Below, one piece after another: positions 1-64,000 of a stretch of DNA of 64,000 bases; the first letter of the stretch is position 1, and every line of letters starts with the position of its first letter. The notes under the pieces were generated by a model, which had not been told where the DNA came from, made no database searches, and saw nothing but the letters and a program-made list of their open reading frames with translations. The stretch covers positions 688,757-752,756 of the forward strand of contig JAAOMT010000134.1 in the NCBI GenBank assembly GCA_016748015.1, written 5' to 3'. Made by a program: the position numbers and the translations under genes. The DNA comes from Geosiphon pyriformis uo1 (lineage: Eukaryota > Fungi > Glomeromycota).

Positions 1-2700
1 CTTAAACTTCTAATAATTTTTGTTTGTTTATTTATAAACACTATTTATTTAAATATTTATGAGATTATTTAACTTAACTAAAATTATAACTGCTTTGTAA
101 TTGATATTAAAAAAGTCAGATATAAAATTAATTTTACAATTTATGATTACAAATAACAAATTTTTATTTATAAAAATATAGTTAATAACTTTTTTAACTT
201 TTTTCAAGTTGTTTTAAGTAAAAGTCTTAGTCAAAAAATATTTATTAAATAAATTGACCAAACTCAAGTCTAAACAAAACTTGAAACTTGCATTTTTTTT
301 AGATCTATTCTTATTGAAATCTTTACCCAAAACCATAAAAAAACTAAAATTAACTATTTTAACAATAAAAATATTAATTTTTAATACTTAATCAAACCTA
401 GCTTTAGTGAAAACACTAATATACAAACTTAAAACTATAACTAAAAGTTTATTTTTAAACAAAAAATAGATTAAAATAAGTTGATCTGAAATCTTTTTTA
501 CTTTTAAAATATATTAAGTCAGAAAATTATTCATAATAATAGTTATATTAACATTATAAAATTTTTTATCCAAACCAGAAATAAAAAACTAAATTCCATT
601 AAACTTGTTATAATTTATGACTTAATATTAAACTTTAACTTTGTATCTGTAATAATTAAAACCATGTTGTCAGATTTCACATACCAATAAACAATGTCTT
701 TTTGCTTAGTTAAATTATTTATGTTTTTAATATTACATATAACTACTTTCTAAATAAGATTAATTATTAAAATAATAAATGTACTTAAAAATCTGAATTA
801 GTACACAATTGATTTAATTTTATTAAAACAAAAACAATAAATATTTCATAAGCAATAATTTTTAATTTTAAACTATTTATTTTGGTGGTTAAAATTTTAA
901 AACTGCTTATATCTAAATCTAAATTCTTATTTATTACTATTAAAAACTAAGAAAATAACACTTATAAATTGTTTAAAACCATATTTGAATTCAAATTCAA
1001 ATTTAAAACTACCAAATTAATCAAGACAAAAGATAGAAAAATAAGAGTTAGAAGTACTAATTTTAAACTGCTTAGTTTGTATACAATATTAAATACTTAA
1101 TTAGTTAGCAATTCCAGAAACTATTTCAATAAAACCAACTAAATATTAACAGAAAATTTTTTTTGAAAAATAAAAAAAAATTCATTAAATTGTAAAGCAC
1201 TAAAACAATAGAAACCAGAGAAAAAAACAAAATAAAAATTAGCAGAAATAACAACCAAAAAAATTATTTGTGCTTAAAATTTGCCATTAAAAGCAACAAA
1301 TTAAGAAATAAAAACATTTTTTTTAACATAAAAGCAAAAATAATTGAAGACAATTATTATTTAAAACAAACTTTTTATAAATTTTTTTTAAAGTAAAAAC
1401 AAAAGAAATCTTAGAATTATACTTAAAAAAGAAGTATTTAAAACATTCATATTTTTTATATTAAATCAAGTCCAATTTAGCTTATAAAAGTTTTATTTTA
1501 CTAAAAATTGGTTTTATACAAAGACAAATTTCAGATTTTTCTTAAATTCAAAACCAATCACAGTACAATAAACTTTATTATCAATTTTAAATAATTAATT
1601 AATTACATATGTTTTCTTATTAGCATTTTTTAATAAAGCACTTAAATTATAAATTGCCATTTTTATAAACAATATAAACAGAAATACTCTAAGCTAATTT
1701 TTTAATATCTAAACATCATGATTTTTTATAGTTTGGCTATATATATTAAATTTTTTTTGATTAAAAATAATTATCTTAATATTAGCAAATTAGTTTAATT
1801 TGATTTGGCAAATTTTACTACAGCTTTTTATTATAATTTAATAAGTTATAATTGAATTAATATTATTTGATCAAACTTAAAATAAGCTGTGACAATTATT
1901 TTTTTTGGCATATCTATAGAAATATTTTTAATAATTACAGTTTGATTCAAACAAAATTTTTGTTTTTTAAAATCACTATTTATTTTAATGTTTTTTTTTG
2001 TTAATAAAACAGCTTTTTTTATGCTCTTTTCTAATGTAAATATTAATTTAATTATATATTTAAATTTTAAGAAAATAGTAATTTCCTTAAAATTATTGAC
2101 TAATAAAAATAATTTTTTGATTAATTATGTTTTTGCTGTTGTTAATTTGTTTTTTACTGCTAGAAAATTAATGTTTAAAACAAAAAAATTTTTAATAGCT
2201 ACTTCTACTTAAGTTTTTACAATTTTGAGATCAATTTATTTTCTGTTCAAGAAAATATTAAGAGAAGATAGAAAAAGTTTAATATTTTCTTCTATTTTAA
2301 AATTAAAAAAACCAAAAAAAAATCATAATTTATATTAATATTCATTCTTTTAGTTTTAGAAATAATAACAGTTAAATTCAAAAGAAACTTATTATTAATA
2401 CCAACCAGAATACTACTGTTTTCATTATTACTAAACTTACTATTTATATTTAAATATATACTACTAAGATTAAACTTGATTAGAAAAATATTTTTATTAT
2501 TATTTAAGTATTTAATATTATTAAAAATAACTTTTTTTTTAAGAAAAAAAACCATCAGCAGAATCATAAAAAATTTTTTTGAACATTTTTTTCTTAAACA
2601 AATTACTACTTAAAACAGTTTCTAAGTCTATAACAAAAAGATTATTTGTTTGAAAAATATTAAAAGAAAATAACAAAAAAAACAAAAAAAACATGTTTTT
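1..2700 (-). mobile_element. Hypermutated non-LTR retrotransposon (LINE) relic: ORF1 with CCHC knuckle ghost, then start of ORF2 AP-endonuclease; runs off the left edge
   Basis: The minus frame from ~767 reads IINLI*KVVICNIKNINNLTKQKDIVYWY..IITDTKLK, which back-mutates to the APE start W-K-V-x-T-C-N-V-x-G...ETKL. 1460-1419 reads YKKYECFKYFFFKY (CX2CX4HX4C spacing). A largely intact but stop-ridden reading frame covers ~2270-1400. Extreme AT content. Confidence 0.75.
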
Positions 2701-3294
2701 TGAGGAATTTTAAATATAAAAGAAAAAAAAAGTTTTAATTATACTTATATATTATATAAATAAGATTATTAATTAAATAATAAGTAATAAAAATAAAAAT
2801 AATATAAATTTTGTTTAATAACAATAAATATGAAAAAAGATACAAAAAATAGTTTATTATTAATTTGCTATTGAACTTTTTATAATAAAAATAATTACAC
2901 TAAAACTGATTTTAATTAATTACATAAAAAGAACTTTAAATAAAAACTTTTAATTAAAGCCAAAATAATGTTTTTTTAACAGTTAAAATCTGTTTAATGT
3001 CTTTTATATTAAAAAAAATAGTTTAAAAAAATGCTATTTATTTACTTTTATTTTTAAAAAAATTTGTTTTTTTATTATTTTTTGCTTTAAATATAATTAT
3101 AAAAATATAAAAAAAATAGAGTTTTTAAAATTTTTTAATATATATTTATATAAAATTACAATATTTTTAAAATTTAATATTATTGTTTTATATATATTGT
3201 TTTTTTCTGTTTTTTTATATATTATAGTATTTGTATTGTTGTTTTAAATAATACTATTTTAAATATTATTATTTATATTATTATTATTTTATAA

Positions 3295-3330
<36 letters not shown>

Positions 3331-4514
3331 TATTATGTTTTAACAAAGTGTAATTCTATCAATGTTTAAATTATTTATTATTATTAGTAAACAAACAATT
3401 AAAATTAAATTAAAAATCAAACAATAAATCAAATCAAATCAAATATTTATATAATTAAAAAATCATATTTAATATTTTATTTGAATTTTACAAAAATAAT
3501 TAAAAATCATAAATAATAATAAATTATTTTAATTATTTTTTTATTTTTTATTTTTTCAATTAACTAATATTATATTTTTTTATTTATATTATAAATTAAT
3601 TTATAATATAAAATATATTAATAATATATATACATATAATTTAAAGTGTAGTTTAATATACACATATTCTGTTTTGAACACTGGTAATGCTTTTTTTATA
3701 CACATAACCAGCCATCCGAATTATAAGTATGTTATTTGATTTAATTAATTAACTAATATTTTTGTATTTTTTAAAATCTTAAAGTATAAAATATATTTGT
3801 ATATTGTTTTTAAATCTTTAATTAAAAATCGTATAAAAATATCAATTTATTTATCATACAACCACTTTGGATTTGGCTATCATAAAATTTTACGCTTTTT
3901 GATTATTTAACTGTTTATTCATTATGTAACACAATTCGCTAGTTTTATTTATTGGGGTAAGAAACAATTGGATATTTAATATAACCCAAATCCTAAAAAT
4001 AAAATGACTATTTTGAATATAAGATTTTGAATTAAAAACTACTTAAATTACATAAATAAGGTTACGGATTCAAAAAGCTATGAAGATGTAACATTATCGT
4101 CACCCTTACAGAACCCTTTTATAGAATCGCTCAAAGCAAGGTAAATCTAATCGGCTAAAATCAGCATTCCCAATGATTAACTTTCAAGGGTAGATACTAT
4201 CAATTGCGCACCTTCTTAAAACTAGAACACTTTAAAAGTTTTGTCATCACAACGTTTTTACACAACCAACCCTTTATCTTTTTGTCACTATTTTTTTATT
4301 CTTTTGCAGCCTGCTCTTTGAGTGAAAACGAGACAAATTTGCATAGTAAAACACTAGAGGGCTTGGGTGTGTGAGAAAGACGGTTACACTTTGAGATAAA
4401 TAGCTGGGTCTTAGTTTTGAGACTTGGATCATTTATTTTTTTTGAGGACTTTACTAAAAAAAATATATAAGTTCTTTGTTTTGCTTTTATTCTGTAAACT
4501 TTTTTTTGAAAAAT

Positions 4515-7208
4515 ATGGCGCTGGATCGAGCAAAGAAAGTTGTGAACGAGAAACATGAACGTATATTGCTTGAAATGACCAAACAGCCAGGGAACGACAC
4601 GTGTGCGGATTGTGGCATTAAAGGTGTGTGTCTATTGATATTTACAAAAGCATGGAGGCTTTTATCTCTCTGAAAGTTGGAATTTTTTGGACGGATTTTT
4701 TTTCAAATTTGGTTACCATGTTTTGTCTGACCATTGAATAGTTTTTTTGACGGGTGTTTTTTCTTTCATTGTCAGCACCACGTTGGGCATCGCATAATCT
4801 TGGGGTATTTTTGTGTATCCGATGTGGAAGCATCCATCGTAAAATGGGAACACATATAACTAAAGTGAAATCGATCTCTTTGGATTCGTGGACCTCGGAG
4901 CAAGTTGAGGTATGGTCGAACTTGAGATTCTTGGATCGTTTGAAAATTTGTGGCAATCAATTTAAATTCCTCATTAATTCAATGTTAATTTTCTCTGTAT
5001 TTCTTGATTTTTGCGGTTAGAATATGAAACAATGGGGAAATCTAAAAGCTAATGCAAAATGGAATCCACGTCCGGAAGTTAATCCTGTTCCAGTTGATGC
5101 TTCTGATGGGTTAGAAACTCATTTTTTTTCCGTTTTCTTTTTGAGGTTTTCAATCTAAATTTAAAATCTTTGTGATTTACAAACTAAAAGTGAAATGGAG
5201 CGTTATATTAGGAATAAGTACGAGAGGAAATCGTTTATGGATGGAAAGGTTTGAATTCAAAATCGTTGATACTATTTTCTTTAGAAAATGTTAACCTATA
5301 TATCTATCGATGTAAACTTTAGCCAATTCATATGAAAAGTTCATCATCATTATCATCCTCTCGCTCTACAACTGCTTCAATACTGTCACCAGCAAAACGG
5401 GCAGAACCAGTCGTTACGTATTCTGATCGAAATGATAAAGGAACCCATGATAATGCTTTACGCAAACTTTTAGATATGGGGTTCACAGATATGACTAGAA
5501 ATCGAGATGTATTATCAACCACAAATGGAGACCTTAATGCCGCGATCGAGATTCTATGTAGGCTACCATCTGGTGGTGGTGGTAGTAGTAGTAGTAGTAG
5601 TAATAGTGGGGGTGGGGCTTCTGCTTCCTCATCTCCAGCAAAGCCTCCGACTAGCTTAAAATTAAGTCGCAGATCAACTGTAACCGACGATGAAAAATTA
5701 ACCGCCATTTGGAATATGGGATTTCATGATGAATCAAAAAATCGTGATGCATTACGACGAACTGGTGGGAATGTTGAAGTTGCAGCTGCACTATTAAACG
5801 ATGAACGATCAAAGCCATCCATAACCGAATCTGCTGTGAGTGTTTTCGCGCCGAAATTGAATAGCTCAAATGACGTAATAAACGGAACTCCGCAGCAAGA
5901 TCAACAACGGAGGCAGCATAAATTGCCTTTAACACAAAAGCAATCGCAGGCCTCACTTATTACTGATGGTATTACCAGCTCACCTCAGAGTTCCCCCCAA
6001 TTAATCACGAAGCAAATCAATTCTGGAAATCCGGGTGGACTTGATCAAGGAACTAACAATCTTTATGGTTTGTGGAATCAAATTTACAAATAAGATTTAT
6101 GTTAGCTTAAAAATCAAATAACCTGCAAATTTCTACAGGTTTGACTTTGCAACAACACCATCTTCAACAGTTACAGAATCAACAGAATCAACAGCAGCAA
6201 TTTCAACAGTTACAAAATCAACAGCAACAGCAACAACAAATTCAACTTCAACAGCAGCAGCAACAACAACAACAACAACAACAACAACTTCAGCAGCAAC
6301 AAACACAACAATTATTACAACAACAACTTCAGCAGCAACAAACACTTCAACAAAACAGATTTGATAAAAATTCAATACTATCTTTATATAACAATAATTC
6401 AAGGCAAAACTCAATATCATCCAGTTCTAGTGCTTTAAGTGGAATCAGTAGCGCTTCTCAATTCGGTAGTACCCCTGTCACTCAAAATCAATTTGGTCAA
6501 GTTCAATTTGATAGCCAATCATCACAACCGAATTTCTCTTCGTTTGGGAACATGCCTGTAAATGGCCTTGGAAACAATGGATTTGCAAGTCAAATCACTA
6601 CTCTACAAAATGGTTATGGTACGAATTCAGGTGGATTCAATAGGTCAAATCAAGGACTCACCACGCCGGTTTTAAATCCGACAACAGTCGCTATGAACAA
6701 TTCAAATACGGTAAGCATTTGAAATTCTTAATACTATTCTCCTTTAAAACTTTTTTTGATTCATGATTTTCACATTTAGTCGATCGGTTTGGAGAATTAT
6801 TTAATTAGTCTGGGAAATGGGCCACAACGACAAGATTCACGACCTTTTGCCAATACAACATCAATAGTAGGGACCCGATCGGGGAACACGACACCTTTTG
6901 CCGAATTGGTGAATTCTTTCGGTAACCTGGGAATGGGGACACCAACGCGTCAACCCTCATCATCATCTGGGTTCTTTGATGTACAACAACAGCAACGACA
7001 AACATCACTTCCAGTATACGGTGTTCCCACCCAACAAAACACTACATTTTCAAGTACCCAGACGAATCTGAATTTTCAACAAATTTCACCTGGTCCCGGT
7101 TTTGGTAGTACGCTAAATCAAACAGCGAATCCTCCAGTAGCAGCTAATAAATTTTTTCCGGGAACTGGCATGGGTGGAAACATCAACCATAATTGGTGGC
7201 ATGAATAA
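4515..7208 (+). CDS. ArfGAP-domain protein with two UBA domains and a polyQ/low-complexity tail (Gts1/Ucp3/SMAP-like), multi-exon
   Basis: Spliced exons give [44 protein letters not shown] and [12 protein letters not shown] motifs LLDMGF..AAIEIL and IWNMGF..AAALL. Q-rich exon at ~6140-6710. Confidence 0.92.
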
Positions 7209-7870
7209 CTTTTAATTTTTATTGACTTTAAAAATTAACCTTAAACTATGGGATATATTCTTTTTGAATGGAGGATGTTGCACCCTTTTATCTAGATTTT
7301 GTGATAGAAATGCAAAAACAGACACTTCTGAAGATCCATCCAACTTTTTGGTTTATATAAAAAGGCAGAATATTTGATGTATTCACTTGCCGATTGGTAT
7401 TTTGTACACATAATTTATAAATATATACCATAATTACACATTGTCACTAGATTTTTTTAATATAGAATTTGAAATTTTGGTTTTTATTAAAATGTGTAGA
7501 GGTCTAAATTATTTTTGAATAGGTCAATAATAAAACATGTTATAGTGATCTTAAGATGAATGGGGTATCTGAGATTACAAGGGTTATATAATGTTAATTC
7601 CCAAATTCAATCAGTGTTAAAACCCCTGAACAAGATTTCCTATCCCAAAGTTTGGGACCCATTTTTTTCTCAATACAATAATACAACACTGTTGGCCTTG
7701 ACTCTCGAATTCTCAAGAACCTGACCTAAATCCTCTAACTAGAAATATTATCAGTGTGCTTTTCAATTATACCTTGCAGAACTTGCACTCACGGATTCAC
7801 AAAACTAAAACACTTGGACTTTTTCGTTAGTCGCAAAACTCACTATTATAAACGTTTTGGTAACTGTTAA

Positions 7871-10800
7871 ATGAGTAAATTTAACAAGAAAGGAAGCCAA
7901 AAGAACCCAAAGATTTCAGCAAATACCAAAGGACCTGCTATAGAGTTTGGAAATGATATAAGACATTTACCGGCTCAAAGCCTTAACACAACTGATTCCG
8001 TGACAGATACGAGGCCAGTAAAGAGAATTCGTCTATTCGTGAAGTCCAGAGAGACGACTAGCCCAGCTGATGATAACGGTGAAGGTTCATCAAGAGGTAC
8101 CTTGAACAATCATGTATCGCGATCGTTATCCGTTCCCGGAAATCAAGCAAATATCGATAAAACAAGCAAGAGCACTGTCGAAGCCGTTCAATCACAAGAT
8201 CGGAATAGGGAAGAAAAAAATAATGTGACTTCTGCCCCACTTAATGCCCATGCCGCCACTCCAAGGCCTAGATTGCGGCTAAAATTTAATATGGCCTCGA
8301 CTATCACCCCAACTGAAACCAAGAAAACTAAAAAGTCCCACAAAAGGAAAAAAATGATGACTTCGGATGATGAAGCTGATGAAAAACGACTCGACCAGCC
8401 TTCTAAAAAGAGATCAAGAAATTCCAACGTTGAGATCAACCAAAAAGACGTGAATCTAGAAGACATTAATCTTAATCACTCTTCAACACCAGAGTTGAAT
8501 ATCGAAATGGAGCAAATCAAACGTAGAGAAAAGGAATATAAAAAAGGAATAGAGAAGGCTAACTCAAAGGAAAAAGGTAAAGGGAAACTTGTAGAAAGAC
8601 AAGAAGTACCTACAAAAGAAGGTGATGGAAAATCTGCCGCACGACAAAAGGGACATGGAGAAGAAGGGCATAAAATACAAGAGGTAATTTCACAGGTTGA
8701 AGGAGTGGTGACTCGACGCAAGGCCGCTGCTGTCATATCTTCTTTAAGCTCTTCATCGACTCAAGGAAGTCCCGAAATACAGACCATAGGACCACTAAAA
8801 TCTGCCAAAAGATCTAAACATACATCATCAAAATCCAAACCCGAGCTTGGGAACAGCGTTAAGGATAATTACCATCCATCTGATGCTGTTAGAAAACCAA
8901 AAGATGAACTATTGAACTCAGCCAATAAGACTGAGTCAACACCATTGGCAACTAAAGCAAAATCCGAAATCGCTAAGAACGATGATAATCCCCCCCTATC
9001 CAATACCAATGGAAAATTCAAAGATCATCCATTGTTGAAATCAAGCGGTGGAAAAACTCCTGCATCTCGTAGTATAAGTTCTCCAGTCGCTGATAAGACC
9101 CGACACCTACCAAGTCCAGGCATGCGAAAGATCGCTGTTCCAAGAAGGAAGCCAGTTCCAGCTCCTCCTAAGAAAACAGAGCTTAGAACCATACTTCTGC
9201 GACTCATGGACAGTTTCGAAAGGTATAAATTCATCATGCAATTTACATGATTATACTACATTATTTTCATTATCCCTCAAACTCATCCTTTATTCTTGAT
9301 AACAGGAAAGATCCATATGCGTTTTTCTTGGAACCTGTCGACACTACAGTAGTTACAGATTACTTGGATCACATCAAGAATCCCATGGATTTTACCACAA
9401 TGAGACACAAAATTGACGATCAGATTTATAAAAATATCGATAGCTTCAAGGTAAGCGTGAAAATGAATAATGAACGAATAAAATTCCAAGATGTAGCGTT
9501 TTACTAATCGATTTCCACATGTTAAATTTTTTTGCAGGTGGATTTGAGCCTTATATGTAACAACTGCATGACTTATAACGCTCCGTCCACCCAATACTAC
9601 AAAACTGCTGAAAAGCTTTTAAGGTTCGGTGAAAAGGCAATTGAACGTGAACGGAATTCTATCTTAAAGGAGGAAGCGAAGATTCAGGAATATCTAAAAA
9701 ATGAGGAGGCCAAGAAAAAATATCAAGATCAAACTGAGGGTATAGGTCGTAATCAAGAAAATGGCGAACTCACTGCCTTATCCAGTATCGTATGTACTTT
9801 GATGCTACTCTATTGGATTTTGTTCTTGATGGTTATCAAAAACGAATGATAATAATTTTCTGATGCAGAACAAACGAGGTAAAGGTAAACTGGTTAATTC
9901 AGCTACCTCGGATGCTCCAAAACCAGGGAGGAAAAGAAGACGAACCCCTAATAAATTTGAACTTGATGGCTCTCTTCGGCCACGTATGTTCTTTCTCCCC
10001 CCTCCCTATTTCTAGCATTTTTCTGCTTTTAAAATCGAAACTCATTACATGTTTCATTTTTAGTTCCAGACCACAACGAAATAATATTTGATGAATCTTC
10101 ATTTGCGGAAACACCCCTTCTAACTGTTATTGGAAATTATGGGGGTGTTAATCCAAAACGATTTGGTAAGCCTTGGCAAATTCTTTTATTTTCTAAATTT
10201 AGTCACCTATCAAAAAGTGATTATAAATATGATGTAGTATTCATGGGTTTTTTTTCTTCTATCCAATCTTGTCCCTTCATAAATCCAGCAACATTCCCTG
10301 ATTATGGACCAACTGCCACCCTTGGGTCTGAACGTCTTATTCCGTTGGAGAACAGCGAAAACTACCATATGCGGAATCTCTTAGGCGATCATGGGATGGC
10401 TTACACAAGAAGCCTAAAAGACTTTATTAAAGACATGGACGAAGATGTAAATCAGAAAGCAGACGAAATTCTAGACGAGGTTTCTCTAGGAGCTTTCAGT
10501 ATCGACAAGATGGTTACCCATTTCCTTGCCTCCGAAAGCACCACTCGAGGAAATAGCGTCGTAAATACTTGTATGGGTTTCGTTGATGTCGCGCGTGAAA
10601 TTGACAAAATAAGAGCACGACAACGGGAAGAGGAATTGCAAAAACAAATCTCCGAAGCCTTAATGGACTTGAACTTCTTGGGGAAAAGCCAAAACATGGC
10701 TAATACGATGGCACCTCCAATTTGTGACACAATCAGTAAATTGCTGGCCAAAAATTTGGCCTCGTTTAAACAGTTGTTCCGCGCTCAGGAGGAGGGGAAT

Positions 10801-11610
10801 ATTGGTGGAATACAACATGTTGGTGAGTAAAAATTATATTAGTTTTTTTTCGGAGCTGTTTCTGAATTAAAGTTTTAGTGGACGATACTCGGGAAAGTTT
10901 GGCCCAAGTTGTTGCCGTAACAAACGTGACATCTTATCAACCTCGACCTGCAACTGTTCCGCCCTCTGGTGCTCATGTTCAACAGGTGAGAAATCTTCTG
11001 TTGCAGTTCATAGTCCATTTTTATCAACATTTTAGTTCTTACATGTATGGAAATCCTTTCAATAGCAAATGATTCACTCGCCCGTATTTCCCCTTGCTCA
11101 CTCGCAAGCCCCAGCTGTGGGCGTTGGTCCTAACATGTTGCTGGCACCAACGACCTTTGGTTTCGGTACTAATCAGCTGTCCAGTAACAGCCACGCTCGT
11201 CTTCCCCCTACCTCAGTGGTTAGGCCGGCGAGGCAAAGGGCACATCGTGGTAAGCAATAATTTTTCGGAGGTTCTGAAAAGATTGTTTTAATTGAAAGTT
11301 TTATTCTAACTTTTAATCTTGATAATTAGGGGGAGCACGATGTGCCAATTGCCAGACCACGGATACCCCGGGATGGAGAGCTGGTGAAACCCCAGAGCAA
11401 AAGCTCTGTAACGGTATGTTTCATTTATTTCGAATTGATTTGAAATTCCCACCAACATTAATAAATAAAAATTGTTTTTTCTCCTTAAAACAGCTTGCGG
11501 CTTGTATTTTGCCAAAAACAGGACGCACCGTCCGTCCAACCTTTGGACCCACCGTAATTAAGTGGCGTTGCTGTACGGCCTGTTGTGGCAAAGGAGGCGT
11601 TGGCCATTGA
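7871..11610 (+). CDS. Bromodomain protein (BRD7/BRD9-like) with C-terminal GATA-type zinc finger, multi-exon
   Basis: Bromodomain KDPYAFFLEPVD..DYLDHIKNPMDFTTM..DLSLICNNCMTYNAPSTQYYKTA. Downstream FELDGS and FPDYGP motifs. Final exons give CANCQTTDTPGWRAGETPEQKLCNACGLY (CX2CX18CX2C). The exact 3' end is less certain. Confidence 0.85.
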
Positions 11611-11882
11611 TGGTTGAGATGAAATAAAATTTATTACATTAAAAAATTTTGTAATATGGGTATACTGTAAAAAAACCAGACAAAGTGAACATTTGACTAT
11701 ATGAGTTAAAAATGGCTGATGTAGCAAAAAAAAATTGGCTAGAGTGACTGATTCTATTTAGCTTTGATTTTTAGCATTAGTGGCATATGTCTGAATTCAT
11801 GGATACATTAATTTGGTATCATTTTTCATATAAGCCTATTTCTATATAAAAAATATAAATATGAAACTAATTTACATCCACT

Positions 11883-12113
11883 ATGGAACCAAAGAATTAC
11901 AGCACTATTAGAAGCATTCTAAAAAAAGAACAGGGTGAAAAGATTGTTCCATACATTTTTAAAATGAATGATACCCAAACACTTTAGGTATATCTAGATA
12001 AAGAAAAAATTGCTTATGAAATTTATCAAGAACGAAAAATACAAAGCAATAAACCAGCATTAACGCTTACGTATGATGAATCAAGAAAGAAACGAAAAAT
12101 TGAAGAAACGTAA
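11883..12113 (+). pseudogene. Short ORF inside the left TIR (MEPKNYSTIR...SRKKRKIEET), one internal TAG; decayed mirror copy in the right TIR
   Basis: ATG at 11883, TAG at 11985-11987, NLS-like KKRK. A homologous, more mutated copy lies on the - strand at ~15920-15690. Confidence 0.5.
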
Positions 12114-12727
12114 ATAAATTTAACGTAAATGCTTTCCACCAAGGCCTCCACTGATCAAGCGACCTATCAACGAAAAATTGTTTCTTATAGTTGATAAAGG
12201 ACTGCTTGAAGCCATTCGTTGAGCCTTGATTCGCATTTCACTGTTTTGATACGATTATAACCAAAGAGTCAAATAACGTAACAATAATTTTGATTTTTGT
12301 AGACACAATTTTATTATCTTTAATTATAGAATGCGATCGCTCTTGAAACATAATTAATGATAAAAGCACCAGAGTGATTGCATGGGAGGAAAATACTCGG
12401 ACCCAAAGCCATTAATGAGTATAACCTATTCTGGTAAAACCTATACTAAACTTCATTATTATTTTATAGTGACTGGTTATGCAACATAACATTTTATACT
12501 CTGTGTAGATATTTGATCAACTGTTAACACATATACACAAACTGTATCGCATACAATTTTTATACATATAAAGAAATAGGAATCACGGAATCAACTCGAG
12601 AAAGAATTGTGGATCATTTTAAAATATGTTAGGTATTACGACAACCATATGTATTTATTCAAACTTCGAGAATTGAATGAAAAACTTTGCCTATCCGAAT
12701 ATTTTTTAGATTAGAAAATACCCATCA

Positions 12728-13590
12728 TTAATTAAAGAGAAATAATCGATGAATTTTAATTTTGGATTTCTTTACATTCTCATGATCTGGTAACCAAATC
12801 CAATCACGAATTTTTGGTACAATTATACCGTCGACTGATTTGGATAACCTTAGTTTATTAATTACTCCTGTTTGAATTTCGAGCTCGCTCTGGAAATTAA
12901 ATATGAATGTTATATTGAAGTTCATATAATATCAAATGTACGTATTCAGCATACTTTAAAATGCCTACCACGAGAATATAAAGACCTCCAAAAAATCTGT
13001 CACATCAATGAATCCAAATGGTAGTGTTGCAGATTTGATCTGCGAAACTTTGTAAACATGCTTATTTATAAAGCATAATTTACTATACGTTAACCGGTCA
13101 CCTAATAAATATTTCCATGTAAGATTTATGTGTTAAAATAAGTAAATGAATGACTTATGAGTGCAGTAAATAAATTACCAATGCTTTGAATTATGAATGT
13201 GCATAACTGCTTCGATTTTTCTGCGCTTTTGTCCAAGTAATTTCATAATAAGGAAACAAGACCAAATACAGCTTCTTTCAAAAGCTTCTCTGAATCTTTG
13301 TTCACATGTTTTGAATCTATGTTTTCGGGACCACCTGATACTTCGATAAAAATAACAGCCTTGTTGCTCGAATTTCGTACTCCCAAACCATCAGCTTGGT
13401 TTATAGATAAATCAAACTTGGGAAATATCTTCTTCACTTCCCTCATGCAATCCAATTCAACTTCAATCCAATGAAATTTGTATTCACTATATACCGATTG
13501 AATTGCTTTGAACAGCGAACAATCCTTTCGACGATATATGTACGTTCACCAATGTCTCTTTTTTAAAGGACCTTTCTTTGCCATAAAATA
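12728..13590 (-). pseudogene. PD-(D/E)XK/REase-like (Crinkler-associated type) nuclease-fold pseudogene carried inside the TIR element
   Basis: Motifs ERTY..., QADGLG..IFIEVSGGP..HVNKDSEKL, IQSIG|DRLT, SATLPFGF. In-frame TGA at 13243-13245, frameshifts, and a GT-AG intron near 13100-13180. Confidence 0.6.
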
Positions 13591-13599
13591 ACTAATCGA

Positions 13600-15900
13600 A
13601 TTAATATAAATAACAACCATATTAGTAAAAACCAAAATAATTATTAATATAACTGTTGCTACTACTGTGCTAAAATTTATGAATTACCAAGTTTTGATAA
13701 AAATGTCAATTGTATTACTTAATTATTTATATTTTTATTAATTAAAACTAGTTACAAATTGGTTTATTATAATTTTATTATAAATTCTGAAAATAACAAT
13801 ATATTAAAATTGTTAAAATATGATATATTTAACAAATTATTATAATATTATTATTATAATTTATTATAGTAATAATTTACAAATATTTACATATTTTATT
13901 TTAATTAACAAATAAGTAAAATTTATTATCTTAGTTTACATAAAGTATATTTATTTGGTTTTCAAAATAAAGCAATATGTAAACAAATTAATTATGTACT
14001 AAATAAATATAAAATTATTAACAAAGATTTTAATAGTATATTATTTAATAAAATAAAAAAATTAAATAAAAACAAAAAACATTTAAAAATTATTTGTAAT
14101 AATACAAAAAAACAAAATAAAAATAATGTTATTATTTGATTTTAATATTTAATAATTTGTAATTATTATAAAAGTATTATATTAAATTTTATGATATTTA
14201 AATATATAAAATTCAAGTATGATAATAGTTTTGAATTGATTAAAAAATTATAGTATAAAATAACTGTAAATTATGTAATTTATATTATTAAAAAATTATT
14301 TTCAATTTTAATATTAATTTTTTTTTAAATTATAAAAAACAAAAATATTTATTTATTTATTAAGAATATTATTTATTTTAAGTTAATATTAAATAATTTT
14401 AATTTAAGAATTTTTGTTTTTTATAAAAATTTTTTTTCTTTATTTGTAATTTTTAGGTATTAAATCTATTTATTTGTTTTTTATTATTATTTAATATGTG
14501 TGATTTAATTATTATTTAGTATATATAAATAAACTAGATATTTATAATTAAATATAACTTATGTTTTTACTATATAACCAATTATTTAAATTAATTAAGA
14601 TTATATTATACATTTATAATAATATTAATACTACTATTTAAATCAAAAAACAATATATATTTATAACATAAATCAAAATCAAAAACTTTATTAATATTAA
14701 GCATAAAAATTATATTATTTGATAAATATCTAACTAAATTATACAAATTATATAAAACAAAAAAAATATTATTAACTAAATCATTTTTTTTTATTGTAAT
14801 TTTATATTTAAATTTATATAATTATCTTTTTTTTCTATAATTTTTTAAATAGCAAACAAAAAAAACTAAATATAATTAAGCCAATTTATTATTTTTAAAT
14901 ATTAAAAAAACTTTAATATATTAAATATTAAAGATAATACTCTTATATATAAATATATATATTTAATTATTTACCAGAATTAAAAATAATAAAAATAATA
15001 TATTAAAGAAAAAAATTCAATATTTTAAAAGATTTTTTAATAATTTTAAGTAAATATTAGTATTTAATTTTTATGTAAAAATATAATCTGAAAATTTAAT
15101 TTTTTATAATAAAAACAAATTATTTTAGAGTACTGCCTATTATATAAATAATTTTAAATAATAACAAATAGTTATTTATAAACAATATTTATTAATATAT
15201 ATACAAATTAACTGTAAATTTGCTAATAAAACTTAAACTTATATAAAAATTTATTTATTTTATATTTAAGAATTAATTAATTGTAAAAGTAATTTTTGTT
15301 TTAAAAACCAAACTTTTTTACTAAAATGCTAATTTAAAAACTAAAAAAATATTTTTAATAATATTATCTTTTAAAACAAATAATATATTATTTTATTTTT
15401 TTTAACTTATTTTTTAAACATTATTATTATATTTTTTATTAATAAGAACATAATGTTTTTTAATATTAGGTTTAATTTTAAAGTAAGTAAAAACATTATT
15501 TTTTAAATTAATTATTAAAATTTTAAATAATAATTTTTTATTACTAATTTTATTATGTAAAACTTTTATAATATTATATATTAAAATTGTATTAATAAGT
15601 ATAAACTAAAACACTATTTTGTTAAGTAATATTTTTACAGTTTTTTTTCTATAATTTATATTTATAAATTTGGAATTTTAAAAATATTTTATGTTTTTTA
15701 ATTTTATGTTTTTTTTTTGGTTTATTATATATAGATATTAATAATTATTTATTGCTTTGTGTTTTTTATTCTTTTTAATAAATTTTATAACCAATTTTTT
15801 CTTTATTTAAATATTTTTAAAGTATTTAAGTATTATTTATTTTAAAAACATATGAACCAATTTTTTTACTTTGTTTTTTTTTAGAATGCTTCTAATAGTG
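13600..15900. repeat. Extremely AT-rich hypermutated interior of the TIR element (probable erased transposase)
   Basis: Very few G or C, no ORF, contiguous with the mutated right TIR arm. Confidence 0.6.
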
Positions 15901-16533
15901 CTGTAATTCTTTGGTTTTATAATGGATTTAATGTAAATTAGTTTTATATATTATTTTTTATATAAAAATAAACTTATATGAAATATGATATCAAATTAAT
16001 ATAGATTTAAAATACAACCATAAATTCAGACATAAGCCACTGCTATGTCATCAAAGTTCAATTTTTTTCTGCTACATCAGCCATTTTTAACTTACATAGT
16101 CAAATGTTCACTTTGTCTGGTTTTTTGTTACAGTGTACCCCATATAAATGAAGGAAGATGTATTTGGATTTGATTATTAGATTGAGTTTTTGAAGCACTC
16201 AAGCTCGTTTCTATTGGCATTTGATCAATATCACGTTTTGACACAAGAGTTGCTTACTAATTTCGACAAATCGCTTTTTAAGATTGATTTCCTCGCTCGC
16301 AAATGCCGCGTAATCACTGACGTAACCCTGTGAACTGTGACCCAATTGCTAAAATCTAAAAAAAATCTTGAACCGAATGTTCAATTCGACTTTTTCGAGG
16401 AGCTTTAAACTCTTCAAGTGTTAATGTTTGAAACTTTCTCAGTCTTTAAGTTTCTCTATCCAAGCACTTAAAGTGATCCCTTCGAGAAGCTTTATTATTG
16501 TGAATAAAGTCCCGATTGGTGTAAAAGATAACT

Positions 16534-18910
<2,377 letters not shown>

Positions 18911-19569
18911 AACATATTAATATATTTATCGGAGCACCAGTTGGAGATGGTGGGTTGAATTGTTGTTGGTTGGAGGGTAAGTACTTATTTGTTTTCCCAT
19001 TTTAATTACTTAAATGGTAACAAATTGACAAGTCAAATCAAATTTTGTAAAATAACATAGGCACAAAACGCTAAAAAAACTTTGAAATTTGAATCATTGG
19101 CTTAATTTTATTACATAACAATTTCTTTAAGAACAAGAAGATTGTTAAGTTCAATATAATCAAGATTTTTGCTCTTAAAAGACGCATGTTGTCAAGATAT
19201 TGAAATTAAGCCATTGATTCAATTGATTCAAATGATTTAATTATTGCTAACTGTGGAAATATTGTTTTTGGTCATGTGTGTGAATCAAAAAGTTTGAATG
19301 ATAATCGAATTTTCAGGTTATAAAGTTTTCATTGTGAATTTTTTTCAATGCTTTATTGAGTATAGTCCAATCGCCACTTAATATGTGCATGTTCTATTAG
19401 AAACTTGTTGTTTAATCACTCTATCATATTGATATGCGCTTTTTCTACACGTGAACAGCCACCATTGTAAATTTTTGTTAATCTGATTTTTAATATACAA
19501 AATAATTTATACATATGCAATTTTTTTAATGCTTTTGCGAGTGTAGCCCAATCACAATCTACCAAAATG

Positions 19570-20300
19570 AATTTGTGTTTTATAAATTAACAAAAAATAA
19601 TTATAATAAATAATAAATAATAATTATTTGTTTTATTTTACAATTCTGAATGTGTTTTATAATTAGTTAAATTATCATTTTAAAATTGATTTAAATAAAA
19701 GTTAATAAAAAAATGATTAATTAAAAAATAGAATGATTAATTAAAAAAGTATTTACTTAAGAAAAGAATCAATTAAAAAAATAAATTTTAATAGTGTAAT
19801 AAATTATAAAATTTATTATTATGTTATTTTAATTTCAATATAATGTTTAATATTAAATATTAAATATTTTTTAATATTTACAATTTAAAACAATTTAAAA
19901 CAAGTTTTTAACTTTTTACTTTTAAAAAATGGTAAAAATTTTTAAGAATTATAAAATTAATCATTTATAATTTTAATTTTAATTATTAAAAATGTATTCA
20001 ATAAATAAATTATTTTTAAAAAAAAATATGAAGCTAAAAAAAATTACAAAAAGTCAATTATAAAAATAATATTTTTATTAGCATCTTTTTACTTGATATT
20101 ATTTTTTAAATTAAACATTTTTTTATATATGAATGTTTAAATTATTATAAATTTTTGTTCTTTCAAAGAAAATTTTGAAAAGATTTTAGTTTGTAATTTA
20201 TTACAAGATAGTGTATTAATAATATTAATATTTTGTAATTAATTAAAGTTTCTTTTTGACTTAATGAACTCAAATTACTTCATCAAATGAACTAATTGTG
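19570..20300. repeat. AT-rich degraded repeat island
   Basis: Abrupt drop in GC with the same texture as the other hypermutated relics; no identifiable motif. Confidence 0.45.
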
Positions 20301-21930
20301 AAACCCACATATTCTTATATAGAAAGTTTATTTATTTATTGTAATCATAATTGATTAAAAAAAAAATAACAGAGATTTTTGAAACAAAATCTATTTCAAA
20401 AACCAAACGAGCGTGAGAACTTAAATTGTCTCACAAATCATCATATTTGGTTTTTTAAAAAGGTTATTAGAAACAATGCCCAAAATCCGGTTATTTGTGT
20501 TTAGATCTCGGGAGATAAAGATCAAAAACTTTTTATTAACCCCCTTGCGTGAGAAAGAATAACTAAACTCAGAAAATTTGGATAATGACAATTTTCACGA
20601 ATATTATTGGAGGAAATAGAGACTCAACATTAAAAAAATCCAGTAACGAGAATGCCATAAAAAATTGAAAAAGGTAATCAATCATCCGACAAAAAGCACG
20701 AGCCTGTGAGAACGGAAAATAAACGGTACATTTTTATTCCTGGGCATTCTCCTTGACGATTACGCTAAAATTATAGTTATCGCCTTTGCGAGTTCTGTCA
20801 GACTTTCCCTAATCGTCGAAATTGCAGACTAAAAACAATATAATTGTGCCTTTTTTTAAAAAAATTTGTTACTGTTGGCAGATATAAGAGATACCGCGAA
20901 CGGAGAGATTTTTGATCCGTTACGAAATGTTTGCATCAATCGTGTAAAACCATCGAGCTCTCACTGTGAACAATTTTCGTTATTCTTCACCGTTTGCTAA
21001 CTCTAATCGTCCTCATTTATTCTTCACCGTTTACGAGTTACAATGAAAATTAACGAAAACAAGTTTATCTATCAAGTTGAACCGTGTGTACATCAAAAAT
21101 GAATATTTTCCTCTTTATTTGAGCTAATGCATCGAATGATCGAATGCCCATTTTCTTTGTTGCGCATTAATTCTTAATTCTAGAGGTTTGGTTATTCATA
21201 AAAATAAACTTAATGAAATAGCAGCGGCGCATTTAAAGATTACGAAAGTACCACCCAAAACACACACACACACACATACAAATTTATATCTTGTTTTTCT
21301 CGTTACAAATAGAATTTTTTAATAAATCAGTGTATCCAGAAATTATTTGACGCAGTTTTTAAAAGAAATTCAGAAATTTCTATTCCCTCCTGCGCCAAAT
21401 TATTTATATATCAGTGAATTTATTAAACTAAACTATTTTAAATTTGTTAATTCAATGATGCTTTTTAACTAACTTTAACTAACTTTGACTGCGGCGGCGC
21501 GACAATTTGACAAACATACACGTACCTCATGACCAACAACAGAACTGACCATCAGTACTGCATCAAAATCGTAATTGTTATCCTTGCCCTTTTACGGTAA
21601 CAGCTATTTTAATTTTTAAAAATATATGCAGGATGGAATTTTAGTTTATTAATCAATTTTTTTTTTGAAAGACACAATTTTTTCTCGATAACTCCGACCC
21701 AAAAATTTTTCAATAAATAAGGGTCTAATTCTGAGCGCTGTTGGGGCTTGTTTTTTCAAATTTTAAACTTTGATATCGTTGCCTTTTCATTATCGTGTAA
21801 ATTCAAGTTTTTTTCTTTCCAAAAACTCTCAAAGAAAAAAAAATCTTGTTTTCTTCCACAATACGGCATAAAGAAAAGTCGCGCGCAAAATTCTCTGGTT
21901 TTTTTTTAAATCACACCAAATATAATTCAA

Positions 21931-22776
21931 ATGTCTCAAGGTATGTTCTTACGCGACTCCATTCTGGCTTTTGCCACGAAACCGAGCTCAATTGTGAAAG
22001 CTCATTTGTCTTTTATTCGAAACAAAAAAGACTATCAACGCGCTCAAACCCAGTTTTATCCTCCAACGTTCAAAACAGAACGTTCGTGGAGCATGTTGGC
22101 TAACGAAACGTTTCTCGAAGACGAGACCAATGACGACGTCCCACCACCTAGTTATCACCAACATCAACAAAACTATACCATGAACTCTTCTCCACTCTTT
22201 ATTTCTGAAAAATCTTGGAGTGTTTTGCCTGCTACTGAAGCCGAAGAAAGAAGATTCTTGAATTATGGAAATTTTAACAATAGCCCGGATACTGCACCCA
22301 TTACGGGAGGTATATACTCGAATCACTCCCATGGCCCTCTCCCTGAATACTCCTCCTACCCTCACCAAAAGCAAACCATACCAGAGTCACTCACGTGTGA
22401 AACTACTGCCGCGTTCCCCGAGCCAGAATTTCAACCTTCGTTGGGCTCGTCAGCTAAAGAATTTCTAGAAGAAACGTTCCGATATGAACGAAGATCTGCC
22501 GCAGATTTTGTCGGGTCTCCTGATGAATATAGGCAACACCAGAGTGGTATTTTTCACGATGATTCGGATATCACTCCCCGGTCGAGTAAAATCTATCATC
22601 ACTCACACCAGCAACAAGAATTACCAAGGACTGAAACTGGTTCGGGAATTGGTTGGTATTCGAGTATGTATTATTCGCCCATTTTTAATATGATTGTCGC
22701 AGTAATTTTCGGACTTTTAATCTTAAACGCGTGCCTGTTCGCTTTTGAATTCTCGCAGTTATCGGCGTTCCAATAA
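21931..22776 (+). CDS. Intronless hypothetical membrane protein with PY motifs and a C-terminal hydrophobic segment (may extend to 22817 via a frameshift)
   Basis: 281-aa ORF with raised GC; PPPSY and LPEY motifs; repeated E(R/K)SWS(M/V)L; TM segment MIVAVIFGLLILNACLFAF. Confidence 0.7.
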   Translation: MSQGMFLRDSILAFATKPSSIVKAHLSFIRNKKDYQRAQTQFYPPTFKTERSWSMLANETFLEDETNDDVPPPSYHQHQQNYTMNSSPLFISEKSWSVLPATEAEERRFLNYGNFNNSPDTAPITGGIYSNHSHGPLPEYSSYPHQKQTIPESLTCETTAAFPEPEFQPSLGSSAKEFLEETFRYERRSAADFVGSPDEYRQHQSGIFHDDSDITPRSSKIYHHSHQQQELPRTETGSGIGWYSSMYYSPIFNMIVAVIFGLLILNACLFAFEFSQLSAFQ

Positions 22777-23674
22777 TTGGTGCCGCTGTTGTGGCTTACC
22801 TTATGTTTTTCAACTGAAACTACAGTTCAGGTCTATTTAATTTAGTTTCCTTTTCACATTCAATCTCGTAATATATTTTCATTCAACCAACAAGTCTAAG
22901 CAGAGTTATTTAGAAATAATTTTATTTGTTTTCTTTTCTCTTTCTCTCTTCCTCCCTTCCTCTCTATATAGTTTTCATCTTTTTCCTCGGGAAATCTTCC
23001 CTTTGTATAAAAATCAAATTTATTCGATAGACTTTTTGATTATTTGTTTGTCCTTTTATTTCTTGTAAATTTTTTTCTCGTTTTTCCCCTCAGCTTTTTG
23101 GTAATTTCTCATGGTTCAATTCCTTTTCAATCTTCACAGGTCAATTTGCCTTTGTGTTGATTCACATTGAGACACTTAGTAGTAAAATTATAAATATATA
23201 AAATCCAGAGAATGGCAAACCTCCCTTTCTTATATAAATCTACTAGGTATCCATTTTTGCGATTCAACAGGTCTCCATTGTCCAATATACGCGACAAAAT
23301 TTGAGCACCTTCTAATGACATGACTTAGAGCGTGACCTTGGAACAAATATTCTATGGTTAAAAATCAGATGGGCAAATATATATATAGCATTCATAAAAG
23401 ATAGCCTTATTTTTAAGAGTGATCCATGAATAATTGCTCAAAATCTAAAATTACAAATAGCCAAGAGGAAGAAAAAAGACTGGTTCATTGATCATTTGAA
23501 GAAACAAAAAAAAGATGGATTCGATAAATTTAGTCAATGTGTAGAAATCTCAGCCTCAGTTTATTACCAAGAGTTTTTAATTTCCCAGCAAGAAAATTAA
23601 GGACAAATTAAATTAATAAAAAACGATATTAAATAATACAATCAAAAGAATAAGTATACAGGCTTGTTCTAAAA

Positions 23675-24667
23675 TTAATCTGTCCTATTTTCAATGGTCC
23701 AATTCACAGTAATTTTCGCAACAGTCTCTAATTTCTCATTTTTTAGAATCGCAAATGATTCTCGATCTTCTTTCCTTCGTACATAATCTAGTTTGAAACT
23801 ACATGTTGCCGTGATGAGGCCTGGTACAATAGACAGATAGGCTTGAAATTCTAAAGGGTTCTGTTAAAGTGTATAGAACGGATCGACAAGTTTGCTTACC
23901 TCTTGCTTTTTTGTAATACTAAATAAAAAATGTGAATTATAATTTTAAAAAAAATATTAAATATAAGAAAAAAGAACTTTAAAAATTATTTACCTCACAA
24001 TTGATCCTATTCACAATCGCGCGATCTTTTTTTCCCAATTGTGAGAAAACGGCCAAACCAATTATAGTCTCTCCAAACAAACATAAGGACGCCGCGTGAA
24101 TTGAATCGAAAGGATTATGTATGCGTTTCTGTTCCTAATTTTTGAAAAAAGTCGTTATGGAATCAATTAGGAATTAGTGAAACAAAATTCGAAATCGAAT
24201 TTGTTACCTTCAAGACCCCTGAACATAGGCCTTTGTCGATCGTCGTGATGCGTAAATCTTAAAAAATCAAAAAAGGTAAATTAGCAAGTTTAACGATTTA
24301 ATCAAGATATTAATGGAAAACGATGAAAAACGATGAAAATCTACGTATTCCCCTGGTATATGGGTTCACAAATCCAAGCAAAAGAGAATATACTTTTGGA
24401 CGGAAGCGGCCCAAACGGCTTAAAGAGTTCCATACGGATATTGGATCCCTAACTAAAGAAAATAAGTGAAACCGAGGTTGAATTTCCGGTTTTTAGTTTT
24501 TTTTACGGAGATTATCGACTAAAAGAGTAAATTGATAGAAAGAAACAAAAATACAGTTAGTTTTACTGAACCCAAAACTTACGAGTAGATGTCCTCGTCT
24601 TTATTTGAAAGAAGAGGGTAAGTAATAGAACAAGAGAAAAACCCAAGCCAATAGTTAACAATAGCAT
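23675..24667 (-). CDS. Hot-dog fold thioesterase-like protein (PaaI/DUF4442 type) with N-terminal signal anchor, 6 exons; absent from the ORF track
   Basis: Spliced: MLLLTIGLGFSLVLLLTLFF.. | DPISVWNSL..VNPYTRGI | LRITTIDKGLCSGVLK | EQKRIHNPFDSIHAASLCLFGETIIGLAV..AIVNRINCE | YYKKARG | LITATC..VAKITVNWTIENRTD*. GT-AG junctions keep the frame. Confidence 0.8.
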
Positions 24668-24854
24668 ATTTTTATTTGAAGTCTCAGAAGAGACGAAGAG
24701 CTCGTCGTCACGATAGTTGGATGCGTGTCATATTTAGCGTTAGTGGTCGAAAGATCAAAGATCTACAACAATAAAAGATGATCTTTTGATAAACTATTTG
24801 TATACAAATTGGATCCTTGACAACAAAATCATTCATCTCTCTCGAACTGCTAAT

Positions 24855-29509
<4,655 letters not shown>

Positions 29510-29980
29510 TACAAATTCATCCTATCGGCGATAGATAAAATTGGTTAATATGCAGTATGGTTTTGGGAAAATGTTTTGATATTTCGAACTTTTTTGAGGA
29601 TCGCCAGTGTTTTGTTAATCCTTTAGTTCTGTATCACATTGAGCAATATAATAATTTCCCGAAGGGAAATCTTATTTATATTTGGCCTTTACCACGTCCT
29701 ATCTACCACGTTGCCCAATCGATGATGATAATCCTCCATTGTTTTTGTCACGTGGTTTTATTGATGCGCGTGTTTCAATTTGGGAAGATGAACCAATAAA
29801 GTGACAACACGACAATTGCAGGTCCACATGGCAAGCCAAAATAAAAAGGGATCAAAAGCCTTCGAAATTATCCTTCAATTTTAAAACTTTTTTTTTGACC
29901 TTTGAACCCTTGTTCTCGCACTGGCGGTTTATAATATCTGATAAGTTAGTAACAATTCTAGTATTGTCGCCTCCATCACT

Positions 29981-32419
29981 ATGAAGTGTCGCCCTCGTTT
30001 TCTCGCTTTCCTTATTGCTGCCGCACTTTCCTTGGCAGTAGCCGAAAAAGATAAAAAAACAACTCCCATAGAGCCAAAACCCGAGTTCAAGGTAAGACGG
30101 CGTATTTTCCAACGAAGGCTTGGAAAAACTTTTGACATAAAGAAGAAAGGAGCTTTTTGCCTTTTATCGGTTTAAATAGCTGGAAAGCAACGAATTCTGT
30201 TTCAGCAAGTCCCAACTTTACCGACAACACGTTTCGAAGATCTTTAAATATATATTTCTTATTTCTCTATTAGTAACTTTTTAAAAACATTTTCATAGGC
30301 AACAACCATCAAAGCACCTTTCTTGGAACAGTTCACTTCGGACTGGACAAAACGTTGGTCACCGAGTGAAGCTACGAAAGAAACAAAAGACCGTGAAGAG
30401 ATATTTAGTTATATTGGGAAGTGGGAGGTCGAAGAACCGAGCGTATTCCCAGGCATAAAAGGTGATACCGGCCTCGTGGTAAAAACCGCAGCGGCACATC
30501 ACGCGATATCTGCACCTTTTGCCAATCCATTGGATAATACGGATAAAACGCTAGTTATTCAGTGCGTAAAAACCATTTTTGGTTAACCTCGATCCTTCGG
30601 AAAATCTAATCCAATTTGATTGTTTTTATAATTTTCAGATATGAAGTTAAACTTCAAAATGGGCTAGAATGCGGTGGTGCTTATTTAAAATTATTAACGG
30701 AATCCGAGAAGGGTATTCAGGCCGAAGAATTTTCCGATAAAACACCATATACAATTATGTTTGGGCCGGATCGATGTGGCGCCACCAATAAAGTGCACTT
30801 TATTTTCCGACACAAAAATCCAAAGACAGGCGTATATGAGGAGAAGCATATGAACTCGGCGCCGCCTGTAAAAGTATCAAAACTTAGTACTTTATACACG
30901 CTTATCATAAGGTCAGCCAGCGAAAATATTTCCTATGATAATTTTAGACAGAGTTTAAAAGACGGATTTTCCTTTTTTTCAGACCGGACAACACCTTCGA
31001 TCTTCGTATCAATAATGAGAGCTCGAAGACTGGGAGTCTTTTAGAAGACTTTACCCCATCTGTTAACCCAGTGGCTGAGATCGAGGATCCTGAAGGTACT
31101 ATCCACTTCAACTAAATTATTTGTTTGGAAAAATCTAATAAATATATGTTTGAAATTAGATAAAAAACCCAAAGATTGGGTGGACGATCCAAAGATTCCG
31201 GATCCAAGTAAGCTTTAAGAGAATTTGATAGCCTTTCTTTGAAGTCGTTTTTATTGAAATGATTATTTGCCTAATAGACGCTAAAAAGCCAGATGATTGG
31301 GACGAAGATGCTCCATTTGAGATTCCAGATGAAGATGCAGTTAAACCTGATGATTGGTTAGAAGATGAACCAGAAACTGTCCCTGACCCAGATGCCGAAA
31401 AACCTGAAGATTGGGATGACGAGGAGGATGGTGATTGGATTCCTGAATCGATTCCTAATCCCAAATGTGAAACTATATCCGGCTGTGGCCCTTGGAAACG
31501 TCCAACAAAACGTAATCCTGCTTACAAAGGCAAATGGTATTCACCGCAAATCGATAATCCGGCCTACAAAGGCCCATGGGCTGCTCGAAAGATCCCCAAT
31601 CCCGATTTCTTTGAGGATAAATATCCTGCCAATTTTGAGAAAATTGTAAATATAACTTAAATATTCACCCTCATCTGCTCTTGAGGTTTCATTTGTTTAC
31701 GTATAAATTCAAATTCAATAGGCTGGAATTGGTTTCGAACTTTGGACGATGCAAAATGATATTCTATTCGACAATATTTATATTGGACACTCTGCGGAAG
31801 ATGCAAAAAAATTATCTGATGAGACTTGGGATGTTAAATACAAAATCGAGAAAGCAGCTGAGGATTCGGAAAAACCTGAGGATGATGATGACGATGACGA
31901 TGTAATTATTATTTCGTCTTCTGCCAAAAATTAACCAAATGAGGAATTTACCTATTTATTTTTTCTTTGAAGTCTCCACCTGTTTTCTGGGAAGATCCCA
32001 TCAAATTTGCGCAATACCATTTTACTCGATTCTTGGCTCGTTTGGTCGAAAGTCCTATCGATGCCGTCAGAGCATATCCGGAAACTGCTGGCGCATTGGG
32101 CGCGATTGCCGTTCTTTTCTTCTTATTAGTCGCAATTTTGTTGAATTTACTGACATCGGTCAAAAAGGTATGTCCAATTTATTCTGTCTTTAATTTAGTT
32201 GCTTTGGCTTATTCTCTCGAAAATTAATGATTAAAATCATGTTTATCCTCACAGCCCGTTGCTCCACACAAGAAAACCGATGAACCCACTCCAGATGATG
32301 CAGATGGTGATGTCGCAGAATCCAGCACAACTAAGGATGAAGGAAATGATGGCGATAATGAAGAAGATGAAACAAAGAGCAACGCCAAAAAACGGTCAAA
32401 AACTCGACAAGACCAGTAA
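29981..32419 (+). CDS. CNE1: Calnexin (ER lectin chaperone), multi-exon
   Basis: Signal peptide, [36 protein letters not shown]-domain repeats, GFELWTMQ, a TM helix and an acidic tail. Confidence 0.96.
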
Positions 32420-35063
32420 TCAAACAAATCGAAGACAATCATCATCATTACCAATATTACCGCAACTCCATTAGTTCCAAAGACTTTCTCGATTATATAT
32501 GGGAATTTTGAGATATTTAATCTAGTATTTGATGCTGGTATAAAAAACCTAAATGGTTCTTGGCGAATTATAGTTACAACAGATTCACACGCTAGTCGAT
32601 GTGCTTACTTTTTTTGGTTTCAAGAGGTTACGATTGAAAAAAAGCATAATGTAGCTAGCCTTAAATCCTTTTTATTTTTTTAATAGATTTTTGGACAACT
32701 TGTTTTTTGGAAAGGGCTGAAATGAAACCGATGTTTCAATAATTTTTACCAAAAATTTTTGCAGGGACCAAAAAAGAAAATCACTGCTTAAAGTATCAAA
32801 AAACATTGATACAACAATAAAATGAATTCTGCAAAATTATTTTATTTGTTGTAATTTGTTAATCTGCTTTTGATTTGTTTTTAAACTTGGAAATAAATTT
32901 CAGGTTATTTTATTAATATTGTTTAAGTCTGAATTGTAACAATGTAATAAACCAAAATATCAATTACAATTAAAATATTTAACAAATTTAAAAAATAAAA
33001 AATAATTTTTGGGTTTTTGGGTTTTTCACTTATGCATATTAAGTTTTGTGAAAAAATATATCAATTCAAAACAGTTTACAAAATGCTTTATTAGTATTAA
33101 AAAAAATTCACCATTGTTTCCTCATTCAGTTAAAGACTTACTACAAAATAGGACAGCATCTAAATTCAGTCATAAATTTATAGAACTTTCGAAATTTAAT
33201 TTAGGATCCTGCAATAAAAACACAAATTTTAATGGTAAATTGGGAATACCTAAAATTTAGAGTTAATTCTTGTATAACAACAACTATAAAAAATAAAGTT
33301 TTGATTATGTTCTTTTGTTGCAGAAATTATTTCGAAAAATTTATTGACAACATTATAATGCTCAATATTGTTGGAATTACTATGAAGGGAGTGAAGAGAC
33401 ATAGATAGTTTGTATAATCCTACTTATATTGCAAATAAATTCAATAAATTCCTTAGCTAGTTTCGCTCCAGATGCTGTTGCTAAATCTTCCCGTCTTGTA
33501 TTTCCAAAAAGAGTTACGCAAACTTGAATTTACAGACAACATTATTGAGGCAACAAAAATACCTCACATCACTTAGGAATCGAAGAAATGTGACGCGAAA
33601 TTTGCGAAGCTAAATGATTAATTTGTCCTAATCATTTCTCTTTCAAATAAGACTTCAAAATTGTGATATCTACTCTCAGCATTAATCATTATGAGCCAAA
33701 TTCTGAAAATGGTATAACCCTACTTATTCTTGGTACTGTACTGATTATGCGAAAAATAAAAATGAAATAAATGACTGCGTCCATTTCTCAATAAAGAAAA
33801 TTTCAGAGCGCGCAAGAGGATTAGTTATCTGAATCCAAGATGCAATATAAAATAGGTTCACATTTCTACTAAAAAATAAAGATGGTCATCCTGATGTTAA
33901 TCCGCTTAATCAATTCTTAGATTATTACAAAATTACCTCAAGTTATTTGGGAAAAATAGGTGCTTATCAAACCTCTAGAATACATGGAGGATCGAAAATG
34001 ATTCTCGTCGCCAGACTCTTCGAGATTTAGCAACCAGACTAAGAAAGGTCGTGAATCTTCAGTACAGCATTAAGGTATAATGAAGCTCAGATTGCAAGAA
34101 ATAGATTCGATGTTAGCTACACCTAATGGAAGATGTGAAGCATTGAGGTCCAGAAATAATGTCTATTTCCTAAATTTTTCAATGTTAATCCATTTTCAGA
34201 TTCACGTGGATGTCTGTTAGATTTTTTATGTTAATTAAATTTAATTATTCAATAAATTTAACCAAATCTGAGTAAATATTAAATTTAGCTTTTTATAGTT
34301 TTTCAAGTGAAACTAGCTTTGCATGACAATATATTTTCCATTTCACATAATATTATAGGAAGGACTTGATAATAAAATTAGGTTGATAGTTTGATCAAAC
34401 TATTATTTATGATATATTTTTGAATATCATGCCAAATGAAGCCGTCATCACCAGGTGCAGACCTACAACAAAGAATATCCCAGAACCATACTAGCAGTCA
34501 AGGATAAATTCATGTATCTTATTCACCACAGGGCCCGGGACCATACCTCCAGCTAAATTCGGTTGGTGTAGAGAAGGACGCTCACAGTACGCCGTCCACC
34601 ATACGCTAGATCTGCAAACTGTGGCCACGAAGAGCTTCCGTTCTTCTAGTGGCATAACTTCTCGTGATAATCACATTCTTCGATCACGTGTAATGTGAAA
34701 AATATATTGGGTGTAGGGTATCTGATATGAACTAACACCAATAGCGAATATGCTATCGTTGATTAGGAAATATATATATTGGGCTATTACACAAACTAAT
34801 ATTAACAATAAAAACTAACAGACTAAAATGAGAAAATGAAGTATGCTTTTCGTGTTCAACACCTATTTACTAAATAACGGAAAGATTATATAACAAATGA
34901 AGAATGAGAGACCGTAGGTCATAAACGTAAGGAAGGCACGAGTAAACAAAAGGCCAACTCAATTAAAATATTTAAAAGGGTTCTAAATATAAGGATATAA
35001 GAAAATATATACAATGAAAGCAGCAGGTATAATCCAACATTAAAAAGTTCAAAACTGTTTCGT

Positions 35064-37302
35064 TTAAATCCAAGAAGATTCGTAAATATTTTTCTGTGCA
35101 ATAGTTAACTCTGGTTTGGTTGGATTTGAAAAGCTTTTTGGTGGAACCTCAATGACAGAGGTTATTTCAGGGAGATAGAGGGATTCATATTCACGAAGGT
35201 TAGCCTCTGCCACTAGCCGGGATTTGCGCAAAACGTTCACCTCAAAACTAAGATTATTCTCAAAAGTGGAGTCAGTATCATCTGGAGGACACTCAGAATC
35301 TTCCTCCTCTTCATAATCATCATAGATTTGTTCCGGCTGGTATACTTGGGATCCTCCCTCATCGACATCTAATTTTACAGTTTCTGCTCGGCCAAATTCT
35401 TTTTGAAGATTTTGGACAAACATCAAAAATTTTTCCTCCGCTTCTCGAGCTGCATTGAGTTTTGCTTGAATAGAAGCCTTTTTTATTTCCTCCTTGGCTG
35501 CCAACTTTTTTGCAGCGGAAGCTGCATTTTTTGCTTCCAATTCAGCGATCTTTGCTTTAACTGTATTGGGTGTTTCTTTTACAAGGTAAGTTTTATCTTT
35601 GTTTTCAAGTATTTGGCCTGGAAATATTTCAGCCGCCTCGGGTTCCCTTTTCTCGGCGGATGCGGGAGCTGGTTTTCCTTTGACGAGAATGGTTTTATTC
35701 TCGATAATGGCTTTTTTTGGTACCAAGGGGGGTGACAGTAATTGAGTTATTGTTTGGTGTTCTTGTTCATCTTCTTGAGAAGACTGCAATACTTCAGCAA
35801 TTGGAGATAGTGCAATACGGAAAGGTGCTATTGACATTATCTCATTAGTGGGACTATTTGACTCGGGAACTTCATCCAGAGCAAGCGAAGACACTGGACT
35901 GTCCACCAAAGCCATTCTTTCGTCATCGAGAAATGACGAACTAACGCTTTGGTTGCTGCTGTTCGAAATTCCGGCATCAATTTTCGGAGCGGCAGTTTCA
36001 CGGAATTTCAGCTTTTCATTATAGATCGCTACATCACCACCACCCGGAGTATATTGAATATTGTCGAGCGAACCGACGCGTGCCTTTACATTCTTAAATG
36101 TAATTTTGTCCGAAAAAATTTGAATATTACCCCCCTGTGGGACGTAGTTAATATTTTCCAAAGATCCGATTCGAGACTGAACCGATGAGAAATTAGGCTT
36201 TTTAGAGAAAACTTTGACCTCCCCGCCTTTAGGGGGCAGTGTATCGAGTGAGCCTTCTTTAGACGCTAAAGATAAGCACAAGAAAAACTCGTTAAGACAA
36301 AATTACTACTATTAAAGACTAATTATTTATTATAATCTCCACCTTTTGGGGTGTGCTTGATATTATCTAATGATCCAACACGTGACTTGACTTTCGAGAA
36401 ATCTGGTTTGGCTGAAAAGATCTTTTTTTCACCACCAACTTTAGGTGTGTATTTAATATTATCCAAAGATCCGATACGGGGTCTTACATGGGAAACATCA
36501 ATTTTTTGATCAGCTGGTATGTGAGGTAATTTAACTGATGCGGAAGTCGAGATTAAATCTGGCTGAGATGCACGTCGTTTTGAGGGTTTTTGAGTTTCAG
36601 TACTTGATTGAACTGATCTATTGATCCGCGACGGAGTACTTTTTGTTGATCGATTTGATTTTAGTGTAGACAGTTTGGCTTGTGTGGATCCTACATTTGC
36701 GGTTGCTACCAGTGTTCCTTTAGAGGTGGGTGGAAGAACAGGGTTAGAAGCCTTTGGAATGGTTGAAGATTTTTTCAGGATAGTTGACGGAATAGGTTTT
36801 GTAGGAGTCCAAAGGTTCTTCAGAGTATTTAAGTTGTGACCAGTTTTTATAGGTGTTAAAGGAGTTTTTAAAGTGTTTGAAACGGACTTAGAAGGGCTTG
36901 AAGCATTCTTTCCAGGTGTTTTTGTGGGAGTAACAGTATTATTACTATTACCGGGTGACGTATTTGGGGTTGTTGGCAGGGAGTTGACTGGTGTCTGAAT
37001 ACCTTTTTTTCCACTACCTAAAGAATTTTAACAGTGTAAAATAGAAGAAACCGTGACTTCCTTCTTCATGATAACGCTTGCCAAAAAATTTTATTACCAT
37101 TCAATGTAACTTGTGTAGGCTTAGTAGCAGTATTTGCCGTCACGTTATTTAACGCCGATAATATTTGGGTTTTATCTTCAAAGATAGTGTTATTCTTTGC
37201 AACAGTAGTTCTTGGAACAGATTTCATCGAACTAACAGTATTGGGGCCACCACCACTAACTTTCAATGCGACCACATTTGCTTTTTGTTGCAAAGTTGTC
37301 AT
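35064..37302 (-). CDS. Tau/MAP2/MAP4-like microtubule-binding-repeat protein, ~693 aa, 3 exons (37302-37098, 37017-36343, 36265-35064)
   Basis: Four repeats (VRPRIGSLDNIKYTPKVGG, VKSRVGSLDNIKHTPK, VQSRIGSLENINYVPQGG, VKARVGSLDNIQYTPGGG) followed by EKLKFRETAAPKIDAG. Exon phases add up to an open frame. Confidence 0.88.
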
Positions 37303-38127
37303 ATTTCTCACGAACGCGTTCACAATAGACCTTACAAAGTAATATATTTTTGCGAGCTAGGTTCTGGTACGGTTTATCGAAAGCAGGACTAGGTTATCGT
37401 CAAAAAATAAAATAAAATAACGAATCAAAATTATTTTTAAAGGTTTAGGCGTTTAAACTTGACTTTGGATAGTTAGTAAGTGTGCAAATAAAAAAACATA
37501 GGAATTTACTGAACACTAAAAGGGGTGTTTGAAAAATAAACTTAGGGACCAGAGGTTTTACACCGGTTTTTATCTGGAAACTTTTTGTTTATGAACTAGA
37601 AAACAAAGGGACTCAAAATATTTGTAAATAATCCCTATCTCTCACACAGTAGTAGCCTAGCTTCCTTAGAGAAAAAGAAAAGAATTAAGGTCAAAAAAAT
37701 AATGTAAGCTTTAAAAAACGGGGTGAGCCAAATGAGAACTGTGTAAAAGATAAAAATTAAAGCGCGTTACACTGCTCAGTGAACTTTTTTGCAAGAAAAA
37801 GTTTTGTGACGCTGTCAAAAACGATAGATACAAATACGAACGTTTTGCAATGTCCATGTGGGGAACTGTGCGTACATTATCCTCAGCAACTGTACGATGA
37901 TGTATGGTTGACTGGTTTATTAATTTGTGTCACACAATAATTCCAAGTTTCGCGGTGCGTAACAAACAATCATTGAGTAACCCAAAAAGCACTTTTAAAA
38001 AAGTCCTTTTAGGTCAAGATCCAAAATTCTAATATTATTTGATACTTTGATTTTTCTATGTAGATTTACAAAAATTTTTCTAAAATAAGATTTTGGAGCC
38101 AATTATAATCGAAATTCTGTTAACTGG

Positions 38128-39981
38128 TTATTGGATTTTTTCAGGGTATTCCGGTGTAATCTCGTGCAATATTGGATCACCCATTCTTGCTATTAACCTC
38201 GTCATATTATCATCTCCTGAACGTGTCGGAACTTTTTCCATTCTAGCATGAGGAAGATAGGCTGGGAAGTTGACAACGAGATAATTGATCTGATAAAGAT
38301 TTTAAAATGTGAATTTCATTTTAGCGAATGGGTGCAATAGGTTTTTTGGGTTGATTTGAAAACTTACTAATTTTTCCCGCATTAAAACTTTAAGTTTATT
38401 TCCATCTTTCAAATTATTTGCCTATAGAAAATGAAACTTTATTAGACAAAAAAAAATTATTTTTTTCTTGGACATAAATTCATTGGATATTCTTTACCGT
38501 CATTTTTGCCCGAAGTTGCAATGCATTTTCCTTTGCTTCAAAAATCTTTAAAAGATTGCGTGATTTATGAGTATACTTATTTGTGCTAGGAAAATTTTTG
38601 CTTTAAACCACTTACATCAAGGCTTGCGTTTCTGTGGTCCCATTGTTCTGATTTTTGCAAATCTTCCATAAACTGTTTTCGCAAATCTTCTAGAGGGATG
38701 CCATAATCAACGTAAATGTCAAAGCTAGCAGTTATGGCGCCTCCATTACGCGTTAAATTTTCGAAGGTTCCTCCGATTACACGAGATAAGGGAATAATCA
38801 TGTTTCTTTCGTCAGATGTTTTTAATACAATGTATTGTGCCTGGATTTCCTCTAATTTCAAAGACCAAATGAAAAATTAGATTAATCTCTTTCAATGAAA
38901 CATCAAAGAATATAGAAACTTACGAACAGTTCCTTGCTCCCCATCAAACTTAACAATATCCTCAAGCAACAAAGGTTGCGTCAATGCGATTTGTAATGAT
39001 GCTACTAAATTCTATGTTGACATATATTCGGAAATTAATAAAGATGATTTTTCAAGTTAATGATTTTCAAGTTGAAATTATTTATACCTCCATAGATGGT
39101 TTCGTTGCTAGACCCAGAAACAAGGAGGCTACACTGGCACTTGCCAATAAAGCGGTACCAAACTCTTTAGCATTGGGGAACGTAAAAATAATTCCAGATA
39201 CACCAAGAACAAATATTATTGCGTATAGGATTCTTGTCGTGACCACCAGTTGAGTAGAAAGTCTTTTGGATTGCATATCAGCTGTTTCTTTACTGAAACC
39301 GTCGTCACGTGATAAAGCGTGGGAACCTGCTTTTACAGCATTGATAGCACACCATGTTGAAGCAGCAATTAAGATTATTAAAAAAGCATGTTGGATCGGT
39401 TCCAAAATTGACGGATGTACGTTGGTAATGAATTGAAGGGTAAGAAGTATTGATCCCACGGGAAACAATATCAAAGTTGGTGCGTAACTTTGGGATGAAA
39501 AAAACCGAGGAAAGTTAAATTTCAATTCGTCATTGTTTATTAATTTCCAACAAAGCATAAATGGCCGCTTGAATTTTCTAACTTTTTTTGGTATGGATCA
39601 GTAACTTTCATGCATCCCAATAAAGAAAATGGTTTTCTAAGCTAACCCAAATTTCCTTAAAAGGCGGGGATGGTCGTTTTTTTTTTTGGATACTTACCAC
39701 AAATCTACAATTTCGTTGTCAAATTGAAAGGCCGACATTTTCGCAAACCGTCTATCAAATAAAAATATATTGTATTAATGACAGATCAGCCCAAGAGCTC
39801 TAATTCTCATAAAAACATACTTTAAGATTATATGAAGAATCGAGTGCACAATTATCGACCCAAAAGCGATACTTCCGATAATAAGTAACGGGAGTAAGTG
39901 ATTATTCTTTCCAAAGGCCAAGGCTTTGACATCATAGCCTGTATCATCAGTACTACTTTCACTCATTGTGGTATTGGACAT
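38128..39981 (-). CDS. Small-conductance mechanosensitive channel (MscS family, compact bacterial type), 8 exons
   Basis: GTALLASASVASLFLGLATKPSME|NLVASLQIALTQPLLLEDIVKFDGEQGTV|EIQAQYIVLKTSDERNMIIPLS..FENLTR..IYVDY..W..MREKLINYL..FPAYLP. Several N-terminal TM helices. Confidence 0.88.
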
Positions 39982-40442
39982 TGCTTGAGACTCTTGTTAG
40001 CACCAGCGTTATAGGGTAAAAGCAAATTGTTTTTTCTTTTGAGATGAGGTCTAGAGCTTCTAAGACTCGGATAGGTAGGTAATAAATATATAAGGATCAA
40101 GAGGGCCAACACAGCAAAGGAATTTGAAACATATTCATTTTTCCCGAGACTCCTTTGTTTGCTTTATAGCTCTCGAACAATGATAAACATAATAACCGAG
40201 CGATAAGTGCAACTACTTCAGTTTCCTATTGTAGTCTTGTTGATGCCCTTGCACGTTTAAAAATGGTGTAGCCATAGAAATTTCGATTGTACAGCGGTAG
40301 CAATTAAATTCATATAAATAGCCGCGATCACCCTTTTCTTTCTCACACCGCCTTTAGGTGCATATCAGTAACGAGAATTTTTTTTTTGTATAGCCCTTTC
40401 CTTTCTTTTCATACCTTCTCCACACTAAGAATTCTTGAAAAG

Positions 40443-41656
40443 ATGAGTTTATTCCAAACCCTCGAAGGTCTTGCTGGTGCCGCCATAAAGGCAAAACTGG
40501 GTGGTGGTGGACAGCAAGAAGACTCTGGTTCTGAAGAAGAAGGTATCGTGTTTTATCGAGAATAAGAAATATGCACTTGTTTATTCTTTACAAGCTCGGT
40601 GTTCTTGCGGAACTAAAACAAATTTTAGAAAACACCAAAAACATAATCGAGTAGGACCAATAACCCCTTTGTGTAGCGTTAAGATTAAATACAAAAAAAA
40701 AAAAGCCAAATTTTTTTGAATTTTTATTTGATGCATGTATTGATACATGCATCTTTCACTCTAATTTCATGTAGCCTCTCCGACTAGACCACCAGCAAAA
40801 CAAGGTTGACCTTTAAATTTTTTTACATTATATTGGTAATTTAAAAACTATCAATACGAATTGACTGAGAACTTTAATTTACTCATACAGGAAATCGCCC
40901 TTCAAATCTTGATGTATCCGATGCACATAAAATTGCTGCTGAGGATTCGGGTCATGATCCAGGTATTCATTTGATAAATAATTTTGAACTTTGTCTAGCA
41001 TTTCCTCATCATTAATGATAGAAAATTGGTTTCATAGAAATCTTTGAGAATGCTCTGAGCAAGGCTAAAAGCAAGGTCTCACGCCGGGATGAGGAGGACG
41101 ACGAGGAAGAGGAGGATGAAGAGAAATATGCTCAACTTCACAAAAAAGTATACAAGCAAAAAGCCAATGCTGAAGATGGTTCGGACGAGGAGGTCAGCTA
41201 TGAAATTATTTGAAATTCAAATTTATTCGCTTTGCACGCTGTATTGACAATTTCACTCACCTTATAATATACATGACAGGAGACTCCCAGCTCATCTGGT
41301 CTCGGTAGTGCTGCTGCTATGCAAGCCTTTAAGATGTTAAAAGGTGGTAAGGGCGATGGTGAGGGTGGCAGTGGTCTCCAATCTCAACTTGTTGGAGTTG
41401 CTATGAGTGAAGCCGCGAAATTGTGGGAAGGCAAGTATCCTTATTAAAATCCTAGATGTTAAAAATTCAAGTTAATATAATTTTTTGAACACATTTATTT
41501 TTGAAATTAGCACGTGGTGGAAAAGGTGGTGGTAGTAAGGAGGATGCCGTTACTCAAGCAGCTACCATGGCCATGAAAATGCTGATTGCGAAAAAGGGAG
41601 GTGAAGGTGGTGGTTTGTCTAGCTTAGCTTCTCAATTTCTCTCTAAAAGGGAGTAA
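40443..41656 (+). CDS. Small Gly/acidic-rich conserved fungal protein ('beta-flanking protein'-like), 6 exons with one GC-AG intron; absent from the ORF track
   Basis: Spliced: MSLFQTLEGLAGAA..HKKVY..GLGSAAAMQAFKML..LVGVAMSEAAKLWE|ARGGKGGGSKEDAVTQAATMAMKML..GGLSSLASQFL. Confidence 0.8.
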
Positions 41657-41931
41657 AAAGCTGTTATATTGACTTTGGTAAACTGCCATTTTATATTAAA
41701 TACTAAATTTTGTAAAGGTTAAATCTTGGGCATTTGAAAGATCTCAAATTGTATATTTATAAAGTTTAAACCATATTTCCACTTGTCCATTTCTTTTTAT
41801 AATCATTTTCGCATCGTTTTATTCATATTTAATATGATTGTTGAAAGTATACCTAGATTCATTAGACTTTTTAAAAAAGGTGGTACAAAAAGTATTTTTC
41901 TAAAATGCTACCTCAAGCTTATCATTTGTGT

Positions 41932-43295
41932 TTAACACAATGGTTCAAAGTAAATATTCCACGCATACATATGAACACCTATATCAAACAAATTTTTGCG
42001 TGCAAGGCAGTTTTGATCTTCAACCAAATCAATGCCATTTAACTTGGAATCATCACAATGAAAAGTATGAGTGGTATTTTTTATCCAAATTTCATGTGAA
42101 TGATGCAAGAATCCCACATTTTTTGGAGGTAAATGAGGGACAAGATCATTGCGATTCGTAATTCTTTGAAAATACACCAGGTATGAAAGAATTTGTCAAG
42201 AAAAGATCACAAAATTTTGGAAAAATGGAAATTTTTAAAAGAAAACTTAAAAACCTTGTTACAACATGTTTCAAATCGCCCGAATTTTCGGGTGAAAATT
42301 CAGCGTAAATAAGGTTTGCAAAAATATCATTTCCAATACGAGGCTCTCCAATAGTTGTTACTTTGATATTAAAGGGTAATCCAAAAGACCGACCTTTCAG
42401 GATCGGGTTTAAAATGTATCGCTTTACATCTAATCCTAAAAATATCGATAAGGCACCACCCTATTTTCAAAAATTAACGCATTTTTTTGTTTATTTTTTT
42501 TTGAAAATATTTCAGCTAATGATGAAATACAAGCAGAATCAGAAAAGAATTTTAGTTTGGATTGAATGAATGACTTACCAGAGAATGACCACTAATTATG
42601 ACATCATAGCCGCCACATGAATTTTCTTCTCTATTTAGCATCCACTGAATTTTCCATAAAATCGATTCTCGAACACGTTCATAAACTTCATAGAATCCTC
42701 CGTGAATCCGTGCGCCTAAAATTTTTTGATTTAGAATTGAATATAGCAAAAAGATGAGCAAATAATAAAAATTTTGAAATTTTCCTTGCCTGGAACCTCA
42801 GGATAGTCATAATCAAGTTGCAAATATCGCAAGTTGTAAAACCAACCCGTCCAATCCCGAGTTCTAGATCAAAAAATTCAATATTTAAATACCGTTTTGA
42901 TATCATATATATATAAAGGACTGATTTTTAACATACCCGCGGAACCCGATAATAATAGCCTTTTCCGTTTTATCCACAGCAACATATCCAAAAGCTCCTT
43001 TAACTTGGTCATGAAATATTGACTCAACTGTCACGTTTCCAACACAATTACACCCACAAGACCATGCGGCCAAGTGAGACTTATAACAATAAGTAGCTGC
43101 CGCATAACGAGCCTGGTTTTTTAATGTTTCAAGTTCTTGCTCTGTGACTTGACTTTTCGGGTCTGTACGATTATTCAATCTAAACGTTAGAGACTCAACA
43201 TTCTCATTACTTTCAGTCTGATATTGGTCGAAATAAATGTTAAAAACATATATAAACAACACAGATAAAGGAACAGCCAACAATAGGCGTTTCAT
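41932..43295 (-). CDS. Secreted/anchored class 3 lipase, multi-exon
   Basis: N-terminal hydrophobic segment, YAAATYC, IIIGFRG, IHGGF, ISGHSLGGA nucleophile elbow, TIGEPRIGN, RITNRNDLVPHLPP, FLHHSHEIWI. Confidence 0.9.
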
Positions 43296-43599
43296 TACAA
43301 AGCTTGTGAAGTCAAAATTATTTGATTGGGGTGCAAAGCTGAAAAATTTTGCTTTATCTCGTATAAGCAAGTGATCGATCTATAGAAAATAGAGACAAAG
43401 TCTAGACACCAACTTCTGTACCAAGTATCAGTGAATGTGCCATAACAAAAAGAACCCCATGGGGTGAAATTGAATAGAAAACCTTGATCGCCTGTCAGAT
43501 ACAAAGTAATAGAAGATGCGAGTTGATTGGGAAATTTTAATGTGAAAAATTTTAGATTATCAAGCACTTTTTTTTTTATTTTTTTTTATTATTTTTGAA

Positions 43600-44780
43600 A
43601 TGTCGTCTCTACCAGAAACGTATGCACAACGTGTCCAAAACTTTGTTGGTAACGCTACAGCACAAGCTTTGCTACAAGTTATGGAACGTAAAAAGACGAA
43701 TTTATGTGTTTCTGTAGATTTAACACTTAAACAAGAAGTGTTGAGTGTCGTTGAAAAAGTGGGACCCTTTGTTTGTTTGATTAAAGTGAGTAAAGGAAAA
43801 AAACTGATTTTTTGATTGAAAGAATTTTATTTTTACTAGAAAAATCAATTAAAGAATTTGATTCGAACCAAACTTTTTTCCCGAGAAATTTCTTTTAATT
43901 AAAAAAATAATTTAATGAAAATTTTATATTTTGTTTTTTTCATGAACCACCACCAGACACACATCGATATAATCCAAGATTTTGATCAAGAGTTAATTGA
44001 AAAGCTTCAATCGCTTCAAGAACGCTTTGATTTTTTAATTTTCGAGGATCGAAAATTTGCTGATATCGGTGGGATCTCTACATTCTTCATTTTGTGCCAA
44101 TTTTGTTTCATCACCTAAAATGTCTCGGCTTCCGTTAACTAATTATATTTAAACTTGGAAATTATCCTCTAATTTTTTTGAATTTACTGATAACTTTTGG
44201 ATTTTAACGGGGGTGGCTATGCATCTCACGGTCTAATAACTTATCAGGCAATACAGTGAAATTGCAATATTCCTCGGGAATATACAAAATTGCCGAATGG
44301 GCTCACATTACAAATGCTCACCCGATACCCGGGGATGGAATTATTTCTGGTTTAAAAGAAATTGGAAAACCACTTGGTCGTGGACTATTAATTTTGGCTG
44401 AAATGTCATCAGCTGGAAATTTGGCTACCAGCTCATATACCGATGCAGCAGTGGCGATGGCACGGAGAAATCGAGATTTTGTGATTGGATTCATTTCAAT
44501 GAGAAAGTTGATTGTTAATTGTAAAAGTGGAGAAACAGATGAAGAAAAGGAAACAGGGAAAGAAGATTTTATTTATATGACGCCCGGAGTTGGATTGAAT
44601 GAATTTGGCGATAAATTGGGACAACGATATCGAACTCCACGTGAAGTTATATTGAATTGTCAGAGTGATATAATAATTGTTGGGAGAGGAATTTATGCAT
44701 CAGGACGGGATGTAGCTGCTGAAGCAAAACTTTATAAAGAAGCAGGCTGGAACGCATATTTAGAAAGATTACAGCTTTAA
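43600..44780 (+). CDS. URA3: Orotidine-5'-phosphate decarboxylase, 3 exons
   Basis: [13 protein letters not shown]|[46 protein letters not shown]. Confidence 0.97.
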
Positions 44781-45007
44781 TTTATGAAATTTTAAAAAGA
44801 AATTATTTATTATTAATAAGTTTTAATAATATTAAATGATTTTTTTAATATATATATATATATATATATATTTATTTTATTTTAAGACAGTTTTTTATGT
44901 TTAAGAATATATATATTTTTTTTTCTATAAATTTCCAAATCTTTTAAAAAATATATATGGTTGAAAATTTTAACATATATTTTGACATTTATTATTTTCA
45001 ATTTTAA

Positions 45008-45041
<34 letters not shown>

Positions 45042-45398
45042 TTATCAGTGTTTATTTATTAGTATTTTTATTATTTTTATTTTTATTATTATTTTTTATC
45101 AGTGTTTATTTATTAGTATTTATTTATTTAAAAAAATCAATAAATTAAGATAATATATATATTAAAAAAAATATATATTTATTTAAATACTTGTGATATA
45201 CATATTTTTTTTAGGTTAACAAATATGATTTTATTTGTTTATTTGATATTTATGTATATTTTATTATATGAATTTTATATTCTTAAAAATAAATAATAAA
45301 TAATAAATAATAATATAATAATATAATAATTAATAATATAATATAATATAATCAAGTTTTTTTTATTTTTATTAATGTATAATAAATTATAAATTATA

Positions 45399-45486
<88 letters not shown>

Positions 45487-45495
45487 TAAATAATA

Positions 45496-45543
<48 letters not shown>

Positions 45544-45797
45544 AAGATTTATTAGATTTTATGATAATAAATAAAGAAAGAAAGAAAATAAAATAAAATT
45601 GTGATTCATGTTTTTTATTTTCAAAAAATAAATAAATAAATAAGATAATTAAAGATCAAAAAATCCAAATTTTAAAAAAAAAGATTTATTACAAAGATTA
45701 AAATATGTATGTAACAAAAAATATATATAATAAAAAATATATGTTATTGATATGAAATGTAAAATGACAAAAAAAAAAAAGTAAAATTCTCATATTT

Positions 45798-45840
<43 letters not shown>

Positions 45841-46799
45841 CAAAATCGACTTTAAAAAAATTATTAAATCCACATCAAAAAATTCTAGTCCTCATCTAGT
45901 TATAAAGATCGAAATCGACTACACGTTTTCTTTCTTTTCCTTTTTTGTTACTTTAAATAAAAAAATAAAAAAAGATCAAGATTACAAATTTTTGATGCCA
46001 CAAACATGATAAACAAATCTGCAAAAGAATCAATGAAATTATCTTATCTCTATGTTGTGTTACCGGGTTGTTTTTGTTGTTGTTGTTGTTGTTGTTGTTG
46101 TTATTGTTGTTATTTTTTTGGGGGAGTAGGAGTAGACGGAGGAGAAGGAGGAGAAGAGGAGGAGGAGGGGGAGGGAGGAGGAAGGGATAATTGAACAATA
46201 TTAAAATAGATTTTGGTGAAAAATGAGTCTCGGGAATTGTAAAATAATGAGTAACCTTTTAAGTTTTAACCATTAAACTAAATCTATTTATAATGGAAAA
46301 TTGTGGGTCATTGTTCCTATTATAGGTAACTATCATCATAAAAAATTATATATTAAATAGGGGTATATCTTAATATTATTTATTTGATCTCCTGATTTAT
46401 TTATTTATTTGTGATGAGGAAAGAAGATCATACGCATTTTAAAAAAGATGTATAAATTTAAAATTCTAAAGGGAATAAAAATACCAAATGACTCTTTGTT
46501 TGGAATGTCATCGTGACTATATGGAAGAACTAGTCACTAAATTAAATAAAAACTCAAAGTCATAAGGTTAAAAAATTTTATGTCTTTTTGAAACGTATAG
46601 CATAAATCAAAAAGTATTTTCTTTACTGTTATTATTTAGTTGGTTTTTGTGTCATTGGGAACTTTTTTCATCTCATTCGAACTGAACACATTATTTTCTC
46701 GCCAAATAACCAATTGAGGAATGAAAAAAAAAGTGGGTTTAACATGTATGAATGTAAGAGGTTGATCTTGAGAATAATTATGGTGAACAACCTTCTCAG

Positions 46800-46845
<46 letters not shown>

Positions 46846-46921
46846 GATAATAAAAGCCTGGGAAAATTGTACAAATTTTAAATTTTGAAGTAACCGTTTT
46901 ATAATATCATTTAAAATGGAT

Positions 46922-47045
46922 GAAAGACTATTAACTATGATTATTGAAAGACTATTAACTATGATTATTGAAAGACTATTAACTATGATTATTGAAAGAC
47001 TATTAACTATGATTATTGAACATTGAACATTGAACATTGAACATT
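46922..47045. repeat. Minisatellite: 24-bp GAAAGACTATTAACTATGATTATT x4 followed by (GAACATT) x4
   Basis: Exact tandem copies read directly from the sequence. Confidence 0.9.
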
Positions 47046-47862
47046 GGTCTTTTTCTTTTTTTTAAAAAAAAGAAATAAAATTACAGAAATTTATAATTTT
47101 TGTGTTCTTGATGCACCTACCTACCTACTACTACTATTACTACTACTACTATTACTACTATTACTATTACTATTGCTATTGCTATTACTATTACTATTAC
47201 TATTACTATTACTATTGCTATTACTATTGCTACTACTCGGATTTGTGTAAAATAGATAAGATAATAATGTAGGCTAAAATAAATTTGTGAAATAGTGAAT
47301 GAAAAGCAGCATATATTGAGATAAGATTATCTGCGGGGAACCGGTTGATCATAATGATTTTTAAAAATGTCGGAATCAAATAAGGGGAATTCTAAAGGGT
47401 AAAAAAAAATTTTTAAATTGGTCAAATAAATGTGTGTTTACCCATCACATCACAATGCATACATACACACACACACTTTAGTATTTTTCTCAGGCGGATG
47501 GTCATCCTACCGCCGAAAAACCGTATTTTACACAAAATTAGAAATTTTTTTAAAAAAAAGGGGCAAATTGCGCATTATCAAAAATTAATAGGGTATTACA
47601 TCATAATACAATAATAATAATTTAAATAATAATAATAATAATAATAATTTAAATAAGAATAATATAATTTAAATAAGAATAATAAGAATAATCAGATTAA
47701 GATAAGATTATCGAGACAACCTTTTTTTTTTAAAAAAATTTAACTGAGTAAATAAATCGAGTAACTCGAATTAGTCATATGGGCTGTGTAAAAAAGTAAA
47801 AAAAAAAGGTTTTTCGCAAAATAGAGGATTCCTATGGAAAAGAATGCGTGAGAAATTGGTCA

Positions 47863-47906
<44 letters not shown>

Positions 47907-49360
47907 TATATACATGCATATATAAATTATTATTTTTTTAATGAATAATATTTAAAAAGATTTTTGAATAGAATACACACACACACACACATACACACAC
48001 ATACACACACACGCACATACATACACACACACATATTACCCCGCACTTGAGAGTTTCTTATTACAGAAACTCTATTTAAACTTTTAAAGAAAATTATCAA
48101 AGGTTAAAAAAATAAAATAATCCTCTGTTTAAAAATACCGAATAGAATAAATTGATCGCAAATCGGTTAATCAATTAAATTTATTATTAATTTTAAGCTT
48201 GGCTGAATAGACTTTTTTGATCTAAAATACAAATGAAATAGAAGAATATCGGTGATTTAAATTTTGAAATCACCATATCTGATTAGTAATTGGTAAAGTA
48301 AGGTAGGATTTTTCATAGATATCTGATACCTGATATCTGATATCTATATTTAAAAGATAAGGTAAGTGAGTCAAAAACTATCATTAAAAAAAAATCATAT
48401 ACACTATATATATATAATTAATCACCATTTGGATCTTCTTGTTTAAAAATTTTCCGAACTCTTTTATGGAAATTACTAAATTTGAAAAACATCTCGGATA
48501 TTTATTTAAAATTTGTTATTTCTTTTTGACCGAATTTGGAAATTGATAACAAATTTTTTTATCTTATCTATTGAGATAACAATATTTCGATTCGAATCGA
48601 TTCGAAATTTGTCAAACAAAACAAAATCAAATCAAACCAAATCAAAATCAAACCAAAATCAAACCAAATCAAAATCAAAACAATTCAAAATGAATCAAAA
48701 CAAATCAAAACAAACCAAAATATAATAACATAAAACATAATATCAATCGTGTTAAAAATATATATTTATATTTTGTCTTGGAACACATCATCAAAATAAA
48801 ATAAAATAAAAAGACATTAACCATCATCGTTTCCCAAATCTAAAGATTCTAACCAATTTTTTTTTTGTAGGGCTCATGTCATCGATTTTAAAAAAAAATA
48901 AAAATAATAATTTTAATTAATTAATTAATCAAGATCTATTTGTTTGATCGTTTGTGACCAAAACCCAAAGCAAAGATAGGACTTCAGCTTTCGAACCGAA
49001 GATACTTTCTAGATCAAGTTAATTAAAAATGATTTATAAATATTTTATTTATACAAAAAAAAAAAATGAAAAATGAAAAAATGAAAAAAAATTTGAAAAA
49101 AACTCGCACGCATTGACACACTTTATGAGTCGTTTTTCGTTTTTAAGGGTATTTAGACTTTTTTTTTTTGAAATGAAAAATACACAAAGTACAAAATAAA
49201 AAATAAAAAAAGTAAATATATATAAAGATAAAAAAAAATTCTTGAAACCGATTGATTCATCATGGGAATTGAATTCGACATACTTATATATTTATTTATT
49301 TATTTATTTATTTTAAACTTTTTTTTTTAATTTTTAAAAATATCCCATCCCATCCCATCC

Positions 49361-49400
<40 letters not shown>

Positions 49401-52030
49401 TTGAAAATAATAATAATAAAATAGTTTCACGATACAAAAAAATTAAAATTAAAATTAAATCAAGGAATTGAAAATGATTCAAAATTCAAAAAAAGATGAA
49501 TCCCTCTTGAAAGAGAATCTATTTTTTTTCACAGATTTTCAGAAAATATCATTTTTTAATCGTGTGAATTTTTATATATATATCTATATGTATATATGTA
49601 TATGTATATATTTTGCAGTAACTAAAAGAGTATGAATTTCAAATTAAAGCTAGATGATTGTTCATCCCTCAAAAAATTTAGGTCATACTCACGCTTATTA
49701 AAAGATCTTTTTTTACGATTTTCTCTTTAAAAACAAAATTAAATAGTGAAATTTAAATGGTTCACATTCGAAAATTGGTCTCAGTTCAAGACTAAAAAAA
49801 AATTGAATACCATCAATCAATAAAATAAAATAAAAATATAAATATAAAATTTTTATTATTGAAAGTTTTAGGTAAAGTTGTTGGACAAAAAAAAAAATAT
49901 ATATACGCCATCAAAGAAATATCCCTATCCTATTCTATCCTATCCTATACTATACTATACTATACTATACTATACTATACTATACTATCCTATCCTATTC
50001 TATAAACAGTTAGAATTTCAAAATATTGAATTAAAAAACATTATAATTTCATTCATAAAAATTTACGAAATAAAGGCCTCATAATAAAAAGTTTAATTCT
50101 GTAACACTAGGATCGAAATAATTTTTTTCTCACTCCACATTTTTAGGATTCCCTTTATGGATTCTTGGGAGTCTAAAAAATCTATAATAAATATTTGGTA
50201 GAATTTTGGGAATGAATTTAATCGACTCATTCTGACACAACACAACATGACACGTATACGTACACGTACACGACACCCATATAACACAACACAACACAAC
50301 ACAACACAACACAACACAACACAATACAACATAACACAACACAACACAATACAACATAACAATATAATACAAATATAACACAACACAAATCCTCGATCCC
50401 TCCCAAAAAATTAGCCTTATTCAAAACTAAAAAAGGTATTTTACTAAATCTCCGTTTCCTAGTAATACATGTGTAATGATCAATATGCTAACCCTGAACT
50501 TTATTATTCAATTGGGTAATATTCAATCATTTTATGAATAATCTGTTTTTGTATCAAATGATATTACACACATGGCATATTTCTTTTCTATTGAAATGCG
50601 AGATGATTGAGTTATGTTTAATCATTGACTAAACATTGAATATCCCTTTTTTTATCTTATTTAAAATTGAATGTTCGAATTTAAGAAATTTGTAGATGTT
50701 GAGAACTTTTCGTTTATGTAAATTAATGTCGTAGGTACATGAGTAGATTTTTTACAATTTAGTTTCATCCTTGACTGGATCCATTTTGTCGTAATTCCAT
50801 CACGATCAATAGTCAGTCAGTCTCGGAAATAATTTTTTTAAAGTTGATAATTATGATGATGATGTTGATGATGTTGATGAATTGAATTGGAAAAAAAAAA
50901 AAGTCTTTTGGCAATGAAAAACATTTATAATTTCAATAAACTAATTCTCACGATATATATTAAAATAGTTGTTTTACAAGTTAAAAAACTTTTAAAACTT
51001 TAGATTTTATCATAACTAGTAAAAAATCGACAAATTATTTTTAAACCCTGGCTTTTTTTTTTCCTGGAAATCTTCGATTTCTACTATTGCCAAAAATATT
51101 GAATTTTCAAGATCACAGATCACGAGAGCTTATAATTTATTAATCTATATATATATATATTAATTTGATAGATATTTTTTTAATATCAAAAAAATATTCA
51201 CAATTTTTGTCATTTCGAATAAAGAGTTCATCACTGCTTTGAAAAAAATAAAAAAAGTTATAGATTAATTTATTTATTTATTTACAATTATTACCCCTAC
51301 ACCTACACCTACACCTACCCTTCTTACCCTTACCCATACCCATACCCATACCCTTACACTTACACTTACACTTACACTTTAGCCTAATTTATTTCATGAA
51401 TTTTCCTGAAAAGAAAAAATAAAATATTATTTTAAGATAATAATTTTTTAAAAAATATTTTGAACATATTTTGGGGAATAACTTGGTTGTGGGAATAATC
51501 TAATTAAAAAAAAAGTTAATTTCAAACTTTAACCCCTGAAAGAAATAACGATTCATTCTTCTCAAGCCCCTTTGTAAAAGGCTAAATATCCTCGAAAAAA
51601 TAAAAAAAAATAAAAGTTTTTAAAACAAGAATCTGTTGTTGTTGTTATTGTTATTGTTATTGTTGTTATTGTTATTGTTGTTGTTGTTGTTGTTGTTGTT
51701 GTTTTTTTTACTAAATTATGAATTTTGGAATTAAGAAATTTATGAATTTTCGAATATTTTTGCCAAATATCCATTTGTTGTTGTGAATATATATATGAAT
51801 AATGTTTCCCGAAGATTTTCATATTTTCCAAGTTTCAGGTCTCAAAGATTTGAGTGTGGTTCAGATCTACTAAATAATTATTAAAAACCTAATTTCACTT
51901 ATGATTATTATATATCCATGTGCTCATGGTGAAACAATGCCAAACAGTTTAAGATAGAAGATCTTTTTAACCAGGAAATCGGAGGGAAATTTCTTTATCG
52001 ACCTTGAAAAGATAGGAAAAATGTAAAAGA

Positions 52031-52068
<38 letters not shown>

Positions 52069-52164
52069 AAAAAGTTGTAAAAATCATTTAATTTCATGAT
52101 TCACGCTGTATCATCATAATTTTTAATTTTTAATTTTTCACATTTCACATTTCATATTTCTTTT

Positions 52165-52212
<48 letters not shown>

Positions 52213-53315
52213 TCATTTTTTTTTAAAAAATTTAGATAAGAATATTATTAGAATTTCCAAGTTACATTGTGATGCTTTGAGAATGAATGAAATGATAAAG
52301 ATTTGAATAAATGGTTGTTTTTTTAATTTATTCATTTTTTTTGTTAATATCTTGAATTTACAATTTAACTTTTAATTATATCATTTTATTTTATTTTATT
52401 TTTATTTTATTTTATTTTATTTTATTTTATTTTTCACTTCTCTTTGTTGTAATCTAGATTATATATATATATTGATCAATTAAAATATCACTGAAATTTC
52501 GATTAAAAAATATATTTTTTTTTTAGCAGAATTTCATATCATTAATACACACACTATATTTCATTTCTGTTATTCATAATGTATACATTTAAACTATTTT
52601 ACTAATATTTTAAAAATTACTAATCTTTAAAAATTACTAATCTTTTTTTTTAAATAATCAAAAATTGCTAATCTTTTTTTTAAATAATCAAAAATTACTA
52701 ATCATCATTATTAATTTGAGTCGGCAAAAAAATAATAATTTAACCAAAGAGAATCTTTTGTAAATAAATAAATAAATGAATGAATGAATGAATGAATGAA
52801 TGAATGAATGAATGAATGAATGAATGAATATATACATATATACATATGTACATACATATCTTTTAACCTTTTTAGTACAAACTTTTTCATGGTAGACAAT
52901 CTTTTTTCATGGTAGACAATCTTTTTAAATGTATGTTTTAGTTTATCTAGTTAAATAATCTTTTTCCCAATATTTCGATTCGATTAGGTCATGTATGTAT
53001 TAATTTTAATTTTAATTTTATTTTTATTTTAAATCAAAAAAAAAAATTTAAAAAATTTTCTAAATTTTCTAAATTTTAAATTCCCTAAAATTTTATTATT
53101 ATTATTATTATTTTTTTGAAACAATGATATGAGATTTCGGTAATAAAATTTCGCCTATCGCTAACTCTCTCCCTTTTGGGATTACTGAAACATACTATAG
53201 TTTCGTCATAGTTCCATGATAATATTTTTTTTTACATTCTTGATTCGATATGAAATTTTTGTAATATCATTTCAGGAAAAAATAAAATAATAAAAAGAAA
53301 TAAAGAAAAAAACAT

Positions 53316-53829
53316 NNNNNNNNNNNNNNNNNNNNNNNNNNNNNNNNNNNNNNNNNNNNNNNNNNNNNNNNNNNNNNNNNNNNNNNNNNNNNNNNNNNNN
53401 NNNNNNNNNNNNNNNNNNNNNNNNNNNNNNNNNNNNNNNNNNNNNNNNNNNNNNNNNNNNNNNNNNNNNNNNNNNNNNNNNNNNNNNNNNNNNNNNNNNN
53501 NNNNNNNNNNNNNNNNNNNNNNNNNNNNNNNNNNNNNNNNNNNNNNNNNNNNNNNNNNNNNNNNNNNNNNNNNNNNNNNNNNNNNNNNNNNNNNNNNNNN
53601 NNNNNNNNNNNNNNNNNNNNNNNNNNNNNNNNNNNNNNNNNNNNNNNNNNNNNNNNNNNNNNNNNNNNNNNNNNNNNNNNNNNNNNNNNNNNNNNNNNNN
53701 NNNNNNNNNNNNNNNNNNNNNNNNNNNNNNNNNNNNNNNNNNNNNNNNNNNNNNNNNNNNNNNNNNNNNNNNNNNNNNNNNNNNNNNNNNNNNNNNNNNN
53801 NNNNNNNNNNNNNNNNNNNNNNNNNNNNN
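53316..53829. other. Assembly gap (N run); further 20-N gaps at 56521-56540 and 57675-57694
   Basis: Runs of N. Confidence 1.
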
Positions 53830-54602
53830 AAAAAAAAAAAAAAAAGAAAACAGTGTGGTGGTGGTGGTGGGTGGTAAATCCCCGCTGGATAAATTCAATT
53901 CGATCATGTTTCATGTGATGAATTCCAGATCCAAACACACCATTTTGAAAGAAAGATAACCTGTTTTTAATATTATTATAACTCATCAATTAGCTTATAA
54001 GAATACATATACATATATATATATGTATATGTATCTGTATATATTCTTTATACATATATTTATTTATTTATTTATTTATATGTTATGTTAGTGTATATTA
54101 TATATATACTATTTTTAAATTGAACTTTATACTAAAAATTTTATTTTAATCAATTGTTGTGTAATATCCTTCATCAATGTAAACTCATAATCTATTGTAG
54201 AATCAATTAAACTTCTTAATATACGTAAGAATTCCATAATGTCAAAAAAAAAAAAAAAAGTGAAGAGTTATTCAAATATATAAAGGAGGTCGCTATCCCA
54301 CTTCACCTTTTCCTTGTATCGCTTTGTTTCTCAGTTTTTAAACAAACGAACAAAAAAGAAATCTATACATCATACATCCATACAGATCCACTCAAAATAT
54401 TATAATCATATCTTTTTGTGGGCTCGCTAAAATATTACAAAGACAACAATAACAACAATAACAACAAGAAGAATCCTTTTCTACATAAACACAAGAAATA
54501 GTTTTTTTTTTTTTTTTTTTTGAATTTCTCAAGTTTAAAAAAAAATCACCCCCCATCACTTTTAAATTTATATCTTTTTCTTTTGATCCTTTTATTTCCA
54601 CA

Positions 54603-54725
54603 ATGCCTGGTTTACTCTTCAACAATGATTCACAACTACAACGAAACTTTTCGTTCGTAAACAGTTTTCATACACGTGCCATTCAATCTGTGAATAACAC
54701 CATCAATAATTTTAATCTTAATCTT

Positions 54726-54799
<74 letters not shown>

Positions 54800-56243
54800 G
54801 AATAATAATAATAATAGTAGTAGTAGTATTAATCAACTTCAAAGCCAAAGTCAAATTCAAACTGTTATTACTGTTCTTCTTCCTCCAGAAATCATTAGAG
54901 TAATTCTCGTCTTGCTTAAAGATGATAAAAAGACATTGGCCGCTTGTGCTCGTGTAAATCATACTTTTAATCTTCATGCAACTCCAATCTTATATAATAC
55001 CATTACTTTCACTTTTCCACATACCTTTACCCAATTCGCCAACGTCATCAATGAAGTCACTCATCGATCACGATTGATTCGTCATTTGGATTTATCAACT
55101 TTCTCCACCCTAGGTCTACAAAAAAGTCAGGTCGAAATTCAAAATGTTGTCACTCCTCAAAACCTGATATCCATTCTACAATCTTGTCCAATGCTTGAAG
55201 CTTTCTCCGTTTCTGAATCCTTGGAATCAACCATCACAGTAGAGGTTCTCAAAACTCTTTTATTCGAATGCAAAAATTTGAAAGCATTGGATTTCTGTGG
55301 ATGCTCAAACAAAGATTTCGTTAGGGCTATGAATGAATTTGCTGTTGCTGTTCTCGGTCGTGTCGAGATTCTACAATATCAAACTGTTACCGATGAAGAG
55401 TTTCAATATAATTTCAAAAAGTTTACACCTCTTTTTCCAAACATTAAACGTCTTTCCTTACACGAATGTCCAATGCTTTCCGAGCACTCCACGATTTTGT
55501 CTTTGCTTGCACACATGCCAAACTTGACTCATTTGGATCTTGGTGGTTGCTCCATTTCAGATTTAACCTTACAATTTCTCACCACAGAAACAAATACAAC
55601 TCTTACTCTCACTCACCTTTCTATAGCCAAATGTAAGAATGTTTCCTCGGATGCTATCGCTCAATTTATCAGTCAATGTGTTCGATTAGAACATTTGAAC
55701 TTGGGAGGTGAAGCGATGGCAATTTCAGAATGGGATTTAGTTACCATTGTTAGCTCACCATCTGCCAAAAATCTTCGATTCCTCGATATCGGTTCTTCTC
55801 ATATCACTCAACGTGTTCTCTATGCAATACAAAAAAATTGTTCTGTTTCCTTGAAAAATCTAGGACTTGGGAAGGCGGATTTGACCGCAATGACAAACAT
55901 TTCAACTTTCTTAACATCGATGCAACAACTCAATTATGTTGATTTGACCAATATTCCTTGCCTCAACCAACTCAATACCAATATTCTCATCTCTAAAATA
56001 CAAAAAGATCCAAACCATCAACTCCATACAATTGAAATGGATCAATCCTTGTTAAAGAAATTACATGCCATCCCCGGTTGGAATATTGATCAGAATCAAG
56101 GTCGTCGTTGGTACTATGGACGAAAAAAGGCACAATCCGGTAATATTAGATCTGATCGTGTTCATGGTAGAAAGTTGGATTTAATGGATTGTGGAAAAGA
56201 TGGAATGAGCAAAATTTTTCAATATTATAGTTATGGCGTTTGA
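54603..56243 (+). CDS. Intronless F-box/LRR (RNI-like) protein with an N-terminal poly-Asn tract (YLR352W-like)
   Basis: F-box LLPPEIIRVIL..TLAACARVN..ATPILY. LRRs LKALDFCGC, IKRLSLHEC, LTHLDLGGC, LTHLSIAKC. The (AAT)n tract encodes poly-N. Confidence 0.9.
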
Positions 56244-56586
56244 TGCATCATGGTACAACAAAGGTCACGATGGTTTCCTCTTGATAGCACAACGCCAAAA
56301 TGAACCTTTTATAGATAGTAATTTATACCATTTTTATCAGTGATAATGATTTGGACACTTGGTTTGTAAATAAATTTCTGGTAGTAAGAGTAGTAAGAGT
56401 ATTAAGAGTAGTAGTAAGAGTAGGAAGAGCAGTAAGAGCACAGTTGAAACAAAAAAGTTCATTAAATCCCCTCCCACAATAACGAAAAAAAAAAAAAAAA
56501 AACTTGAAAGTTTCTGAAAANNNNNNNNNNNNNNNNNNNNTTCAAAAAAGATACCCATTTTTTTTTTTTTTTTTTCTCAGCCAACC

Positions 56587-59749
<3,163 letters not shown>

Positions 59750-59899
59750 GTGCTAAATGATTTCAATGAAAAAAGATAAAAGTATTTTGAGAGTTTAATT
59801 TTATTGAAAATATCATTTTCTTTTTACATAAAGTGATTTTATTTATTTCTTTAAAATTATGATTGAAATTTTGTTTTGCCGCGAGTAATAGTCAAAAAT

Positions 59900-59984
59900 T
59901 ATTATCAAAAACGTCTACTCTAAAATAAATATTAATCTTTTTTGCAGATTTTGAAGAAACAAGAGTCTCAATTACTATGATGAT

Positions 59985-60041
<57 letters not shown>

Positions 60042-60672
60042 TGTAATAATAATAAAACACTGCATCAAAAACTTTCTACCCAAGAACTAATCATCCGCAA
60101 GTTTTAGATTATCATGAATTAAAATAAGGCTAAATGATGTTTTTTGTACGACAGATGACTAATAATAATAAAATGACGACCTTCAACTTAAGATAGTTCA
60201 TTGATTCTCATGCATATTTGTGTGTAATCAGATTTTTTAAGTTTTGTAATCAGAGATTTTCAAGGGGGACGACGTAAATGGAAACTTTGGAAAATCTATA
60301 AATGCATTGACAAACCGAGATTCCCATTCGCCAAATTTCCTCAAAAGGTATTTTGGGCTTATACGGAGTAATCCTAAAGACCGAATATTTCTTTAAACGT
60401 CATTTGATCGTTTAAAAAAAAAAGTTTAGGAAAAAAGCACGTTTCATTCCATGATCTCTATCTCTATTTAAAAAGTTGTGCATGGGAAAAAAAAAAAAAA
60501 AAGGGAAATAAATCAATCGAGGAATCACGAAGAAAGTTTCGGGAGCTGAACTTTTTTAAAAGAAAAAAAGGAAAAAACAATCAAATTCCCCGACTCTGGA
60601 GGTAAAAAATGTAAATAGGTAAAGAGCTAAGAGGTTAAGAGGTTAAGAGGTTAAGAGGTTAAGAGGTAAAGA

Positions 60673-60707
<35 letters not shown>

Positions 60708-61379
60708 TTATGATCCCTAAGGAAATTCTCGAATTTTTTTTTGTTTATTCTTTTTGATCATTGATTTGGAGAAAGAGATCCGGATTTCTTTTGAGAATTT
60801 TTTTTTTATTCTCTGGATGACAAATTCCCAAAAACGCCATCTTTTCCTTAAATGATAAAAGATATTAAAAACTCTCTCTCTCTCTCTCAGGTAATATTTA
60901 TTTGTCAATTAGCCTATCATGAAAAACCGGTTTGAATTTTGATTCTGTAATGTCGCATACTTTTTTTTAACTGGAGGCTTTTTTCCATCTTGAGAAATCT
61001 TAAAAGTGTGGGGTATTATATTATAAATTATTTATTTTAGTATGTGATTGTGGTTGTAGTTGTGATTGTAGTAAATTCTTAAAGATGTATATATTAATAA
61101 ATAACTTTAAAAACTCAAATGTATTAAATTTTGAACAATACCGAAACAAATTTGTATTGTCATATGTTGTACAAGTCAGAGTCAGTCATTCAGTCATTCA
61201 TTCATTTTATTTTATTTTATTTTATTTTATTTCTTTCTTTGGTAGTTTGGTTACACTGTTTTTTTTTGATTATCTTATCTCAATCTAATTGGGAAATTTT
61301 TGCACGTAATACAATGGGAAATTTTTTTTTTTATCAATATAATGAATATCAAAGAAAATGGTCATTAGTGCACTTTGTG

Positions 61380-61421
<42 letters not shown>

Positions 61422-64000
61422 ATATTAAGATAAGGTAAGGTAAATGTGAATATAATTGGAAACTAAGTTAAAAAAGGGAGTTTTACTTTAATCATTTTTT
61501 CGATCCGGAATTGAAGTTCGTTGATTTGATTTTGATTTTGATTTTGATTTTTGAATTTTGAATTTTTTGACCAAAAAAGCACAAATATTATTTTGAAACT
61601 TGGTTTTTTGGTTAGTTAGTTATTTATTTTATTCTATTTTATTTTATTTTATTTTATTTTATTTTATTTTATTTTATTTTATTTTATTTTAGTTAGTTTA
61701 ATTTAGTTTAATCTAATTTATTTAAATAAAATTTCAAAACTTTAAAAACGAACCTCTTGAAAAAAAAAATCTTTATGGGTTTTGTTACGATAATGTGAAA
61801 ATTCTTTCAAGAATATAGTAATTTCCCTGACCATTTGGGGAAAAAAAAAAAGGTATTTGGAATTTTCAATGAGAATTTTTAAGTCTGCATGATCGAGATC
61901 TAAAATATCCAAAAAAAAAAAACGTTTTTTTTTTTGTTCCTCAACTCAATATCATCATCATCATCGTCATCATCATCATGATGTCAATTATTAAACTTGA
62001 ATTTTTTTATTTTTCCAATAATATATCATCTAGATTTCAATGATCTCTCTCTTTTCTAAAATCTAGAAAAAATGGGTCCAAACTGATCAAACTTTTATTG
62101 ATACTGCCCAAGACTTCCTTTTAGAAGATTATCCCTTTTGTCAGATTTCAAGGTTTTTACTCACTTTAAATTAAAGATAATTTCCCAACCGGGAATTTCA
62201 TTTAAACAGAATTTTAGATAACTAATTAATATAATATACGACTGGTCGAACAAAGAATTAGGAAATAGCAAAAGATTTTCCAATAATCAAAAAATAGATT
62301 TCATCATAATAGATTCAAGTCTGATTTTTGGGATCTCGGTAAACTTTCATATGAAAATATTTCACCCCCAATAACTCATTCACTCATTTTTAATCCTTCT
62401 ACCCCTTTTTTTTTTTTTTTTTGTACTTCTGGGTCAAAGATAAGTGCAGAATAAGACTATCCTTTTTTAAATTTCTTTGAATCACCTCAAAAAAAAAACA
62501 AAAAAAAACGTTAGATATAAACCTTATCATTAATAGCTGCGACATGTTAAAGATGATCTAAAATAGAAAATCAAAGATTCAGATATTTTCAACAACAATA
62601 CTGAGAAACATTGGCTTTTGTTTTCCCAAAACAAAAAAAATATAATCAAAGGAAGGGAGCTTTCAAATAGTATAGTACATGGAAGCTAAGATATAATTTT
62701 CTATTTTAATAATGGTTTATTTTACTAAAATATTGTTTTTTTTTTTTAGAGATAAAAAAAATATCCGAAATAATATTTAAAAATTTAAAAATCAAGATTA
62801 AAATTGATTATTAATCGAATTTATTCTATTAAGGGGGGGGGGGGTAACAAAACGATTACTTTATTTATTTATTTATTTATTTATTTTTTCACAAATTGAA
62901 TAGTTTAAACCTTAAATCTTTTTCCTATGATAAGAAATTCTCAAGTGTGGAGTAATATGTGTCCATTCTATTAAATCTTTTAATATTATTCATTAAAAAA
63001 TATATATATATATATATTTACATATATTCTTGTTGACCAATTTCTCACGCATTCCCCTTCCGTGGGAATCCTCTATTTTTCCTTTTACACCGCCATAGGA
63101 CTAATTCGAGTTAATCGATTTATTCGTTGTTAGATTTAAACTTTGTCTCGATAATCTTATCTTAATCTGATTATTCTTAATATTAATAATAATATTATTA
63201 TTATTAATGATAATGATATATTATTGTATTATGATCTAATACCTATATAATTTTTGATAAATGCCTAATTTCCCTCGTTTTTTCTATTAAACATAATGAG
63301 AAAAAGGATATTAAATGGATTATTTTTTATTTTTTAAATACTTAATTTGACATTAAGATATTAATTAAAAATTTTTAAATTTCTTTTAGGTTAAAAAATT
63401 CATGAGAAAAATTTTCTTTATATCATACTTTTTAAACTAAAAGTACAGCTAAATGAATTCTTTACTTTTTTCTACTACTATTTGAAATAATTAAGTTATA
63501 TCAATTTCACCTATAATATAAAACTTTTTTTACCTATAATATAGAACATAGAACTTTCTTACCTATAATATAAAATATAGAATTTTCTTTAACTATAATA
63601 TAGAACATAGAACTTTCTTTTACCTATAATATAAAACTTTCAAGAATCTTAATCCTGAAAAAATTTAATTTAATTTAATTTAATTAAATCTGAATCAATA
63701 ATTCCCCAATCTATCTTTTCTATTATTAGACAAAGAAAAATCTTTGTGCAATTATCAAATTTTACTTAAAAATATAAAAAAAATTTCATTCGTTTTGGAA
63801 TTCATGATAAAAAGCTTTTTAACAATTTCAATTAAATCTTTATTGAAGTTTATATTTAAACTTTAAAATTCTTTTTTATTTTAATCATATATATATATAT
63901 ATATAGTATCATAAATATTTAATAATCTCACGCTCAAAACTAGAATTTTTTATTTGAAAAAAAAAAAAAAAGTTTTTCTCGCGTTGATTGTTGTTCGAGA
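59900..64000. repeat. Microsatellite/minisatellite-rich non-coding DNA, including (TAAGAGGT)n at ~60628-60676 and ~20-30-bp CCTATAATATA-core tandem repeats at ~63510-63640
   Basis: Visible tandem repeats; no credible ORF. Confidence 0.8.

Follow-up and report, generated by a model that had tools for sequence, protein, structure and literature searches.

The window analysed here is a stretch of 64,000 nucleotides from Geosiphon pyriformis uo1, and all coordinates below refer to it. Its minus strand carries a three-exon gene for a protein of 668 amino acids. The exon translations agree with the public protein product of the locus, G9A89_018515 (P0001), as 43 + G + 224 + A + 399 residues, and this product served for every analysis of the complete protein. 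The gene is laid out as follows.

35064–37302, minus strand: whole gene; stop codon at 35064–35066, annotated ATG at 37227–37225, in-frame upstream ATG at 37302–37300
37098–37227, minus strand: exon 1; residues 1–43 and the first base of G44, by substring check against the public protein
37018–37097, minus strand: intron 1; 80 nt, GTAATA...CTTTAG, phase 1
36343–37017, minus strand: exon 2; basic Ser/Thr/Pro-rich region, repeat 1 and most of repeat 2
36266–36342, minus strand: intron 2; 77 nt, GTGGAG...CTTTAG, phase 1, 25% GC, inside the P-x-GG end of repeat 2
35064–36265, minus strand: exon 3; half repeat, repeats 3 and 4, pseudorepeat, acidic tail and stop

Two in-frame ATGs, 25 codons apart, are candidates for the start: the one at 37227 is used in the public model and the one at 37302 was chosen in an earlier note on this DNA. 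A stop codon closes the reading frame upstream of 37302. Both introns are AT-rich and have GT..AG ends. The transcript evidence consists of contigs from one RNA run (X1). One contig joins 36343 to 36265 and skips the 77 nt of intron 2, with GT..AG ends on the minus strand, and exon 3 is covered from 35132 upward. At the edge of intron 1, one contig stops at 37018, adjoining the exon 2 boundary; exon 1 is matched by none of the contigs of this run. One contig has an additional base in a T6 run (36113–36118), which would shift the frame if real. If intron 2 were retained, translation would yield a product of two repeats with GGDYNK at its end. An in-frame acceptor at 36228/36227, which drops the 13 extra residues and restores a canonical repeat 2, was rejected because the sole spliced contig uses 36267/36266; it could still serve a minor isoform. 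The Ambispora orthologue has no intron 2, and its residues 85–647 are encoded by a single exon.

The N-terminal part and the core of the protein contain the following features.

36524–37015, minus strand: basic Ser/Thr/Pro-rich region, residues 45–208; counterpart of the tau proline-rich region
36431–36523, minus strand: repeat 1, residues 209–239; core RIGSLDNIKYTPKVGG; PF00418 39.7 bits (six-frame)
36344–36430, minus strand: repeat 2, residues 240–268; core RVGSLDNIKHTPK; PF00418 profile positions 1–28 of 31
36222–36265, minus strand: half repeat, residues 269–283, ASKEGSLDTLPPKGG; first codon split with base 36343
36129–36221, minus strand: repeat 3, residues 284–314; core RIGSLENINYVPQGG; PF00418 49 bits; aligned to the tau repeats in 6cvn_D
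36036–36128, minus strand: repeat 4, residues 315–345; core RVGSLDNIQYTPGGG; PF00418 52.4 bits, profile positions 1–31
35970–36035, minus strand: pseudorepeat R', residues 346–367, VAIYNEKLKFRETAAPKIDAG; HMMER-aligned to the tau pseudorepeat
35862–35909, minus strand: tau-like C-terminal motif, residues 388–403, LVDSPVSSLALDEVPE; MAFFT-aligned with the ADSPQL(A/S)TLADEVSAS end of fish and newt tau

The Tau and MAP tubulin-binding repeat profile (PF00418, curated cut-off 27 bits) matches exon 2 with 81.6 bits (E 3.7e-23) and exon 3 with 95.2 bits (E 2.1e-27). Members of the family are recognised by three or more tandem repeats of about 31 residues that exceed this cut-off. The profile search that the earlier note had proposed thus bears out its four microtubule-binding-type repeats, and the half repeat comes in addition. 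The full count is four 31-residue repeats and one 15-residue half repeat that straddles intron 2. A six-frame search of the whole genome with PF00418 gives four repeat matches of 39.7–57.4 bits, all of them here, at window positions 36033–36508. Repeat 2 is interrupted by intron 2 before the GG and has no GG of its own; its six-frame match runs into the intron (GGD) and covers profile positions 1–31 with 57.4 bits. The half repeat is seen in the spliced RNA contig and in the public protein, is absent from Ambispora, and forms an insertion relative to human 3R tau in the HMMER alignment. All four repeats contain the stretch V(R/K/Q)(P/S/A)R(I/V)GSL(D/E)NI, which follows the family pattern V-x-S-K-(I/C)-G-S-x-(D/E)-N-(I/L) with Arg instead of Lys ahead of (I/V)GS. 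The anchor point of tau is the interdimer groove, contacted by Val256–Lys267 (PMC6279373).

Directly after the last repeat comes EKLKFRETAAPKIDAG, which HMMER aligns to the tau segment of PDB chains 6cvn_D and 9cgx_A, in agreement with the likeness to tau R' that had been noticed before. The pseudorepeat NEKLKFRETAAPKIDAG aligns with the human tau chains, and it retains its motif across Glomeromycotina, Mucorales and chytrids; the role of R' in the tau family has been described (PMC5221586). The best solved relative is microtubule-bound tau (6cvn_D, E 1.6e-35), and the alignment spans repeats 3 and 4 and the pseudorepeat. The tau-like C-terminal motif at residues 388–403 is conserved in Glomeromycotina. 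Judged by sequence, the repeats, the pseudorepeat and the C-terminal DSP..L.L.DE motif support homology of the protein to Tau/MAP2/MAP4.

Immediately N-terminal of the repeats the chain is basic and rich in Pro, Ser and Thr. Residues 1–205 have a net charge of +24 with 21 Pro and 66 Ser and Thr, and 10 S/T-P sites fall within residues 1–215. The basic stretches previously listed as markers of this region, TPVNSLPTTPNTSPG, TPTKTPGK and KTPLTP, are all located in the exon 2 translation. Along the protein the charge is laid out as +24 / +12 / −21. An N-terminal acidic projection domain is typical of tau and MAP2, yet it is variable, and its sequence is unconserved even among animal members. It is absent here, where all 40-residue windows from 1 to 220 are positive, and a Pfam search that allowed E values up to 1 did not match the MAP2 projection domain family.

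The C-terminal tail contains five further features.

35787–35825, minus strand: conserved P..(A/V)LSPI.E island, residues 416–428; P, P, I and E invariant in an alignment of 11 tail sequences (A3)
35391–35570, minus strand: long predicted helix, residues 501–560; AlphaFold2 helix at 157–216 of the modelled segment, block pLDDT up to 96
35268–35348, minus strand: acidic patch, about residues 575–601; net charge −14 in the 561–600 window
35199–35252, minus strand: LSFEVNV.RKS.LL motif, residues 607–624; L, F, V, N, R, K and L invariant in A3
35067–35114, minus strand: C-terminal motif PELT.AQ...Y..SW(I/L)-COOH, residues 653–668; E, Y, S and W invariant

The 308 residues that come after EKLKFRETAAPKIDAG have a net charge of −21. 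The tail of about 300 residues had been called acidic and coiled-coil: it is acidic, but its confidently predicted 60-residue helix is Ala/Lys/Glu-rich and shows no regular heptad pattern by eye. In the tail alignment of 11 sequences this helix occurs only in Geosiphon and Ambispora (Archaeosporales). The LSFEVNV.RKS.LL motif is predicted by AlphaFold2 as a short helix (265–278 of the model) and is found in 11 of the 17 fungal sequences screened, all Glomeromycotina or relatives. The SW(I/L) motif is the extreme C-terminus in every full-length Glomeromycotina orthologue, with a predicted helix at 313–323 of the model (block pLDDT about 76), and was not found in the Mucorales, Mortierellomycotina and chytrid members inspected. 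The terminal ELT.AQ...Y..SW(I/L)-COOH fits the pattern of a class I PDZ-type S/T-x-hydrophobic end. Overall, the tail is predicted with a mean pLDDT of 54 and no globular domain. A Pfam search of the protein gave no match beyond PF00418, an ESM Atlas look-up with residues 595–668 returned no usable match, and sequence matches to the tail in the homology search and the tail alignment are confined to Glomeromycotina. No result connects the tail with the projection domains at the N-terminus of the animal proteins, and the idea that their acidic domain was moved to the C-terminus finds no support. It is a lineage-specific, mostly disordered extension after the tau-like C-terminus, with conserved helical motifs. 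The three Glomeromycotina-specific islands are most simply read as docking motifs; such strictly conserved short motifs, including the S-W-(I/L) end, argue for specific partners. We suggest, tentatively and with more doubt than confidence, that this C-terminal projection is a distinct Glomeromycotina architecture whose conserved helices dock a partner, so that the very long microtubules in aseptate hyphae are linked to nuclei, organelles or other filaments. If true, this would be a tethering role unknown among the animal members.

Members of the family bind microtubules and favour their assembly or stability; by analogy with tau and MAP4, we infer that the Geosiphon protein binds microtubules too. 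Each repeat would lie extended along the outer protofilament ridge, with the V-x-S-(K/R)-(I/V)-G-S-L-(D/E)-N-I stretch as its anchor at the interdimer groove. Tandem repeats would then staple consecutive tubulin dimers and so make the lattice more stable. The basic flank may add affinity for the acidic tubulin tails, and the C-terminal tail, acidic and largely disordered, would stick out from the lattice. Members of the family detach when a MARK/Par-1-type kinase phosphorylates the KxGS serine. Each of the four Geosiphon repeats has the corresponding serine, and so does the half repeat, the motif being RxGS and not KxGS. The genome also has a gene in which Pkinase exons precede a KA1 domain (G000:C701). 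The RxGS and S/T-P sites make regulation by MARK/Kin1-type and proline-directed kinases plausible, and phosphorylation at these sites would release the protein.

Relatives of the protein were found in about a dozen Glomeromycotina species, in eight Mucoromycotina (Syncephalastrum, Pilobolus, Benjaminiella, Cokeromyces, Mycotypha, Rhizopus, Bifiguratus and Helicostylum), in one member of the Mortierellomycotina (Linnemannia) and in four chytrids (Rhizophlyctis with two genes, two species of Spizellomyces, and Powellomyces). PF00418 proteins also include a marine/environmental group (P0217, P0183, P0201, P0179 and P0181); a further homology search aimed at this group was dominated by fish tau and contributed only Helicostylum. 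A tree was built from an alignment of 87 columns. It recovers each of the Glomeromycotina orders with support, follows taxonomy in this part, and joins Geosiphon with Ambispora at 99/95. Vertebrate tau, represented by four sequences, is a clade of its own at 100/99 with Geosiphon outside it, so that the protein does not belong to the MAPT clade. When no constraint is set, fungal and animal sequences intermingle, five changes are needed, and the deep branches are without resolution; a single fungal clade is not rejected (p-AU 0.245). The vertebrate MAPT clade goes back to duplication of a MAP4-like gene, and the related nomenclature argument is given in PMC4815063.

The strong likeness of the repeats to vertebrate tau is the sole point in favour of animal contamination or an assembly artefact, which we regard as practically out of the question. 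The gene lies in the middle of a contig of 1,793,056 bp (1.79 Mb), has short AT-rich introns, and is single-copy, with PF00418 matching this locus only in the 128-Mb genome. The order and orientation of two neighbouring genes are common to Geosiphon and Ambispora gerdemannii, and about a dozen Glomeromycotina, each sequenced independently, have orthologues with these lineage-specific C-terminal motifs. This synteny and these orthologues refute contamination, and the locus is a resident fungal gene. Horizontal transfer of the family from an animal to fungi is a different matter, and it too is very improbable. It could explain why the best non-fungal matches to the Geosiphon repeats are vertebrate tau (38–48% identity), why fungal and invertebrate sequences interleave, and why the fungal distribution is patchy, with no Dikarya among the 30 named representatives. 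The high tau scores, however, reflect slow evolution and dense sampling of tau. No supported branch places fungi within an animal clade, the vertebrate tau sequences stand apart, a single fungal clade is not rejected, and the Glomeromycotina part of the tree matches taxonomy. Four deep fungal lineages (Chytridiomycota, Mucoromycotina, Mortierellomycotina and Glomeromycotina) carry the family, so a transfer must predate the split of chytrids and Mucoromycota and would be hard to distinguish from vertical descent. Presence in Chytridiomycota and all three Mucoromycota subphyla favours an old, probably opisthokont-level origin with later loss; the earlier note had raised the possibility of an ancient opisthokont Tau/MAP. 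The most economical reading would be that the family was inherited vertically from an opisthokont ancestor and lost in those fungal lineages that are without it. The timing of origin and loss rests on 30 named representatives out of 1437 clusters, in a survey not aimed at unicellular holozoans, Dikarya, Zoopagomycota or Blastocladiomycota.

A true member of the family might also have a main job other than lattice stabilisation, such as cross-linking to actin, organelles or nuclei through the tail, formation of condensates, or motor regulation at the kinesin site. The tau family competes with kinesin-1 at a weak site while it stays anchored at the interdimer groove (PMC6279373), and tau co-organises actin and microtubules (PMC4421749). 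The majority of the Geosiphon protein is predicted to be disordered, and the three strictly conserved tail motifs, among them the C-terminal S-W-(I/L), fit such a role as well. Nevertheless, no partner was identified, neither Pfam nor the ESM Atlas look-up adds anything for the tail, and roles of this kind supplement microtubule binding and do not substitute for it. We therefore consider this alternative unlikely, though worth keeping in mind. Our preferred reading, to which we give a probability of roughly 0.8, is that the locus encodes a genuine, vertically inherited structural MAP of the Tau/MAP2/MAP4 family that would act as a lattice stabiliser.

Tau, MAP2 and MAP4 are generally described as animal, largely neuronal proteins. 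Chytrids, Mucorales, Mortierellomycotina and arbuscular-mycorrhizal fungi have canonical members in which repeats, pseudorepeat and C-terminal motif are intact, and this implies that the module predates animals. The suggestion that the family serves coenocytic hyphae in particular finds no support, because non-hyphal chytrids also carry it. Nor is the family new to fungi, since orthologues already stand in public databases under automatic names: 'microtubule-associated protein tau-like' in RefSeq (Gigaspora; 'isoform X1'), 'Microtubule-associated protein' in UniRef, and 'Putative Microtubule-associated protein' for Rhizopus microsporus. A literature search for a described fungal tau-family protein returned only a passing mention of the Rhizopus delemar member, which Sundermann et al. 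2016 included (PMC4815063), and yeast MHP1 (PMC2121081), with no functional study. The novelty is modest, as the family is widespread in early-diverging fungi and already labelled in databases. The basic function of the module becomes open to study in the simple and partly transformable Spizellomyces, Mucor and Rhizopus, and for mycorrhizal biology the protein is a candidate organiser of long microtubule tracks in coenocytic hyphae. This value is tempered by the prior database annotation and by a function that is wholly inferred.

Among known systems, yeast MHP1 was credited in 1996 with a binding sequence like that of MAP2, MAP4 and tau (PMC2121081). Going by description only, Saccharomyces cerevisiae Mhp1 (MAP-homologous protein 1) has 1398 aa and a single stretch of weak similarity, with no tandem canonical repeats. 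It is presumably not a PF00418 match. With vertebrate tau (MAPT), MAP2 and MAP4 the Geosiphon protein shares the module order: a basic proline-rich region, 3–5 PF00418 repeats with (K/R)xGS...PxGG cores and a pseudorepeat (KL.FRE.A...D.G). The repeat region is 38–48% identical to that of vertebrate tau, and the DSP..L..L.DE motif near the tau C-terminus is common to both. The Geosiphon cores are RxGS whereas those of tau, MAP2 and MAP4 are KxGS, and repeat 2 is interrupted by the half repeat and an intron. In contrast to tau and MAP2 there is no N-terminal acidic projection domain, and about 265 residues with Glomeromycotina-only motifs extend beyond the tau end. Vertebrate tau forms a separate clade in the tree, and in the nomenclature of Sundermann et al. 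2016 (PMC4815063) only vertebrate genes bear the names tau, MAP2 and MAP4.

Tandem PF00418 repeats are also common to the Rhizopus delemar MAP (PMC4815063), Syncephalastrum BCR43DRAFT_523003 (P0065), Linnemannia gamsii (P0204) and Spizellomyces punctatus SPPG_00495 (P0207). The pseudorepeat is kept as well, e.g. as EKL.F.ETA.P.ID, in Pilobolus, Benjaminiella, Cokeromyces, Rhizophlyctis and Powellomyces. Compared with the Geosiphon protein, the Mucorales, Mortierellomycotina and chytrid proteins are shorter (about 200–480 aa) and are without the Glomeromycotina tail motifs; one chytrid subgroup has a divergent PLGGHV.IV end. Full-length orthologues occur in Glomeromycotina, for example in Gigaspora margarita (P0021), Rhizophagus clarus (RclHR1_01160015, P0007) and Ambispora gerdemannii (P0003). 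These orthologues have 4 to 8 repeats and match the Geosiphon protein in the type of repeat, the pseudorepeat and the SP.SSLALDE motif. Only Geosiphon shows the half repeat and intron 2; the long helix is shared with Ambispora alone, which also has the neighbouring genes in common. All of them share the P..LSPI.E, LSFEVNV.RKS.LL and ELT.AQ...Y..SW(I/L)-COOH motifs with Geosiphon.

The product of the minus-strand gene between 37302 and 35064 carries a Tau/MAP-type signature far above chance. Against the Pfam model PF00418 (Tau and MAP tubulin-binding repeat), exon 2 scores 81.6 bits and exon 3 scores 95.2 bits (cut-off 27), so the search proposed in the earlier note bears out its claim of four repeats. 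When the 128-Mb assembly was scanned in all six frames, PF00418 gave four repeat matches, all at this locus, and the gene is thus single-copy. The repeat cores read R(I/V)GSL(D/E)NI..(Y/H).P.GG. Whole-protein analyses are based on P0001, the public product, which matched at 100% in the homology search; the exon translations account for it exactly (43 + G + 224 + A + 399 = 668 residues).

Features of the gene (window positions, minus strand) and of its product (residues)
Exon 1: 3' boundary at 37098, minus strand
Intron 1: 37018-37097, minus strand, 80 nt, GTAATA..CTTTAG
Exon 2: 36343-37017, minus strand
Intron 2: 36266-36342, minus strand, 77 nt, GTGGAG..CTTTAG, 25% GC
Exon 3: 36265 to the stop at 35064-35066, minus strand
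Repeat 1: residues 209-239
Repeat 2: residues 240-268
Half repeat: ASKEGSLDTLPPKGG, 15 residues between repeats 2 and 3, first codon split by intron 2
Repeat 3: residues 284-314
Repeat 4: residues 315-345

The basic S/T-P-rich region ahead of the repeats is also present as described. Residues 1-205 include 21 Pro and 66 Ser+Thr and have a net charge of +24; ten S/T-P sites lie in residues 1-215. The repeat block carries +12 and the last 308 residues -21, which agrees with the acidic tail of about 300 residues noted earlier. Among solved structures, microtubule-bound tau (6cvn_D) matches best, at E 1.6e-35, in an alignment that covers repeats 3-4 and the pseudorepeat, the tau-type R' segment behind the last repeat, and places NEKLKFRETAAPKIDAG opposite a 17-letter tau segment, confirming the R'-like segment. 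The pseudorepeat pattern EKL.F.ETA.P.ID is also present in Mucorales and chytrids, so that the conserved unit is the repeats plus pseudorepeat, not the short repeat alone. In a MAFFT alignment, LVDSPVSSLALDEVPE pairs with the ADSPQL.TLADEVSAS motif of catfish and newt tau, which lies a few residues before the tau C-terminus. Just upstream of repeat 1 (P0001 residues ~188-197, window 36560-36600), Geosiphon and Ambispora share K(R)RR(A/S)SQP(D/E)L; Paraglomus, Gigaspora and Rhizophagus lack it. By its sequence it resembles a basophilic-kinase (RRxS) and 14-3-3-type (RxxSxP) site, and its location is roughly that of the tau Ser214 site.

The annotated start is the ATG at 37227; 25 codons further upstream, in the same frame, stands a candidate ATG at 37302, and a stop lies beyond it. 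Contigs of X1, the only public run containing the stretch, span 35132-37018 and leave exon 1 outside; the run is available solely as contigs, and the kind of library it represents is a guess in the record. A contig links 36343 to 36265, skipping exactly the 77 nt of intron 2. An X1 contig also carries one additional base in the T6 stretch 36113-36118, enough to shift the reading frame in repeat 3, and a synonymous T>C at 35430 (A>G on the minus strand) in the Lys547 codon; these differences could stem from an error in the homopolymer or from a different isolate or nucleus. Intron 2 starts within the P-K-G-G end of repeat 2 (region 36222-36350). Left unspliced, the frame would run on to GGDYNK and a stop, which would complete repeat 2 and yield a protein of two repeats. 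Splicing to another in-frame acceptor, 36228/36227, would remove exactly the 13 extra residues and leave a canonical repeat. Ambispora lacks both the half repeat and intron 2, suggesting that a partial duplication took place recently in Geosiphon.

The product, 'hypothetical protein G9A89_018515 [Geosiphon pyriformis]', is encoded on a 1,793,056-bp contig (window at G000:C710:688757-752756 in the assembly). In Ambispora gerdemannii (L008 4899-8245), relatives of the window genes 38131-39996 and 40878-41444 lie next to the orthologue, both on the same side and in the same order and relative orientation. Contig size and this gene order rule out contamination by foreign DNA and, with the X1 contig skipping intron 2, establish a resident, spliced fungal gene. 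The largest ORF of gene 38131-39996 (39082-39558) gave no Pfam match at E<=0.001. Elsewhere in the window, an exon-sized ORF at 44256-44780 matches orotidine 5'-phosphate decarboxylase (115 bits) and two UBA domains are encoded by an ORF at 5332-6093; as neighbours in a eukaryotic genome, both are unremarkable. Positions 1-4000, 14001-16000 and 52001-54000 have 9-17% GC, amid genes of 35-40% GC.

The alignment of 11 Glomeromycotina tails (A3) shows conserved islands within otherwise free sequence.

Conserved islands of the C-terminal tail (A3)
SP.SSLALDE, tau-like
P..(A/V)LSPI.E
(D/E)LSFEVNV.RKS.LL
PELT.AQ...Y..SW(I/L), very C-terminus

AlphaFold2 on A3 gives the tail a mean pLDDT of 54, so it is predicted to be mostly disordered. 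Residues 501-560 are confidently modelled as one helix of 60 residues, seen only in Geosiphon and Ambispora, and short helices are predicted on the LSFEVNV and terminal motifs. Homology searches with the tail matched Glomeromycotina only, its motifs were not found in the inspected Mucorales, Linnemannia and chytrid proteins, and a Pfam search gave no link to animal projection domains. These results speak against the earlier proposal of an acidic domain moved to the C-terminus and in favor of an added extension; the tail is lineage-specific, placed behind a tau-like C-terminus. This Glomeromycotina-specific module has not been described previously.

Relatives were collected by named homology searches and an exhaustive profile search with A2, an alignment of the last two repeats and pseudorepeat from 12 fungal sequences. 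The profile matched 1437 cluster representatives at E<=1e-3 (297 at E<=1e-30), and organism names were assigned to 30 of the 1437.

Fungal members of the family
Glomeromycotina: Geosiphon, Ambispora (2), Paraglomus (2), Rhizophagus clarus, Funneliformis (3), Gigaspora, Cetraspora, Racocetra
Mucoromycotina: Syncephalastrum, Pilobolus, Benjaminiella, Cokeromyces, Mycotypha, Rhizopus microsporus, Bifiguratus, Helicostylum
Mortierellomycotina: Linnemannia gamsii
Chytridiomycota: Rhizophlyctis rosea (two genes), Spizellomyces punctatus SPPG_00495, Spizellomyces 'palustris', Powellomyces hirtus

Named animal members include flatworm, rotifer, nematode, mollusc, nemertean, mite, urchin, tunicate and vertebrates. 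The named members span four fungal lineages and many animals; Dikarya are missing from the 30 named of 1437 representatives, which is not proof of absence. Five PF00418 proteins (P0217, P0183, P0201, P0179 and P0181) come from environmental or metatranscriptome sources only, including Tara-type 'merc' records, and their ends read GGGD..VYDE. Protists are a possible source, and in that case they would matter for how old the Tau/MAP family is.

A tree of 35 named sequences (87 columns, 23 fungal rows) groups Geosiphon with Ambispora at 99/95, recovers Paraglomus, Gigasporaceae and Glomeraceae each as a supported group, and separates vertebrate tau at 100/99. At its deep branches fungi and animals interleave in the free tree, with five changes needed; constraining the 23 fungal rows to a single clade lowers the log-likelihood by 10.9 units, and the AU test does not reject this constraint (p-AU 0.245). 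The tree fits vertical inheritance within fungi and does not favor a recent donor among animals; it does not date the origin.

Tau and MAP4 repeats extend along the protofilament ridge, with the strongest contact an anchor point at the interdimer groove, tau Val256-Lys267 (PMC6279373), and in cells dissociation is more than sixfold slower owing to the pseudorepeat (PMC5221586). The anchor stretch is kept in all four Geosiphon repeats and the pseudorepeat is intact, which makes lengthwise stapling and stabilization of microtubules the likeliest function. The basic flank would supply extra affinity, the RxGS serines and ten S/T-P sites may act as release switches, and the acidic tail would extend away from the lattice, offering its conserved motifs to putative partners. 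The genome has two KA1-domain loci, G000:C701:1857000-1862500 (L007) and G000:C660:424001-424135 (L006). L007 has protein-kinase exons upstream of KA1 on the same strand, an architecture of the MARK/Par-1/Kin1 type. Because fungi generally have such kinases, this gene shows only the existence of a candidate kinase.

That fungi have this family is already on record. Literature searches found no study dedicated to any fungal PF00418 protein, but database names and two papers precede this work. The Gigaspora orthologue is 'microtubule-associated protein tau-like' in RefSeq, many members are labeled 'Microtubule-associated protein' in UniRef, one Rhizopus microsporus entry bears the name 'Putative Microtubule-associated protein', Sundermann et al. 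2016 placed a Rhizopus delemar protein with distinct architecture in the outgroup (PMC4815063), and a MAP2/MAP4/tau-like sequence was reported in yeast MHP1 in 1996 (PMC2121081). The Tau/MAP family in fungi is therefore already in databases, and the distribution documented here is wider than appreciated. The Geosiphon protein is not tau proper; it has every sequence-defined feature of the Tau/MAP2/MAP4 family except the N-terminal acidic projection domain.
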